From: an uncultured Microthrixaceae bacterium
Lineage (GTDB): Bacteria; Actinomycetota; Acidimicrobiia; Acidimicrobiales; VFJN01
Reading direction: 5' to 3'
Assembly (NCBI GenBank): GCA_963806205.1
Contig: CAWDXF010000004.1
Coordinates: 121,521 to 185,520 of the forward strand
Length of the DNA: 64,000 nucleotides
The translations under genes and the position numbers were made by a program. The notes beneath the pieces were generated by a model. The model was not told the origin of the DNA. It ran no database searches and was given only the letters and a program-made list of their open reading frames with translations. Within the stretch, counting starts at the first letter, position 1. Each line of letters starts with the position of its first letter. Positions 1 to 64,000 of this stretch are shown here, piece after piece.

Positions 1-1414
1 GCCCGCGCTGGCCCAGGAGGGCGGCGACGCAGACCGGCGACCAGCTCTTCGGCAGCTACGACCTCGAGGCTCGCGGCATCGGCGTGCAGACGCGCTACGA
101 GATCGAGGGCTTGCTCCCCGGCGGCGCGCCGGTGCTCGACTTCACGATCCCGGAGACGCTGGCCCGCTTCGGCTCGGGGCCCACCGGCTACGGCCTCGCG
201 TCGCTCGCGTATCCGGGCGGCATCATCGTCAACCTGCCCTCGCTCATCGCCCAGGCCGGCGCCGACGCCAGCAACATCCCCGACTACCCCGTGAAGGCCG
301 AGGCGTTCTACCCGGCCGGGCCGCTCGACGCGAAAGCTCGGCCATCGGGGACCAGTCGGTGCAGCACGCACGCGCGCATGGGCGTCGACGCGATGGGCAC
401 CTTCCCGAGCATCGACGCCAACCCTGCGATCAGCGTCGCCAGCGTGACCTCCGCGTCGCGGAGCGTGCATCGAGGACGGGCAAGGCCGTGAGCCGGACCC
501 GCGTCGTGCTCGGCGGCGTCAACCTCCTCGGCGGGGTCGATCTCCATCGACTCGCTGGTGACCGACCTCGTGGCGGTGCACGACGGGACGACTGGCGCGG
601 TGCGGGCGGCACCACCGCGACGGGCGTGCGGTTCCTCGGGCTCGCGGCCTCGCTCACCGAGGAGGGCCTCGTGCTCGGCGAGGCCCCGCCGGTGCCGGGC
701 CCGGGCGCGCCGCTCGGCGAGCGTGCTGGCCCCGGTGCTCGGGCGGCTCAGCCAGCTCACCGCGCCCGGTGCAGGAGCGCTCGAGCGTGCTCGACCAGGC
801 CGTGCCGACGCTCGACGAGGTGCTCGCCGCGGCGGGCATCCACCTCTCGCTCCTGGCGGGCGGTCCAGGTGGAGACCGACAGCGGTGCGTCGGCGTTCGC
901 GACGACGGGGCTGGAGCTCACCCTCTCCTACCGCGGTGCCGAGCAGGAGGGGCTCATCGACCTCATCGAGAGCATCCCGCCCGACCTGCGTCCGAACCTC
1001 GGGCCCGCTCCCCAACCCCGTGTCGTTCCTCGCCAACAACCACATCACCGCCCTGACGCTCGGGCTCGGGCACCGTGCGGGCCCTCGCCAGCTCCCCGTT
1101 CGGCATCGAGGGCGACCTCCCCCTCGGCGACCTGCCGCTCGGCGACCTGCCGTTCGACCTCGGGCGGCACCGATCTGCCCGGGTTCTCCACGCCCGTGCC
1201 CACGCTCCCGGAGTAGCCCCCGGGCGGCGCGCTCGGCGAGACGGCCAGCGCCCTGGGCAGCAGTGCCATCCCCGCCGGGCTGCTGATCCTGGTCCTCCTG
1301 CTGTCACCCCTGTTCGGCGTAGCGTCGACCCGTCTCGCTGACAACGTCCTCGCCGCCGTGTCCACCTCCTGCCCCTCCGGGCTCGACGAGCCCCCACCGA
1401 GATCGAGGCCGTGA
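1..1414 (+). pseudogene. 5'-truncated secreted or C-terminally membrane-anchored protein of unknown function; the frame switches several times
   Basis: The frame is open from the window edge (..PALAQEGATQTGDQLFGSYDLEARGIGVQTRYEIEGLLPGG..). Protein-like stretches alternate between track ORFs 84-491, 359-1216, 558-1286 and 1075-1341 (TGLELTLSYRGAEQEGLIDLIESIPPDLRPNLGP; NPVSFLANNHITALTLGLG; SSPFGIEGDLPLGDLPLGDLPFDLG). An in-frame TAG lies at 1214-1216. The same frame then continues with high third-position GC through GSSAIPAGLLILVLLLSPLFGV (one hydrophobic helix) to TGA 1412-1414. No family recognised. Confidence 0.4.
1111..1155 (+). repeat. 3 x 15-bp in-frame tandem repeat encoding GDLP(L/F)
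   Basis: Read directly: ggcgacctccccctc / ggcgacctgccgctc / ggcgacctgccgttc, followed by a partial gacctcggg. Confidence 0.8.
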
Positions 1415-1906
1415 TGCCGAGCACCCACGGACAGCCCGACCAGATCGCTCCTGCCAGGCGGACGCGCCCGCTCGCCGCCGACGGCCGGCCGGACCACGCG
1501 GACATCCTCCTGGACGAGATGTTCGACGCCGGTGACGCTCGCGGCCGCCGACGATCGCCACGAGCGGTTCCTCGACGGCATCCGGGGCCTGCGCATCGGC
1601 GGTGCCTCGAACCTGCTCTCCGAGCGGCTGCTGCTGGTGCTGGCCGGGATCGTCGCCCCCCTCGGCCTGGTCGTCGTGGTGCTCGGCTGGTGGGGCGCGT
1701 CGAGGACGCCCTACGAGTTCGAGCAGGTCCCGTACCTGATCTCGGGTGGGCTGCTCGGCCTCGGGCTCGTGTTCCTCGGGTCGTTCTTCTACTTCGCCCA
1801 CTGGCTCACGCAGCTGGTGAAGGAGCACCGCGAGCAGTCCGCGGCGATCCTCGACGCTCTCGAGCGGCTGGCCGAGCAGGCCGGCAGCAGCGGCGACCTC
1901 CGCTAG
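1411..1906 (+). pseudogene. small integral membrane protein (2 predicted TM helices), unknown function; probable frame switch near 1530
   Basis: Track ORF 1532-1906 is intact (LLLVLAGIVAPLGLVVVVLGWWG and YLISGGLLGLGLVFLGSFFYFAHW). The stretch 1411-1531 in the ORF 1411-2211 frame has about 92% GC at codon position 3. It starts with a GTG that overlaps the upstream TGA (GTGA). The true N-terminus is therefore probably MMPSTHGQPDQIAP..DEMFDAG. Confidence 0.55.
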
Positions 1907-3046
1907 GCGACCACGGCGCCGGCCCGCAGGGCGGCGACCTCGTCGGGCGCGAACCCCAGGTCCGCCAGCACCGCGTCCGTGTGCTCGCCCGCGACGGCGG
2001 GCGGGGCGCCCAAGGCGGTCGGCGTCGCCGAGAACCGCGGGGCCGGCGCGGGCTGCGGCACGCCGTCCACCTCCACGATCGTGGCCCGGGCGGCCACGTG
2101 CGGGTGGGTGCGCGCCTCGCGCATCGTGAGCACCGGGGCCAGGCAGGCATCGCGGTCCTCCGCCCGGGCCAGCCACTCGTCCCGAGGGCGCGTGGCGAAC
2201 GCGGCCGGTGAAGGCCGCCCGCAGCTCCGGCCAGCGGGTGCGGTCGTGCTGCTCGGGCAGCGCCGCCGGATCGAGGTCCAGCACCGCGAGCAGCGCCGCG
2301 TAGAACTGGGGCTCGAGCGCGCCGACCGCGAGCTCGGCCCCGTCTGCGCAGCGGTACACGTCGTAGAACGGGGCGCCCGAGTCGAGCAGGTTCGTCCCCC
2401 GCTCGTCGGACCAGTACCCCATGCCACTCGCCCCGTAGAAGGGCGCCATCAGGAGCGCAGCGCCGTCGACCATGGCGGCGTCGACCACCTGGCCCTCGCC
2501 CGACCGGTGCGCGTGCAGCAGCCCTGCGACGAGGCCGAGGGCCAGCAGCATGCCGCCGCCGCCGAAGTCCGCCGACGAGGTTGAGCGGTGGCGTCGGGGA
2601 GCTCCCCGGCCCGGCCGATGTGGGCCAGCGCACCGGCCACCGCCGCGTACGTGATGTCGTGCCCGGCCGCCTGGGCCAGCGGCCCCTCCTGGCCCCACCC
2701 CGTCATGCGCCCGTAGACGAGCCGGGGGTTGCGGGCGAGGCACTCGGCGGGGCCGATGCCGAGGCGCTCGGCGACGCCCGGCCGGAAGCCCTCGAGCAGA
2801 GCGTCGGCCTGGGCCGACGAGCCGCAGCACGACCTCGGCGCCCCCCTCGGCCTTGAGGTCGACGGCCACCGACCGGCGCCCCCGCCGCAGGATGTCGAAC
2901 GCCGCGCTGCCCGGCGCGGCGAGCACGGACGGAGGGCGGTCGACCGTGATGACCTCCGCCCCCAGGTCCGCCAGGACCATCGCGCAGAACGGGCCGGGCC
3001 CGATCCCCGCGACCTCCACGACGCGCAGGCCGGTGAGGGGACCCAC
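1903..3046 (-). pseudogene. family III CoA-transferase (CaiB/BaiF, alpha-methylacyl-CoA racemase-like), at least 4 frame switches
   Basis: The family-typical segments occur in order but across three frames. These are [37 protein letters not shown] (ORF 1304-3373 frame), [52 protein letters not shown] (ORF 2449-2706 frame), PPLNLVG (ORF 1806-2633 frame), [36 protein letters not shown].. and the C-terminus ..[38 protein letters not shown].. (ORF 1903-2427). GTG 3046 lies 9 nt downstream of the stop of the preceding gene. Confidence 0.8.
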
Positions 3047-3054
3047 GCCCGGGC

Positions 3055-3968
3055 TCAGCGTGCGAGCCGCGTGGGCGCCTGGCGCCGGATGCGATCGGCG
3101 ACGCCGTCGACCGCACGCACCAGAGCGGGGCCGAACTCGCGCTTGGCGCACGCGATGTGACCGTCGTCGATGAGCTGCACCTCCGCGCCGGGGATGGCGT
3201 CGGCCATGCGGCGCTGCTCGTTCGGCGAGATCGCCCGATCCCGCTCCGTGAGGAGCACGGTGGTGGGCACGTCGACCTCGCCGATCCAGCGGCGGGCGTT
3301 GTAGCTGCCGATGGCCTGCCCGGCCTCCATGATCTTCACGAGGTCGTGGCGCCGCATCTCGCCGGCCGCCCACGCCCGCATCGTGGTGGGGCGGACGCCG
3401 ACGTGCGGGGCGTCCAGCGCCGCATGCCGGGCGTGCGGGCCACGAGGTTGCCGGCCCGCGTCGTGCCGACCGCCGTGGCCATCATCGAGCCGAAGATGAA
3501 GCGCTCGCGCGCGCCGTTGATGAAGCGGTAGGACGTGGCGCACAGCACCAGGCCGTCGACCACCTCCGGGTGGCGGCGCCACAGCAGCTGCGCCACCGGT
3601 CCACCCATGGAGTACCCGACCGCGATCGTGGTGCCCTCGACGCGGAGCACCTCGAGCAGCGCGGCCACGTCGTCCGCGCAGTCCGCCAGACGGAAGCGGC
3701 GACGGGCGCGCAACCCGCGGCCGTGGCCCCGCAGGTCCGGGGCGATCACGTTGTACCGCTCGGACAGCGGGCCGAAGGACGTGAACCAGTTGAGGCCACC
3801 GCTCGCGATCCACCCGTGCAGCAGGACCACCGTGGGCGCGCCCGGCGGCCCGTCGACCGCACGCGCGAACGTGGTGCCCCGCCCCGGCAGCTCGATGCGA
3901 CGGCCGGTCGGCAGGGGCGGCCCGGGGACGGCGTCGTCGACGCTGGTGACCTGCGGCATGGCGACCAT
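3055..3968 (-). pseudogene. alpha/beta-fold hydrolase, one frame switch near 3420
   Basis: ORF 3336-4223 from Met-86 reads MVAMPQVTS..PTVVLLHGWIASGGLNWF..APDLRGHGRG..IAVGYSMGGPVAQ (GxSxG nucleophile elbow). The C-terminal third lies in the tail of ORF 3055-5721 (..VPTTVLLTERDRAISP..QLIDDGHIACAKRE..). Confidence 0.75.
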
Positions 3969-3974
3969 GCGGCC

Positions 3975-3980
3975 AATGTA
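3975..3980 (-). promoter_or_regulatory. -10-like hexamer TACATT, 6 nt upstream of the hydrolase ATG (leaderless-mRNA candidate)
   Basis: The minus strand reads TACATT GGCCGC ATG(3968), matching the actinobacterial TANNNT -10 pattern. No Shine-Dalgarno sequence lies between them. Confidence 0.4.
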
Positions 3981-4071
3981 GGGCACCTCCACGGGCTCCC
4001 GGCGCGATGCCACACCCTCTAGGCTCCCCGCCCGACCGGCTTCGGAGGAGGCCGGCACCGAGGGGGGATCG

Positions 4072-5190
4072 ATGACGACGTTGGACACCGCGGCGGTGGA
4101 CGCGCTGCTCGCACGGGCACGCCGGGAGGTCGACGCGGGGCTGCTCCCGTCGTGCCAGGTCGCGCTGGGCCTGGAGGGCAAGGTCGTGCTGCACGAGGTC
4201 ATCGGTGACGCGTCCCTCGACACGCGCTACACGATCTTCTCCGCCACCAAGCCCTTCGTCGCATCGGTCGTGTGGCAGCTGCTCGGCGAGGGCGTCATCG
4301 AGCCGTCGACCCCCGTCGCTGAGCTGTTGCCGACCTTCGGCAGTCACGGCAAGGACGCCATCACGCTCGAGCACGTCCTCCTGCACACCGCCGGCTTCCC
4401 GCGCGCGCCGCTCGGTCCGCCGCGATGGGAGACCCACGAAGGTCGCGCGGCCGCGTTCGCGAACTGGCGCCTCAACTGGGACGTCGGCACGAGGTACGAG
4501 TACCACCCGACCAGCGCGCACTGGGTGCTGGCCGAGGTCATCCACGCGGTCACCGGGATGGACCACACCGACGCGGTCCAGACCCGCATCGCCGAGCCGC
4601 TCGGCCTGGACGGGTTCCGGCTGGGCGTACCCGCAGACGACAACGCCGGCATCGCCGACCTCGTGCTGTGCGGCGAGCCCGCCTCGCCCGACGAGCTGGA
4701 GGCGGCGATCGGGATCCGCGAGATCGACGTCGGCGAGGTGACCGACGAGGCGCTCATCGGCCTCGACGCGCCCGCCGCCCGAGCGGTCGGCGTGCCGGGC
4801 GCCGGCGCGGTGGCCACGGCGGCCGACGTCGTGACCTTCTACCAGGCGCTCCTCGACGACCGGAACGGCCTCTGGGACCCCGCGGTCCTCACCGACGTGA
4901 CCAGCGTGGTGCGGAACAGCCTCCCCGACCCGATCATGGGCACGCCCGCGAACCGCAGCCGGGGCCTGATCCTGGCCGGGGACGACGGCAAGTCGAACCT
5001 CCGTGGCATGGGGCGCACGGTGTCGCCGGGAGCGTTCGGCCACAACGGGGCGGCCGGCCAGGTCGCGTGGGCCGATCCCGCCACCGGGCTCTCGTTCTGT
5101 TACCTCACGAACGGCCGCGACCTGCACTTCCTGCGGGAGCACCGACGCACCACCGCGGTGGCCAGCCTGGCCGCCGTCTGCGCCGCATAG
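4072..5190 (+). CDS. beta-lactamase-family serine hydrolase (class C / esterase-like)
   Basis: Intact 372-aa ORF with the SxxK motif in FSATKPFVASVVWQL and LEHVLLHTAGFP. GAGGGGGG lies 5 nt before the ATG. Confidence 0.85.
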   Translation: MTTLDTAAVDALLARARREVDAGLLPSCQVALGLEGKVVLHEVIGDASLDTRYTIFSATKPFVASVVWQLLGEGVIEPSTPVAELLPTFGSHGKDAITLEHVLLHTAGFPRAPLGPPRWETHEGRAAAFANWRLNWDVGTRYEYHPTSAHWVLAEVIHAVTGMDHTDAVQTRIAEPLGLDGFRLGVPADDNAGIADLVLCGEPASPDELEAAIGIREIDVGEVTDEALIGLDAPAARAVGVPGAGAVATAADVVTFYQALLDDRNGLWDPAVLTDVTSVVRNSLPDPIMGTPANRSRGLILAGDDGKSNLRGMGRTVSPGAFGHNGAAGQVAWADPATGLSFCYLTNGRDLHFLREHRRTTAVASLAAVCAA

Positions 5191-5275
5191 CCGCTTCCCG
5201 AACCCCGTCCGAACGCCGTCTGACGGCCCGGGGGTCATTGGGGGCCGTCCCGGGCCTGCGAGTACCTTGGCCGCC

Positions 5276-6828
5276 ATGTCGCGCCGGATCGACATCGAGC
5301 TCACGAGCGCCCGGGAGGACGGCACCTTCACCTGGCGCGCCGCAGGCGCCCGCGAGCCGCGGGGCATGGTGGCGGGCACGCTCCTCAGCGGCAACGCGAA
5401 GGTGGGCGACGTCGTCAAGGTCGAGGCCGAGTTCTTCGTCGACGGCATCCAGATCACCGGCCTCGTGCCGGACAAGGGTCCGCGCCAGGAGGCCGAGCGC
5501 CTCGAGCTGCTCGGCACCGGGCGCCCCGAGGAACCGCTCGTGACGACGACCCTGGCCCGTGGTGACCGCGAGGATCGGGCGCGACCGCGGCGATCGGCGG
5601 GACCGCCGTGACCGGGGTGAGCGCGGCGACCGCCCTGGCCGGGAGCGTGGCGATCGCCGCGAGCGGCCCGACCGGGACCGCACGCGCCACGACCGACCCG
5701 CGGCCGAAGGCGAGGCGGCACGCGACGGAGATGGTCAGCGCACGGCCGATCGCGACGGCCACGGGCGCGACCGCCGCGGCCCGGGTGACCGGGCGCCCCG
5801 GCGCAACCGACCGCCCCGCCCGGAGCCGCCGCCCATCCCCGTGGTGGAGCGTCCGAAGGCGAAGCGCCTCCGACCGGGTCGCACGCACCGCACCGCGCTC
5901 CTCGAGTCGCTGGTCGAGGAGCAGCGCCCGATCGCGGAGCAGGTGGTGCTGGGCGGGCTCCCCGCCGTGCGCCAGGCCATCGAGAAGCAGAACGCCGAGC
6001 GCGCGGCGGCCGGTGAGCCGGCCATCGCCGCGGGCCCGCTCATGGAGCTGGCCGAGAAGCTGGTCCCGAAGGTGCGAGCCGCGGAGTGGCGTGACCGCGC
6101 CGAGGCGGCGCCAGCGCGACCTCGAGGTCCTGGACCTGCGCGACCTGCGTTCGGTCGTGTCGGCGGCCGACAGCGGACCGCGCGACGACGAGTCCCGCGA
6201 GCTGGCCCGCGCCCTCAAGGAGGGTCTGACCGCGCGCGTCGACGCCGAGCACGCGTCGTGGCTGGAGGAGCTCACCGCCACCGTCGGCGTCGGCCGGATC
6301 GTGCGGGCGCTGCGCCTCAGCTCGCGACCCCCGAAGGCGGGCGCGCCGCTCCCGCCCGATCTCGCCGCCAAGCTGGTGTCCGGCGCCGGGGAGGCCCTGA
6401 CCGCCGAGGCCGCGCCCGAGCGGTGGGTGGCGGTGCTGGACGCGCTCGCGTTCGCACCGGTGCGGGACCGCGTCATCCCCCACTCGCTGCCGGCCTCCCT
6501 CCACGCCGACGTCCAGGCCACGATCGCCCGCCTCGCCACCCGCATCCCGAAGATCGCCCACATCTTCGAGATCACGCCGGACCCGAGCGCGCCCCGGCCC
6601 GAGCGGCGGCGTCCCGACCGCCCCAAGCGGAAGGCCGCGCCGAAGCCGGAAGCGAAGGCCGAGACCAAGGTCGACGTGGAGGCGACGGCCGAGCCCCAAG
6701 CCGAGCCCGTGCCGGCGGATCAGCCCGAGGCGGAGGTCGCGCCCGAGCCCGTGGTCGAGCCCGTGGTCGACGAGCCCGCTGTGGTCAGTGAGCCCGTGGA
6801 CGAGGCAGCGTCGGCTCCCGAGGAGTGA
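5276..6828 (+). pseudogene. conserved hypothetical protein with an Arg/Asp/Glu-rich linker and an acidic Pro/Glu/Val-rich tail; 2 frame switches (about 5590 and 6110)
   Basis: The N-terminus MSRRIDIELTSAREDGTFTWRAAGAREPRGMVAG..VKVEAEFFVDGIQITGL lies in ORF 5003-5611. The middle, ..RERGDRRERPDRDR..VVERPKAKRLRPGRTHRTALLESLVEEQRPIAEQVVLGGLPAVRQAIEKQN.., lies in ORF 5559-6791. The C-terminal half, ..ELARALKEGLTARVDAEHASWLEEL..IAHIFEITPDP.., lies in ORF 5608-6828. No family name recalled. Confidence 0.5.
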
Positions 6829-7018
6829 CGACGGTCTGCTCGCTCGAGCGGCCGCGGTAGTCGCCGCTCGCCGCGTCCTCGTCCCAGCGGGCGCCGCAGG
6901 AGGCGCAGGCGCAGGAGTCGAGGCACACCGACGCGAGGTAGAGGCGGTCGACCTCGTAGGCCTCGCAGAACGGACATCGCAGGTGCCCGGCGCCTTCGTT
7001 CGTCGAGGTCGTGACCAC
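6785..7018 (-). CDS. small Cys-rich (zinc-ribbon-like) protein
   Basis: 77-aa ORF containing CPFC..x19..CACASC. GGAGGGGGG lies just upstream of GTG 7018. Its 3' end overlaps the convergent gene by 44 nt. Confidence 0.5.
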   Translation of the reverse strand: MVTTSTNEGAGHLRCPFCEAYEVDRLYLASVCLDSCACASCGARWDEDAASGDYRGRSSEQTVVTPREPTLPRPRAH

Positions 7019-7067
7019 GCCCCCCTCCGCCCTCCTGCTCGTCTGCGTGGAGGGTACAACGCCTCGC

Positions 7068-7073
7068 TAGTGT
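7068..7073 (+). promoter_or_regulatory. -10-like hexamer TAGTGT, 8 nt upstream of the crotonase ATG (leaderless candidate)
   Basis: TAGTGT cctcgccc ATG(7082), with no SD sequence. Confidence 0.3.
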
Positions 7074-7081
7074 CCTCGCCC

Positions 7082-7846
7082 ATGTCCGTCGACTACGAGC
7101 AGCGAGGACCGTTCGCGGTCATCACCATCAACCGGCCGGAGGCCCGCAACGCCGTCAACGGTGCGGTCGCGCAGGGCATCGAGGAGGCAATCGACCGGAT
7201 CGAGGCCGACGACGCCACCTGGGTCGGCATCCTCACCGGCGTGCCGCCGGTGTTCTGCGCCGGCGCGGACCTGAAGGAGATCAACTCGGGCAACGCGGGT
7301 GCGCTCGCCACGAAGCGCGGCGGGTTCGCCGGCTTCGTGCAGCGGGAGCGGACGAAGCCCGTCATCGCCGCGGTCGACGGACCGGCGCTGGCCGGCGGCA
7401 CGGAGATCGTGCTCGCCTCGGACCTCGTGGTGGCCTCGACCACTGCCACGTTCGGCATCCCCGAGGTGAAGCGTTCTTTGGTGGCCGCGGCCGGCGGGCT
7501 GTTCCGGCTCGGCCGCAAGATCCCCATGAACATCGCGATGGAGCTGACGCTCACGGGCGATCCGATCGACGCCACCCGGGCCCACCACTTCGGGCTGGTC
7601 AACCGGCTCGTGGAACCCGGCGAGGCACTCGAAGGTGCGGTGGCGCTGGCGGAGCAGATCTGCGCCAACGCCCCGATCGCCGTGCGGGCCTCCCGGAAGA
7701 TCGTCCTGGAGGCCACCCACGCACCGGACGACGTCGGCTGGCGCATGTCCGCCGAGGGCATGGCCGCCGCGATGCAGTCGGAGGACTTCTCCGAGGGGCT
7801 CACGGCCTTCATCGAGAAGCGCCCGCCCGCCTGGAAGGGCAAGTAG
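7082..7846 (+). CDS. enoyl-CoA hydratase/isomerase (crotonase) family protein
   Basis: Met-99 of ORF 6788-7846. Motifs: ITINRPEARNAV, FCAGADLKE, IAAVDGPALAGGTEIVLASDL, EGLTAFIEKRPP. Confidence 0.9.
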   Translation: MSVDYEQRGPFAVITINRPEARNAVNGAVAQGIEEAIDRIEADDATWVGILTGVPPVFCAGADLKEINSGNAGALATKRGGFAGFVQRERTKPVIAAVDGPALAGGTEIVLASDLVVASTTATFGIPEVKRSLVAAAGGLFRLGRKIPMNIAMELTLTGDPIDATRAHHFGLVNRLVEPGEALEGAVALAEQICANAPIAVRASRKIVLEATHAPDDVGWRMSAEGMAAAMQSEDFSEGLTAFIEKRPPAWKGK

Positions 7847-7851
7847 CCGCC

Positions 7852-8262
7852 CTAGGTGAACGTGGGCAGGATCCCGTGGTCGTGGAGGAACTCCGCGAGC
7901 CCGGGGGCCAGGGCCCGCTCCCCCACCTCGTGGAGATCGACCCACTCGACCTCGGCGGCGTCGTCGCCGGCCGTCGGCTCCGCGTCGTCCACGATCGTCA
8001 CCTCGAAGTCGAGGATGACGACGTGGAGGTCGTCCTCCAGGAGCTCGGCCCAGCCGATGAACGGGCCGCACACGCCCTCGAGGCCGGTCTCCTCCCGCAG
8101 CTCGCGGGTCACGGCCTCCGCCAGCGTCTCCCCCCGCAGCACACGGCCACCCGGCACGGACCAATGCCCCTGGGCGGGACCGCGGCCGCGGCGCACGAGG
8201 AGCAGGCGGTCGTGGTCGACCGAGACCGCACCGACCGCGACCTCGGGCGGCTGGTCGCTCAC
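7852..8262 (-). CDS. NUDIX hydrolase
   Basis: Tail of ORF 7852-9351. The Nudix box is [27 protein letters not shown] 8262 overlaps the upstream TGA (GTGA). Confidence 0.85.
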
Positions 8263-8751
8263 GACAGGCTCCGGTGCACGACGATGGCGCGGGCCACGAG
8301 GCCGAACGACTCGAAGAAGTTCTTGGTGGCGCGGTCGCCGGGCAGGGCCAGGCTGTCCACGCCGGTGCAGCCCGCCGCGCGGCACCAGTCGACGAGGTCG
8401 TTCATCAGCAGCTCCCCCAGCCCGACGCTGCGGGCCTCCGGCTCGACGTAGAGGTCGGTCACGACTCCGATGCGGCTGCCGTCGGCCAGCTCGTCGAGCC
8501 GCGCGCAGGCGTAGGCGACGGTCGCATCGTCGAGGGTGCCCGCGAGCACGCGGTGCGCGTCGGAGCCGATCTCCGCCTCGAGCTGCGTCTCGTACGGCGG
8601 CCGTCGTGCCGCGGTGCGCGCCCACACCTCGCCGCCGCGCTCGCGCGCGCAGCTCCTCGATCGCGAGCGCGACCAGGTCGGCCAGGCGGGGGACGTCGTC
8701 GCTCTCGGCGACGCGGCACGCCTCCACCGGGACGGAGGAGGCTGCGCCCAT
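8259..8751 (-). pseudogene. GNAT-family N-acetyltransferase, one frame switch near 8640
   Basis: [36 protein letters not shown].. lies in the ORF 7852-9351 frame. The sequence then continues in ORF 8259-8627 as ..[57 protein letters not shown]. Confidence 0.7.
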
Positions 8752-8768
8752 GCCGGCCGGTTCCGCGG

Positions 8769-9351
8769 TCAGCCCGCCTGGAGCTGCGCGACCTTCGAGA
8801 GGATCGTCTTGCGACCGCGGTTGGCCAGCTCGTAGAGGCGGACCGCCTCGAGCTCGGCCGCGGCCAGGCCCGCCAGCCGGTTGACGACGTGCGAGGCCGA
8901 GAGGCCGTCGTAGTCGGGGATGGCCAGGGTCTCCGGCGCGATGGCGGCGCCGGCGGCGCGGTCGGGCGAGATGGGCTCGCCGTCGATGACCGGGGTGGGA
9001 GCCGGCGAGGCGGGCGCTGCCGCAGGGGCCGCCGGGGATGCGGCCTCGGGCACAGCGGGCGGGTGGGGCGAGGGCGACTGGCCGAAGCGGGCGAGGAGGC
9101 CGAGCACGCCCCCGGCCACCTGGCCGGCGAGCTTGTCCCCCTCGCTGCGGCCCTGGGTCACCGCGAACTCCCCGAGCACCCGCGCCGTGCCGACCTGGGC
9201 CTTGCCCTTCTGCACGAGCTGCGGCAGGAGCGAGGCGCCCTCGAACAGGAAGCCGATCGGCGGCGTAGACGAAGAGGTCCATCGCGTGCTCCACCGCCTG
9301 GTCGACGGGGCTCTTGGGGGGCGCTTCGGGCTGGTCCTGCTCGCTGGTCAC
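8769..9351 (-). pseudogene. conserved actinobacterial protein of unknown function (from memory, the C-terminal module resembles proteins annotated as lipid-droplet-associated); one frame switch near 9270
   Basis: The N-terminus [30 protein letters not shown] lies in the ORF 7852-9351 frame. The rest lies in ORF 8769-9215, ending ..[49 protein letters not shown]. Confidence 0.5.
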
Positions 9352-9859
9352 GTCTGCTCCTGGTCGCTCGGGGGCGCCAATCCTGCTCGGCCCGGCCCCG
9401 GGCGGCGAAATTCAGCCCGGTCGTGTGCGCCACCAGGACGTCGCACGGGGCGTGGTGGGCGACCGACGCCGCCACGCTGCCCAGGATGAAGTGGGCGTGG
9501 CTGGTGAGGCCCCGGGAGCCCACGACGATGAGGTCGGCGTCGAAGTCCTTCGCCGCCTCGAGGAGCACGTTGGCGGGATCGCCGGAGATGGCCTGGACCA
9601 CGACCTTGCCCACGCCCTCCTCCTTGGCGATCACGCGACCCCGGGCCGCCAGCTCCTCGGCCTGGACCCGATCCGTCAGCGTGAAGCGGATGTCGGCGGG
9701 GACGACGTCGGCGCCGGGCACCGACGTGCCGCTCGGCGTGTAGGCCGTCACGATCACGACCCGGGCCCCTTCCGCCGCGGCGATCTTCGATGCCTGCAGG
9801 ACGGCGCGTCCGGCCGTCTCGGAGCCGTCGGTCCCGACCACGATGGTGCCGTAGGACAT
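9158..9859 (-). CDS. universal stress protein (UspA family); the as-sequenced ORF overruns the expected C-terminus
   Basis: [60 protein letters not shown]. After residue ~148 the ORF becomes Arg-rich nonsense that overlaps the next gene. A TGA sits one frame away at 9412-9414, next to a GGG run. The true end is therefore probably near 9412. Confidence 0.8.
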
Positions 9860-9885
9860 CTGGATCGCGTCTCCTGGTCGTGTCA

Positions 9886-9903
9886 GGCCGGCTCGGGCCG
9901 GCC
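9886..9903 (-). terminator. GC-rich hairpin between the cyclase/TPR gene and usp
   Basis: ggccggc tcgg gccggcc: a perfect 7-bp stem with a 4-nt loop, 45 nt downstream of the stop at 9948. There is no U-tract. Confidence 0.3.
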
Positions 9904-9947
9904 GTCCTGGAGGTCTCGGAGGTCATCCCGGACCACGGCGAGGAACG

Positions 9948-12900
9948 CTAGCGGACGATCCCGGAAGCGCCCGAGGACGGCCTCGAGGGTCGCCCGCGCC
10001 CCGCCACGTTCCCCGCGGCCCGCTGGCTCGCGGCGATCGCCCGTTGGGCCAGGACCCAGGTGCGGGCGCTCTCCCAGGAGCCGCTCGACGCGTCGGCGGC
10101 GAGGCGCTCGGCCCGTTGGGTGGCGCCCGCCTCGGCTGCGAGGATGGCCGACCAGGCCACCGCCCGGCGCCAGATGCTGGTGCGGACGTCGCCCTCGGCC
10201 AGCGCGATGGCCTCGTCGAGGAGGAGGGCGGCATCGGGGTCGTCGCGCGCGTCGCGCGCTCGCTTGGCCAGCACCACGAGCGCCCGGATCTCGCTGTCGT
10301 GGTCGCCGGCGCCGCTGCGGACCAGCCCCAGCGTGGCCTGTGCCTCGCGCGCGGCGCCGGCGGGGTCGCCTGCATCCAGGAGCGTCGCGGCCAGCTCGGC
10401 CCGCAGGCGCGCTTCGGTGCCGACGGACGCGACCTGGTGCGCGGCCTCGAGGCCGCGCTCGAGGGCCGCCTGCGCGGCGTCGAGGTCCCCGGCGACCCGT
10501 TCGACCATGCCGAGGACGAGGCGGGCCGACGCGTCCCCCCACGGGTCGTCCAGCTCGGTGAACGTGCGCAGGGCGAGGGCGACGTCCTCGCGCGACGTGG
10601 CGAGGTCACCCGCCTCGAGGCGGCAGACCGCGAGCAGCACCAGCGACATCCCCTCGCCCCACGGGTCGCCGAGGCGGCGGCTCGCGGTCAGGAGGTTGTC
10701 GGCCACGTGCTCGGCCTGCTCGACCCGGCCCTCCTGCCAGAGGCTGTTGCCGAGGAGGGCGAAGCACCAGGCCAGCCCCAGCCGGTCCTCGTCGGCGGAC
10801 AGCTCCCTGGCCGCCTCCCAGATGTGGGCTCGGGCGGCCGCGTGCTCGCCCAGGAGGAACTCGCACCACGCCAGGCACTGCAGGGTGATGCCGCGCGGAC
10901 GGCCCGTGACCTCGTCGAGCTCCTGCGCGCGGAGCAGCTTGGGCAGTGCGGACCGCGGCCTGCCGGCCACCAGCTCGGCCCAGCCGTGGGTGCGCACCGA
11001 GCCCGACTCACCGGCGAGATCGCCGGCTGCCTGCCACGCGCCGCGGCCTGCGTCGAAGCAGTCCTGGGCGCGCTCGGTGTCCCCGAGCAGGCGGGCCACC
11101 ACCCCGAGCCCGGTGTACGCCTCACCGAGGGACGCGGTGCCCCACCTCGTCTTCGCCCACCACGGCGGTGAGGACGTCGCCGGCCTCGCTGAGCCGGCGG
11201 AGCGCGATCAGGGTCGCGCCGTGCTCGAGCGCGACGGCGATCTCCTCGTCGTCGGCGACCAGGCGGAGGTCGCGGGCCCGCTGGTACCAGCGCTCCGCTT
11301 CGCGGAGCTCGTCCCGGGCGCGGGCGGCGCGGGCCGCGTGCACCAGCGAGGAGTTGCGCGCGCGCCGGGAGCGGCTCGATGGGCTGACCGAGGTCGTGCC
11401 AGAGCCCGACGGCGCGCTCTGTGTGGTGGGCCACCTCGGTGACCACCCCGTCCTCCTCCTGCGCCGACCCCTGGTCGAGGAGCCACCGCACCACGAGGGC
11501 GTGGTTGGCGGCGCGGTCGGCCAGCGGCACGGAGGCGTACGCGGCGTCGCGCACCATGAGGTGGCGGAAGTCCCAGCTGTCCTCCCCGGTCCGGACGAGG
11601 AGGCCGCGCTCCTCCAGGTCCTCGAGGACGTCAGGCCCGACCGGCACACCCATCGCGTCGAGCGCGGCGGGCGTGCAGCTCCGGCCCACGATCGCCGCGC
11701 CCTGCAGCACCGCCCGGAGCGCGGCCGGGAGACGGTCCAGGCGGGCGCCGAGCAGGGCCCGCGCCCCATCGGGGAGGCCGGCCTCGTCGAGGTCGCGCGT
11801 GGCCCGCCAACCTCCTTCCACGAGCTCGAGCGCGTCGGTCTCCCGTAGGAAGCGCACGAGCTGGTCCAGCAGCAGCGGGTTCCCGCCCGCCGCCCGCAGG
11901 ATCTGCGCCTCGGCCGCCGGGGCGAGCGTCCCGGTGTGGTGGTCGACCACCGCGAGCGTGCGGTGGAGCAGCTCGGTGCTGGCGCGGTCGTCCAACGGTC
12001 CGAGGCGCAGGGTCAGGTGGCGAGGGTCCTGCGGCGGTGCGGCCAGCGAAGGGCGCGCGGCCGAACAGCTCGTCGCGACCCACGACGACCACGAGCACGG
12101 CTGCGTGCGCCCCGTCCGCGCCCACCCGCTCGAGGGCGTCCAGCACGAGCGGGTCGGCGAAGTGGGCGTCGTCGAGCACGACGGTCAGGGTCTCGGTGGC
12201 GGCGACCGCCTCGATCACCCGGCGCGCGGCGGTCATGAGCTCACCGGACAGCCGGGTCCGGGCCGGGCTCGTGTCCAAGGTGGTCGTGCCGGGCAGTGCG
12301 CCGAGCCCGAGCAGCTGGAGCGTCCGGTGGACGAGGTAGCGGCGGTCCGTGTCGCTCGCCGGGGCGAGGTCCTCGAGGGCGGCGACGACGCCGGCTCGTT
12401 GGTGGGACGGGGTGCCCTCGTCAGGCACCCCCAGGAGCACGCGGACCAGGTCACCCAGTGGCGCCAACGGGCCGGTCGCGCCGTAGGGCGCGCAGGCCGT
12501 CGTCACCACGCGTCCGGGGATGCCGAGGCGGCGGAGGGTCGGCGCCAGCTCGTCCACCAGGCGCGACTTGCCCACGCCCGCCTCCCCCACGACGGCCGCG
12601 TGCCAGACGCTGCTGGTCGACGCGGTGTCGGCGATCGCAGCCATGAGCTGCGCCAGCTCGGGATCGCGGCCGACCATCGGCGTGCGCTCGCCGGGTGCCA
12701 CCCGCTCGCCCGGCCGGTGGCGCACGCGCACGGCCGGGTAGGCCACCACCGGCTCACGCCGGCCCCGCAGCGAGTAGGAGGTCGGCTGGCCGTACGCGAT
12801 CGCGTCGGAGGTCGATGCCCACGTCCGCTCCCCCACCAGGATCGCGCCGCGCGCGGCCACCCCGACGAGGCGGTGCGCGGTGTTCACCGTGTCGCCCGTG

Positions 12901-13346
12901 ACGGTGTACGCGCCGCCGGGTCCCACCGGCCCGGCCAGCACCTCGCCGGTGTTGATCCCGACGCGCATCTCGAGGGACGGGTCCAGGCGCTCCAGCGCTT
13001 CGATGAGCGCGAGCGCGGCCCGCACGGCGCGCTCGGCGTCGTCCTCGTGCGCTCGTGGCGCGCCCCACACGGCCATGAGCTCGTCGCCGATGATCTTGTC
13101 GACCGTGCCGCCGTGCACCTCGATGACGGGCACCAGCGCGCCGAAGCAGTCGTCGAGGAGCTCCTTCACCGCCTCGGGGTCGCGGCCCTCCGCCATGGTC
13201 GTGAAGCCGGCCAGGTCGGCGAACGCCACGGTGACGACGCGGCGCTCCCCGGCGGCGGCGACCCCGAGGGGGGCACCGCATCCGGGGCAGAAGCGGGCCG
13301 TGGACGGCGGTGCCTCGCCGCAGGTCGGGCAGACGGTGACGGCCAA
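9948..13346 (-). pseudogene. multidomain signalling protein: N-terminal zinc ribbon + class III adenylate/guanylate cyclase + AAA/STAND ATPase + TPR-like repeats; at least 3 frame switches
   Basis: ORF 11631-13346 carries CPTCG..FCPGCG, the cyclase core VTVAFADLAGFTTMAE..KIIGDELMAVWGAP..RVGINTGEV, and the P-loop VVGEAGVGKSRLV. ORF 10688-11995 and ORF 11122-11769 carry the middle (..LLLDQLVRFL..DFRHLMVRDAAY..). ORF 9948-11102 carries the helical-repeat C-terminus. No LuxR-type HTH was seen at the C-terminus. Confidence 0.8.
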
Positions 13347-13366
13347 GGGCCGGAGGGTGCCCGCGG

Positions 13367-13852
13367 CTAGACGCAGTCGGCGCAGAGCTTGCGCTTGGCG
13401 TCGGCCAGCTGGCTCGGGTGCTTGACGAGGAAGCAGGACTGGCAGACGAACTCGCCGGGGCGCTTGGGCTGGATGCGGCCCGTGCCGTCGCCCCGCTCCT
13501 CCGGCTCCGGCGCCTCTTCCTCCTCGTCCTCTTCCTCCTCCTCGGCCGCGGCGATGCGGTCCTTGAGGATGGCGTCGAGATCGGCCTCGACGTCGTCGGG
13601 GTCGGCTTCCTCTTCGTCCTCGTCCTCGTCGGCCTCGTCGTCCCGCTTGGCCTTGACCGGGGTGGCCGGCGCGTCGTCCTCTTCCTCCTCGTCCTCGAGG
13701 GGGATGACGTCGTCCTCCTCGTCGACGTCATCCTCGACCAGGAGGTCTTCCTCGTCGAGATCGGGGTCGAGCTCGTCGGCCGGCTCGTCCTCGAGATCCT
13801 CGAGGTCGCCGAGATCGGCGTCGTCCTCGGGAACCTCTTCGTCGTCAGCCAT
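13367..13852 (-). CDS. DUF4193-family protein (highly acidic N-terminal region, C-terminal CxxC..CxxC)
   Basis: Met-56 of ORF 13367-14017: MADDEEVPEDDADLGDLEDLEDE.. ending RIQPKRPGEFVCQSCFLVKHPSQLADAKRKLCADCV. GAGGAA lies upstream. The family name is from memory. Confidence 0.7.
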   Translation of the reverse strand: MADDEEVPEDDADLGDLEDLEDEPADELDPDLDEEDLLVEDDVDEEDDVIPLEDEEEEDDAPATPVKAKRDDEADEDEDEEEADPDDVEADLDAILKDRIAAAEEEEEDEEEEAPEPEERGDGTGRIQPKRPGEFVCQSCFLVKHPSQLADAKRKLCADCV

Positions 13853-13949
13853 GCGTTCCTCGTGGGGGGTCGGGACCGTGCGGGTGCGGGGATAGTAGGC
13901 CCACGGCTCGCGCCGGGGGCAACGCGGCATCCTGCGGTCCGAGGGGCGC

Positions 13950-14561
13950 TCAGGGTACAGGGATCGCGGCAGTTGTGGTGCTGCTCGGATCGGTGCCCGA
14001 CGGGGTGTCGACAGCACCCTCCGTGGCGAAGTTGAGGTCCGTGACCTGGTCGACCTTCCAGGTCCCGTCGACCTCCACGAACGTCAGGAGGATGTAGATG
14101 TCGAAGAGGGTCCGCTCCCCGCCGGCGCCGTTGCGCGTGACATCGGCCACGACGATGGCCTCGGCCCGCTCCTCGTCGATCGCCGACACGTAGACGTCCT
14201 TCACGAACCCCTGGGAGCGGGCCTGGACCTCGATGATCAGCTCCCCCAGGCCCTGGTCGAAGGCCTCCTGGTACTCGCCCCGGAACGATCCGGTGGCGAG
14301 GGCGAGCACCGCGTCGCGGTGCGCCTCGGGGTCCTCGTAGTCGTAGGTCAGGAGCGCCTCGCCCGCCTGCCCGGCCGCCCGTCGCAGGTCCGCGAGCCGG
14401 TCGTCCTCGCCGCCGTCCCCGCGCACGGCCACGACCCCGAGGACCGCGGCCGCGAGGCCGAACAGGACGGCCAGGCTGACGGCCAGCACGAGCGCGGGCG
14501 GTCGTGAGGTGGCGGGGGGCGGGGCCTCGGGCGCGGCCGGCCGCTCGACTTCGTCGCTCAT
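13950..14561 (-). CDS. Mce-associated membrane protein (Mas-like)
   Basis: 203 aa with a single N-terminal TM (ALVLAVSLAVLFGLAAAVLGVVAV) and an SnoaL-like C-terminal part (..IYILLTFVEVDGTWKVDQV). It has an ATGA overlap with the last mce gene. Confidence 0.65.
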   Translation of the reverse strand: MSDEVERPAAPEAPPPATSRPPALVLAVSLAVLFGLAAAVLGVVAVRGDGGEDDRLADLRRAAGQAGEALLTYDYEDPEAHRDAVLALATGSFRGEYQEAFDQGLGELIIEVQARSQGFVKDVYVSAIDEERAEAIVVADVTRNGAGGERTLFDIYILLTFVEVDGTWKVDQVTDLNFATEGAVDTPSGTDPSSTTTAAIPVP

Positions 14562-15844
14562 GGTCGATCGCCGGCCCGGGGGCGGGCGGTGTGGAGGGCC
14601 AGGGCGGCCATCGCGGCGAGCACGAGCGCCAGCGCCGCCGCGGGATGTCCGTCGGTGTCGGGCACGTCACGGGCCCCCGCCAGCACCTCGGCGGCGCTGG
14701 CCGGTCGGTCCTGGCGGGCGGACACGGTCCCCGGCAGCCGCGTCGCCGGCGCGCCCTCACCCGCCGGCGGTCCCGAGGGCGCGGCGCTCGCCACGGTGGC
14801 GGCACGGAGCGTGGACGAGCACGGTGAGATCGTCGGTACCACGGGCAGCGTGGCCCGCGGGCTGTAGATCTTCGGGTCGGTGCCACCGACGGGCAGGGTG
14901 AGGTTGACGCGGATCCACGGACCGTCGGGCTCCCGATCGATCGCGCTGAACACGTAGCCGAAGCCGGTCGGTCCGTCGCGCAGGAGGGCGCTGAGGTCGT
15001 CGACGTGGGTGGCCGTCATCGAGAGCACGGGCGCGAGGTCGTGCAGGAGGCAGTCGAGATTTTGCTTCTGCTCCGCCACGAGGTCGGCCGTGACGGTCAG
15101 GAACCCGGGCCCCTCGGCGAGCAGGGTCTGCAGGTCCCCCCGCGCGTTGCGCAGCGCCTCCCCCACCGCCCGCAGGTTGCTGATCGATCTGCCGATGCTC
15201 AGCCGGTGGTCGGCCAGCACCCGCGTGATCCGGGTGTTGTTCTCCGCGAGGCGATCGAGCGCATCGGTCCGGCTCGCGAAGGTGGCGGTGAGCGCGTCGA
15301 ACGACGTCGTGAGGTCCCGCAGGTCCTGGCCGCGCCCGTCGAGCCCGAGGGCGAGCTCGTGCACGAGGCTGCCCGCCGCCTGCGGGTCGATGCTCGACAC
15401 GACCGCACTCGCGGACCGGAGCAGCTCGGAGAACTCGAGCGGGACGGTGGTCCGCTCCTGGGGGATGTTCTCTCCCTTGCGGATGTTCCCGGCGTCCTCG
15501 TCGAACGGCTCCGGGGGCGCGAAGTCGACGTAGGGCTCGCCGATGGCGGACTTGCGGAAGATGCGGGCGATCGACCCGGCCGGGATGTCCTTGTTCCGGT
15601 CGATCTTCATGCTGATGTGGACGCCCCCGGTGCGGCGCTCCACCTTCGAGACCCGCCCGTAGTGCACGCCCAGGTAGGTCACCTCGGCATCGGGTCCCAC
15701 CCCCGCGGCCTGGGCGAAGTCGCCGGTGATCGTGTACGGGCGCTCCACGGCGTCGATGGTGACGATGTTGTTGACGGCCCACAGCAGCATCACCCCGAAG
15801 ACGAGGTTGAAGAACACGAGGTTGATGAAGACGCGGCGGTTCAC
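14558..15844 (-). CDS. MCE-family protein, sixth of six (MlaD domain)
   Basis: Intact 428 aa with an N-terminal TM and the MlaD core YTITGDFAQAAGVGPDAEVTYLGVHYGRVSKVE..GGVHISMKI. 4-nt overlaps at both ends. Confidence 0.85.
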   Translation of the reverse strand: MNRRVFINLVFFNLVFGVMLLWAVNNIVTIDAVERPYTITGDFAQAAGVGPDAEVTYLGVHYGRVSKVERRTGGVHISMKIDRNKDIPAGSIARIFRKSAIGEPYVDFAPPEPFDEDAGNIRKGENIPQERTTVPLEFSELLRSASAVVSSIDPQAAGSLVHELALGLDGRGQDLRDLTTSFDALTATFASRTDALDRLAENNTRITRVLADHRLSIGRSISNLRAVGEALRNARGDLQTLLAEGPGFLTVTADLVAEQKQNLDCLLHDLAPVLSMTATHVDDLSALLRDGPTGFGYVFSAIDREPDGPWIRVNLTLPVGGTDPKIYSPRATLPVVPTISPCSSTLRAATVASAAPSGPPAGEGAPATRLPGTVSARQDRPASAAEVLAGARDVPDTDGHPAAALALVLAAMAALALHTARPRAGDRP

Positions 15845-16791
15845 TGCCCGTCCTCCAGCGCCGCGATCTCGAACCAGGCGTAGATCAGGGCGAAGTCGCC
15901 AGGGACGCCCTTCGGCAGATGGGGGGCGAACCGGGCGAGCCAGTCGACCAGCACGCCGACCTCGGCGCGGCGTTCGGCCACGAGGGCCAGGATCGCGTCG
16001 AGCTGCTGCACCTGCCGCTCGACGTCGGCCCGGTAGGGCTCGAACACGAGGTCGTTCTCGGCGGCGGCCAGGCGGGTGAGGTCACGCAGCGTCTGCAGCG
16101 TCAGGTCGCGGTTGGTGGCCAGGACGTCCGTCGTGCGGGACAGGTTCACGAGCAGCTCGTCGACGCGGTCGTCGCCCGCGGCGAGCGTGGCCGTGGCCTG
16201 GTCGAGACCGTCGACGATGGCCACGATGTCCTCGGTCCCGTCGGCCAGCGAGCCGCTGACGACCGCGAGGCTGTCGATGAGCCGGCCGAGCTCGACTGCT
16301 CTCCCCCCGAAGCCGATGCCGCCGGTCTCCACGAGCGCCCCGAGGTCGTTGGCGGCGACGCCGGCGAGGACCTGCACGGCCTCTTCCGCCACGAACTCGA
16401 GCTCCGGGGCCTGGCGCGTGTGGGCGACCACGTCGCCGTCGACCAGCTCGTCGCCCTTGCCCGCGTCGTCCTTCGGGGCCCGGAGCTCGACGAACTTCTC
16501 CCCCAGGAGGGAGGTGGTGCGCAGGATCGCCTCGCTCGCCTTCGGCAGGTGGAGGTCGTCCTTGATCTTCATGGTCACGCGCGCCTGGTAGTCGTCGGTC
16601 AGCTCGATCCTGGTGATCGAGCCCACCCGGACGTCCGCGACCTGGACCGAGTGCCCCGACACCAGGTCGCCCACGTCCGCGAACACGGCGGTGAGCTGGA
16701 CGGGGCCCTCGACCTGGCCCGGGAGGCTGCAGCCGGCAGCCACCGCGGCCAGCGCCAGCCCGGTGGCGACGACCCTGGTCAGGCGCCTCAC
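15841..16791 (-). CDS. MCE-family lipoprotein, fifth of six
   Basis: Lower part of ORF 15841-17865, starting at GTG 16791. It has a signal peptide plus lipobox (VRRLTRVVATGLALAAVAAGCSLPG) and the MlaD core LTAVFADVGDLVSGHSVQVADVRVGSITRIEL. Confidence 0.8.
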   Translation of the reverse strand: MRRLTRVVATGLALAAVAAGCSLPGQVEGPVQLTAVFADVGDLVSGHSVQVADVRVGSITRIELTDDYQARVTMKIKDDLHLPKASEAILRTTSLLGEKFVELRAPKDDAGKGDELVDGDVVAHTRQAPELEFVAEEAVQVLAGVAANDLGALVETGGIGFGGRAVELGRLIDSLAVVSGSLADGTEDIVAIVDGLDQATATLAAGDDRVDELLVNLSRTTDVLATNRDLTLQTLRDLTRLAAAENDLVFEPYRADVERQVQQLDAILALVAERRAEVGVLVDWLARFAPHLPKGVPGDFALIYAWFEIAALEDGQ

Positions 16792-17998
16792 GACCCGACC
16801 CCCAGGAGCGTGCCGACCCCGTCGCGCAGCCAGCCGCCGGCCCGTTCGAGGAGGCCCGCCCCGCCCCGGCGCGACGGCGGGTCGGTGGGTGCGTCGAGGA
16901 GCTCGAGGAGCGAGCCGATCGGCGTGGCCACCGTGATCCGGGCCGGCACGGCCTCGCCGGCCGCGTCCGGGGCCACACCGCAGGTCGCCAGCACCGGGAG
17001 GCACAGCGACGGGACGCCCAGCTGGCCCAGCAGGAGCTCGATCAGCTCCGGGATGAGCGGCGAGAAGTTGTTCCGGAGGTTCACGGAGCGCGAGCCGGCG
17101 TTGAACGCGCCGACGCAGGCCGGTGCCCAGCAAGCCGCCCGCATCGAGCAGCTGGCTGACCGAGGAGAGGTTGGCGTCGATCACCGCGGCGGCGTCCGTG
17201 AGGGTCTGGATGTCGGTGCGCAGCTCCTGGTCGTGCTCGCCGACGAGTGCGAGGCCCTCCCGGGAGAGGTCGGCGAGCCCGGCGACCAGACCCTCGATCG
17301 ACCCGCGCTCGTCGGCCAGGACCTGGCTCGCCTCGGCGAACGCATCGAGCACCTGGCCGAGCTGCTGCTCCCGCGTGGCCAGCGTGGTGGTGAGGCGGTC
17401 GAAGCTGTCGACGATCCGTCCGACCGCCTCGTCCTTCTCGGCGAAGGTCGTCACGACGTCCGAGAACGAGTCGAGCATGCGGTTGAGCGCGGACCCGTTG
17501 CCCCGCAGGTCCTCCTCGAGGTTCGTCACCAGCCGGCCGAGGCCCTTGGGGTCGAGGCTGTCGAGGAACTCCTTGAGCGCGGCGAGGGCCTCGTCGGGCT
17601 CCACGGGCACGATCACGTGGTCCTCGTCGATCACGAGGCCGTTCGGTGCCCGCTCCATGCCGTCCTCGAAGGCCGGCGCGAGCTGCACGTAGCGCTCGCC
17701 GATGAGGGACTGGGGGACGATCTTGGCCGTCACATCCTCCGGGACCGGGATGTCGTTCGGGATCTTCAGGTCCACCCGGACGCGGTTGCCCTCGACCTCG
17801 ACGGCGCTCACCGATCCCGCGGGGAGGCCGAGGATGCGGACGTCGGAGGACTTGAACACGGACACGGCGCGCGGGAAGTAGGCGGTGATCGTGTAGCTGC
17901 CGCCCCCGCTGAGCCCGGGTACCGCGCAGGCGGGGACCGCGAGGGCCAGCAGGCCCGCGACCAGGAGCGTCGCGACGGGGCGCCGGGCGCGGCGTCAT
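16788..17998 (-). pseudogene. MCE-family protein, fourth of six; 2 frame switches (about 17975 and 17115)
   Basis: ATG 17998 overlaps the mceC TGA (ATGA). After about 9 codons, however, the signal peptide (RRPVATLLVAGLLALAVPACAVPG..SYTITAYFPRAVSVFKSSDVRILGLPAGSV) continues in the ORF 15841-17865 frame, where no start codon exists. The C-terminus FNAGSRSVNLRNNFSPLIPELIELLLGQLG.. lies in ORF 16788-17144. Confidence 0.8.
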
Positions 17999-19041
17999 GG
18001 GCCGCCCTGCCCGGTGGCGTCCTCGAGGATCCCGATGATGTCGGGGCCGAGCGCGGCGATGTAGATGTCCTGCCACGGGCCGTGGGAGCCCGCGAGGGCC
18101 TGGCCGTAGAACGCGGGCCCGGCGACGGCGAGGGCGCGGTTCAGGTCCGGCAGGTTCCGGTCCACCGTCGCGAGGGTCGGGGCCAGGTCGTCGAGGATGG
18201 CGTCGAGCTGGGCCCGGTTGGCCTCGATGAGCCGGGAGAGCGCTCGCACGGCGTCGCTGCCGGCCCCGAGCGCGTCCGCCAGCTGCGACCGGCGCTCCAC
18301 CAGGAAGTCGAGCAGCACCTTGGAGCTGTCGATCAGGCGGATGAGGGTCCGATCCTTGGACGCCAACGTGGCCGAGAGCTCGTCCGCCTGGTCGAGCAGG
18401 TCGGCCAGCTTCCCCTCCCGCTCGGAGATGGCGACCGACACGTCGCCGATCCCGTTGATCAGGTCGGTCAGGGTGGCGCGCTTGCCCTCGGTGATGCCGG
18501 CGAGCTGCCCGATCAGCTTGTTCAGGCGGTCGTTGTCGGTGGCCTCGATCCGGTCGGTGGCCTCGCGCGTGATGTCGAACACGTCCTCGGGCGTGGTCGT
18601 GCGCTCCACGCAGAGCCCGTCGCTCCCGCACTCCTGGTACGGGATCACCCGCCGGGCCCGGGGCAGGTCGGCCATGAGCTCGTCGCCCTCGGCGGCGTCG
18701 CGGATGCGGATGTACTTCGAGCCGAGCAAGGTCTCCAGCGCGATGTCCGCCTTGGCGTCCTCGCGGATGTCCACCCCGTCGTTGATGACCCACTCCACCC
18801 GCACGAGGCCCTCGTCCCGGTCGGCGTGGATGCCCGTCACGCGACCCACCCGCACCCCGGCCAGCTTCACCTCGTCCCCGTTGCGGAGGCCCGAGGCCTG
18901 GGTGAACGTGCCCTCCATCGCGTAGGTCTTCTCGAGCAGGTGGAGGAGCCCGACCATGAAGGCCAGCCCGGTGAGCACGCCGATGATCAGGAGCGAGACG
19001 ATGCCGACGGCATAGGGGTTGCGGTCGCGGAAGGACTTCAC
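17995..19041 (-). CDS. MCE-family protein, third of six
   Basis: Intact 348 aa with an N-terminal TM and the motif EGTFTQASGLRNGDEVKLAGVRVGRVTGI. Confidence 0.85.
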   Translation of the reverse strand: MKSFRDRNPYAVGIVSLLIIGVLTGLAFMVGLLHLLEKTYAMEGTFTQASGLRNGDEVKLAGVRVGRVTGIHADRDEGLVRVEWVINDGVDIREDAKADIALETLLGSKYIRIRDAAEGDELMADLPRARRVIPYQECGSDGLCVERTTTPEDVFDITREATDRIEATDNDRLNKLIGQLAGITEGKRATLTDLINGIGDVSVAISEREGKLADLLDQADELSATLASKDRTLIRLIDSSKVLLDFLVERRSQLADALGAGSDAVRALSRLIEANRAQLDAILDDLAPTLATVDRNLPDLNRALAVAGPAFYGQALAGSHGPWQDIYIAALGPDIIGILEDATGQGGP

Positions 19042-20132
19042 GAGCTCGCCGCCTTGGTGAGCAGCGATGCGATCGCGGCCGCCCCGGTCGTCGACCCGCC
19101 CCCGAACGGCTGCGCCGACGCCGACAGACCGGTGATCGGATCGCCCGTCGGGCAGCCCGCCTCGCTGGAGGGCGGCGGACCGATGAAGGCGCAGATGATC
19201 TTCTGGTTGAGGAACTCCCCGCGGTTGCCGGCCCGGAAGATCGCCTGGCTGGCCTCGGCGAAGGTCGACAGGAAGACGTCGAGCTCGGGGAGCTTGCTCG
19301 CTGCCGTCTCGGTGACGAGCGCCAGGTTGGCGAGGAGGCGATCGAGCTCGTCGGCGTTGTTGGACAGGATGCCGTTGAGGTCCGTGCCGAACTGCCCCAG
19401 CTCGGTCAGCGCGGCGTCGAGGGTGGCGGTGTTGTCGCCGAAGGCCTCGGAGATGGCGACGAGGTTGTCCAGCATCGCCTCGATCTGGGCGTCGCGGCGG
19501 TTCAGCGTGGCCGCGACCGTGTCGAGGTTCTGCACCAGCCGGCCGATCGCCTCGTCCCGGGTGCCGAGGCCGCGGGCCAGCGTGGCGAGGTCGTCCAGGG
19601 TCGACCCGATCTCGTCCTCCCGGCCGTCGAACGCCTGGGTCAGCGTCTCGAGGAGCTTGTTCACCTGCGCGGGGTCGATCGCGGTGACGATCGGCCCGAG
19701 GCGCTCGAAGAGCTCACCCAGGTCGATCACCGAGACCGTCCTGGTGATCTCGTCGCCGTTCTGGAGCGCCTCGCCGCCGGGTTGACCCGGGTAGAGGTAG
19801 ACGTAGCGCTGGCCGATCAGGTTGCGCCACCGGATGCCGGCGGTGGTGCCCTCCTTCGGAATGCCGTCGTGGTCGTTGTCGATGCGCATCTTGACGACGG
19901 CCCGACCGGCCTCGGTCTTGACCGACGCGACCTTGCCGATCACGACGCCGGCCACCTTCACGTTGTCGTTGACGAGCAGCCCGGTCACGTCGTCGAAGGT
20001 CGCGGTGAGGGTGTACGCGTTGCGATCCAGCGGGTCGCGCACGTCCAGGTTGCCGATCGTGAACGCGAGGTAGCCCGTGAAGAACAGGCACACCAGGACG
20101 AAGGTGCCGAACTTGAGGGCGACCCGGATCAT
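19038..20132 (-). CDS. MCE-family protein, second of six
   Basis: Met-45 of ORF 19038-20264, with ATGA overlap to mceA. Sequence: MIRVALKFGTFVLVCLFFTGYLAF..YTLTATFDDVTGLLVNDNVKVAGVVIGKVASV. Confidence 0.85.
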   Translation of the reverse strand: MIRVALKFGTFVLVCLFFTGYLAFTIGNLDVRDPLDRNAYTLTATFDDVTGLLVNDNVKVAGVVIGKVASVKTEAGRAVVKMRIDNDHDGIPKEGTTAGIRWRNLIGQRYVYLYPGQPGGEALQNGDEITRTVSVIDLGELFERLGPIVTAIDPAQVNKLLETLTQAFDGREDEIGSTLDDLATLARGLGTRDEAIGRLVQNLDTVAATLNRRDAQIEAMLDNLVAISEAFGDNTATLDAALTELGQFGTDLNGILSNNADELDRLLANLALVTETAASKLPELDVFLSTFAEASQAIFRAGNRGEFLNQKIICAFIGPPPSSEAGCPTGDPITGLSASAQPFGGGSTTGAAAIASLLTKAASS

Positions 20133-21262
20133 GCGCCGAGCACCCGGCGGAGGAGGTCCCCGAGGTCGCCCTCCCCGGCGCCGGGCTCCAGGTTCCCGAG
20201 CATGGGCGGCGTGGGAGCGTCGACCGGCGCGGACACGGCGTCGTTGCCCGGGCCGGTGGCGCACGTGATGACCGCGCAGATCTCGCCGCCCAGGATCCCC
20301 TTCACCGCCGCCATGAGGGTGCCGTCGCCGACGTCGATCCGCAGCACCTCGGTGAGCACCTGGAGGTACTGGCGCAGACCGATCACCAGCGGCACGACCT
20401 GCATCCGCTGGTCGTAGAGCGCCTGGAGGGTGGCGCTGCCGTCGCCGAGCGCGGCGTCGACGAAGGGCTTGTTGGCGAGCAGCAGGTCGGCCACGTCGTT
20501 GGACAGCCGGCCGGCCTGCTGGAGGATCGTGACGAGCTGGGCCTCACCGTCGTTCAGGACGGGGAGCGCGGCGTTGCTCGCGTCGGCCAGCCCGAGGAGG
20601 TCGTCGGCCGAGTCGGCCAGCTGGCCGGACAGCCGCGCCAGGTGCCCCAGGAACTCGGCGGTCTTGTCGGAGTTCTCCGCGAACACCTCGGAGACGATCG
20701 CCCCGTTCACGAGGGCTCGGTTCACCACCTCGCCCAGCCCGCGCCCGCCCTCGGCGAGGTTGCTGATGACCGTCATCAGCTCCGTGCCGTCGATCTCCTT
20801 GAGGATGGGATAGGTGTCCACGAGCACCGTCTCGAGCTCGAAGCCGCCCTCGGTGTGCTCGAGCCGGTCACCAGGACCGAGGAAGGGCCCGCCCTCCTCG
20901 TCGGTGCCGGTCAGGTCGAAGTCGATGAACTTCTCCCCGAAGAGGGTCTTGGCCCGGATGCGGGCGGTGGCCGCGCTCGGGATGCGCTCCCCGTCGTGGA
21001 GGCGCATGGTGATCTCGGCCTGGCCGTCGACCAGCTCGATCCGGCGGACCGAACCGACCTTGACGCCGTTGACCTTCACGTCCGACCCGGGCAGCAGGCC
21101 CTGGCCGGCCGCCTCGAACCGGCCCGCCACCCGGTAGCCACCCGCGTAGGCGCCGAAGGAGGCCTTGATGCCCACCGACACCGTGCTCACGAGGAGCAGG
21201 AGCGAGATGGCGCCCATCAGCACGTTCTGCCGGCGCAGGGTGGTGGCGTCCACGCGGGTCAC
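20129..21262 (-). CDS. MCE-family protein, first of six
   Basis: Intact 377 aa with an N-terminal TM and the motif YRVAGRFEAAGQGLLPGSDVKVNGVKVGSVRRIEL. Confidence 0.85.
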   Translation of the reverse strand: MTRVDATTLRRQNVLMGAISLLLLVSTVSVGIKASFGAYAGGYRVAGRFEAAGQGLLPGSDVKVNGVKVGSVRRIELVDGQAEITMRLHDGERIPSAATARIRAKTLFGEKFIDFDLTGTDEEGGPFLGPGDRLEHTEGGFELETVLVDTYPILKEIDGTELMTVISNLAEGGRGLGEVVNRALVNGAIVSEVFAENSDKTAEFLGHLARLSGQLADSADDLLGLADASNAALPVLNDGEAQLVTILQQAGRLSNDVADLLLANKPFVDAALGDGSATLQALYDQRMQVVPLVIGLRQYLQVLTEVLRIDVGDGTLMAAVKGILGGEICAVITCATGPGNDAVSAPVDAPTPPMLGNLEPGAGEGDLGDLLRRVLGA

Positions 21263-22117
21263 CCGGTGAGGCTCACCGTGTTGCCGCCGCCCCAGAACAC
21301 GAGGGAGAGCACGAGGTTGAGCACCACCACGCTGACGATCGACAGGCGGATCGCGCGCCCGACCGCCACGCCCACCCCGGCCGGGCCGCCGGTGGCGTAG
21401 TAGCCGTAGTAGCAGTGGATCAGCGCCACCACGGTGGCGAACAGGCAGGCCTTGGCGAGGCTGTAGACCACGTCCTCCACCGGGAGGTAGAGGCGGAAGT
21501 AGTAGTCGTACGAGCCCTCCGACATGCCGAAGAACTGCGTCGAGACGAGCTTGGTGGCGAAGAAGCTGGCGAACAGGGAGATCAGGTAGAGCGGGATGAT
21601 GGCGAGCAGGGCGGCCACGACGCGGGTGGCCACCAGGTAGGCCTTCGACGGGACGGACATCACCTCGAGGGCGTCGATCTCCTCGGAGATGCGCATCGCC
21701 CCCAGCTCCGCCGTGAAGCCGGCGCCGACCTGTGCGGCGAACGCCACACCGGCGATGAGGGGCGTCACCTCACGGGTGTTGGCGAACGCCCCGATCAGGC
21801 CCGTGAAGTTCTCGGCACCGATCTGCTCCAGGCCCTTGAAGCCCTGCAGCCCGACCTCGGTGCCGGTGAAGAACGACATCGAGAAGATCACGAACACCAT
21901 GCCGCCGCCGACGATGAGCGCGCCCGGCGCCGATGGTGACGTCGGAGACCAGGTTGAAGATCACGTTGCGGTACTTCAGGCGCAGGATGATCTGCGAGAA
22001 GATCTCGACGAAGACCTGGGCGTAGAAGCGCAGCTGCTTGCCGATGTCCTCCAGCAGGTCGCCCATGGCGCGCCCGGTGGCGCGTGCGGGGCGCAGGAGG
22101 CGAGGGAGCGCGGCCAT
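21259..22117 (-). pseudogene. MlaE/YrbE-type ABC permease (second of two); one frame switch near 21920
   Basis: The N-terminus MAALPRLLRPARATGRAMGDLLEDIGKQLRFYAQVFVEIFSQIILRLKYRNVIFNLVSDVTIGAG lies in the tail of ORF 21770-22792. The rest lies in ORF 21259-21900 (..ELGAMRISEEIDALEVMSV..). Confidence 0.85.
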
Positions 22118-22887
22118 CAGAACTTCTGCGGCACCAGCGCGAAGTAGAGGGACGTCATCACGAAGTTGGCGAAGAAGATCAGGATGAACGTGATCACGAC
22201 GGCCTGGTTCACCGCGTCGCCGACGCCCTTCGGCCCGCCCTTGGCGTAGATGCCCTTGTAGCAGGCGACCATCGCGGCGATGAACCCGAACACGGCCGCC
22301 TTGGCCAGGGACGAGTACAGGTCGGGCAGCTGCACGAGGGAGGTGAAGCCCTGGAAGTAGGCACCGGGCGTGACCTTCTGGATCACGACGTTGAAGAAGT
22401 AGCCGCCGGCGATGCCCGACACCGAGACGAGCGACACGAGGAACAGGCCGACGGTGGTGGCCGCCCAGAGCCGCGGGGTCACGAGTCGGTGGACCGGGTT
22501 GACGGCCATCACCTCCATGGCGGCCAGCTCGTCGCGGATCTTCCGGGACCCGAGGTCCGCGGTCATGGCCGAGCCGCCCGCCCCGGCGATGAGCAGCGCG
22601 GTGGCCACGGGGGCGGCCTCGCGGACGATCGCCAGGACCATCGCCGCGCCGGTGGTCGACTCGGCACCGAGCTGGCGGGAGAACGCGCCGACGTGGAGCG
22701 CGATCACCGCACCGAACGGGATGGAGATGAGCACCACCGGGATGCTCGTGACCTTGGCGATGAACCAGCACTGGCGCAGGTACTCCTGCCACCAGCTCCG
22801 CACGTCGAAGGTGCGTCGGACGCCCTCGAGGGAGATGGCGAACATGTTGCCGGTCTCCCGGAGGACGAACTGGACCTTCCCGATCAC
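22117..22887 (-). CDS. MlaE/YrbE-type ABC permease (first of two)
   Basis: Intact 256 aa with the motif ..DLGSRKIRDELAAMEVMAVNPV... Confidence 0.9.
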   Translation of the reverse strand: MIGKVQFVLRETGNMFAISLEGVRRTFDVRSWWQEYLRQCWFIAKVTSIPVVLISIPFGAVIALHVGAFSRQLGAESTTGAAMVLAIVREAAPVATALLIAGAGGSAMTADLGSRKIRDELAAMEVMAVNPVHRLVTPRLWAATTVGLFLVSLVSVSGIAGGYFFNVVIQKVTPGAYFQGFTSLVQLPDLYSSLAKAAVFGFIAAMVACYKGIYAKGGPKGVGDAVNQAVVITFILIFFANFVMTSLYFALVPQKF

Positions 22888-22897
22888 GAGGGGACCG

Positions 22898-23800
22898 TCA
22901 GACCGTGAGGATGTCCGAGCCGGACCGCTTCTTCCCCTCCGAGCGCATGCGCTGGACCTCGCGCTCCACCAGCTCCTTCTCGATGTCGCTTGGCTCGGTC
23001 GCCAGCTCGTCCATCCCGATCGGGCCGAGTGCCCGGCCGGCCAGGAACTGGCGGATGATCTCGTCCTTGGTGGTCTTCATCTCCTGCTTGCTGGCGAACA
23101 TCACCAGACCGGCGCGGTAGAGGACCGCGATGTAGTCGGAGGTGCGCATCACCGACGCGATGTTGTGGGTGATGATCACGAAGGTGGCGCCGGTCTCCTC
23201 CTGGATCTTCTTGACCAGCTCGTCCAGGTAGGACACCCGGACGGGGTCGAGGCCGGAGTCCGGCTCGTCGAAGAGGATGATCTCCGGGTCCATGGCCAGG
23301 GCGCGGGCCAGGCCGGCCCGCTTCTTCATGCCGCCCGACACCTCGCCCGGGAACTTCTTCATGTGGTCGAGCATCCCCACCATGTCGGCCTTGGTGTGGA
23401 CGATCTCGCGGATCTCCTTCTCCGTCTTCTTCGTGTGCTCGCGGAGCGGGAAGGCCATGTTGTCGAACATGTTCATCGACCCGAAGAGGGCGCCGTCCTG
23501 GAAGAGGACGCCGAACTTCCGGCGGACCCGGTAGAGGTCCCGCTCCCCCATCCGGACGGTCTCCTCGCCCTCCACCCAGATCTCGCCGTCGTCGGGGCGG
23601 AGCAGCCCGATGATGTTCTTGAGGAGCACCGACTTGCCGGTGCCCGAGGGCCCCATGACCGCCGTGATCTGGCCCCGGGGGATGTCGAAGGTGATGTCGC
23701 GGAGGACGGTGTGCGTGCCGAAGGACTTCGTCACACCTCGCAACGAGATGACCGCGTCCAGTGCTCCCCCTCCTCGCTCGGGCGGCGTGACCGCCGGCAC
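22898..23800 (-). CDS. mkl: Mkl/MlaF-type ABC ATP-binding protein of the Mce transporter
   Basis: Walker A GPSGTGKS, signature VSGGMKKRAGLARA, Walker B ILFDEPDSGLD. The exact start is uncertain. GTG 23800 is preceded by TAGGTT only 3 nt upstream. Confidence 0.85.
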   Translation of the reverse strand: MPAVTPPERGGGALDAVISLRGVTKSFGTHTVLRDITFDIPRGQITAVMGPSGTGKSVLLKNIIGLLRPDDGEIWVEGEETVRMGERDLYRVRRKFGVLFQDGALFGSMNMFDNMAFPLREHTKKTEKEIREIVHTKADMVGMLDHMKKFPGEVSGGMKKRAGLARALAMDPEIILFDEPDSGLDPVRVSYLDELVKKIQEETGATFVIITHNIASVMRTSDYIAVLYRAGLVMFASKQEMKTTKDEIIRQFLAGRALGPIGMDELATEPSDIEKELVEREVQRMRSEGKKRSGSDILTV

Positions 23801-23859
23801 AGCAACCTAGTGCAGCCTCGGCGAGGGATCGTGACGGCTCCGGGCCCGTGGACCGGGGG

Positions 23860-25467
23860 TCAGCGGAGCTGCCGGCGGGCCTCCGCCCGGCGCTCGGCGT
23901 CCAGGCGCTCGAGCGACGGTTCGGGCGAGTGGTCGACGAAGCGCATCGCCTCGGCCACGGCGACGTGCCCCGCCTGCTCCGAGATCAGCCGGTGCATCTC
24001 CTGGCCGACGACCCGGTAGGCGGGGTGCCCCTGCGGCGTCGTGCGCAGCTCGAGGAGGTGCATGGCCTCGCGGGCGTTGAGGTGGAGGAAGAACCGCACC
24101 TTGTAGGCCAGGGACACCGCGTACGGGGCCTGGGCCGGGAACCGCTCCACGAGCGCGTCGTGCAGCGCGGCCGAGCGCTCCATCGCCTCGTCGAACCGGG
24201 CCGACGCGCCCGCGAGGTCCACTGCCTCCGGGCGCGTGCAGCCGTGCCGCGGGCTGAGCGCCTGCCACTCGATCGTGAGCATGCGGTGGCGCTGCAGGTC
24301 GCGGAAGGCGCCGTAGTCGGCCAGCACGTCGAAGCGGTAGGCGATCCGCTCGAAGGCGCGACCCGGCTTGTGCCGACGGTTCTCCCGCTCCCCCACGTAG
24401 GCCTGGAGGACCTCGACGCGCTCCTCGACGGTCATCTCCCGCACGCGGCGCTCCAGGGCGGCCTCGCTCTGGTGCGTGTACGGGTAGAGCATCGCCGCGA
24501 CGAGCTTGATCTCGCCGTCGGGGTCCCAGTCGACGAGGGTGACCCCCGGCTCGTCCTGCGGGGTGGGCCCCGGCGGGAACAGACGCCCCGCCACCTCCTC
24601 CATCGCGGAGCGGGTGGACGCCAGGTAGGTGCTCCAGGCCACGCCCCGGTCGTCGAGGTCGACCCGCTTGAGGAAGCTGGGGATGACCTTCCGCAGCTCG
24701 CCCAGCATCAGGTCCGCGTAGGCGCGCGACTCGGGCAGCGGGTGGGATCGCATGCGCAGCAGGAGCGCCTCGTAGGCCTGGCCGGTGCCGTAGATGCCGA
24801 CGTTGGACACCGACGCCGCCGGCAGCACGCCCCGCACCGCGTCGAACGCCTTGGCACGGATCGCCTGGCGGTACACGAAGTCGGAGTCGTCGGCCTCCCT
24901 GGGGAACCGATCGCGGTAGAAGTCGGCCATCACCGGGACGAGCTCGGCGTAGGTGTCGAACAGCCGGTCCATGTCGCCGATGTAGCGGAGGCCGAGGCTC
25001 GAGCCCAGCACCTCGGGATCGCGGTAGTAGCGGTAGCGGCCACCGAGCCGGGTGTCGTACGCGATGTAGCGGGTCGACTGCTCGAGGTAGGCCATCAGGC
25101 GTCCCCACTCGAGCACCTTGGTGAGCAGGTTCGACGCCTGCTCGCACGCGAGGTGCACGCCGCCGAGCTGCGCGACCGAGTCGTCGCCGTACTCGAAGAA
25201 CACGCGGTCGTAGAGCTCCTCGGCCCGGCGCAGCCCGACGGTGGCGTCGATCGTGGCGTCGCCGGTGATGTCCAGGTCCCCGACGAACTCGTCGAGGAAC
25301 AGCCGCCGGAGGCTCTTGGAGCTCCGCGAGTAGCGGGCGAAGAGGGCGCCCTTCACGACCTCGGGCAGGTTCACGAGCGCGAACACGGGCCCGTCGAGGT
25401 TCGTGAAGTACCGCCGCAGGACGTCCGCCTCGTCCGGCGAGAACTCCTCGGCGATGTAGACCGTCAT
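23860..25467 (-). CDS. long (535 aa) ThyX-like protein (FAD-dependent thymidylate synthase superfamily, divergent)
   Basis: The ORF is intact. Sequence features include GALFARYSRSSKSLRRLF in the N-terminal half and AFRDLQRHRMLT (the RHR of the ThyX motif) in the C-terminal half. It is about twice the length of canonical ThyX. Confidence 0.6.
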   Translation of the reverse strand: MTVYIAEEFSPDEADVLRRYFTNLDGPVFALVNLPEVVKGALFARYSRSSKSLRRLFLDEFVGDLDITGDATIDATVGLRRAEELYDRVFFEYGDDSVAQLGGVHLACEQASNLLTKVLEWGRLMAYLEQSTRYIAYDTRLGGRYRYYRDPEVLGSSLGLRYIGDMDRLFDTYAELVPVMADFYRDRFPREADDSDFVYRQAIRAKAFDAVRGVLPAASVSNVGIYGTGQAYEALLLRMRSHPLPESRAYADLMLGELRKVIPSFLKRVDLDDRGVAWSTYLASTRSAMEEVAGRLFPPGPTPQDEPGVTLVDWDPDGEIKLVAAMLYPYTHQSEAALERRVREMTVEERVEVLQAYVGERENRRHKPGRAFERIAYRFDVLADYGAFRDLQRHRMLTIEWQALSPRHGCTRPEAVDLAGASARFDEAMERSAALHDALVERFPAQAPYAVSLAYKVRFFLHLNAREAMHLLELRTTPQGHPAYRVVGQEMHRLISEQAGHVAVAEAMRFVDHSPEPSLERLDAERRAEARRQLR

Positions 25468-25509
25468 CGTTCGTCCTGGGGCGGGCCGGGGGCGTGGGGA
25501 GTGATGATG

Positions 25510-26739
25510 CTACGCCCCGGGCGACCCGCCGATCGCGGATCGCCGGGCCTCCGGGCCCACCCGTTCGAGGGTGGCGGCGAACTCGGCCCGGGCGGCCTCC
25601 AGCGCGCCCTCCTGGAGCCACAGGTCGGCCACCGTCCAGGCGATGGCGACGGCCCCGTCGACCACCGCCCGGTCACCCCCCTCGGCCCGCGCGTGGGTGG
25701 CGAACTCCGGGGTGTGGATGGGCACACCCGTCGGGGCCACCTGGATCATCGGGTGGATCGACGGCACGACGTAGCTCACGTTGCCCATGTCGGTGCTGCC
25801 CACGATCTCCTGTCGCGGGTCGGGCTCGGCCACGGTTCGGCCCAGCGCCGCGCTGTTCGCGGTGTACAGCCCGACCATCACCTCGTTGTCGAGCATGTCG
25901 GCGTAGACGACCGACTTCCACTCCAGCGCGACCTCGCACCCGGCCGCGGTCGCGCCCGCCTCGAGGCAGGCCGCCACCCGCGCCTTGAGGGGCTCGAGCG
26001 TGCGGATGCTCGGCGAGCGCACCATCCAATGCGTGCTCGCGCGGGCGGGGACGATGTTCGGCTTGTCGCCCCCTTCGACGAAGATCCCGTGGATGCGCTC
26101 CTTCGGCTTGATGTGCTGCCGCAGCGCCGCGACGTTGACGTAGCCCAGCACCGCCGCGTCGAGCGCGTTGCGGCCGCGGTGGGGGAAGGCGGCGGCGTGG
26201 GCGGCTTCGCCCGTGTACACCGCCGTCAGCTCCTGCACCGCGATGACGTCCATCCGCGCGAGGTCGAACCCGGCCGGGTGGACCATCAGCGCGGCGTCGA
26301 TCCCGTCGAGCGCGCCGCGCTGCGCGAGCAGGATCTTGCCGCCGCCCCCCTCCTCGGCGGGCGTGCCCAGCACCACGACGCGGCCCCCTGCCTCCTCCGC
26401 GACCGCGGCTGCCGCGAGTCCCGCGCCCAGGCCGGCGGTGGCGATGATGTTGTGCCCGCACGCGTGACCGATGCCGGGGAGCGCGTCGTACTCGCACAGC
26501 ACCGCGATCGTGGGCCCGGCGGATCCGGCACGGGCCACGAAGGCCGTCTCGAGGTCGTACGCGTGCCGCTCGACGTCCAGCCCCTCCGCCTCGAGGAGGT
26601 CGGTGAGGAGGTCGTGGGCGAAGCGCTCCTCGTAGTTGAGCTCGGGGTGCTCGTGGATCCGGTGCGAGGCGTCCACGAGCACCTCGGCGCGGGCCGTCAC
26701 CGCCTCCTGCATGCGCTCCTTGACCGCGGCCAGGTCCAC
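25510..26739 (-). CDS. M20-family amidohydrolase / peptidase (M20D-like)
   Basis: Intact 409 aa. Motifs: IHEHPELNYEE, CEYDALPGIGHACGHN, VLGTPAEEGGGGK. Confidence 0.85.
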   Translation of the reverse strand: MDLAAVKERMQEAVTARAEVLVDASHRIHEHPELNYEERFAHDLLTDLLEAEGLDVERHAYDLETAFVARAGSAGPTIAVLCEYDALPGIGHACGHNIIATAGLGAGLAAAAVAEEAGGRVVVLGTPAEEGGGGKILLAQRGALDGIDAALMVHPAGFDLARMDVIAVQELTAVYTGEAAHAAAFPHRGRNALDAAVLGYVNVAALRQHIKPKERIHGIFVEGGDKPNIVPARASTHWMVRSPSIRTLEPLKARVAACLEAGATAAGCEVALEWKSVVYADMLDNEVMVGLYTANSAALGRTVAEPDPRQEIVGSTDMGNVSYVVPSIHPMIQVAPTGVPIHTPEFATHARAEGGDRAVVDGAVAIAWTVADLWLQEGALEAARAEFAATLERVGPEARRSAIGGSPGA

Positions 26740-26761
26740 GGCGGGACCCTACCCGGCAGGC

Positions 26762-27747
26762 CTACCCGTGGCGCAGGACGAGCTTGCCGAGCTGGGCGCC
26801 CGCCGCGAGCCGCTCGAGCGCCGCGGGATAGTCCGCGAGGTCGTGCACCGCATCGATGGAGACGGGCAGGCCCTGCCCGACCAGCTCGGTCACGTGGGCG
26901 AACTCGCCGTAGGAGCCCATCGTCGAGCCGATGATCTCGTGCTGCTTGAAGAAGAGGCGCGGCAGGCGCGAGCTCCACGGTCGGGCCCGAGGTGCCCCCG
27001 CACACCACGAGTCGCCCCCCTGGGCGCGAGCGCGCGGACCGACCGATCCCAGGTGGCCGGCCCCACGCTCTCGACCACGACCTGCGCCTGCACCGGCCAC
27101 TCGCCGGCCGAGTCGTGCGCGGCCGTCGCGCCGAGGGCCAGGGCCTGCTCGCCCTTGGCCGGGTCGCGCGAGGTCACGTGCACCTCGGCGCCCATGCGCA
27201 CGGCCAGGTGCAGGGCAGCGGTGCTCACACCCCCGCCGATGCCGACGATGAGGCACCGCTCCCCCGCGGCGAGGCGCGCCCGCCGGAGCATGCGCCAGGC
27301 GGTGAGGGTGGCGAGTGGGTAGGCCGCGCACTCCTCCCACGTCCTGCCCGCCGGGCGGGGCAGCACGTTGCGGGCCGGCACGACCACCCGCTCGGCATGC
27401 CCGCCCCAGCGCTGCTCACCGAGGATCTGGAAGCCAGGCCCGAGGGGGGCGTCGTCACCGAGGGCGATGACGGCTTCGATGGGTGAGACGGCGGGGTTCA
27501 CGACCACCTCGGCCCCGACGGCGACCCCCGTCACCGCGGCGCCCACCGCCTCGACGACCCCCGCCACGTCGCAGCCGGGCACGTGGGGCAGGTCCGGCCG
27601 GGGGCGCCCCTGGGTCAGCCAGAGGTCCATGTGGTTCAGAGCACTCGCCACGGGGCGCACGGCCACGTCGTCCGGGCCCACCGGCGGGTCCTCGATCCCG
27701 CCCCAGCGGTAGGTCCCGGGGCTCTCGTCGAGGCGCCACGCATCCAC
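26762..27747 (-). pseudogene. zinc-type alcohol dehydrogenase / quinone oxidoreductase (MDR family); 2 frame switches near 27010 and 26960
   Basis: ORF 26890-27747 carries ALNHMDLW..PHVPGCDVAGVVEAVG..ERCLIVGIGGGVSTAAL. VVCGGTSGPTVEL lies in ORF 26697-27008. The C-terminus LFFKQHEIIGSTMGSYGEFAHV..LGKLVLRHG lies in ORF 26762-27340. Confidence 0.8.
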
Positions 27748-27828
27748 GGGCCGACCCTAGATCCCGGACGATTTCTGCAAGGATTGACCCTCCCGGGGCC
27801 TCCTACCTGCCGAAGGAGGAGGTTCCGT

Positions 27829-29324
27829 GTGCCAGCCATGGACGACGCAGCACTGGTGGAGGCCGCTCGTAGCGGGGACGACACGGCCTGGGCGGCCATC
27901 TACGACCGCTACGCCGACAAGCTCCACGACCACTGCCATCGGATCCTCCGCGACCGGGACGAGGCGGCCGACGCTCTCCACGACGCCTTCCTGGCGGGGG
28001 CCCGCAACCTCCACCAGCTCCGCGACCCCACGCGTCTGCGGCCCTGGCTCTATTCGATCTGTCGCCACACGTCCCTCCGCCGCCTCAAGGCCCGAGAGCG
28101 CGTCGAGCTCACCGACGCCCCCGACGAGATGAGCGCTCCCGACGACGGCCTCGACCGGGGCGTGCGGTCCCAGGAGCTCAGCGAGCTCGTGTGGGCGGCG
28201 GCGGCCGGCCTCAACGGCCGCGACCAGGCGCTCCTGGACCTCAACCTCCGCCAGGGGCTCGAGGGCCAGGACCTGGCCGACGCCATGGGCACCTCGCTCA
28301 GCAACTCCTACGTGATGCTCAGCCGGATGCGCGATCAGGTCGAGCGGTCCCTCGGCGCACTGCTCATCGCCCGCATGGGGCGGGCGGAGTGCGAGGAGCT
28401 CGACGCCCTGCTCACCGGCTGGGACGGGAAGTTCTCGCCGCTGCTCCGCAAGCGGGTGGCCCGGCACGTGGACGGCTGCGAGATCTGCGCCGAGAAGCGC
28501 AAGGCCGTGGTCAGCCCGCTCGCGCTGCTGGCGGCCGCGCCGCTCGTGCCCGCGCCGGCGCTGCTCAAGACCCGCGTCATCTCCAGCATCCGCAACGTCG
28601 AGGTCATGGACGGCCCGAACGTCCCGTTCACGAAGGAAGGCTTCGCAGCCCTCACCGGCGAGCGGGGTCTCCGGCGCCTGCGCATCGCATGGCTGACCGT
28701 GGCCGCTGCGGTGGTCCTCGTGCTCGGCGCGCTGCTCCTCACGTCCGGCGCGGACGACGACCCGGTGGAGACCGCGGGGATCCAGACCTCGATCGGCGAG
28801 CGGACGCGGTCGAGCAGTGCCTCGACGTCGACCAGCCTCGGCGCGGCCGAGGGCATCACCGACGACAGCACCGCGGACGAGGGGACCGACGAGGGCCGGG
28901 ACGACGCCGGGACCGACGACGACGCCGTGGCCCCCGGACCGGGTGGGACGAGCGTCACCACGAAGCCGGCCCCGACGACGACCCAGCCGCCCGGCGACAA
29001 GACGCCCCCTTCGATCGGGGGCGGGAACGTCATCAGCCTGGGATGCACCCGAGGGGTGCGCACGGTCTCCGTGTCCGTGTCCGTCAGCGGCGCGACGTCC
29101 GTCCGACTGGAGGGCTTCGGACCGCTCTCCGACGGCAACAACAACGGCGTCTGGGTCGCTGAGCCCCAGGTGACCTTCCCGGGAGCGGCCCCGCCGTTCG
29201 TCATCACCGCCAGCGACGCGGCCGGCAACACAGTCGAGCAAGACGATCCACGGTGGGTTCCCCGCCTGCGAGCAACCGACGCACGACGTCGAGCACACCC
29301 CCCGTCGGCGGGCCGCCGAACTAG
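27829..29324 (+). pseudogene. single-polypeptide ECF sigma factor fused to a zf-HC2 anti-sigma domain, a TM helix and an extracytoplasmic Ser/Thr/Asp-rich + Ig-like region; probable frame switch near 29240
   Basis: GGAGGAGG lies 6 nt upstream of GTG 27829. Sigma regions 2 and 4 are present (AAIYDRYADKLHDHCHRIL..DAFLAGARNL; GRDQALLDLNLRQGLEGQDLADAMGTSLSNSYVMLSRMR). HVDGCEIC (H-x3-C-x2-C) lies at 28465-28488. The TM IAWLTVAAAVVLVLGALLL lies at about 28684-28743. The track ORF runs on to 29838 as Arg-rich nonsense. A TAG at 29322-29324 in a neighbouring frame abuts the convergent gene. Confidence 0.7.
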
Positions 29325-29933
29325 ACGACGCAGCGCAGGGCGTCGGGCTCGACCCGGAGCGACAGGCTCCTGGCCGGCCCCACCACCTCGCCGTCGAGCC
29401 ACACCCGGCTCCCCGGGACCAGGTCGACCTGCAGCGCGGCGACGTGCCGCTCCTCGATGCCGGGGTGCGGCACGTGGGTGCCGAGGCGCAGGCGCGAGCG
29501 GACCTGCCACCGCTGCCCCAAGGGCAGGTCCGCGTCGAGGACGTCGAGCTTCCCGTCGTTCGGGTGCCCGCGCGGCGCCACGTCCCACTCCCCCAGGTGC
29601 TGGGCGTTCATGGCCGCGACCACCCGGCCCCGCCACCAGCTCCGGCGCGCGACGAGGTGGGCCACGAACCAGTGGAGGCGCCCGTCGACCAGCACGGCGC
29701 CGAGGTCGATCGGGCAGCAGCACGCCGCCCGACCGCAACCGGGCCTCGTCGCCGGTGCCGCCGACCGCCCGGCACAGGTCCCCGCCCAGCAGGCCGAGCA
29801 CGGGATCGGGGCATCCCCGGCCCGCCGGGCGACGGTGACGACGGCGCGGGCCTCGGCGTCGCGAGCGGACCACCACGCCGTCGGGCGGGAGGACGCCGGG
29901 CTCGCCCCAGGGCTCACCCTTCCGGATCGTCAC
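29321..29933 (-). pseudogene. small protein resembling the C-terminal (accessory) part of DAG-kinase/YegS-like lipid kinases; at least 2 frame switches
   Basis: ORF 29321-29917 C-terminal half reads IDLGAVLVDGRLHWFVAHLVARR..APRGHPNDGKLDVLDADLP..VWLDGEVVG. The N-terminus VTIRKGEPWGEPGVLPPDGVVVRS lies in the ORF 28335-30143 frame. The family assignment is weak. Confidence 0.4.
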
Positions 29934-32607
29934 CGGGGGCGACCTCCTCGTCACCGGTCTCGGTCGCCTCGAGGGCGGACGACGCGGACACCACGCCGCG
30001 GTGCAGCGCGTCCGCGGCCTGCCGCGCCCGTCGCGGCGGTGGCCGGGCACGGGCGCGACGTCGGCGATCCCCCGCAGCAGGTCGAGCAGCTGCTTGACGT
30101 TGCGCACGAAGTCGCCCCCCGACAGGAGCTCGTCCTCGAGCACGCTCGGCCAGGCGGCTCACCCGCCGCCCAGGCGTGGGCGAGGTGCACGAAGCCGGCG
30201 TCGGGCGGGCGCGTCGGGGGCAGTCCCGCCTCCTCCTCGTCCGCGCACCAGCTCGGCTGCGGTGCGCTCGAGCTGTCGGAACCGCTCGCGCACCGTCGAG
30301 GACGGGAAGCGCGGCGCGGGCGGACGATCCCGCCCGCGGTGCTCGTAGGTGAAGCACGAGACGAGCGCGGCCAGCGACGGGGCGTCGAGGTCGTCGAGCA
30401 GCCCCGAGTTCATCGCCTCGGCCACGAGGAGGTCCGCCTCGTGGTAGGTGCGGGCCAGTACCTCCCCCGGTTCGGTGAGCGCCCACCCGTCCAGGTAGCC
30501 CCAGGCCTCGAGGAGGCGCAGCACCCGGTCGAACCGTCGCGCGAGCGACTCGGTGCGGCCCCGCACCTGGCGGCGCAGGTCGTCCAGCTCCCGTGCGACC
30601 CGGTCGGCCTGCACCGCCGACGCGGAGGTGCGCCTCGCGATCGGGGCAGTCGGCCACCGGGTGGAGCGCGGCCGCGTGGACGGCGTCGTCGACGGGGTCG
30701 GGGCCGTGCTCGCTCGGCTCCCCGCTGGCCGTGTCGGCCGGCCGCGAGCCGGGCCCGCCGGAGGGCATCGCCCACCTGGTGCTGGAAGCCCCGCGTGTTC
30801 GGGTTGTACGGCACGGGGAGCTCCACGCTGCCGACGGCCCGCGGGGGCTCGTCGAGGTCGTCGAGGTGCAGCGTGCGCGGGCGGCTCCGCTCGTCGACGA
30901 CCTGGAGGCGCGGGTGGCCCTTGCGCATGGCGACGCTGAGGACCGCCAACCGGTTGCCGCGCACGCACGACGACGTCGCCGGGGCTGAGGCGGGCCAGCG
31001 CCGCGGCGACGCGGTCGGCCGGGAGACTGCCCCGCGGGGCGTGCCCGCCTGGCCCCCTCCGCCTCGCCCCGCAGTCGCCGGTACTCCTCGACGTCACCGC
31101 GCTCGCAACCGGCCTCGTCCTGGAGCCGCGTCGAGCCGCTGGCCCTGGCGCTCGATGCGAGCCTCGAGGCGCACCACGGCGCGATCGGCCTGGTACTGCG
31201 CGAAGGAGAGGTTGAGGAGGTGGTGGGCCTCCTCCGGCTCGTAGCGGCGGACCAGGTTGGCCGCCATGTTGTAGGTCGGCCGGAACGCCGAGCGGAGCGC
31301 GTAGGTGCGGCTCGACGCGAGGGCGGCCACCTGTTCGAAGGGAACGAACGGCGACCAGAGCACGATGCGCGTAGCCCGACGTCGTCGATCCCGCGTCGGC
31401 CCGCCCGTCCGGTCAGCTGCGTGTACTCCCCGGGCGTGAGCAGCTCGCGGCGCTCGCCCCCGAACTTCGTGAGGCGCTCGATGACGACCGAACGGGCCGG
31501 CATGTTCACGCCGAGGGCGAGCGTCTCCGTGGCGAACACGGCCTTCGTGAGGCCCTCGACGAAGCAGGCCTCGACCGCCTCCTTGAAGGGGGGGACCATC
31601 CCGGCATGGTGCGCGGCGACGCCCGCCTCGAGCCCGGCGAGGAACCGGTCGAAGCCGAGCACGTCGAGGTCGGCGTCGGCCAGGCCCGCGGTGCGCTCGT
31701 CGACGATCGCGCGGATCCGCGCCCGCTCGTCGGGGGTCGTGAGCCGGAGGCCCGCGTCGAGGCACGGCGTCGCGCGCGTCGTCGCAGGCGTTGCGGCTGA
31801 AGATGAAGGTGATGGCCGGGAGCATCGACTCGTCCTGGAGCCGGTCGATGACCTCGAGGCGGCGCGGCGTGAAGAACCGCCGGCGGGGCCGACCGCGCAC
31901 GTACCGCCCCGCGCGTGCAGCGCCTCGTCGTCGAGGCGGTCGGCCTCCGGGTTGGGGCGGCCGTCCACCAGCGTCGGGAGCAGGTGCAGGTCCTGCGAGT
32001 GCTTGTCGCCGACGAGGTAGAGGTTCTGCAGCTCGACGGGCCGGCGCTCCTCGATGACCGCCTCGGTGGGCCCGCGCACCGTGGAGATCCACTCGGCCAG
32101 CTCCTCGGCGTTGGAGACGGTGGCCGAGAGGCACACGAGGCGCACCTCGGGCGGCAGGTGGATGATGACCTCCTCCCACACCGGCCCCCGGTAGGTGTCC
32201 TGGAGGTAGTGCACCTCGTCGAGCACGACGTAGCGGAGCCCCCGGAGCGCCGGGGACGCCGGCGTAGATCATGTTGCGGAGCACCTCGGTGGTCATGACC
32301 ACGACGGGTGCGTCGCCGTTGATGGAGTTGTCGCCGGTGAGCAGGCCGACCCCCGCCGCCCCGTGCCGGCGCGCGAGGTCCGCGAACTTCTGGTTCGAGA
32401 GCGCCTTGATCGGGCGTCGTGTAGAAGGCCTTGCCCCCCTCGGCCAGGGCGCTGCGCCACGGCGTACTCGGCCACGACCGTCTTGCCCGACCCGGTGGGC
32501 GCCGCCACGAGCACGGACCGCCCCGCGTCGAGCGCGTCGACGGCCCGGACCTGGAAGGGGTCGAGGGCGAAGTCGTAGCTCGCGAGCAGGTCGGCCCGGG
32601 TGGCCAT
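29914..32607 (-). pseudogene. helY: Ski2-like DEVH-box helicase HelY; about 10 or more frame switches
   Basis: Motif I is [10 protein letters not shown] (ORF 32293-32607). Motif II is LDEVHYLQD. Motif III is LSATVSN. Motif VI is [12 protein letters not shown] (ORF 29914-32226). Further conserved blocks lie in ORFs 31094-32302, 30159-31097, 30410-30964 and 28335-30143. Its position downstream of tatC matches mycobacterial synteny. Confidence 0.85.
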
Positions 32608-33350
32608 CAGGCGGCCTCCGCGGCCCTCCGACGCCGTTCCAGCACGCGTCCGACGATGATCGCGATCTCGTAGAAGAGCACCATCGGCACCGAGAGCATC
32701 AGCATGCTGATCGGGTCACCCGAGGGGGTGATCACCGCCACGAGGACGCAGATCCCCACGATCGCGTACCGGCGCCCGGACTTGAGGGTGGACACGGAGA
32801 GCACCCCGGCCATCTGGAGGAAGATCAGCAGGATCGGGAACTCGAAGCCGATCCCGAACGCCAGCATCATGTAGGTGATCAGGGTGAAGTACTTGCCGGG
32901 CTGAGAAGGCGGTGACGAAGTTGTCCTCGCCGCCGATGCTCACCAGGAAGTCCAGCGCCCGCGGCAGCGTGTAGTACGCCAGCCCGGCGCCGAGCACGAA
33001 CAGCAGCAGCGCGCTCGACGAGGAACGGGACGGCGTAGCGCTTCTCGTTGCGGGTACAGGCCCGGCGTGACGAACCGCCACACCTGCCAGAGGATCACCG
33101 GCATGGCGAAGCCGATGCCGCCGTAGGCGGCCAGCTTCATCCGGATGCTGAACCCCTCGAGCGGGTCGACCTGGAGCAGTCGGCCGCCGGTCAGCGAGCT
33201 CTTCGAGTTGGCGATGTGCTCGTAGGGCTCGAGCAGGAAGTTGAAGATCGGGTCGTACAGGAGGAAGGCGACCACCATCCCGAGCACCACGGCGACGACG
33301 ATCTTGATGAGCCGGTCGCGCAGCTCGGTGAGGTGCTCGACCAGGGTCAT
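32607..33350 (-). pseudogene. tatC: twin-arginine translocase subunit TatC; at least 3 frame switches
   Basis: MTLVEHLTELRDRLIK..FAMPVILWQVWRFVTPGLYP lies in ORF 32940-33350. NEKRYAVPFLV lies in a third frame. ALLLFVLGAGLAYYTLPRALDFL lies in the ORF 32716-34161 frame. MMLAFGIGFEFPILLIFLQMAGV.. lies in ORF 32607-32870. Confidence 0.9.
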
Positions 33351-33392
33351 GCGGGCGTCGTCGCCCGTGGCGGGGACCGCGGTGGCTGGACA

Positions 33393-33839
33393 TCAGCGGG
33401 TGGTTCGGCGCCGAGCCGGGCTCGAGACGGTCTTGGCGGCCTTCGTCGCCTTCTTCGCGGTGGACTTCTTGGCGGTCGCCTTCTTGGTGGCGGACCTCTT
33501 GGCTGTGGCCTTCCTGGGCGTCGCCTGCTTCTTCGGGGCGGCCCGCTTCTTCGCCGAGGCCTGAGGCGGCGGATCCGGGGCCGGCGGCGCCGCCTGCTCG
33601 CTGACGGCGCCCACCGCCGCGCCCACCTCGATGGGGGCGGGCATGGCTGCCGGCGCCGCGGTGCGCTCGGACTCGTCGAAGGCGGTGCGCAGCTCGCTCT
33701 GGAACCCGGCCGACATGCGGCGGAGGTCGCCGACCACCTTGCCCACCTGCCTGGCCGCTCCGGGGAGGCGCTGCGGCCCGAGCACGATCAGGGCGATGAG
33801 GGCGATGACGAGCACCTCGCCACCGCCGACGTTGAACAT
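33393..33839 (-). CDS. tatA: twin-arginine translocase subunit TatA/E with an unusually long Lys/Ala-rich C-terminal tail
   Basis: In the ORF 33393-34562 frame from ATG 33839: MFNVGGGEVLVIALIALIVLGPQRLPGAARQVGKVVGDLRR (TM plus amphipathic helix). The sequence ends in ..SAKKRAAPKKQATPRKATAKRSATKKATAKKSTAKKATKAAK... Total 148 aa. Confidence 0.85.
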   Translation of the reverse strand: MFNVGGGEVLVIALIALIVLGPQRLPGAARQVGKVVGDLRRMSAGFQSELRTAFDESERTAAPAAMPAPIEVGAAVGAVSEQAAPPAPDPPPQASAKKRAAPKKQATPRKATAKRSATKKATAKKSTAKKATKAAKTVSSPARRRTTR

Positions 33840-33886
33840 GCGCGGGAGTGTACCGGTGGGGTTTCGCGGCCCCGGCCCGCGGCCCG

Positions 33887-34632
33887 ATGCCGTCTGCCAC
33901 ACTGCCCGCGATGGCTCCCCGATTGCCCTCGCTGCTGCGCCCGCCCGTCGGGTTCGCGCACCGCGGGGGCCGCGCCAATGCCCGCGAGAACACCCTGGAG
34001 GCGTTCCGGCTGGCGGTCCGCCTGGGCGCGACGGGCCTCGAGAGCGACGTGTGGCGCACCTCCGACGGGGTGGCCGTGCTCGACCACGACGGCGTGGTGC
34101 GGCGCGGGTTCCGGCGGGTGCCCATCGCCGACGTGCGCCGTGCCGACCTGCCGGAGCACATCCCCGACCCTCGAGGAGCTCTACGACGCCGTCGGGACCG
34201 GACTGGAGCTCTCGCTCGACGTCAAGGATCCGAACGCGTTCGAGCCGGTCGTGGCCGCGGCGAAGGAGGCCGGTGGCGACGCGGTCGAACGCCTGTGGCT
34301 CTGCCACCACGACTGGCGCCAGGTCGCGTCGTGGCGCCCCCGCTGCGAGGGCGCCCACCTCGTCGACTCGACCTTCCTGGGGCGGATGCCCGAGGGCCCG
34401 GAGCAGCGCGCCGCCGCGCTGGCCGACGCGGGCATCGATGCGCTGAACCTGCACCACTCCGAGTGGAGCGGCGGTCTCGCCGCGCTCGTGCACCGCTTCG
34501 AGCGTGCACTGCTTCGGCTGGGACGCGCAGCACGACCGCATCCTCGACGAGCTGCTCGACATGGGCCTCGACGGCGTCTACTCCGACCACGTGGACCGCA
34601 TGGTGCGGGCCATCGACGCCCTCGCCGCCTAG
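33887..34632 (+). pseudogene. glycerophosphodiester phosphodiesterase (GDPD) family protein; 2 frame switches (about 34160 and 34510)
   Basis: VGFAHRGGRANARENTLEAFRLAVRLGATGLESDVW lies in ORF 33848-34840. TLEELYDAVGTGLELSLDVKDP..LWLCHHDW..IDALNLHHSEW lies in the ORF 33048-34727 frame. The end HCFGWDAQHDRILDELLDMGLDGVYSDHVDRMV..TAG 34630-34632 lies in the third frame. Confidence 0.75.
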
Positions 34633-34638
34633 CCCTCC

Positions 34639-35396
34639 CTACAGGCCGCCGACGTCAGTTGGCGGCCAGACCTGGACGAAGGCGCGACCGACGACGTCAC
34701 CGATGGGGATCGGCCCGCGGTTCTTGAACCGGCTGTCTGCGCTGTTGTCACGGTTGTCCCCCAGCACGAAGACGTGCCCGTCGGGGACGACCTGCTTGTC
34801 GATCTTGGGGCTGTCCGTCGTCGTGCCTTCAGGGAGGTAGGGCTCGTCGAGCTTCTCGCCGTCGATGTAGACGAACCCGTCCTCGCCGGTCTCGATGGTC
34901 TCGCCCGGGAGGCCGACCACGCGCTTGATGAGGTCCTTGATGCCGTCAGGCCCGATCTTCTCCTTCGGCAGCTCGAAGACCACGATGTCGCCGCGGTGGA
35001 TGTCGTGCAGGTCGTAGCTGAGCTTGTTGACCAGCACCCGATCGCCCTTCTCCAACGTGGGCTCCATCGAGGCCGACGGGATGTAGAAGGCCTGGAACAG
35101 GAAGGTCTTCACCACGAGCGCCACGACGAGGGCGCCCACGATCACGGCGATCCACTCGAGCGTGGAACGGACCTTGTCGCGCTCCTTCTTGCGGCGCCGG
35201 CCCTTGGCCGTGTGCTTCGGCGAGCCGTCGGGTCCACCGGCAGCGGAGCCGGGTCGCCGGGCCGCCCGGCCGTGCCCGCGGGTGCTCCCGGCGGGGTGCG
35301 GACCCACCCGTTGGGCGCGATCCGGTCCTCGAGCGGTCGCGCCTCGGGGCGGAGGGGGCTCCCGGGGAGCGTGGGTTCGTTCGTGGGGTTGGTCAC
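34639..35396 (-). pseudogene. lepB: signal peptidase I (LepB); probable frame switch in the disordered N-terminal region
   Basis: ORF 34639-35307 carries the TM WIAVIVGALVVALVV, the Ser box IPSASMEPTL, the Lys box LIKRVVGLPGE, and GDNRDNSADSR. Region 35307-35396 is open with about 93% GC3 in another frame (VTNPTNEPTLPGSPLRPEARPLE..). The start is therefore probably GTG 35396 rather than 35307. Confidence 0.85.
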
Positions 35397-35443
35397 GGCC
35401 GGGTCAACGCTAGCCGTCGGTCGGCTGGGGACTACATCGGCCG

Positions 35444-36393
35444 CTAGCGGCTGTAGCGGTCGAGGATGCGGGCGGCGGCGCGCCGGGCACCGGCCGCGAG
35501 CTCCGCGGGTCCGTCCACGACACGCGCTCCGGGCCCGAGGCCGATCAGCAGACGGTCGAGCCAGGGGGCCGCGCTGACCGCCAACGTGACCAGGGACGAG
35601 CCGTCGGCGCGCACCTCCGCCGCCTCGACCGGGTAGACGTCGCGCACCCACCCTGCGCTCGGCGGCAGCTCCAGCACGACCCGCGGGTCGGCGTCGTCGG
35701 CCCGGAACACCTCGGTGTGCAGCGGCTCGGAGGGCGGGGCGGCGGGTTCGTCGAGGAGCACGGCGCCTGCCACCCGGTCGACCCGGAAGAGGCGCTGGCC
35801 GCCGCGCGAGGTGGCAGTGGGCCAGGAGGTACAGGCTCCCGTCCTGGCTCTGGAGCAGGTAGGGGTCGACGTCGCGGACGGTCCGGGCGTCGCGGCCGTA
35901 GGTGTAGTAGTCGAGGCGCACCCGCCGGCCCTCCGTCGATCCCGGTCCGCAGCACCTCGACGACCTCGGGCGGGCCGGCGCCCAGGTCGATGTCCAGCAC
36001 CTGGTCCGCGTCGACGCCCAGCACCTCCGCCAGCTTGGCGACCCCGGACGCGAGGGCACCGTCCGGGTCGGCACCGGGCAGGGCGAGCACGGAGGCGCCA
36101 GCCGTCAGCAGCGCCACGGCCTGGTCCGGCGTGAGCCGGTGCGCCGTCTCGAACACCTCGGCGTAGTGGATCCAGACGCGATCACCCTCCTGCACCACGT
36201 CGACGAGGGCGTCAGGCGTGTACGGAGGGAGACCGACGAGCCAGACCACCTCGAGGTCGGCCGCCAGCTCGGCGGGTGTGATGCCGAACCGCGAGCAGAT
36301 CTCCGCGACCGTCGGCCCGTCGTGGGCGGCCACCCACGGCACCATCGCGAGGAGCCGCTGCAGCCGTTCCGCAGAGGGGCTGGGCGCATTCAC
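35444..36393 (-). pseudogene. pafC: PafC-type HTH/WYL regulator subunit; 2 frame switches
   Basis: VNAPSPSAERLQRLLAMVPWVAAHDGPTVAEICSRFGITPAELAADLEVVWLVGLPPY.. lies in ORF 35545-36792. RRVRLDYYTYGRDARTVRDVDPYLLQSQDGSLYLLAHC lies in ORF 35142-36074. The C-terminus lies in ORF 35444-35773. GTG 36393 overlaps the pafB TGA. Confidence 0.8.
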
Positions 36394-37322
36394 GTGAGCG
36401 CCTCGAGCCACGCGACCAGCTCGGCTCGCAGCTCGGGCGGCTCGAGCACCTCGGCGTGGTCGAGGAAGCCGAGCACGAAGGACCGGAACGCGCTGCGGTT
36501 GGTCACGGGCAGCTCGACGACGACCGAGCCGTCGTCCGCCTCGTCGACCACGTGGTCCGGTCCGACGTGCTGCACGGCCCACCGGGCCTGCGCGGCCGTC
36601 GATGCGCACCCGGGCCGTGACGCACCTCCTCCCCACCGAGCTCCCACACCCCGCGCACCCGGCCTGGCGACGGGTCGGGCGGCGGCACGTCGAAGGGGGG
36701 CTCGTCGAGGAGGAGCGACACCCCCTTCGATGCGGTCGAGCCGGAAGTTCCGCTCCTCGCCGTGCGTGTGGTCCAGACCCGTGAGGTACCACCGCCCGCG
36801 CTGGAACTCGAGCCGGTACGGGTCGATGCGGCGGTCCCGGTCCCGGTACCGGAGCTCGACCGGGGTCCGGCTCGACACGGCGCCGAACAGTGCGCTGAGG
36901 TTCGGATCGGCCGGGAGGGGGGCGACGCGCACGCCCACCCCACCCTCGTCCGGTGCGGCGACCAGGCCGCCGAGCTTGAGGAGGCCCGGCGTGGCCGACA
37001 GCCCCTCCACCTGCACGGCCGAGGCCGCGAGGTGCAGCGCGGCGAGCTCGTCGGTGGTCAGCCCGGGATCGCGGAGCGCGTACTCGTCGGGCGGGATGCG
37101 GTAGCCGTCGACCGCGGGCATGCGCCCGGGCACGGGCTCGATCCGCAGCGGGATGCCCATGCTCCGCAGCTCGTCCTTGTCGCGCTCGAACGCGCGGCGG
37201 AACGCGGCGCGATCCTCCGGGTAGTCGAGCTGGCGCTGGATGTCCTCGGCGGTCACCGGGAGCCGGGCCGCCAGCAGCAGCGCCGTGAGGTTGAGCAGGC
37301 GCTCCAGCTTGGCGGCGGCCAC
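36390..37322 (-). pseudogene. pafB: PafB-type HTH/WYL regulator subunit; 2 frame switches (about 36720 and 36630)
   Basis: From GTG 37322 in ORF 36390-37688: VAAAKLERLLNLTALLLAARLPVTAEDI..VELRYRDRDRRIDPYRLEFQRGRWYLTGLDH. A short internal block, GVSLLLDEPPFDVPPPDP..VWELGGEE, lies in ORF 36503-36943. The C-terminus is ..VVELPVTNRSAFRSFVLGFLDHAEVLEPPELR. Confidence 0.8.
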
Positions 37323-37335
37323 GCGGCGACTGTAC

Positions 37336-38370
37336 CTACGCGGGGTCGCGCCGGCGGTCGGCGGCGAGCTGCCCGGCGACGTGCCCCGCGGCCCCTGCGG
37401 CCTGGAAGAAGAGGGGGTCGTCGGCCGGGCCCCGTCCCATCGTGGTGACCTGCAACCTCGGCGCCCTCCAGCAGCGCGGCGACGTCCGGCACGTCGACCG
37501 TCCGGACGTCGTGGCGGTCGAGCCCGGTCACGTCGACCCCGCCGGGCAGCGGTACGAGCGACCCGCGACCGGGTCAGGTCCAGGGCCGTGCGCGGCGTGG
37601 TGGCTGACCCCCTGGTGACGCGGCCGCTCGTCGGCCGATGACATCCGCACGGCGGCGATGGGCAGACCTTCGAGTGCGGCGGTCGCATCGAGCACGGCGG
37701 CCACCTCGACCGCGGTGGTGCCCAGGGGGGACCCGGAGCCGACGACGCCCGGGCCCATCGCGACGACGATCACGTCTGCCTCCTGGACGTGGCGCGGCCA
37801 GCGCGAGCGCGCCCGGCACCGACACGGCTTCGAGATCGCCGCCGAACGCGTGCCCCGCGGTGATCGTGCCGCCCTCGAGGAACCCGCCGGCCACGAGGTC
37901 GGCCACGAGGTCGGACAGGGCGAGGGGCAGCGCCGCGCCATCGGTCATGACGTAGGTGACCCGCGCGCCCGGGGCACACGGCCCGGGTGGCCACGACCGC
38001 GGGTGCGAGCTGGCTGTGCAGCCCGCACACCACCACCGGGACGCCACCCAACGACGTCGGCAGGTCAGGGCGGGATTCCTCCGCGGCCCCGGTGTCGAGC
38101 TGGAGGCTCGTGTACCGGAGCTTCATCAGGTGGCCGGGACCCGGCTCGGACCAGGCGTCGCGGGCGAGGTTCCAGTGCACGACGTGCCAGCCCCCGGTGC
38201 CTAGGCCGAGGTCCACCGCGGTGGTGTTGAGGACGACCCGGTCCCCCAGGGCCACGGGGCCCGTGAGCTGCGTGAGCGACGTACGCCCGGCCGAGGTCGG
38301 TGTCGACCCGCTGCAGGCCCGGCCGCTCCGCGAGGACCTCGGTCACGGTCGCGGTCTGGAACGTGGGCAC
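37336..38370 (-). pseudogene. DUF3866-like protein embedded between pafA and pafB; at least 5 frame switches
   Basis: The reconstructed sequence is [161 protein letters not shown]... It spans ORFs 38065-38811, 37770-38255, 37574-38047, 37528-37941, 36390-37688 and 37253-37531. GTG 38370 shares one nt with the pafA TAG. The stop at 37336 is 13 nt before the pafB GTG. The family name rests on the remembered LNTTAV.LGLGTGG motif. Confidence 0.55.
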
Positions 38371-39728
38371 TAGAGGGAGGCGATGAGCTTCTCGACCCGC
38401 TCGTCGCGGGCCCGGAACGGGTCCTTGCACAGCACCGTGCGCTGCGCCTGGTCGTTCAGCTTCAGGTGCACCCAGTCGACCGTGTAGTCGCGCTTGCGCT
38501 CCTTGGCCCGGCGGATGAACTCCCCCCGCAGCCGGGCCCGCGTCGTCTGGGGCGGCACCTCGACGGCCTCGTCGATGTCGCCCTCCGTGCAGGTGCGCTC
38601 CACGAGGCCCGCGTCCTGGAGCTTGTAGAAGAGCCCCCGGTCGCGACTGATGTCGTGGTACTGCAGGTCGATCAGGGCCACGCGGGGATGGGTGAGCGGC
38701 AGGTCGTGCTTGGCCCGGTAGCCCTCGATGAGCTTGTGCTTGATCACCCAGTCGCACTCGCGGTCGAGGTCCATCGGATCGCGCTCGATGGTGGACACGC
38801 AGTGCTCCCACATGCCGAGGGCCTGCTTCTCCAACGGGCTCACGCCCTTGGTCTCCGCGTACTTCAGGGCCTTGGTCAGGTACTCGGACTGGATGTCGAG
38901 CGCGGAGAGCTCGCGCCCGTTGGCCAGCCGCACCTTGCGGCGGCAGGTGGTGTCGTGGCTGATCTCGCGGATGGCTCGGATCGGGTTCTCGAGCGTGAGG
39001 TCGCGCAGCACCTGGCTGGGGTCCTCGAGCATGCGGAGCAGGATCGAGGTGGCCCCGACCTTCAGGAAGGTCGCGTACTCGCTCATGTTCGAGTCGCCCA
39101 CGATCACGTGCAGACGCCGGTAGCGCTCCGCGTCGGCGTGGGGCTCGTCGCGCGTGTTGATGATCGGACGGCTCCGGGTGGTCGCCGACGAGACGCCCTC
39201 CCAGATGTGCTCGGCCCGCTGGGCGATGCAGTACATGGCACCCCGGGCGGTCTGGAGCACCTTGCCGGCGCCGGCGTAGATCTGCCGGGACACGAAGAAC
39301 GGGATGAGGACCTCCGCGTAGTGCCCGAAGTCGTCACGGCGCGAGGTGAGGTAGTTCTCGTGGCACCCGTAGCTGTTGCCGGCGGAGTCCGTGTTGTTCT
39401 TGAAGAGGTAGATGACGCCGCGGATGCCCTCCTCCCGCAGCCGCTGCTCCGCGGAGCCCAGCAGCTGCTCGAGGATGCGCTCGCCGGCCTTGTCGTGGGT
39501 CACCAGGTCGAGGATCGAGTCGCACTCGGGTGTGGCGTACTCGGGGTGCGACCCCACATCGAGGTACAGCCGGGCGCCGTTGGCGAGGAACACGTTGCTG
39601 CTGCGCCCCCAGGAGACCACCCGGCGGAACAGGTAGCGGGCGACCTCGTCCGGGCTCAGCCGGCGCTGGCCGCGGAGGGTGCAGGTGACGCCGTACTCGT
39701 TCTCGAGCCCGAAGATCCGGCGCTCCAT
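38370..39728 (-). CDS. pafA: Pup--protein ligase PafA
   Basis: The ORF is intact. Motifs: [37 protein letters not shown], and the C-terminus ..[20 protein letters not shown] prefer ATG 39728 over the track TTG 39737, because TTG lies inside a TAGGTT -10-like hexamer. Confidence 0.9.
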
Positions 39729-39735
39729 GCCGAGC

Positions 39736-39741
39736 AACCTA
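39736..39741 (-). promoter_or_regulatory. -10-like hexamer TAGGTT, 7 nt upstream of the pafA ATG (leaderless candidate)
   Basis: The minus strand reads TAGGTT GCTCGGC ATG(39728). The hexamer begins about 30 nt downstream of the ABC permease stop (39772), and there is no SD sequence. Confidence 0.45.
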
Positions 39742-39771
39742 CCGTGGCCCGCCCGCTTCGCCAGGTAGGGG

Positions 39772-42298
39772 CTACTCGTAGCGGAGCGCGTCGAGCACCT
39801 CGACCCGCCCTGCCCGGCGGCTGGGGTAGTACGCGGCGGCCAGGGCCACGAGCACGGCGATCACGGCGTACTGGCCCACAGAGGCGAGGTCGACCACGTA
39901 GGGGTCCTTGTACCCGATGACCACCGGGGTGATCAGCACCATCGACAGGAACTGCACCAGGGAGAGCGCCCCGGTCACGATCACACCCAGGATCGCCACC
40001 AGCCCGGCTTCGGCCAGGATCATCCGCCGCAGCTCGGCCGGCGTCATGCCCACCGCGGCGAGCATCCCGAACTCCCGCTGTCGCTGGATGCCGACCAGCA
40101 GGAGCGTCGAGAGCACCGCGATGAAGCTCATGACGAGCAGGCCTCGCTGGACCGCGTTGAAGGTCGAGATCTGCTCGGCGATCTCACCCGTCACCCGCTC
40201 GACGACCTCGTCGGGCGTGCGCACCTCGATGGAAGGATCGAGCTCGGCCGCCTCGATCGCCGCGGCCAGCTGCTCGTTGCTGACGCCGTCGCTGGGCTGC
40301 ACGAGCACGGCGACGGGCGCCTCCTGCCCGTAGAGCTGTTGGATCAGCGAGAAGTCCATGAGGACGTTGCGGCCCCCGAAGTCGCCGTTGTAGACGACGG
40401 CCATCACCGGGAGCCGGACCGTCCCGTCCCGGGTCGGGAGCACGAGCTCGTCACCGGGGCGCAGGCGCTGGCTGCGGGCCAGGCCCGGTCCGATCGCCAC
40501 CTCGCCGGCCTCCAGCCCGGCGCGCGTGAGGCTGCCGGTGGCGACGCCCACGTCGAGCCACGGATCGGTGTACCCGCCGACGCCGATGAGGTCGCCCGGC
40601 TGGTTCCCCGCCACGAGGAACGCGGTGCGATCGATCGCGCGCACCTCGGGCAGGCGCTCGAGCTGCCTTGAGCACCGTCGAGCTGAGGCGCGCCTCGATG
40701 TTGACCGCGTTGTTGGGCTCCACGGCCGACACCTCGACGCCCTTCAGGTTCGCGGTGAGGCTCCTCGTCACCTCCTGCTTGATGGAGGTGTTCAGACTGC
40801 CGGTGACCACGCCCATGCCCATCGAGAACCCGACCGCGACCGCCATGACGCCCGTCCGGCGAGGTTCGCGGCGCAGGTTCGCCACCGCAAGGCGGCGTCG
40901 ACGCTCGGCGGAACGGGACGTGGAGGTCGATGAAGCGGAGCAGCACGGGCACCGCGGTCCCCACCAGGTAGATCCCCGGGAGCATCGTCGCAGAGGAACC
41001 CCGCCGGAGCGAGCGTCGACTGGTAGCGGGCGATGCCGCCGTTCCGCTGGGAGAGGAAGCTGAGGCCGACGCCCCCGGCCACCGCGACGGCTGCGGCCAG
41101 CAGGCGCCACACGGATGTGGACCGGGCCACCTCCTCGCGGCGGCCGCGACCGGCCAGCTCGGCCGCCACGTCGATGCGGACCGAGCGCCGGGCGGGGCCG
41201 AAGGAGGCGAGGGACGACACGCCGACCCCGACCGCGAGCCCGACGAACACGGCGTACGGCGTCGGCTGGATGTCCAGCGGAGATCCCCGCGATCTGCTGC
41301 ATGAAGTCGTCTAGCCCCCCCGAGATCGGGCGGGCGAGGACCAGCCCGCCGAGGATCCCGAGGCTGCCGCCGGCGAAGCCGAGCACGGCCGACTCGAGGA
41401 TCGTCCCCCAGACCAGGTGGGACCGGTTGCCGCCGAGCGCTCCCACGATCGCGGTCTGGCGCCGCCGTTCCTCCAACGAGAGCGTGATCGAGTTGCGCAC
41501 CAGGACACCGCCGATGCCGAGCGTGAGCAGCGACACCATCGTGAAGATCGGCAGGAAGTTCGCCGTGACCACGCCGATCAACGGTGGTGGGTCGAGCGCG
41601 TCGAGCACGACCACGGTCGGCCCGAGCTCGTCGTCGAGCTGCCGCTGCAGGTCGGCGATCCGCACGCCCGGGTCGGGGAGCACGTACACCAGGTCCACGC
41701 CGTCGCGCCGGCCGAGCTGGCGCTGCGCCTCCGGCAGGGACCAGGCCACGACCCGGCCCCCGTTCAGGCCGGTCGAGCTGCGTCAGGCCGATGGCGCCGG
41801 TCAGCGGGATCCGGCCGAGGTTGGTGCGGACCGCGGCGTCCGGTCCCACCTCGTCGAGCAGCGCGCTGCCGACGAAGGGTTGCTCGAGGGCCGATAGCGA
41901 ACGACGGGTTGCACCCGAAGTCGCGGAAGAGCGCCTCATGCGGCAGTCGAACCCGAGCGCCATCACCGGCGACGTCGTCGTCGTCGCCGGCCCCGCCTGC
42001 GTCGACGAGCGCGATGCCCTGCACCAGGGGGATGGCCGCCGCCACGCCGTCGGAGCCCTCGATCTGCTTGAACACGCTCGGCGAGATCCCGCCCTTCGAG
42101 AGGTTCCCCACGACCCGCAGGGGAGCGGGCCCGGCCAGGGCTCCGCCCGCCGTCGTCGACGGACTCCCGGAGGCTGGAGGTGATGACGAGGATCGACACC
42201 ACCAGGCTGGTCCCGGCACCCACGACGACCGCGGCGAGGATGGCCCGCAGCGGCTGCAGCCGCATCCGCCGCAGCGCGAGGAGCCGGATGACGCGCAC
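39772..42298 (-). pseudogene. FtsX/MacB-type ABC permease with two FtsX modules (about 840 codons); about 7 or more frame switches
   Basis: GTG 42298 begins [38 protein letters not shown]. The first FtsX module is [42 protein letters not shown] (ORF 40451-41749). The second N-terminal arm is [26 protein letters not shown]. The second FtsX module is [56 protein letters not shown] (ORF 39772-40644). Confidence 0.8.
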
Positions 42299-42306
42299 GG
42301 TTCGGC

Positions 42307-42968
42307 CTAGGTGATGTGGCCGTCGGTGAGGTACGTGCACGCGGTCGGCCCGGGCCGCGGCGTCCGGATCGTGGGTGACCATCAGCAGGGCGGCACCCTC
42401 CTGGCGCACCTCCTGCTCCAGCAGCGACAGGATCTCCGTGCCGTTGACGGAGTCCAGGTTGCCGGTGGGCTCGTCGGCCAGCAGCAGCCTCGGCCGGGCC
42501 ACGAGGGCCCGGGCGATCGCGGCGCGCTGCGCCTCGCCGCCGGACAGCTCGCCCGGCAGGTGGGTCATCCGGTGCCCGATGCCGACCCGGTGGAGGAGGT
42601 CGGGGCCGCGGCCGTCGCGCTTGCACCCCGTCGAGGAGCAGCGGCAGCTCGACGTTCTCCAGCACGTTCAGGGTCGGGATCAGGTGGAAGAACTGGAACA
42701 CGAAGCCGATCTCCCGGCGCCGCATCCGCGAGCGGTCGGTGATGCTCAGCCCGCCGACGTCCCGGCCGTCGAAGTAGACGGTGCCGGAGTCGGCGACGTC
42801 GAGGCCCCCGGCGAGGTGCAGGAGCGTGGACTTGCCCGACCCGCTCTTGCCCACGAGGGACACCAGCTCCCCCTCGCGCACGCTGAGATCGATCCCGTCG
42901 AGCGCCACGACCTCGCGCGAGCCCGCGGTGTACCGCTTCGACACGCGTTCGAAGCGGAGCAACGCCAC
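42307..42968 (-). pseudogene. MacB/LolD-type ABC ATP-binding protein; 2 frame switches
   Basis: GGAGGTGA lies 4 nt before GTG 42968. Walker A is GKSGSGKST, in the ORF 40404-44327 frame. The signature LSGGEAQR and Walker [13 protein letters not shown] lie in ORF 41963-42568. The end ..LTDGHIT-TAG at 42307 lies in another frame. Confidence 0.85.
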
Positions 42969-43006
42969 GCCTTCACCTCCCGCTGGTGGACTCCGGACCG
43001 GGAACG

Positions 43007-43682
43007 CTAGAGCAGCGGGCGCGAGCTCGTCGTCCTCGATGCGGCGGAACGCGCGGCGCCCGTTGGTGCGTGACAGCACCGCCACCTCGAGCTCCGGTGC
43101 GGTGAGCGTCCGGTCGGGGCCGGCCAGCGCGCCCACGGCGGCCTGCGCGGCACCGGCCAGGTCCAGGTCGGGCTGGTAGGCCGCCTCCAGTCGGGCGGTG
43201 ATCGCCTCGGCGTCGCCGCCGATCACGCTGTAGCGGTCCTCGTCCACCACCGAGCCGTCGTAGAGGATGTGGAAGACCTGGTCGTCGGCCGACGTCTCCC
43301 CCACCTCCGCCACGAGGATCTCGACCTCCATGGGCTTCATCTCGTGGGTGAAGATCTGGCCGAGCATCTGCGCATAGGCGTTGGCCAGGCTGCGGGCATC
43401 GACGTCCTCGCGGCTGTAGCTGTAGCCCGTGAGGTCCGCGTGGCGGACCCCGGCGATCCGCAGCTGGTCGAACTCGTTGTAGCGACCCACCCCGGCGAAG
43501 GCGATGCGGTCGTAGATCTCGCTCACCTTGTGGAGGGTGGCCGAGGAGTTCTCCGCCACGATGAGGATGCCGTCGGGGTAGAGCACGGCCACCGCGCTGC
43601 GGCCCCGGGCGATCCCCTTCCGGGCGTAGTCCGCCCGGTCCTTCATCACCTGCTCCGGCGCGACGTAGAACGGCAGGCTCAT
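43007..43682 (-). pseudogene. prcA: 20S proteasome alpha subunit PrcA; the stop codon is out of frame as sequenced
   Basis: [82 protein letters not shown] lies in ORF 40404-44327. The ORF reads through into the ABC ATPase. A TAG at 43007-43009 in the adjacent frame would give ..[11 protein letters not shown]. Confidence 0.85.
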
Positions 43683-44487
43683 GCGGTGGGCTCCGTCCCG
43701 CCGGTCTGCCTGCGCGGTGAGCTGGACGAGCAGCGTCTCGAAGCGGGTGCGGATGTCGTCGTCGCCGATCCGCTCGAAGCCGTCCCGGGTGATGGTGGCC
43801 ACCACCGGGAAGATCCCCCGCACCAGGTCCGGCCCGCCGGTCGCTGAGTCGGCGTCGGCCGCCTGCCACAGCGCGTGCAGCGCGAGGTCGATGACCGCGT
43901 CGACGCCCAGCCCCTCACGGAAGCCGAGCTTCACCACCGTGCCCGCGTGCAGGCTGCCGGAGCCGGTGCTCGCGTGGTCGGCCTCCTCGTAGCGGCCGCC
44001 GGTCACGTCGTACTGGAACAGCCGCCCCTGGCCGCGGCGCAGGTCGAAGCCCGCGAACAGGGGCACGACCGCGAAGCCCTGGATCGCGGCAGGCAGGTGG
44101 TTGCGCACCATCGTCGCGAGCTGGTTGGCCTTGCCCTCGAGGCTGAGCTGCGAGCCCTGCACCTTCTCGTAGTGCTCGAGCTGGAGCTGGAAGAGCTTCA
44201 CCATGTCCATGGCCGGTCCCGCCGCGCCCGCGATGGCCACGCCGCTGTGCCGGTCGGCGGGGAACACCTTCTCCATGGTCCGGTGCGAGATGAGGTTGCC
44301 CGCAGTGGCCCGCCGGTCACCCGCCATGAGGACGCCCTCGGTCGTACCGCACGGCCACCACCGTCGTGGCGTGGCTGATGTCCAGGGCCGCCCCGTCCGG
44401 GAGCGCGTCCGCGGGCCGGATCCGCTTGAGCAGGTCGACGAAGCTCGGGCCGGGATCGTCGGAGGCCGTGAAGATCGGCAAGGTCAT
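43679..44487 (-). pseudogene. prcB: 20S proteasome beta subunit PrcB (propeptide + Thr-1 active site); 2 frame switches
   Basis: ATG 44487 begins [36 protein letters not shown], a 57-codon frame ending in TGA. The sequence continues as (E)[25 protein letters not shown].. in ORF 40404-44327. The expected stop is the TGA of the ATGA overlap with prcA (43679-43682), which lies in another frame. Confidence 0.85.
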
Positions 44488-45023
44488 ACAGCGGCGAGGC
44501 TAGCCACGGATCGCCGTAACGACGGTCGCCTCGTCCTCTGCAGGTAGTCGATGGCCCGCTGCAACAGGTCCGGATCGTCCCGGAGCTTGCCGAGCCCGTG
44601 GTTGCAGTCGATGCAGAGGATCCCCCGCAGATGCCCGTGCTCATGGTCGTGATCGAGGTGCAAGGACGCCAGCCGTTCGGGCTGCATCCCGCAGATCGCG
44701 CACCCTCCGCCCTGGGCGGTGAGCATCCCGTCCACCTCGTCCGCCGAGATCCCGTAGGTGCGCAAGTAGTAGGCATCCCGCTGGCGGCGCTTCACCTCGG
44801 GGAGCGTGTTCCTCTCGCGTCGGTACGCGTTCAACCGATCGGCGTTCTCCTGCTGCCAACGCTTGACCATCGCCTTGTACTTGGCAGGATCGGCGGCATA
44901 ACGCGCTCGCTTCGCCGATCGGTGGCAGGCCTTGCAGTCGTTGCGATGACCGTCGCGCATCCCCTTCATCCGATAGAAGTCGTCGAAGGGCTTCAGCTCC
45001 CCGCAGACGACGCATCGCTTCAC
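44484..45023 (-). CDS. HNH endonuclease of the recombination endonuclease VII type, with an N-terminal Cys4 finger
   Basis: Intact 179 aa. The N-terminal finger is CVVCG..x21..CKAC. The core is CAICG..LHLDHDHEHGHLRGILCIDCNHGLG. The TGA overlaps the prcB ATG (ATGA). Three 60-nt samples gave 58-67% GC, against about 70% in the adjacent prcB. Confidence 0.8.
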   Translation of the reverse strand: MKRCVVCGELKPFDDFYRMKGMRDGHRNDCKACHRSAKRARYAADPAKYKAMVKRWQQENADRLNAYRRERNTLPEVKRRQRDAYYLRTYGISADEVDGMLTAQGGGCAICGMQPERLASLHLDHDHEHGHLRGILCIDCNHGLGKLRDDPDLLQRAIDYLQRTRRPSLRRSVASLAAV

Positions 45024-45078
45024 GCTTGGAGGCTACGCGCGGGGTAGGACATGGCCCGGAAGGCCAGATCTCGAGGGT

Positions 45079-45273
45079 CTATTGCCCGCCTTTTTGCACG
45101 TAACTTTTAACGAAGTCCTCTGCGTTCGACTCGAGGACCTCGTCGATCTCGTCGAGGAGGTCGTCGAGCTCGGCCTTGATCTTCTCGCCCTGCTCGGACT
45201 TCGCGGGGACGTCCTCGACGACCTCGTCGGCCTTGGCGGGCGCCTGCTTCTTCTTCTGCTCTCGCTCGGCCAT
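45079..45273 (-). CDS. pup: prokaryotic ubiquitin-like protein Pup (C-terminal GGQ)
   Basis: 64 aa: [47 protein letters not shown]. Confidence 0.95.
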
Positions 45274-45291
45274 GGTGACCCTTCGATACTC

Positions 45292-46805
45292 CTATTGCCC
45301 GAGCTTGTCGAGCAGATCTGCGGCGCTCGTGCACCCGTCGATGAGGCTACCCACATGGGCGTGGGTTCCACGCAACGGCTCCATCATCGGCACGCGGCGG
45401 AGCGGATCGCCACCGACATCGAAGACCAGGGAGTCCCAGTTGGCGGCCACGATGCTCTCGGGCCAGCGCTGGAGGCAGCGGCCGCGGAAGTAGGCCCGGG
45501 TGTCCAGGGGGGGCTGGGTGACGGCGATGTCGACCTCCTCGTCGGTGGTGATGCGATCGAGGCCCACCCGGGCCGCGAGGGATCTTATCGGCACGGAGGT
45601 CGTGGTACTGGAGGTCCATGGCGGCAAGGCGGGCGTCGTCCCAGCGGAGGCCGTGGCGCTCGCGGTAGCCGTCGATGAGGCGGTGCTTGGCCACCCAGTC
45701 GACCTGGGCGGCGAGGCTGCCGGGGTCGGTCTCGAGGCCGCTGAGGACCTCCTCCCAGCGTCGCAGGACCTGGCCGCCGATGTCGTCGCCGCCGATGCAC
45801 TCGAGGCCGCGCTCCTCGGCGAGCTTGCGGGCGCGGTCCAGGTACTCCCACTGCACCTCGAGGGCGGTCATGCGGGAGCCGTCGGCCAGCTCGATGGGCT
45901 CGGCCAGCGTGAGGTCGTAGGAGACGCGCCGGAGGGCCTGGACCGGCCGGGCCGGGAGGAGGTCGCGGCGCAGCCAGTCGTCCTCGATCATCGACAGCAC
46001 GAGCGCCGTGGTGCCCACCTTGAGGAAGGTGGCGACCTCGGACATGTTGGCGTCGCCCACGATCACGTGGAGGCGCCGGTACTTCTGCGCGTCGGCATGG
46101 GGTTCGTCGCGGGTGTTGACGATGGGCCGCTTGAGCGTCGTCTCGAGGCCGACCTCCTCCTCGAAGAAGTCGGCGCGCTGGGTGAGCTGGAACGGCACGT
46201 CCTCGTGCGTGAGACCGGCGGCCTCGGTGCCGACCTTGCCGGCGCCGGTGAAGATCTGCCGGGTGATGAGGTGGGGCATGGCGTTGGCCACGATCTTCGA
46301 GAACGGGACCTGGCGGTCCATGAGGTAGTTCTCGTGGCAGCCGTAGCTGTTGCCCTTGCGGTCCGAGTTGTTCTTGTAGACGACCAGCTCCTGACCCTCG
46401 GGCAGCACGCTGGCGGCCGCCCGCATCGAGCGCTGGAGGATGAGCTCCGCGGCGCGGTCGTAGACGACGACGGTGCGCGGGTCGGCGCACTCCGGGGTGC
46501 TCAGCTCGGGATGGGCGTGGTCGACGTAGTACCGGGCGCCGTTGGTGAGCACCGCGTTCACCAGGTGGGTCTCCACCTCCGGTGGCATCGTGCCGTCCGC
46601 GCGTGAACCCGCGGGCGTCGTTGCCGGGGTGCTCGTCCTCGAAGTCCCATCCGACGCGCGCGGGACCGGACTGCGACGAGGCGCGAGCCAGCTCCTGGAC
46701 GTAGGCGTTGATCAGCACCGAGGAGGCGGCGATCGGGTTGGATTCGCCGCCCCGCACGAGGATGCCGTACTCGGTCTCGATCCCGAGCACCTTCCTCAGG
46801 GCCAC
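45292..46805 (-). pseudogene. dop: Pup deamidase/depupylase Dop; 2 frame switches (about 46590 and 45590)
   Basis: MALRKVLGIETEYGILVRGG.. lies in ORF 45585-46805. ..[49 protein letters not shown] lies in ORF 45347-46588. The C-terminus ..AYFRGRCLQRWPESIVAANWDSLVFD..LLDKLGQ lies in ORF 45292-45627. The gene sits between mpa and pup. Confidence 0.9.
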
Positions 46806-46825
46806 GCCTGGCTCCTCCCCCGCCC

Positions 46826-48646
46826 CTACAGGTACTGGCCGGTCGTCACCCGTTCGATCGACCGGCCCCCCTGGGGCGCCGAGTCGGCCTCGCGCTGGAC
46901 GATCGTGCGCACGTAGACGATCCGCTCGCCCTTCTTGCCCGAGATCTTCGCCCAGTCGTCCGGGTTCGTGGTGTTGGGCAGGTCCTCGTGCTCCTTGTAC
47001 TCCTGGTGGATCGAGGCGACGAGGTCCTCCACCCGGATGCCGCGGGTGCCGCCCTCCAGGAGGCGCTTGATGGCGAGCTTCTTGGCCCGCCGCACGATGT
47101 TCTCGATCATGGCCCCGGACGCGAAGTCCTTGAAGAACATGATCTCCTTGTCGCCGTTCTGGTACGTGACCTCCAGGAACTGGTTGCCCTCGTCGGTCCG
47201 GTACATCTCGGCGGCGGTGGACTCGATCATCGACTGCACGGCCTTGGCGGGATCGCCCCCGCCGAGGGTCCGCACGGTGTCCTCGTCGAGGGGCAGGTCC
47301 GCCGTGAGGTAGCGGGCAAAGATCTGGGCGGCCGCCTCCTCGGTGGGCCGCTCGATCTTGATCTTCACGTCGAGCCGGCCGGGCCGGAGGATGGCGGGAT
47401 CGATCAGGTCCTCGCGGTTGGACGCGCCGATCACGATCACGTTCTTGAGCGACTCGACGCCGTCGATCTCCACGAGGAGCTGCGGCACGATCGTCGACTC
47501 CATGTCGGAGGAGATCCCGGTGCCGCGGGTGCGGAACATCGAGTCCATCTCGTCGAAGAAGATGATGACCGGCCAGCCCTCCTCGGACTTCTCCCGCGCC
47601 CGCTGGAACACGAGCCGGATCTGCCGCTCGGTCTCGCCGACGTACTTGTTGAGGAGCTCGGGGCCCTTGATGTTGAAGAAGTAGGAGCGGGCCGCGTCGC
47701 CGGTCACGGCGGCGACCTTCTTCGCCAGGCTGTTGGCCACGGCCTTCGCGATCAGGGTCTTGCCGCAGCCGGGAGGGCCGTAGAGGAGGATGCCCTTCGG
47801 CGCCGGGAGCTTGTGCTCGGCGAACAGGTCCTGGTGGAGGTACGGGAGCTCGACCGCGTCGGCGATCTGCTCGATCTGCTCGTCGAGGCCGCCGATGTCC
47901 TCGTAGTCGATGTCCGGCACCTCCTCGAGGGCCAGCTCCTCCACCTCGGGCCGGGGGAGCTTCTCGAGGATGAGCCCCGAGCGGGGGTCCAGCAGGAGCG
48001 TGTCACCGCTGCGGAGGGTCACGTCCTGGAGGGCGTCGATGAGCTCGACGACCCGCTCCTCGTCGGCCCGGCCGACGATCAGGGCCCGGGCCCCCTCGAT
48101 GCGCTCCTTGAGCGTGACCACCTCGCCGGTGACCTCGGCGCCGCGGGACAGGACGACGTTGAGCGACTCGTTGAGCACGACCTCGGCGCCCCGGGTGAGG
48201 GGCTCGTCGCCGAGCTCGGGGTGCACGGCCACCCGGACCTTGCGGCCGCCCGTGAACACGTCGACCGTGCCGTCGTCGTTGGTGCCCACGACGGTGCCGT
48301 AGGCGGACGGCGGCTGGGTCAGCTTGTCGACCTCCTCGCGGAGGGCCGCGATGTGGTCGCGGGCCTCCCGCAGGGTGTAGGTCAGCTTCTCGTTCTGCGA
48401 GACGGCCTGGGACAGCTGGCCCTTCGTCTCGAGCAACCGCTCCTCCAGGGTCCGCACGCGCTTCGGGGCGTCCTGGAGCCGCCGGCGGAGGGAGAGGACC
48501 TCGTCCTCGAGGGTGCGCGCGTGCTCCTGCAGCTCCGCCAGCTCGCTTCCGCCGCTCGAGCGCTCGTCGGACTCGTCGACGGGGACCACCTCCCTCGGAT
48601 CGTCGCTCCCGCGGGACCCTACTACCGCGTGCCCCCGGAACAGCAC
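46826..48646 (-). CDS. mpa: proteasome-associated AAA ATPase Mpa/ARC
   Basis: The ORF is intact. It has a coiled-coil N-terminus, Walker A GPPGCGKT, Walker B IIFFDEMD and the C-terminal GQYL. The start is uncertain. GTG 48646 has no SD sequence, and an internal GTG (VVPVDESDE..) follows GAGGGAGG. Confidence 0.9.
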
Positions 48647-48660
48647 GAGGGTTTGTTCCG
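48636..48660. promoter_or_regulatory. perfect 7-bp inverted repeat CGGAACA-N11-TGTTCCG spanning the annotated mpa start
   Basis: Read directly. It lies at the edge of the most AT-rich patch of the window (gtgtttattcatgg), in the mpa/ferredoxin divergent region. Confidence 0.35.
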
Positions 48661-48740
48661 AAGTTGCCGTGTTTATTCATGGGTGGGATAGGCTGCCCGG
48701 GAGTCGCAACCACCGTCTCAACACCCGAGGTAGCCCCACC

Positions 48741-48977
48741 ATGAAGGTCTGGATCGACCAGGATCTCTGCACCGGCGACGGCCTGTGCGAGGAGATCGCA
48801 CCGGCCGTGTTCACGCTCCTCGATGACGGTCTCGCGTACGTCAAGGACGGGGACAAGGTCCTCTCCGATCCGGGTGGCGCCGAGGGCATCGCGCCCGTCC
48901 CCGCCGGGCAGGAGGAGGCCACCATCGAGTCGGCCGAGGAGTGCCCCGGGGAGTGCATCTTCATCGAGGTCGAGTAG
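48741..48977 (+). CDS. small single-cluster ferredoxin
   Basis: MKVWIDQDLCTGDGLCEEIAP..AEECPGECIFIEVE, 78 aa, from ATG 48741 within ORF 48513-48977. Confidence 0.8.
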   Translation: MKVWIDQDLCTGDGLCEEIAPAVFTLLDDGLAYVKDGDKVLSDPGGAEGIAPVPAGQEEATIESAEECPGECIFIEVE

Positions 48978-49011
48978 CAGCGCGCCGCGGTCGCGGCACG
49001 ATCGATCATCG

Positions 49012-49036
49012 CGATGGGGCCCGCGTGGCCCCATCG
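49012..49036 (+). terminator. hairpin downstream of the ferredoxin gene
   Basis: cgatggggcc cgcgt ggccccatcg: a perfect 10-bp stem with a 5-nt loop, 35 nt after the stop. There is no U-tract. Confidence 0.4.
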
Positions 49037-49119
49037 TCGCGTCCGGGGTCGGCCCGGGCCTCGGCGGGTAGCCTGCCCGCCGTGACCGCACGACGTCGCG
49101 CCGCTGCCGGAGGGCCCCC

Positions 49120-50322
49120 ATGGCCCCCCGCCGCCTGCTGCCGGGCCCCGATGCCCGGCAGGGGCTCGTCGCGCTCGTCCTGAACTCCTCGACCAGCCTG
49201 GTCGCGGGAGCCGTCCTCGGCTCGCTCACGGCCACCTTCGAGCGGCGGCCGGGACTCCTCGTGCTGGTGCCCGCGGCCATCGGCCTCCGGGGCAACGTGT
49301 TCGGCTCCCTCGGGAACAGGGTGTCCACCTCCATCCACGCGGGGGAGCTCCAGCTCCGGCTGCGCCGCTCCACGATCCTCGGCCAGAACGTGCTGGCCGC
49401 CACTGCCCTCACCGTCGTGATGTCCTTCGTCCTCGTGGGGCTGGTGGTGGCCGTCAGCACCGGCCTCGGGCTCGGCGACACGATCGGGCTGGCCGACCTC
49501 ACCCTCGTCTCGGTCGGGGGCGGGGCGCTCGCGTCCCTGCCCGTGCTCGCGGCCACCCTCGGGCTCGCGGCGGGTGCCGTCCGCTACGGGTGGGACCTGG
49601 ACAACGTGACGGCCCCGCTCGTCTCGACGCTGGGCGACGTCCTCACCCTCCCTGCGCTGTGGCTGGCCACCGGGCTGCTCGGGGTCGGCGTCATCGGCAC
49701 CGTGTTCGGCTGGGCGCTGGGGCTGGTCGCCGCGGTCGCGCTCCTGCTCGCGGCCCGCTCGCCCCTGCCCTTGTTGCGGCGCATCGTGCGCTCGTCCCTG
49801 CCCGTCCTCGTGGTGGCGGCGGCCGTGAGCGCGCTCGCGGGGGTCGTGCTCGAGCGGCGGCTGGAGACCTTCAGTGCGCTGCCCGCCCTCCTCATCCTCG
49901 TCCCCGCCCACCTCTCGAGCGCGGGGGCCCTCGGCGGGATCCTGTCGGGCCGGCTCTCGAGCCAGCTCCTCCTCGGCCTCGCCCCGGCCACCGCGATCCC
50001 CTCGCGAGCGGCCCGTCGCGACCTCGCGCTGGTGGCCGGCCTCAGCCTCCCCGTCTTCGCGTTCAACGGGCTCGGCGCCGCCCTGACCGCGCACCTGCTG
50101 GGCGAGCAGTCGCCGGGCACCGGCTACCTCCTCGGCGCATCCCTCATGGCCGGCGCGGCCGCGATGGTCGTGGTCATGGCCATCGCCTACTACGGCACGA
50201 TCGCCGCGGTCCGCACGGGCATCGACCCCGACACCTACGGCATCCCGATCGTGAGCTCCACCGTCGACCTCGTCGGCGCGCTCACCCTGATCCTCGCGAT
50301 CACCGCCCTCGGCCTCGTCTAG
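49120..50322 (+). CDS. membrane protein with two MgtE-type divalent-cation transporter TM domains (no cytosolic MgtE-N/CBS part)
   Basis: Intact 400 aa. The repeated signature is DNVTAPLVSTLGDVLTLP and PDTYGIPIVSSTVDLVGAL. GGAGGG lies 5 nt upstream. Confidence 0.7.
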   Translation: MAPRRLLPGPDARQGLVALVLNSSTSLVAGAVLGSLTATFERRPGLLVLVPAAIGLRGNVFGSLGNRVSTSIHAGELQLRLRRSTILGQNVLAATALTVVMSFVLVGLVVAVSTGLGLGDTIGLADLTLVSVGGGALASLPVLAATLGLAAGAVRYGWDLDNVTAPLVSTLGDVLTLPALWLATGLLGVGVIGTVFGWALGLVAAVALLLAARSPLPLLRRIVRSSLPVLVVAAAVSALAGVVLERRLETFSALPALLILVPAHLSSAGALGGILSGRLSSQLLLGLAPATAIPSRAARRDLALVAGLSLPVFAFNGLGAALTAHLLGEQSPGTGYLLGASLMAGAAAMVVVMAIAYYGTIAAVRTGIDPDTYGIPIVSSTVDLVGALTLILAITALGLV

Positions 50323-50337
50323 TCGAGCCCGAGGCGA

Positions 50338-51495
50338 TCAGCGCAGGCAGGGTCCCGTGTCGACCTGGGCGGAGAGGTCGGCGGCGAGGACCGCCTCGAG
50401 CTCGCTGAGCGCGAGGGCGTAGGCCACGCCGTCGCGGTCGGGCGCGATGGCGAAGGCGACGCCGACGACCCGGCCTTCGGGGTCGATGAGCGCGGCGCCG
50501 GAGTCGCCGGGGGCCAGGGCCGATGCCAGCACGAGCACCTCGCGCTCGGTGGTCGCGCTGTCGTAGATGTCGGTGCCGCGGGCCCGCACCTCGCGACCGA
50601 TCTGGAACGGCGCCGCCCGCAGCGGCCCTCCACCGGGGTGCCCGAACACGGCGCCGCTGCCCCCGACGTCGATGTCGGCCCGGGGCAGGGCGGCGCGGTC
50701 GATGCCGGGAGCGCGGAGGACCGCGAGGTCACGGTTGGCGTCGAACGCCACGACCTCGGCCCGCACCTCGCTGCCGTCGCTGCGCTCCAGCACCGTCTCG
50801 TCCTCACCGGCCACCACGTGCGCGTTCGTGACGACGAGACCGGGACCGGCCACGAAGCCGCTCCCCTCCTGGATCCGCCGGCAGGCCACGCCCTGGACCT
50901 TGACGGTCGACAGGACCACGCGGTCGACGACGTCCTGCGCGAGGCCGGTGACGGCCGGGGGCGGGCCCACGTCCGGGGCCCGTTCGAGGCCCTCGACGAC
51001 GCGCGCGAGCTGGCCCTCCGTGAGGTAGCGGCGCAGCGCCGAGTTGGGCGGCTCCGGCATGCGCTCGTCGACGAGCTCCGCGAGCGCGGACGTGCGCGAC
51101 TGCACGGCGAACCACCCGCTCTTCTCCGCCATGATCGGGAGCAGCAGCCACAGCGCGATCACCACGCCGATCACGCCCGCCGCCGCCCCCGCGGCACGGT
51201 CGGCCTGCCGGACCCCGCCGAAGGGCAGCACGTGGCGCAGCCGCTGCCCGAGGAGGAGGCCGAGGGCCTGGCCCATGAAGGCGCAGCCGAGCAGCGTGCC
51301 CACGACGATGGCCAGCGCTTGTCCTTCGCTCGGGGCATCGAGGCGATCGAGGAGGCTCCCCGCGATCCGATCGCCGAGGACCGCGCCGAGGGCCATCCCG
51401 AGCCACGAGGTGACCCGCGCGAGGAAGCCCAGCCGGTACCCGCCGACCGCGGCCGCGAGCGCGGCCATGAGCACGAGGAGGTCGAGGGTGTTCAC
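50338..51495 (-). CDS. MarP-like membrane serine protease (CvpA-like TM domain + trypsin-like domain)
   Basis: Intact 385 aa with 4 N-terminal TM helices. The catalytic residues are in VVTNAHVV (His), NRDLAVL (Asp) and APGDSGAAL (Ser). Confidence 0.8.
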   Translation of the reverse strand: MNTLDLLVLMAALAAAVGGYRLGFLARVTSWLGMALGAVLGDRIAGSLLDRLDAPSEGQALAIVVGTLLGCAFMGQALGLLLGQRLRHVLPFGGVRQADRAAGAAAGVIGVVIALWLLLPIMAEKSGWFAVQSRTSALAELVDERMPEPPNSALRRYLTEGQLARVVEGLERAPDVGPPPAVTGLAQDVVDRVVLSTVKVQGVACRRIQEGSGFVAGPGLVVTNAHVVAGEDETVLERSDGSEVRAEVVAFDANRDLAVLRAPGIDRAALPRADIDVGGSGAVFGHPGGGPLRAAPFQIGREVRARGTDIYDSATTEREVLVLASALAPGDSGAALIDPEGRVVGVAFAIAPDRDGVAYALALSELEAVLAADLSAQVDTGPCLR

Positions 51496-51508
51496 CGCCG
51501 GCTCGCCG

Positions 51509-52285
51509 TCAGATGGTCCCGAGGAGCCGGGCGTGGGTGAGGAAGCCCGTGTGAGCCACCATCCGGTGGTCGGGGCGGACCGACTGCCCTTCGATGTGCC
51601 AGCTCCGGTGGAGCACCTCGATCGTCTCGGCCAGGCCGAACGCGCTCTCGCCCATTGCCTCCCGCAGCTGCACCGCCTGCGTCACCTGGGGCGTGTACGC
51701 GACCAGGAGGCCACCCGGGTGCAGCGCCCGCGCCGCATGCTTCACGACCTGCCACGGCTCCGGCAGGTCGAGCACGACGCGATCCAGGCCCGTCTCGTCG
51801 ATGCCGTCGTAGCAGTCACGGTGCTCGACCCGGTAGTGGGTCAGGGCCTCCTCGCCCAGGAACGCGGCGACGTTCTTCTGGGCGCGCGCGGCGAAGTCCT
51901 CGCGCAGCTCGTACCCGACGATCTCCGCACCCGCGCGCAGCATCGTCATCGACAGCGCGCCGGACCCGATGCCGGACTCCAGCACGCGGGCGCCCGGGAA
52001 GATGTCGGCCAGCAGCAGGATCGCGCCGAGGTCCTTCGGGTAGATCACCTGCGCGCCGCGGGGCATCTTGAACACGAAGTCAGACAGCGTGGGGCGGATC
52101 GCCGTGTAGTGCATGCCGTGGGACGACCGGAAGCTCGTGCCCTCCTCGGCGCCGATCACGGCGTCGTGGCCCACCGTGCCCGAGTGGGAGTGGAACTCCT
52201 TGCCCGGCTCGAGCACGAGCAGGTACCGGCGTCGCTTCGTGTCGATCAGCAGCACCTGCTCCCCCGCCCGGAACACGCGACTCAT
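51509..52285 (-). CDS. trmI: tRNA (adenine58-N1)-methyltransferase TrmI
   Basis: Intact 258 aa. Motifs: PRGAQVIYPKDLG, SAM motif VLESGIGSGALS, VVLDLPEPW. Equivalent to the mycobacterial gene next to the proteasome locus. Confidence 0.85.
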   Translation of the reverse strand: MSRVFRAGEQVLLIDTKRRRYLLVLEPGKEFHSHSGTVGHDAVIGAEEGTSFRSSHGMHYTAIRPTLSDFVFKMPRGAQVIYPKDLGAILLLADIFPGARVLESGIGSGALSMTMLRAGAEIVGYELREDFAARAQKNVAAFLGEEALTHYRVEHRDCYDGIDETGLDRVVLDLPEPWQVVKHAARALHPGGLLVAYTPQVTQAVQLREAMGESAFGLAETIEVLHRSWHIEGQSVRPDHRMVAHTGFLTHARLLGTI

Positions 52286-53217
52286 GGTCTGTGCCCCAGC
52301 TCGACGGGCACGGCACGGCCGCCCGCCCGTTCCACGAGCTTGCAGAACGCGCAGATCTCACCCGGCGTGGGAGCACCGCAGCGCGCGCAGGCCCCCAGCT
52401 GCTCCTGCTCGGCTTCCGCTTCCGCGGCGAAGCGGGCCGAGGCGCGGGCGAGGAACCCGAAGTAGAAGTCGTGCTTCGCCCCGGGCGACGTCGCCTCCAC
52501 TGCGTTGAGCGCCTGCTTGTACCCGAGGTGCCTGTTCCCTTCGGCCATGGGGCACTCCTCGACGATGTAGTCGATGCCCGTCAGGACGCAGTACGCGGCC
52601 GTCTCCCGCTCGCTCAGCCGCACGAGCGGCTTCACCTTCCGGGGGAAGCCGTGCCGGGCCGGGAGGACGGGGAGCTGCCGGCCGAGGTAGTCCGTCTGCC
52701 AGCGGAGGACGTTGCCGAACAGCACCGCGGCCTCGTCGTCCAGGTTGTGGCCGGTCGCCACGACGTCGTACCCGTGCCGCCGGGCCGCCTCGTCGAAGAG
52801 GTGCCGCTTCGAGAGGCCGCAGGCCGAGCACGGGACTCGCTTGGCCGCCTTCGCGCCGCCGGGGATGTCGAAGCCGTGGTCGGTCGGCAGGTCGATCTCG
52901 AGGAGGTGGAGCCCTCGCTCCGTCGCGAACGCGCGTGCCATGCGTCCCGACTCGTCGCTGTAGTCGCCGATGCCCAGCCCGAGGTAGAGGCCGTCCGTGC
53001 GGTAGCCGAGCTCGAGGAGGATGTGCCAGAGCGCGAGCGAGTCCTTGCCACCGGACACGGCCACCAGGACGTGGTCGTCCGCCTCCAACATGCGGTGGTC
53101 GTGCACCGCCTTGGCCACCTGGTCGCGGCAGAGGCGCAGGAAGTGGTCGCGGCAGAAGTTGGCGTTGTGCCGCCGCACGTCCATCACCGCGGGACCGCGG
53201 CACACGGTGCACTTCAC
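52282..53217 (-). CDS. TtuA-like PP-loop tRNA 2-thiolation ATPase
   Basis: Intact 311 aa with an N-terminal finger (CTVCRG..FCRDH), the PP-loop SGGKDS, PCSACG, GHNLDDE and a C-terminal finger (CARCG..CAFC). ATGA overlap with trmI and GTGA overlap with the ThiS-like gene. Confidence 0.75.
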   Translation of the reverse strand: MKCTVCRGPAVMDVRRHNANFCRDHFLRLCRDQVAKAVHDHRMLEADDHVLVAVSGGKDSLALWHILLELGYRTDGLYLGLGIGDYSDESGRMARAFATERGLHLLEIDLPTDHGFDIPGGAKAAKRVPCSACGLSKRHLFDEAARRHGYDVVATGHNLDDEAAVLFGNVLRWQTDYLGRQLPVLPARHGFPRKVKPLVRLSERETAAYCVLTGIDYIVEECPMAEGNRHLGYKQALNAVEATSPGAKHDFYFGFLARASARFAAEAEAEQEQLGACARCGAPTPGEICAFCKLVERAGGRAVPVELGHRP

Positions 53218-53414
53218 GCCAGGCCTCCGGAGATCACCGGCCGGATCTCGATCACGTCCTCGTCCAGGAGCAGCTCGTCGCCGGGCACGATCGTGTCGCC
53301 ACGGATCACGAGGACCGCGTCGCGGTGGACCTCCAGCCGCGCGAGGAGGGCGTGCACGCGGAGCGGCCCGGTCACCGAGACCTCGCGCCGCGGGTTGCGC
53401 AGCAGGACCTGCAC
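53214..53414 (-). CDS. ThiS/MoaD-type beta-grasp sulfur-carrier protein ending ..SGG-LA
   Basis: 66 codons from GTG 53414 in the ORF 53214-53555 frame: VQVLLRNPRREVSVTG..VLVIRGDTIVPGDELLLDEDVIEIRPVISGGLA. Two residues follow the di-glycine. Confidence 0.65.
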   Translation of the reverse strand: MQVLLRNPRREVSVTGPLRVHALLARLEVHRDAVLVIRGDTIVPGDELLLDEDVIEIRPVISGGLA

Positions 53415-53416
53415 CG

Positions 53417-53617
53417 TCAGCCCTGCGGACGGGTGGTGTGGGTGATCACGAGGGTCTCCCCCGCCTTGAGCTCCTCGCGCAGGACGACCGCGTCCTTGGC
53501 CGCTCGCTTCCGGTAGGCCCGGAGCAGGAAGGCGGCGAAGGCGGCTGCGGTCCACGCGGGGTGGGCCCCCGGCCGACGCCGGCGCGCTGCGAGCCGCTCG
53601 AGGAGCCCCAGGAGCAT
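53417..53617 (-). CDS. 66-aa hypothetical protein
   Basis: The ORF is bracketed by a 1-nt overlap upstream and a 2-nt gap downstream. It contains a hydrophobic stretch AWTAAAFAAFLL and VVLREELKAGETLVITH. No family recognised. Confidence 0.4.
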   Translation of the reverse strand: MLLGLLERLAARRRRPGAHPAWTAAAFAAFLLRAYRKRAAKDAVVLREELKAGETLVITHTTRPQG

Positions 53618-53838
53618 CAGATGCGGCGGACCTCGACCACCGTGGTGCGCCGACGGCCGCGCCGGCGGCCCAGCAGGAACGCGACCGCGACCACGCCCAC
53701 CGCCACGACGGCGCCGACCGTGATGGCCGTGGCGAGCGCCGACTCCTTGGTCTCGTTGACGTTGCCCTGGAGCTCGCGGAACTTGCTCTCGAGGTCCGAG
53801 CGGCTGATCCGCCCGTGCGCTTCCATCTGTGCGGTCAT
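53617..53838 (-). CDS. 73-aa single-TM protein
   Basis: Met-31 of ORF 53617-53928, with ATGA overlap to the upstream gene. Sequence: MTAQMEAHGRISRSDLESKFRELQGNVNETKESALATAITVGAVVAVGVVAVAFLLGRRRGRRR. Confidence 0.5.
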   Translation of the reverse strand: MTAQMEAHGRISRSDLESKFRELQGNVNETKESALATAITVGAVVAVGVVAVAFLLGRRRGRRRTTVVEVRRI

Positions 53839-54179
53839 ACCCCAGGCCCCTTTCGTCGGCTGATGCGGAGCAGCGCGAGGGCGATCAGCAGACCGCCTGC
53901 GGCCGTCGCGATGAGGTAGGGCGCCCACGAGAGGTTGCCCGTGAAGGTGGTGCCGGTCTCGGTCTGCAGCGCGCGCAGCCCGGCGAGGAGCAGCAGGCCC
54001 GTGCCGAGGCCGAGGAGGATCGCTCCGGACACCCCGTAGGCGAGGAACCGCGCCACCCCGCGCAGCGGGTCGATCGTCTCCTGCTTCGCGTACGCGGTGG
54101 TGAGCTCCCAGAGCTCGGTGCCGATCTCGGGGATGCTCTTGGCCTCGCCGGAGGCCTTGGCGTCGGGTCGTGCTGCCAC
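53835..54179 (-). CDS. 114-aa two-TM membrane protein (holin-X/DUF1469-like topology)
   Basis: Intact ORF with TM helices FLAYGVSGAILLGLGTGLLLLAGL and YLIATAAGGLLIALALL. The family assignment is tentative. Confidence 0.5.
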   Translation of the reverse strand: MAARPDAKASGEAKSIPEIGTELWELTTAYAKQETIDPLRGVARFLAYGVSGAILLGLGTGLLLLAGLRALQTETGTTFTGNLSWAPYLIATAAGGLLIALALLRISRRKGPGV

Positions 54180-54233
54180 GGTCGGGTCACCCTACTACCG
54201 GGGCCTCCGGCCTCTCCCGGCGACGGGGCCGCT

Positions 54234-58239
<4,006 letters not shown>

Positions 58240-58249
58240 TGCCCTGCCG

Positions 58250-58870
58250 TCAGGGCTCGAGCGTGGCGCGGAAGAACTCGCGGATGTGCTCGCGCCGCGT
58301 CGCGAGCATCTGGGGATCGAGCGGATCGCGCCCCAGGACGCCCTGCAGGAACGGCACGTCGGAGAAGTAGCCGAGCAGCGCGCCGAGCCCGGTGAGGATG
58401 AGCTGCTCGCTGTCGTGCTTGCGGAACTTGCCCTCGCCCATGTTCCGGTCGAAGAACTCGACGGCGCGGTCGAACAGGGGTCGCAGGGTCGCGCCGAGGT
58501 CGAACCCGAGGTGCTCGCCGCTCTGCCCGTCGAGCGCCTCCCGCCGCATGATCCGCACGAACTCGGGGTTGTCGCAGAACCAGTCGAAGGCGGTGTCGAG
58601 GACGAACTCCATCTTGTCCCAGGGCTCCTTGCCCTGGGTGTCCCCGGCCACCTCGATGCGCACGATCCAGTCCGACAGCGACGTCTCGAAGACCTCGCGG
58701 TAGATCGCCTCCTTCGAGGGGAAGTGGTGGAGGAGGCTGGGCTTGCGGATCCCCACGCCCGCGGCGATGTCGTTGAGCGAGGTGCCGTCGAACCCCTGCT
58801 CGGCGAAGCAACGCCGTGCCTCGATCAGGATCGCGTCCCGGGTGGAAGGGGACGGTTCCGACGGCGTCAC
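58250..58870 (-). CDS. TetR-family transcriptional regulator
   Basis: Intact 206 aa with the [26 protein letters not shown]. Confidence 0.85.
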
Positions 58871-58876
58871 CTCTTG

Positions 58877-58882
58877 AGGGTA
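58877..58882 (-). promoter_or_regulatory. -10-like hexamer TACCCT, 6 nt upstream of the tetR GTG (leaderless candidate)
   Basis: The minus strand reads TACCCT CAAGAG GTG(58870). Confidence 0.4.
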
Positions 58883-58913
58883 GCGGGTCGACGGAGCCGA
58901 GGAGCCGGACCTA

Positions 58914-58919
58914 TAGGGT
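58914..58919 (+). promoter_or_regulatory. -10-like hexamer TAGGGT, 7 nt upstream of the tkt GTG (leaderless candidate), overlapping the 8-bp palindrome CCTATAGG (58910-58917)
   Basis: TAGGGT ggcctcg GTG(58927), with no SD sequence. Confidence 0.45.
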
Positions 58920-58926
58920 GGCCTCG

Positions 58927-60896
58927 GTGAGCAGCGTGGACCTGGAGCAGCGGGCCATCGACGTGATCCGGGGCCTCGCCATGGACGCGCCGCACCGGGC
59001 GCGGTCGGGGCACCAGGGCACCGCGATGGCCCTCGCCCCGCTCGCCCACGTCCTGTGGACGCGCATCCTGCGGTACGACGCGACCGACCCGACCTGGCCG
59101 GACCGAGACCGCTTCATCCTGTCCGCCGGCCACGCGTCGATCCTCCTCTACTCGATGCTGCACCTCACCGGGTACCCGTTGACGCTGCGCGACCTCGAGG
59201 AGTTCCGGCAGTGGGGCAGCCGCACGCCCGGCCATCCCGAGCACGGTCACACACCTGGGGTCGAGGTCACGACCGGTCCCCTCGGTCAGGGCCTCGGCAA
59301 CGCGGTGGGCATGGCGCTGGCGGAGCGCAACCTGCGGGCGCGCTTCGGGGCGGACGTGGTCGACCACCGCACGTACTGCATCGCCGGCGACGGCGACCTG
59401 TCCGAGGGCCTGTCCCACGAGGCCGCGTCGTTGGCCGGCCACCAGGGCCTCGGCCGCCTCATCTGCGTGTACGACGACAACCACATCTCGATCGACGGTC
59501 CTACCGAGCTCGCCCTGAGCGACGACGCCGCCGGGCGGTTCCAGGCCTACGGGTGGCACGTGCAGGAGCTGGGCGAGGCAGCCGAGGACACCGACGCCCT
59601 CGAGCGCGCGCTGCGCATCGCGGCGGACGTCGAGGACCAGCCGTCGCTCGTGATCGTGCGCAGCCACATCGCGTTCCCCTCCCCCACCAAGACCGACGAC
59701 CCCGAGGCCCACGGCTACGCCCTCAAGGACGAGGACATCCACGCGGCCAAGGCGGTCATGGGCCTGCCGCCGGACGAGGCCTTCTACGTCCCCGAGGACG
59801 TCGTCGAGCTGTACCGGGCTGCGGGCAGCCGCGGGAGCGAGCTCCGGGAGGCATGGGCGAAGCGGCTCGAGGCCTACGAGGGCGACCGGGCCGAGCTCGA
59901 CGCCTGCCTGGCCACCCGGCCCCTCCCCGGCTGGGAGGAGGCCCTCCCCTCCTGGGAGGTGGGTGCGGCCGTGGCGACCCGCAAGGCCAGTGGCGCGTGC
60001 CTCCAGGCGCTGGTGGCGAAGATCCCCGCGCTGATCGCCGGCGGGGCCGACCTCACGTCCAACACCGGGACCGTACTGAAGGACTGCGGCGTGCAGTCCC
60101 GGGACGACCCGTCCGGTCGCCAGATCTACTTCGGGATCCGCGAGCACGCGATGGCCGCGTCGATGACGGGGATGGCGCTCCACGGCGGCGCGCTGCCCGT
60201 CGGCGGCACGTTCCTGGTGTTCAGCGACTACTGCCGCCCGGCGATCCGGCTCGCGGCGCTGTCGCGGGCCCACGTCATCTACTCCTTCACGCACGACTCC
60301 GTCGGTGTGGGCGAGGACGGGCCCACGCACCAACCCGTCGAGCACGCGGCCGCGCTCCGGCCATCCCCGGGCTCCGGGTCGTCCGGCCCGCCGACGCGAA
60401 CGAGACCGCCGCGGCATGGCGCGTCGCGGTCGAGCACGACGGTCCCGTCGCGCTGCTGCTCACCCGCCAGGACGTGCCGGTGCTCGAGGGCACCGCCGGC
60501 GCACCGGTCGACCTCGGGGGCTACGTCCTCGTGGCTGCCGACGACCCGGACCTCGTGCTCGTCGGCACCGGGAGCGAGGTCGCGGTGTGCGTCGCCGCGG
60601 CGGCCCTGCTCACCGAGGAGGGCATCGCCACCCAGGTCAGCTCGCTCCCGTGCTGGGACCTGTTCGCCGCGCAGCCGGAGGCGCACCAGGACGCGGTCCT
60701 CCCGCCGTCGATCCCCACGCTCGCGGTCGAGGCGGGCAGCACCTTCGGGTGGGAGCGCTGGGCCGACGACGCGGTGGGCATCGAGCGCTTCGGCGCGTCG
60801 GCCCCCGGCGAGCGCGTCCTCGCCGAGCTCGGCTTCACCCCCGACAACGTGGCGGCGCGGGCCCGTCAGCTCCTCGAGGACCTGGAGGACGACTGA
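58927..60896 (+). pseudogene. tkt: transketolase; one frame switch near 60360
   Basis: ORF 58816-61332 from GTG 58927 carries [28 protein letters not shown] and FTHDSVGVGEDGPTHQPVEH. The C-terminal third (..IPGLRVVRPADANETAAAW..) lies in ORF 59055-60896. Confidence 0.9.
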
Positions 60897-62011
60897 TGCC
60901 CGACGAGCGGCTCGCCCAGCTCCTCGCCCTCGGCCAGAGCCCCTGGCTCGACAACCTCCGGCGCGGCTGGCTCGCCAGCGGCGAGCTCGAGCGCTGGGTC
61001 GACCGTGGCATCTGCGGGCTCACGTCGAACCCGTCGATCTTCCAGAAGGCGATCAGCTCGGGGCACGACTACGACGAGCAGTTCGGCCGGCTCATCACCG
61101 AGGGCGCCGACATCGACGCCGCCTACTGGGACCTCGTGGTCGAGGACATCCGCGGTGCCCTCGCCGTCCTCCGGCCCGTGTACGACCGGAGCGACGGCGT
61201 CGACGGCTATGTGTCCGTCGAGGTGGCCCCCGACCTCGCTCGCGACAGCGCGGGCACCGAGGCCGCCGCCCGCGCGCTGCACGAGCGCATCGCGGAGCCG
61301 AACCTCTACGTGAAGATCCCCGGGACGGCTGAGGGCATCGCACCGATCCAGGCGATGATCGGCGAAGGGCGCAGCATCAACGTCACGCTCATCTTCGGCC
61401 TCGACCGCTACGCCGAGGTGATGGAGGCCTACCTGGCCGGCCTGGAGGCCGCCGTGGCCGCCGGCGCGACCGACCTGTCCCGGATCTCGAGCGTGGCGAG
61501 CTTCTTCGTGTCGCGCGTCGACACCGAGGTCGACCGCCGCCTCGGCGAGATCGGCACCGAGGCCGCGCTGGCGCTGCGGGGGCGCACTGCCGTGGCCCAG
61601 GCCCAGGTGGCCTACCAGCGCTTCCTCGCCACCTTCCGCGGCGCCCGTTGGGACGCGCTCGTCGCCCACGGCGCGCGGGTCCAGCGTCCGCTGTGGGCGT
61701 CGACCTCCACCAAGGACCCGTCGTACCCGGACACCCTCTACGTGGACACGCTCATCGGGCCCGACACCGTCAACACGATGCCTGAGGCCACCATCGACGC
61801 CTTCACCGACCACGGCGCCGTGACCCGCACCGTCGACGCGGACCCGCAGGCGGCCACGCAGGTCCTGGACCAGGTGGCCGCGGTCGGGGTCGACCTCGAC
61901 GACGTGGCCGTCGTGCTGGAGGAGCAGGGCGTCGCCGCGTTCAGCAAGTCCTTCGACGAGCTCATCGGCGCGCTCGGCACCAAGGCCGCCGAGCTCGGGG
62001 CCGACGGGTAG
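60896..62011 (+). CDS. tal: transaldolase (long actinobacterial type)
   Basis: ATG 60896 shares one nt with the tkt TGA. Sequence: MPDERLAQLLALGQSPWLDNLRR..GLTSNPSIFQKAI..NLYVKIPGT..SVASFFVSRVD. Confidence 0.9.
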   Translation: MPDERLAQLLALGQSPWLDNLRRGWLASGELERWVDRGICGLTSNPSIFQKAISSGHDYDEQFGRLITEGADIDAAYWDLVVEDIRGALAVLRPVYDRSDGVDGYVSVEVAPDLARDSAGTEAAARALHERIAEPNLYVKIPGTAEGIAPIQAMIGEGRSINVTLIFGLDRYAEVMEAYLAGLEAAVAAGATDLSRISSVASFFVSRVDTEVDRRLGEIGTEAALALRGRTAVAQAQVAYQRFLATFRGARWDALVAHGARVQRPLWASTSTKDPSYPDTLYVDTLIGPDTVNTMPEATIDAFTDHGAVTRTVDADPQAATQVLDQVAAVGVDLDDVAVVLEEQGVAAFSKSFDELIGALGTKAAELGADG

Positions 62012-62015
62012 CTGC

Positions 62016-62684
62016 GTGCACGGCGACCTCGTCGTCGTCGACGACGTCCCGGGCGAGTTCGCCGAGCGGGTGATCGAGGCGTTCCACGGTCGGCCCAACG
62101 ACGGCTTCTCCATCGCCGTGTCCGGGGGCGAGACGGCGCGGGCCTGCTACGAGCGGCTGGCCGACGACGCGGGCACCCAGATCGATTGGTGGAAGGTCGA
62201 CGTCTACTGGGGCGACGAGCGCTGCGTCTCCCACGACGACACCGCCTCCAACTACCACCTCGTCCGCGAGGCGCTGTTCGAGCGGGTCGGCGCGGTCAAT
62301 GCCAACTACCCGATGTTCTGCGACGAAGGGGCCGACCCCTACCAGCTCCGCCTGGGCGAGCTGGGCCGCCTCGACGTGGTCCACCTCGGCATGGGCGAGG
62401 ACGGGCACGTCGCCTCCCTCTTCCCCGGCTCGGACGCGCTCGAGGCCGACCCGGGGCGCCTCGTGGTCATGACGGAGGACCCCAGCGGGCACAACCCGTA
62501 CCGTCGCATGACCCTCACGCTCACGGGGATCGCGCGGGCGCGTCTGGCGGTGGTCACGGTGTGCGGCGCCAAGAAGCGAGACGCGCTGGCCCGCGTGCAG
62601 GCAGGGGACCCGACCTGCCCGGGCAGCCACGTGCAGGCCGACCAGGTCGTCTGGATCGCCGACCCGGCCGCGGCCGGGGAATGA
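62016..62684 (+). CDS. pgl: 6-phosphogluconolactonase
   Basis: Intact 222 aa. Motifs: IAVSGGETA, DVYWGDERCV, HLGMGEDGHVASLFPG. Confidence 0.85.
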   Translation: MHGDLVVVDDVPGEFAERVIEAFHGRPNDGFSIAVSGGETARACYERLADDAGTQIDWWKVDVYWGDERCVSHDDTASNYHLVREALFERVGAVNANYPMFCDEGADPYQLRLGELGRLDVVHLGMGEDGHVASLFPGSDALEADPGRLVVMTEDPSGHNPYRRMTLTLTGIARARLAVVTVCGAKKRDALARVQAGDPTCPGSHVQADQVVWIADPAAAGE

Positions 62685-62694
62685 GTCGCAGAGC

Positions 62695-63594
62695 TCACCA
62701 GGTACGTCGATAGGTGCGGTGCACGGTCTCCGGCGGCGCCGCGCGGTCCGGTGACCACGGCGCCACGACCCAGGCGTAGCCGGCCCGCCCGGCCGCCGCG
62801 CGCAGCGCGGGCACGGCGAGCTCGGGGGCGGCCCCGCAGCGCACGACCGTGCAGCCCTCCCAGTCGCCCTCCCGGGCGCGGCGCGCCACCCGCCACGCCG
62901 CCCGGAGCCCGCTCGTGCGCAGCGTGCCGGAGAGGTCGGGCACCGCGGCGATGCCGTCGAGCACCAGCCGCGGATCCGCGTAGGCCCCCGCCTGCCCGGG
63001 CGTCGCTCCCCCGGCCACGCGCTCCGGGCCGACCTCGGTCGTGGGCAGCCGCCACGTGGCGTGCTCGTCGACCACCTCGAAGCCCATGTCCTCCTCGAGG
63101 AGGCGCGCCTCCCAGGCCGGCCGCCAGGGCCGTCCCGTGGTGCCGCCGGCGTCGAAGCCCGCGACGAGCGCACCGGGCTCGTCGTCGGGATCGAACGACC
63201 ACGGCCCGGTCATCGACCGGCACCCGGCCTCTGCCAGCCAGGTCTGCGCCGCGTCGACCAGCGCGGCGGCGACCGCCCGGCTGTCGACCGTCGACCAGAA
63301 GCCGAAGCGACCGGCCGCGCCGGGTTCGGGGAGGTGGGCGGCGATGCGCCCCGCCGGTCGGCCGCCGCGCCAGGCGAGGAACAGGGCGGCGTCGCCACGG
63401 TCGAAGTAGGGGTTCCGTCGATGGTCGAGCCGGTAGCGCTCCCACGCGAGCACCGGCGGGGCGAAGTGGGGATCCGCCCCGTGGAGGGCCTGCGGGAGCT
63501 CCACGAACCGCGTCAGCGCCTTGCCGCGCGCCACCTCGTCGACGGTGACGATGCGCCGTGCCTCGACGGCCGGGTCGTGGTCCGGATCGGCCAT
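62695..63594 (-). CDS. hypothetical protein, possibly a GNAT-like acyltransferase
   Basis: Intact 299 aa with the N-terminal pattern FVELPQALHGADPHFAPPVLAWERYRLDHRRNPYFDRGDAALFLAWRGGRPAGRIAAHL. I associate this pattern with an uncharacterised N-acyltransferase-like family. The assignment is weak. Confidence 0.45.
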   Translation of the reverse strand: MADPDHDPAVEARRIVTVDEVARGKALTRFVELPQALHGADPHFAPPVLAWERYRLDHRRNPYFDRGDAALFLAWRGGRPAGRIAAHLPEPGAAGRFGFWSTVDSRAVAAALVDAAQTWLAEAGCRSMTGPWSFDPDDEPGALVAGFDAGGTTGRPWRPAWEARLLEEDMGFEVVDEHATWRLPTTEVGPERVAGGATPGQAGAYADPRLVLDGIAAVPDLSGTLRTSGLRAAWRVARRAREGDWEGCTVVRCGAAPELAVPALRAAAGRAGYAWVVAPWSPDRAAPPETVHRTYRRTW

Positions 63595-63624
63595 TGCGGC
63601 GTCACGCTATTGGGCGCCCGCGGA

Positions 63625-63630
63625 TAGGGT
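63625..63630 (+). promoter_or_regulatory. -10-like hexamer TAGGGT, 6 nt upstream of the FO-synthase ATG (leaderless candidate)
   Basis: TAGGGT gcccgc ATG(63637). Confidence 0.45.
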
Positions 63631-63636
63631 GCCCGC

Positions 63637-64000
63637 ATGCTCGACCCGGGGGCGTTCGTCGACGTCCCGCTCGACGCCCTGCTGGCCCGGGCCCGGGCCG
63701 TGCGCGACGAGGCACACGGCCGGCGCGTCACCTTCTCCCCGAAGGTGTTCATCCCGCTCACGATGCTGTGCCGGGACCGCTGCGGGTACTGCACCTTCGC
63801 CCAGCCGCCGGCGCGGCTCGAGTCCCCCTACCTCACGCCGGACGACGTGCTGCGGATCGCGCAAGCGGGCGCGGCGGTGGGGTGCCACGAGGCGCTCTTC
63901 ACCCTCGGGGAGGCCCCGGAGGAGCGCTACCCGGTGGCCGGGGAGTGGCTGGCGACCCATGGGTACGCATCGACGGTCGACTACCTCGTCGCCATGTGCC
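63637..64000 (+). CDS. fbiC: FO (7,8-didemethyl-8-hydroxy-5-deazariboflavin) synthase, CofG-type radical-SAM N-terminus; 3'-truncated by the window edge
   Basis: MLDPGAFVDVP..VTFSPKVFIPLTMLCRDRCGYCTFAQPP (CxxxCxxC)..HEALFTLGEAPE. This ORF is not in the track because it has no stop in the window. Whether it is fused FbiC or stand-alone CofG cannot be seen. Confidence 0.75.
   Translation, partial: MLDPGAFVDVPLDALLARARAVRDEAHGRRVTFSPKVFIPLTMLCRDRCGYCTFAQPPARLESPYLTPDDVLRIAQAGAAVGCHEALFTLGEAPEERYPVAGEWLATHGYASTVDYLVAMC

Follow-up and report, generated by a model that had tools for sequence, protein, structure and literature searches.

An endonuclease VII-family nuclease gene with a putative PafBC-type promoter in the Pup-proteasome locus of Acidimicrobiia

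A gene for an endonuclease VII-family nuclease was found between pup and prcB in the window, i.e., the whole 64-kb stretch of DNA that was analyzed, and a putative PafBC-type promoter motif lies directly upstream of its start codon. The gene (44484..45023, minus strand) starts with GTG and comprises 179 codons followed by a TGA stop, with the frame intact throughout. The best explanation is a phage-derived nuclease that was domesticated into the DNA-damage response, with a PafBC-type promoter of its own and as an old resident of the pup locus. The probability of this reading is estimated at about 0.5.

The protein matches the Pfam family PF02945 (Endonuclease_7) over residues 88-162 with an E-value of 7.1e-25 and a score of 87.2 bits, which is well above the curated cut-off of 23.6 bits. 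It also matches phrog_2633 (endonuclease VII) of the PHROG collection over its full length (E=1.2e-37). The search of NCBIfam gave no meaningful family, and PADLOC returned only a weak match to a type II REase (3e-9). The assignment to the endonuclease VII/HNH family, for which an earlier note on this DNA had suggested an HMM search as a check, was therefore right.

At the N-terminus, a Cys4 zinc ribbon (44925..45014, minus strand) is formed by C4, C7, C30 and C33 and carries the conserved motif MRDGHRNDC. It is followed by a four-helix linker (residues 31-90, according to the secondary structure of the AF2 model) and by the beta-beta-alpha-Me nuclease domain (44538..44762, minus strand), which corresponds to the residues matched by Pfam and holds a second Cys4 site consisting of C108, C111, C137 and C140. 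The core LHLDHDHEHGHLRGILCIDCNHGLG, which had been quoted in the earlier note, covers residues 121-145. Both Cys4 sites and the residues D124, H125, H127 and N141 are invariant or at least 90% conserved in 100 homologues. The AF2 model has a pLDDT of 93.6 and shows the beta-beta-alpha-Me fold; Foldseek matched it to both Hpy99I (3fc3, E=5e-5) and T4 endonuclease VII (1en7), and the same two enzymes were found by profile searches of the PDB (1e-13 and 1e-11, respectively). The Cys4 zinc site is thus accompanied by the Asp/His/His/Asn set of catalytic and metal residues, and the protein is predicted to be a two-zinc beta-beta-alpha-Me enzyme of the phage endonuclease VII/Hpy99I type.

T4 endonuclease VII (gp49; 1en7, 1e7d, 2qnc) belongs to the same Pfam family, and its core (1en7) superposes on that of the nuclease with an rmsd of 2.2 A over 87 columns. 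The cysteines C108, C111, C137 and C140 align with C23, C26, C58 and C61 of the T4 enzyme, and D124/H125/H127/N141 align with the T4 residues D40/H41/H43/N62. An equivalent of T4 Glu65 is absent, the aligned position being Leu144 (NHGLG compared to NAAEG in T4). Since Hpy99I likewise has no Glu65 equivalent (NTGLG), the leucine is not disqualifying for the wider family. The T4 enzyme lacks the N-terminal zinc ribbon and the four-helix linker, and for its C-terminal dimerisation region no counterpart was matched in the window protein. In addition, the window gene is chromosomal, whereas the T4 gene is phage-borne.

The type II enzyme Hpy99I was the best PDB match by profile as well as by fold (172 columns). 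It aligns in the nuclease core and in the upstream CxxC...CxxC zinc finger, although the match in the first finger is weak. The identity is 23%, and the domain arrangement differs (overall rmsd of 21 A), with the N-terminal beta-barrel of Hpy99I missing from the window nuclease and no partner methyltransferase found in the window. The full-length architecture is held in common with the phage 'endonuclease VII' proteins of phrog_2633, e.g., gp1 of Arthrobacter phage MargaretKali, which is 42% identical over residues 1-165. A total of 993 phage records match the nuclease; for 314 phage records, coverage of the protein is 80% or higher. The phage copies are found close to terminase or surrounded by phage genes, and the pup-linked group clusters separately.

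All genes of the locus described here are located on the minus strand. The nuclease gene is preceded by pup (45079..45273), encoding 64 amino acids with a C-terminal GGQ (Pfam Pup, 7.8e-21), and a spacer of 55 nt (45024..45078) separates the pup stop codon from the nuclease GTG. It is followed by prcB, encoding the proteasome beta subunit (43690..44487, ATG at 44485-44487). The plus strand reads tcat at 44484-44487, i.e., ATGA on the minus strand, so that the TGA of the nuclease overlaps the ATG of prcB. The spacer length and the overlap had been given correctly in the earlier note. An additional C near 44335 disrupts the frame of prcB. Its N-terminus aligns with relatives from residue 1, and its 3′ coordinate is an approximation, because the alignment ends at 43728 and the frame meets no stop codon ahead of prcA (43682). 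Further downstream is prcA, encoding the proteasome alpha subunit (43023..43682; 85% identity to PrcA of the sister genome L002 in tblastn). Upstream of pup are the depupylase gene dop (45295..46805), which has two 1-nt insertions that are specific to the window (46603 and 45593), and the intact proteasomal ATPase gene mpa/arc (46826..48646; 606 aa, 88% identity to Mpa of L002). The regulator genes pafB (36393-37322; 66% tblastn identity to PafB of L002) and pafC (35453-36387; frame-disrupted, 54-75% tblastn identity to PafC of L002) are located 7 kb downstream of the nuclease; in L002, the products of these genes contain the Pfam domains HTH_PafC/WYL/WCX. A search for Pup in plasmids gave no match.

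Translational coupling of the nuclease to prcB, as proposed in the earlier note, applies to the window in so far as the ATGA overlap is present, but it was rejected as a conserved trait. Such an overlap was found only in the window and in L078, whereas the gap between the nuclease stop and the prcB start is usually 11-49 nt (median 29 nt) and does not exceed 145 nt in 41 of 52 loci. Within the 3′ tail of the nuclease ORF, a -10-like element TAGCCT is located at 44497..44502 (minus strand), where the window reads GCTAGCCTCGCCGCTGTATGACC. The same element precedes prcB in loci that lack the nuclease (L004: GCTAGCCTCGCC..ATGACC), and in the blastn alignment of the window and L004, the match is taken up again 20 nt ahead of prcB. 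The nuclease ORF of the window simply reads through the old -10 region of prcB. In L002, L003 and L032, other genes are located between nuclease and prcB (on the opposite strand in L002 and L003), and the nuclease is intact. In one sub-clade the spacer is missing and the nuclease starts 0-2 nt after the pup stop codon.

The 3′ end of pup shows an unusual composition. In the window, the GC3 of the last 20 codons is 0.65 compared to 0.98 in the rest of the gene, and across genomes it is 0.65 with and 0.85 without the nuclease (p=1.5e-5, by a statistic that ignores phylogeny). Immunity substitutions or co-conversion may account for this footprint, among other possible causes. At the beginning of 16 of 63 spacers, compared to 0.09 in shuffles, the last pup codons occur a second time in decayed form, which has the appearance of an insertion scar. 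No target-site duplication was found around the window copy in the comparison with L004, and pup identity is high right up to the stop codon.

The spacer between pup and the nuclease contains the putative PafBC-type bipartite promoter motif TGTCCTACCCCGCGCGTAGCCT (22 nt; 45030..45051, minus strand). Its -26 element TGTC is located at 45048-45051 and its -10 element TAGCCT at 45030-45035, leaving 6 nt (45024-45029) to the GTG. The pattern TGTCNYR(N9)TANNNT has this single match in the 64-kb window, compared to 0.11 expected. No sigma-70 -35/-10 promoter and no intrinsic terminator was found in 45024..45078 by a generic scan. The mycobacterial PafBC consensus is tGTCgg(N10)tA(N3)T, and its GTC triplet was reported to be conserved across actinobacteria (PMC8635444). 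These PafBC (RecA-NDp) promoters have a 22-nt bipartite layout with an invariant GTC and a SigA -10 but no -35 region (PMC8635444), and the spacing of the window motif is identical to this consensus position for position. The bases following GTC differ, being GG in mycobacteria and AC in the nuclease family; here the window is again different, with a -26 element of TGTCCT instead of the usual TGTCAC.

In orthologous spacers, the motif nGTC(N12)TAnnnT could be identified in 27 of 63 cases compared to 0.47 in shuffles, and in 22 of these 27 the -10 element ends 6-7 nt before the start codon. A LexA box was found in 14 of the 63 spacers (0.40 in shuffles), all in a host clade other than that of the window, and these boxes correspond to the SOS boxes known from S. 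venezuelae (PMC9380542). The actinobacterial SOS box TCGAAC(N4)GTTCGA is absent near the nuclease in the window. Many of the remaining spacers have a GTCACAC element with a weaker -10, as judged by eye. Neither the PafBC-type motif nor a LexA box was present in any of 66 spacers without the nuclease; the motifs are restricted to loci with the nuclease. Over 1.24 Mb of loci, the PafBC-type motif had 35 matches, about 30 of which are in a pup-nuclease spacer, with 26 directly before a nuclease ORF and the rest before a remnant or an unscored copy. Autoregulation of pafB was considered as an independent check of the motif and was rejected, since 31 of 32 loci lack the motif ahead of pafB and a single one has it.

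The spacer therefore probably carries a promoter of the DNA-damage type, as judged by its match to a consensus from mycobacteria, which belong to another class of Actinomycetota than the window host. Both PafB and PafC are encoded in the same locus, and this WYL-domain regulator is predicted to act on the promoter at 45030-45051. The earlier note had mentioned a functional partner of the PafBC-linked damage response as one of two options, and this option receives strong support from the motif directly upstream of the gene and the pafBC genes downstream. Damage control of the nuclease is not universal, given the sub-clade without any spacer and a Streptomyces spacer that lacks the GTC triplet (see below).

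Under the domestication reading, the nuclease gene would be a transcription unit of its own. PafBC would recruit RNA polymerase after DNA damage, and because the -10 element ends 6 nt before the GTG, the nuclease mRNA is predicted to be leaderless. The damage-induced transcript would probably run on into prcBA, since the nuclease abuts prcB (ATGA in the window, mostly 11-49 nt elsewhere) and no terminator was seen. The substrate of the nuclease would most likely be damaged or branched DNA, or a specific sequence, cut within the DNA-damage response. In the literature that was searched, nothing was found linking endonuclease VII to pup/prcB or to PafBC; the apparent matches concerned 'endonuclease VIII'.

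The GC content of the nuclease gene is 65.4%, compared to 72.0% in prcB, 70.5% in prcA, 69.3% in mpa and 72.9% in the window. Its GC3 is 0.855, compared to 0.97-0.98 in prcB, prcA and mpa. The lower GC content noticed earlier was thus confirmed against neighbours at 70-72%. The composition of pup is just as low (61.5% GC, GC3 0.875). Across 10 genomes, the GC3 of the nuclease ranges from 0.70 to 0.87; it is lower than that of dop in all 10 and lower than that of prcB and prcA (0.86-0.99) in 8, whereas it is about equal in L002 and L003. Because the low GC3 is found family-wide and is common to pup, composition is no mark of a recent arrival, and recent horizontal transfer deduced from GC was rejected.

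The earlier note had also pointed to the ORF as intact among disrupted genes. It is intact, but no special meaning attaches to this: the single-base disruptions of dop and prcB amount to approximately 1 per kb in the neighbouring genes, a density at which an intact ORF of 540 nt is expected by chance. Intactness was therefore rejected as a sign of selection. The dN/dS ratio is 0.18-0.36 for the whole nuclease gene. Taken separately, the nuclease domain gives 0.12-0.30 and the N-terminal half, which evolves very fast, 0.18-0.47. The nuclease is under purifying selection, which has persisted while the hosts diverged to Dop identities as low as 50-60%.

For the analysis of distribution, orthologues were defined by at least 39% identity; 59 metagenomic orthologues had a readable upstream flank and 8 were too short upstream. 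All 59 informative orthologues are located 0-94 nt after pup. One further locus has a remnant approximately 190 nt downstream of pup, and the three database homologues that were looked up fall within the same 0-94 nt after pup. The hosts are Acidimicrobiia, and their Dop proteins share 50-95% identity with a reference. The sister genomes L001, L002, L003 and L031 have orthologues with 58-71% identity in the same slot, and the best 57 matches of the window protein are all pup-linked, none being viral. Among 80 Acidimicrobiia genomes sampled by Pup similarity, the nuclease is retained, whole or in part, in 12, and 5 of these 12 copies are disrupted or truncated. Internally deleted or frameshifted remnants were found in L006, L014, L039, L075 and L082, and in L004, the closest sampled relative (83% nt identity), the nuclease is cleanly absent. 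The nuclease is dispensable.

The dS of the nuclease domain (0.49-0.78) is similar to that of pup, dop and mpa (0.28-0.59) in the same genome pairs. The nuclease tree agrees with the Dop tree in its terminal clusters; 9 of 27 bipartitions are common to both and the Mantel r is 0.25, the deep nodes being without resolution. The type of promoter (PafBC-type or LexA) follows the host clades. A nuclease tree discordant with host and flanks, as would indicate horizontal spread, was not obtained. The nuclease thus appears to be an old, mostly vertically inherited and often-lost resident of the Pup-proteasome locus of Acidimicrobiia. Recent horizontal acquisition, as suggested in the earlier note, is not supported, given the fixed slot, the family-wide low GC3, the flank-like dS and the clade-wise promoters; an old resident in the same slot across the lineage, which the note had named as the contrary case, largely describes what was found, though the gene is patchy.

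In Streptomyces, an Endonuclease_7 gene was found between pup and prcB in the same orientation in 9 of 9 loci examined, where it overlaps the called prcB start. The protein in this slot is presumably SCO1645. Its flanks are SCO1646, which is pup (PMC11356632), and SCO1644, the proteasome beta subunit (PMC7042404). In Kitasatospora remnants of the nuclease were found, so it has also been lost in some relatives. The Streptomyces nuclease is only 33% identical to that of the window and, unlike the latter, carries a tandem pair of N-terminal zinc ribbons and lacks the helical linker. No GTC triplet is present in the 32-nt spacer where it was read by eye (L164-L166). Viral proteins are at least as close to the Acidimicrobiia group as the Streptomyces protein is, and a domain tree of 80 columns gave no resolution between orthology and independent capture. 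No study of the Streptomyces pup-prcB nuclease was found in the literature searched.

A selfish, free-standing homing-type endonuclease, whose target would be the empty pup-prcB junction or the conserved 3′ end of pup, is a possible but rather unlikely alternative. It would persist by invasion, decay, loss and re-invasion, and damage induction would time cleavage to recombination repair. The T4 Mob/Seg-type free-standing HNH homing endonucleases of phages are small nuclease genes that occur sporadically between conserved genes. The pup-linked nuclease resembles them in its sporadic presence (including the clean difference between the window and L004), its fixed site between two highly conserved genes, its decayed copies (Kitasatospora included) and the altered synonymous sites in the adjacent conserved gene. 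The phage family and the phage-like contexts of the nearest relatives that are not pup-linked fit as well, as do the scar-like pup-tail duplicate, the pup-tail GC3 that tracks nuclease presence, the very fast-evolving N-terminal half and the low identity of the Streptomyces protein, as would be consistent with independent capture; selfish elements, too, are typically expressed upon damage. Unlike Mob/Seg, however, the gene is chromosomal, mostly vertically inherited and equipped with a predicted promoter of the host damage-response type. The dS of its nuclease domain equals that of the flanks, promoter type and terminal clades track the host tree, and the best 57 matches include no viral sequence. 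Further points against homing are the lack of a target-site duplication at the window copy, the pup identity up to the stop codon, the long-kept purifying selection and the neglect of phylogeny in the footprint statistic. We know of no empty-site cleavage by a pup-linked nuclease. The more specific version, in which a homing endonuclease fired by PafBC or LexA would have entered at least two classes of Actinomycetota independently (Acidimicrobiia and Streptomyces), leaving the pup-tail duplicate and AT-shift as insertion and immunity scars, is distinctly improbable.

A restriction-like or anti-phage nuclease, sequence-specific like Hpy99I and sitting in the locus by chance, would agree with the best PDB match in sequence and fold, including the first zinc finger, with the weak PADLOC hit, with the rapidly evolving N-terminal module and with a methyltransferase that follows the nuclease in L002. 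The window and most loci, however, have no cognate methyltransferase, no defence-system neighbours were seen, and a fixed position next to pup with damage-type promoters would be unexpected for a defence gene, which makes this account very unlikely. Little probability is likewise given to the view that the protein is now irrelevant and that only the cassette promoter is maintained, placing prcBA under DNA-damage control. The tight packing of nuclease and prcB in 41 of 52 loci and the lack of any damage motif in nuclease-less spacers are in line with it, but a dN/dS well below 1 and the invariant catalytic and zinc residues argue for selection on the protein, and in L002, L003 and L032 the nuclease is intact though separated from prcB by other genes. 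Recent acquisition in the window genome is extremely unlikely: the GC and GC3 differences from the neighbours and the absence of the gene from the closest sampled relative are outweighed by a GC3 that is low in 10 of 10 genomes and in pup, by the same-slot orthologues of the four sister genomes and by dS values that match the flanks.

The Pup-proteasome and the PafBC DNA-damage response are genetically and functionally linked in mycobacteria. To our knowledge, no direct cis link between the two is present in the mycobacterial model locus. What appears to be new here is a pup-nuclease spacer with a candidate PafBC-type (27/63) or LexA (14/63) motif, none of which occurs in the 66 nuclease-less spacers; the nuclease gene, and probably the proteasome genes too, may thereby be physically tied to the DNA-damage response within the locus. 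With a promoter that functions as predicted, both the nuclease and the 20S proteasome genes would be induced upon DNA damage from within the locus, which would be a concrete, testable wiring between the proteasome and the DNA-damage systems. Streptomyces, whose pup-prcB slot holds another member of the nuclease family, is a tractable model in which the function of its nuclease is accessible by deletion. The patchy, decaying distribution together with the flanking scars makes the family a natural case for studying whether a phage-derived nuclease is domesticated or still selfish.

The nuclease gene belongs to a run of minus-strand genes that opens with mpa (46826-48646), dop (45295-46805) and pup (45079-45273). 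It comprises 179 codons with a GTG start (44484-45023, minus strand) and starts 55 nt downstream of the pup stop codon, and its TGA overlaps the ATG of prcB (from 44487) in the sequence ATGA. prcA (43023-43682) comes next, followed by an ABC transporter, pafA, a DUF3866 gene, pafB and pafC. The GTG start is supported by the alignment, since the residues MKRCxxCG are the first in the homologues too. The GC content of the ORF is 65.4% and its GC3 (GC at third codon positions) 0.855, compared to 69-72% and 0.97-0.98 for the neighbours. Single-base insertions found in the window and absent in four relatives break dop twice (46603 and 45593) and prcB once (around 44335), all of them outside homopolymer runs. 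prcB, prcA and the ABC ATPase gene are stop-free and read as one ORF of 1307 aa (40404-44327); pafC and the DUF3866 gene are likewise split. These frame breaks may be assembly errors or real decay.

The HMM search proposed in an earlier note returned Pfam Endonuclease_7 (E = 7e-25), and PHROG endonuclease VII families matched across the full length. The lower-GC ORF between pup and prcB described in that note, including the ATGA overlap, was hence confirmed by reading frame, position, family and composition. An AlphaFold model built from 100 homologues was confident (pLDDT 93.6) and consists of a zinc ribbon at the N-terminus, a set of four long helices and a beta-beta-alpha-Me domain. The restriction enzyme Hpy99I and T4 endonuclease VII came up both with Foldseek and in a profile search of the PDB. 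E65 of the T4 enzyme has no conserved counterpart here. Both Cys4 sites as well as D124, H125, H127 and N141 are invariant or nearly so among the homologues. This is a real gene that looks active and evolves under purifying selection, and a phage endonuclease VII was very probably its source.

The closest database proteins (60-75% identity) originate from Acidimicrobiia and Microthrixaceae MAGs, and in three of the closest homologues the gene directly follows pup. Scanning species genomes with the Pup protein of the window yielded 80 Acidimicrobiia loci (numbered with L), for which the pup-prcB interval was searched by tblastn and HMM. The nuclease was intact in seven loci and truncated, internally deleted or frameshifted in five (L006, L014, L039, L075, L082). 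In about 50 loci prcB starts within 70 nt of pup, and about nine have a spacer of 110-280 nt with unexplained content. L014 is a clear deletion remnant, which retained the promoter together with the 5′ and 3′ ends of the cassette (nuclease gene plus own promoter). The nearest relative, L004 (83% nucleotide identity), cleanly lacks the gene, with 7 nt in place of 574 nt of the window. In a tree of Dop and PrcA, the nuclease occurs in two host clades, mixed among genomes without it.

Metagenomes were scanned with the nuclease alignment. Where the upstream flank was readable, every relative of at least 39% identity (59 in total) is located 0-94 nt after pup, in hosts whose Dop shares 50-95% identity with the reference; L148 holds a remnant only, about 190 nt downstream of pup. 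Twelve relatives below 38-40% identity are found elsewhere, some in contexts with phage genes. In a pooled set, the best 57 matches of the window protein are all pup-linked, and viral sequences appear from rank 60. The pup-linked genes hence constitute an orthologous group with a fixed address. The junction is also a hot spot of other insertions of 0.6-5.4 kb (L002 10549-11550; L003 10555-12974; L010, L012, L013, L019, L032, L057, L073), including a methyltransferase gene, an opposite-strand Polyketide_cyc2/SRPBCC gene and other ORFs, which vary even between genomes with 93% identical Dop.

For Streptomyces, Pup proteins were retrieved with a Pup query sequence. The order dop, pup, Endonuclease_7 gene (196-201 aa), prcB, prcA was found in nine of nine loci. 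The numbering of S. coelicolor, with SCO1646 as pup (PMC11356632) and SCO1644 as proteasome beta subunit (PMC7042404), fits a gene between the two. Kitasatospora and Actinacidiphila lack the gene, with an HVDH fragment in one Kitasatospora spacer. The Streptomyces protein is only 33% identical to the window nuclease. It carries a pair of zinc ribbons at the N-terminus and lacks the helical linker, compared to one ribbon and four helices, and its distance to the Acidimicrobiia group is no smaller than that of viral proteins. The domain tree is compatible with both orthology and independent capture. Literature searches found no paper discussing a pup-prcB Endonuclease_7 gene.

The horizontal acquisition suggested in the earlier note, taken as a recent mobile insert, was compared with vertical descent. 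Orthologue identity is far below that of the flanking proteins (L002 versus L003: 66% for the nuclease, 93% for Dop), and in a sliding window nucleotide identity falls immediately past the pup stop codon. The drop is limited to the N-terminal half: in three close genome pairs, this half has a tenfold higher dN and a dN/dS of 0.36-0.47, compared to 0.12-0.15 for the nuclease domain, whose dS (0.49-0.78) is comparable to that of pup, dop and mpa (0.28-0.59). The nuclease and Dop trees are concordant in terminal clusters (9 of 27 bipartitions; Mantel r = 0.25, none of 2000 permutations as high), with no resolution at deeper nodes. GC3 of the nuclease is low in all ten genomes examined (0.70-0.87), a feature shared with pup. 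The flank-like dS, the concordant terminal clusters and the family-wide low GC3 speak for a gene that has long been inherited vertically and was lost repeatedly, and against recent transfer; given also the fixed slot after pup, a recent insert is unsupported. A phylogenetic profile, as suggested in the earlier note, revealed patchy presence with interspersed absences at a fixed slot.

A homing-type lifestyle is a live minority explanation, kept alive by scars at pup. The last 20 pup codons (45082-45141 in the window) have a GC3 of 0.65 in carriers versus 0.85 in non-carriers (p = 1.5e-5, kinship not modelled), and the rest of pup shows no such difference. In the clade of the window, the values are 0.55-0.70 in carriers versus 0.95-1.0 in L004, L007, L009 and L068, and in 49 metagenomic carriers 0.64 versus 0.81 for the rest of pup. 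Among L001-L163 the AT-shifted synonymous sites occur only in carriers; the shift is missing in relatives where the gene was lost or is lacking. In addition, 16 of 63 spacers (0.09 in shuffles) open with a decayed second copy of the last pup codons (TAYGTNCAR, coding Y-V-Q; ..AAG T TAC GTA CAA G.., K-S-Y-V-Q-K) in the first 4-18 nt past the real stop (L022, L039, L092, L096-L098, L105, L108, L109, L118, L124, L125, L129, L132, L138, L143). The window's own spacer is without such a copy. The copy resembles a scar left by insertion or recombination at the 5′ cassette edge. Possible sources of the copy and the AT shift are a homing nuclease (immunity or co-conversion marks), an old illegitimate recombination that left scars, or sequence requirements upstream of the promoter.

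At the 3′ side, the median distance from the nuclease stop to prcB is 29 nt (41 of 52 loci). Because of this short gap and since no terminator was seen in the window, the transcript probably runs on into prcBA. Loci without the nuclease (e.g., L009, L011, L015, L018, L074; range L004-L083) carry, 7-9 nt upstream of the start of prcB, a conserved TAGCCT / (G)GTAGCCTC element. In the window, this TAGCCT lies inside the last nuclease codons (44497-44502) and the homology to L004 sets in again 20 nt upstream of prcB, so the 15-residue C-terminal tail and the ATGA are read-through into the old prcB leader. The overlap taken earlier as coupling to prcB is real, but tail and overlap are common only to the window and L078, which rules out a conserved coupling device. 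A TAGGGT or TAGCCT was also observed 6-9 nt before pafB. The -10-like elements before prcB and pafB suggest that leaderless or very-short-leader promoters are the rule in these genomes.

Two recurring motifs were read from the pup-nuclease spacers. The first, nGTC(N12)TAnnnT, is spaced exactly like the published 22-nt PafBC consensus tGTCgg(N10)tA(N3)T, which is mycobacterial and thus from another class of Actinomycetota than the host. Its 3′ part is the SigA -10, and its GTC triplet, contacted by PafB, is reportedly conserved across actinobacteria (PMC8635444). The motif was identified in 27 of 63 non-redundant spacers (0.47 in shuffles), and in 22 of these 27 a distance of 6-7 nt lies between the end of the -10 and the start codon, as would fit a leaderless transcript. 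Many remaining spacers show, by eye, a GTCACAC element with a weaker -10. The second motif is the actinobacterial LexA box GAAC(N4)GTTC between a TTGAC -35 and a -10, found in 14 of 63 spacers (0.40 in shuffles) and similar to the SOS boxes that PMC9380542 lists for S. venezuelae. Neither motif was present in any of 66 pup-prcB spacers without the nuclease. The 64-kb window contains one PafBC-type match, at 45030-45051 (0.11 expected). Across 1.24 Mb of fetched loci there were 35 matches, about 30 of them in pup-nuclease spacers, 26 directly before a nuclease ORF and the others ahead of a copy that is a remnant or was left unscored.

Outside these spacers, the only clear match lies 6 nt before a pafB-like ORF (L083 10289-10310); pafB itself is without the motif in 31 of 32 loci. 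Another match (L062 9216) precedes an ORF starting VSLPRFEPHDDPGPSF, apparently a second paralogue of PrcB, encoded downstream of the main prcBA; second Pup_ligase/Proteasome paralogues occur in some loci. The clade-A spacers of L084, L086, L134 and L135 have neither damage motif and carry a strong inverted repeat (CCCTCCCGGACAAGGTCGTTCGGGAGGG) just before the nuclease start. In one sub-clade (L091, L093, L099, L112, L156, L078), the nuclease has a TTG start 0-2 nt past the pup stop and no promoter motif. This third arrangement appears to be coupled to the translation of pup.

The promoter type tracks the host clades, with LexA boxes in one, the PafBC type in others and the small sub-clade without a spacer. 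The occurrence of two distinct damage-responsive control systems at the same gene is the strongest evidence that damage-inducible expression of the nuclease would be under selection. The PafBC-type motif specifically supports the alternative raised in the earlier note, a functional partner linked to PafBC; in the window, pafB and pafC lie within the same locus. Within the Pup-proteasome locus the nuclease gene is old yet dispensable, and its own predicted PafBC-type, leaderless promoter would wire it to the DNA-damage response.
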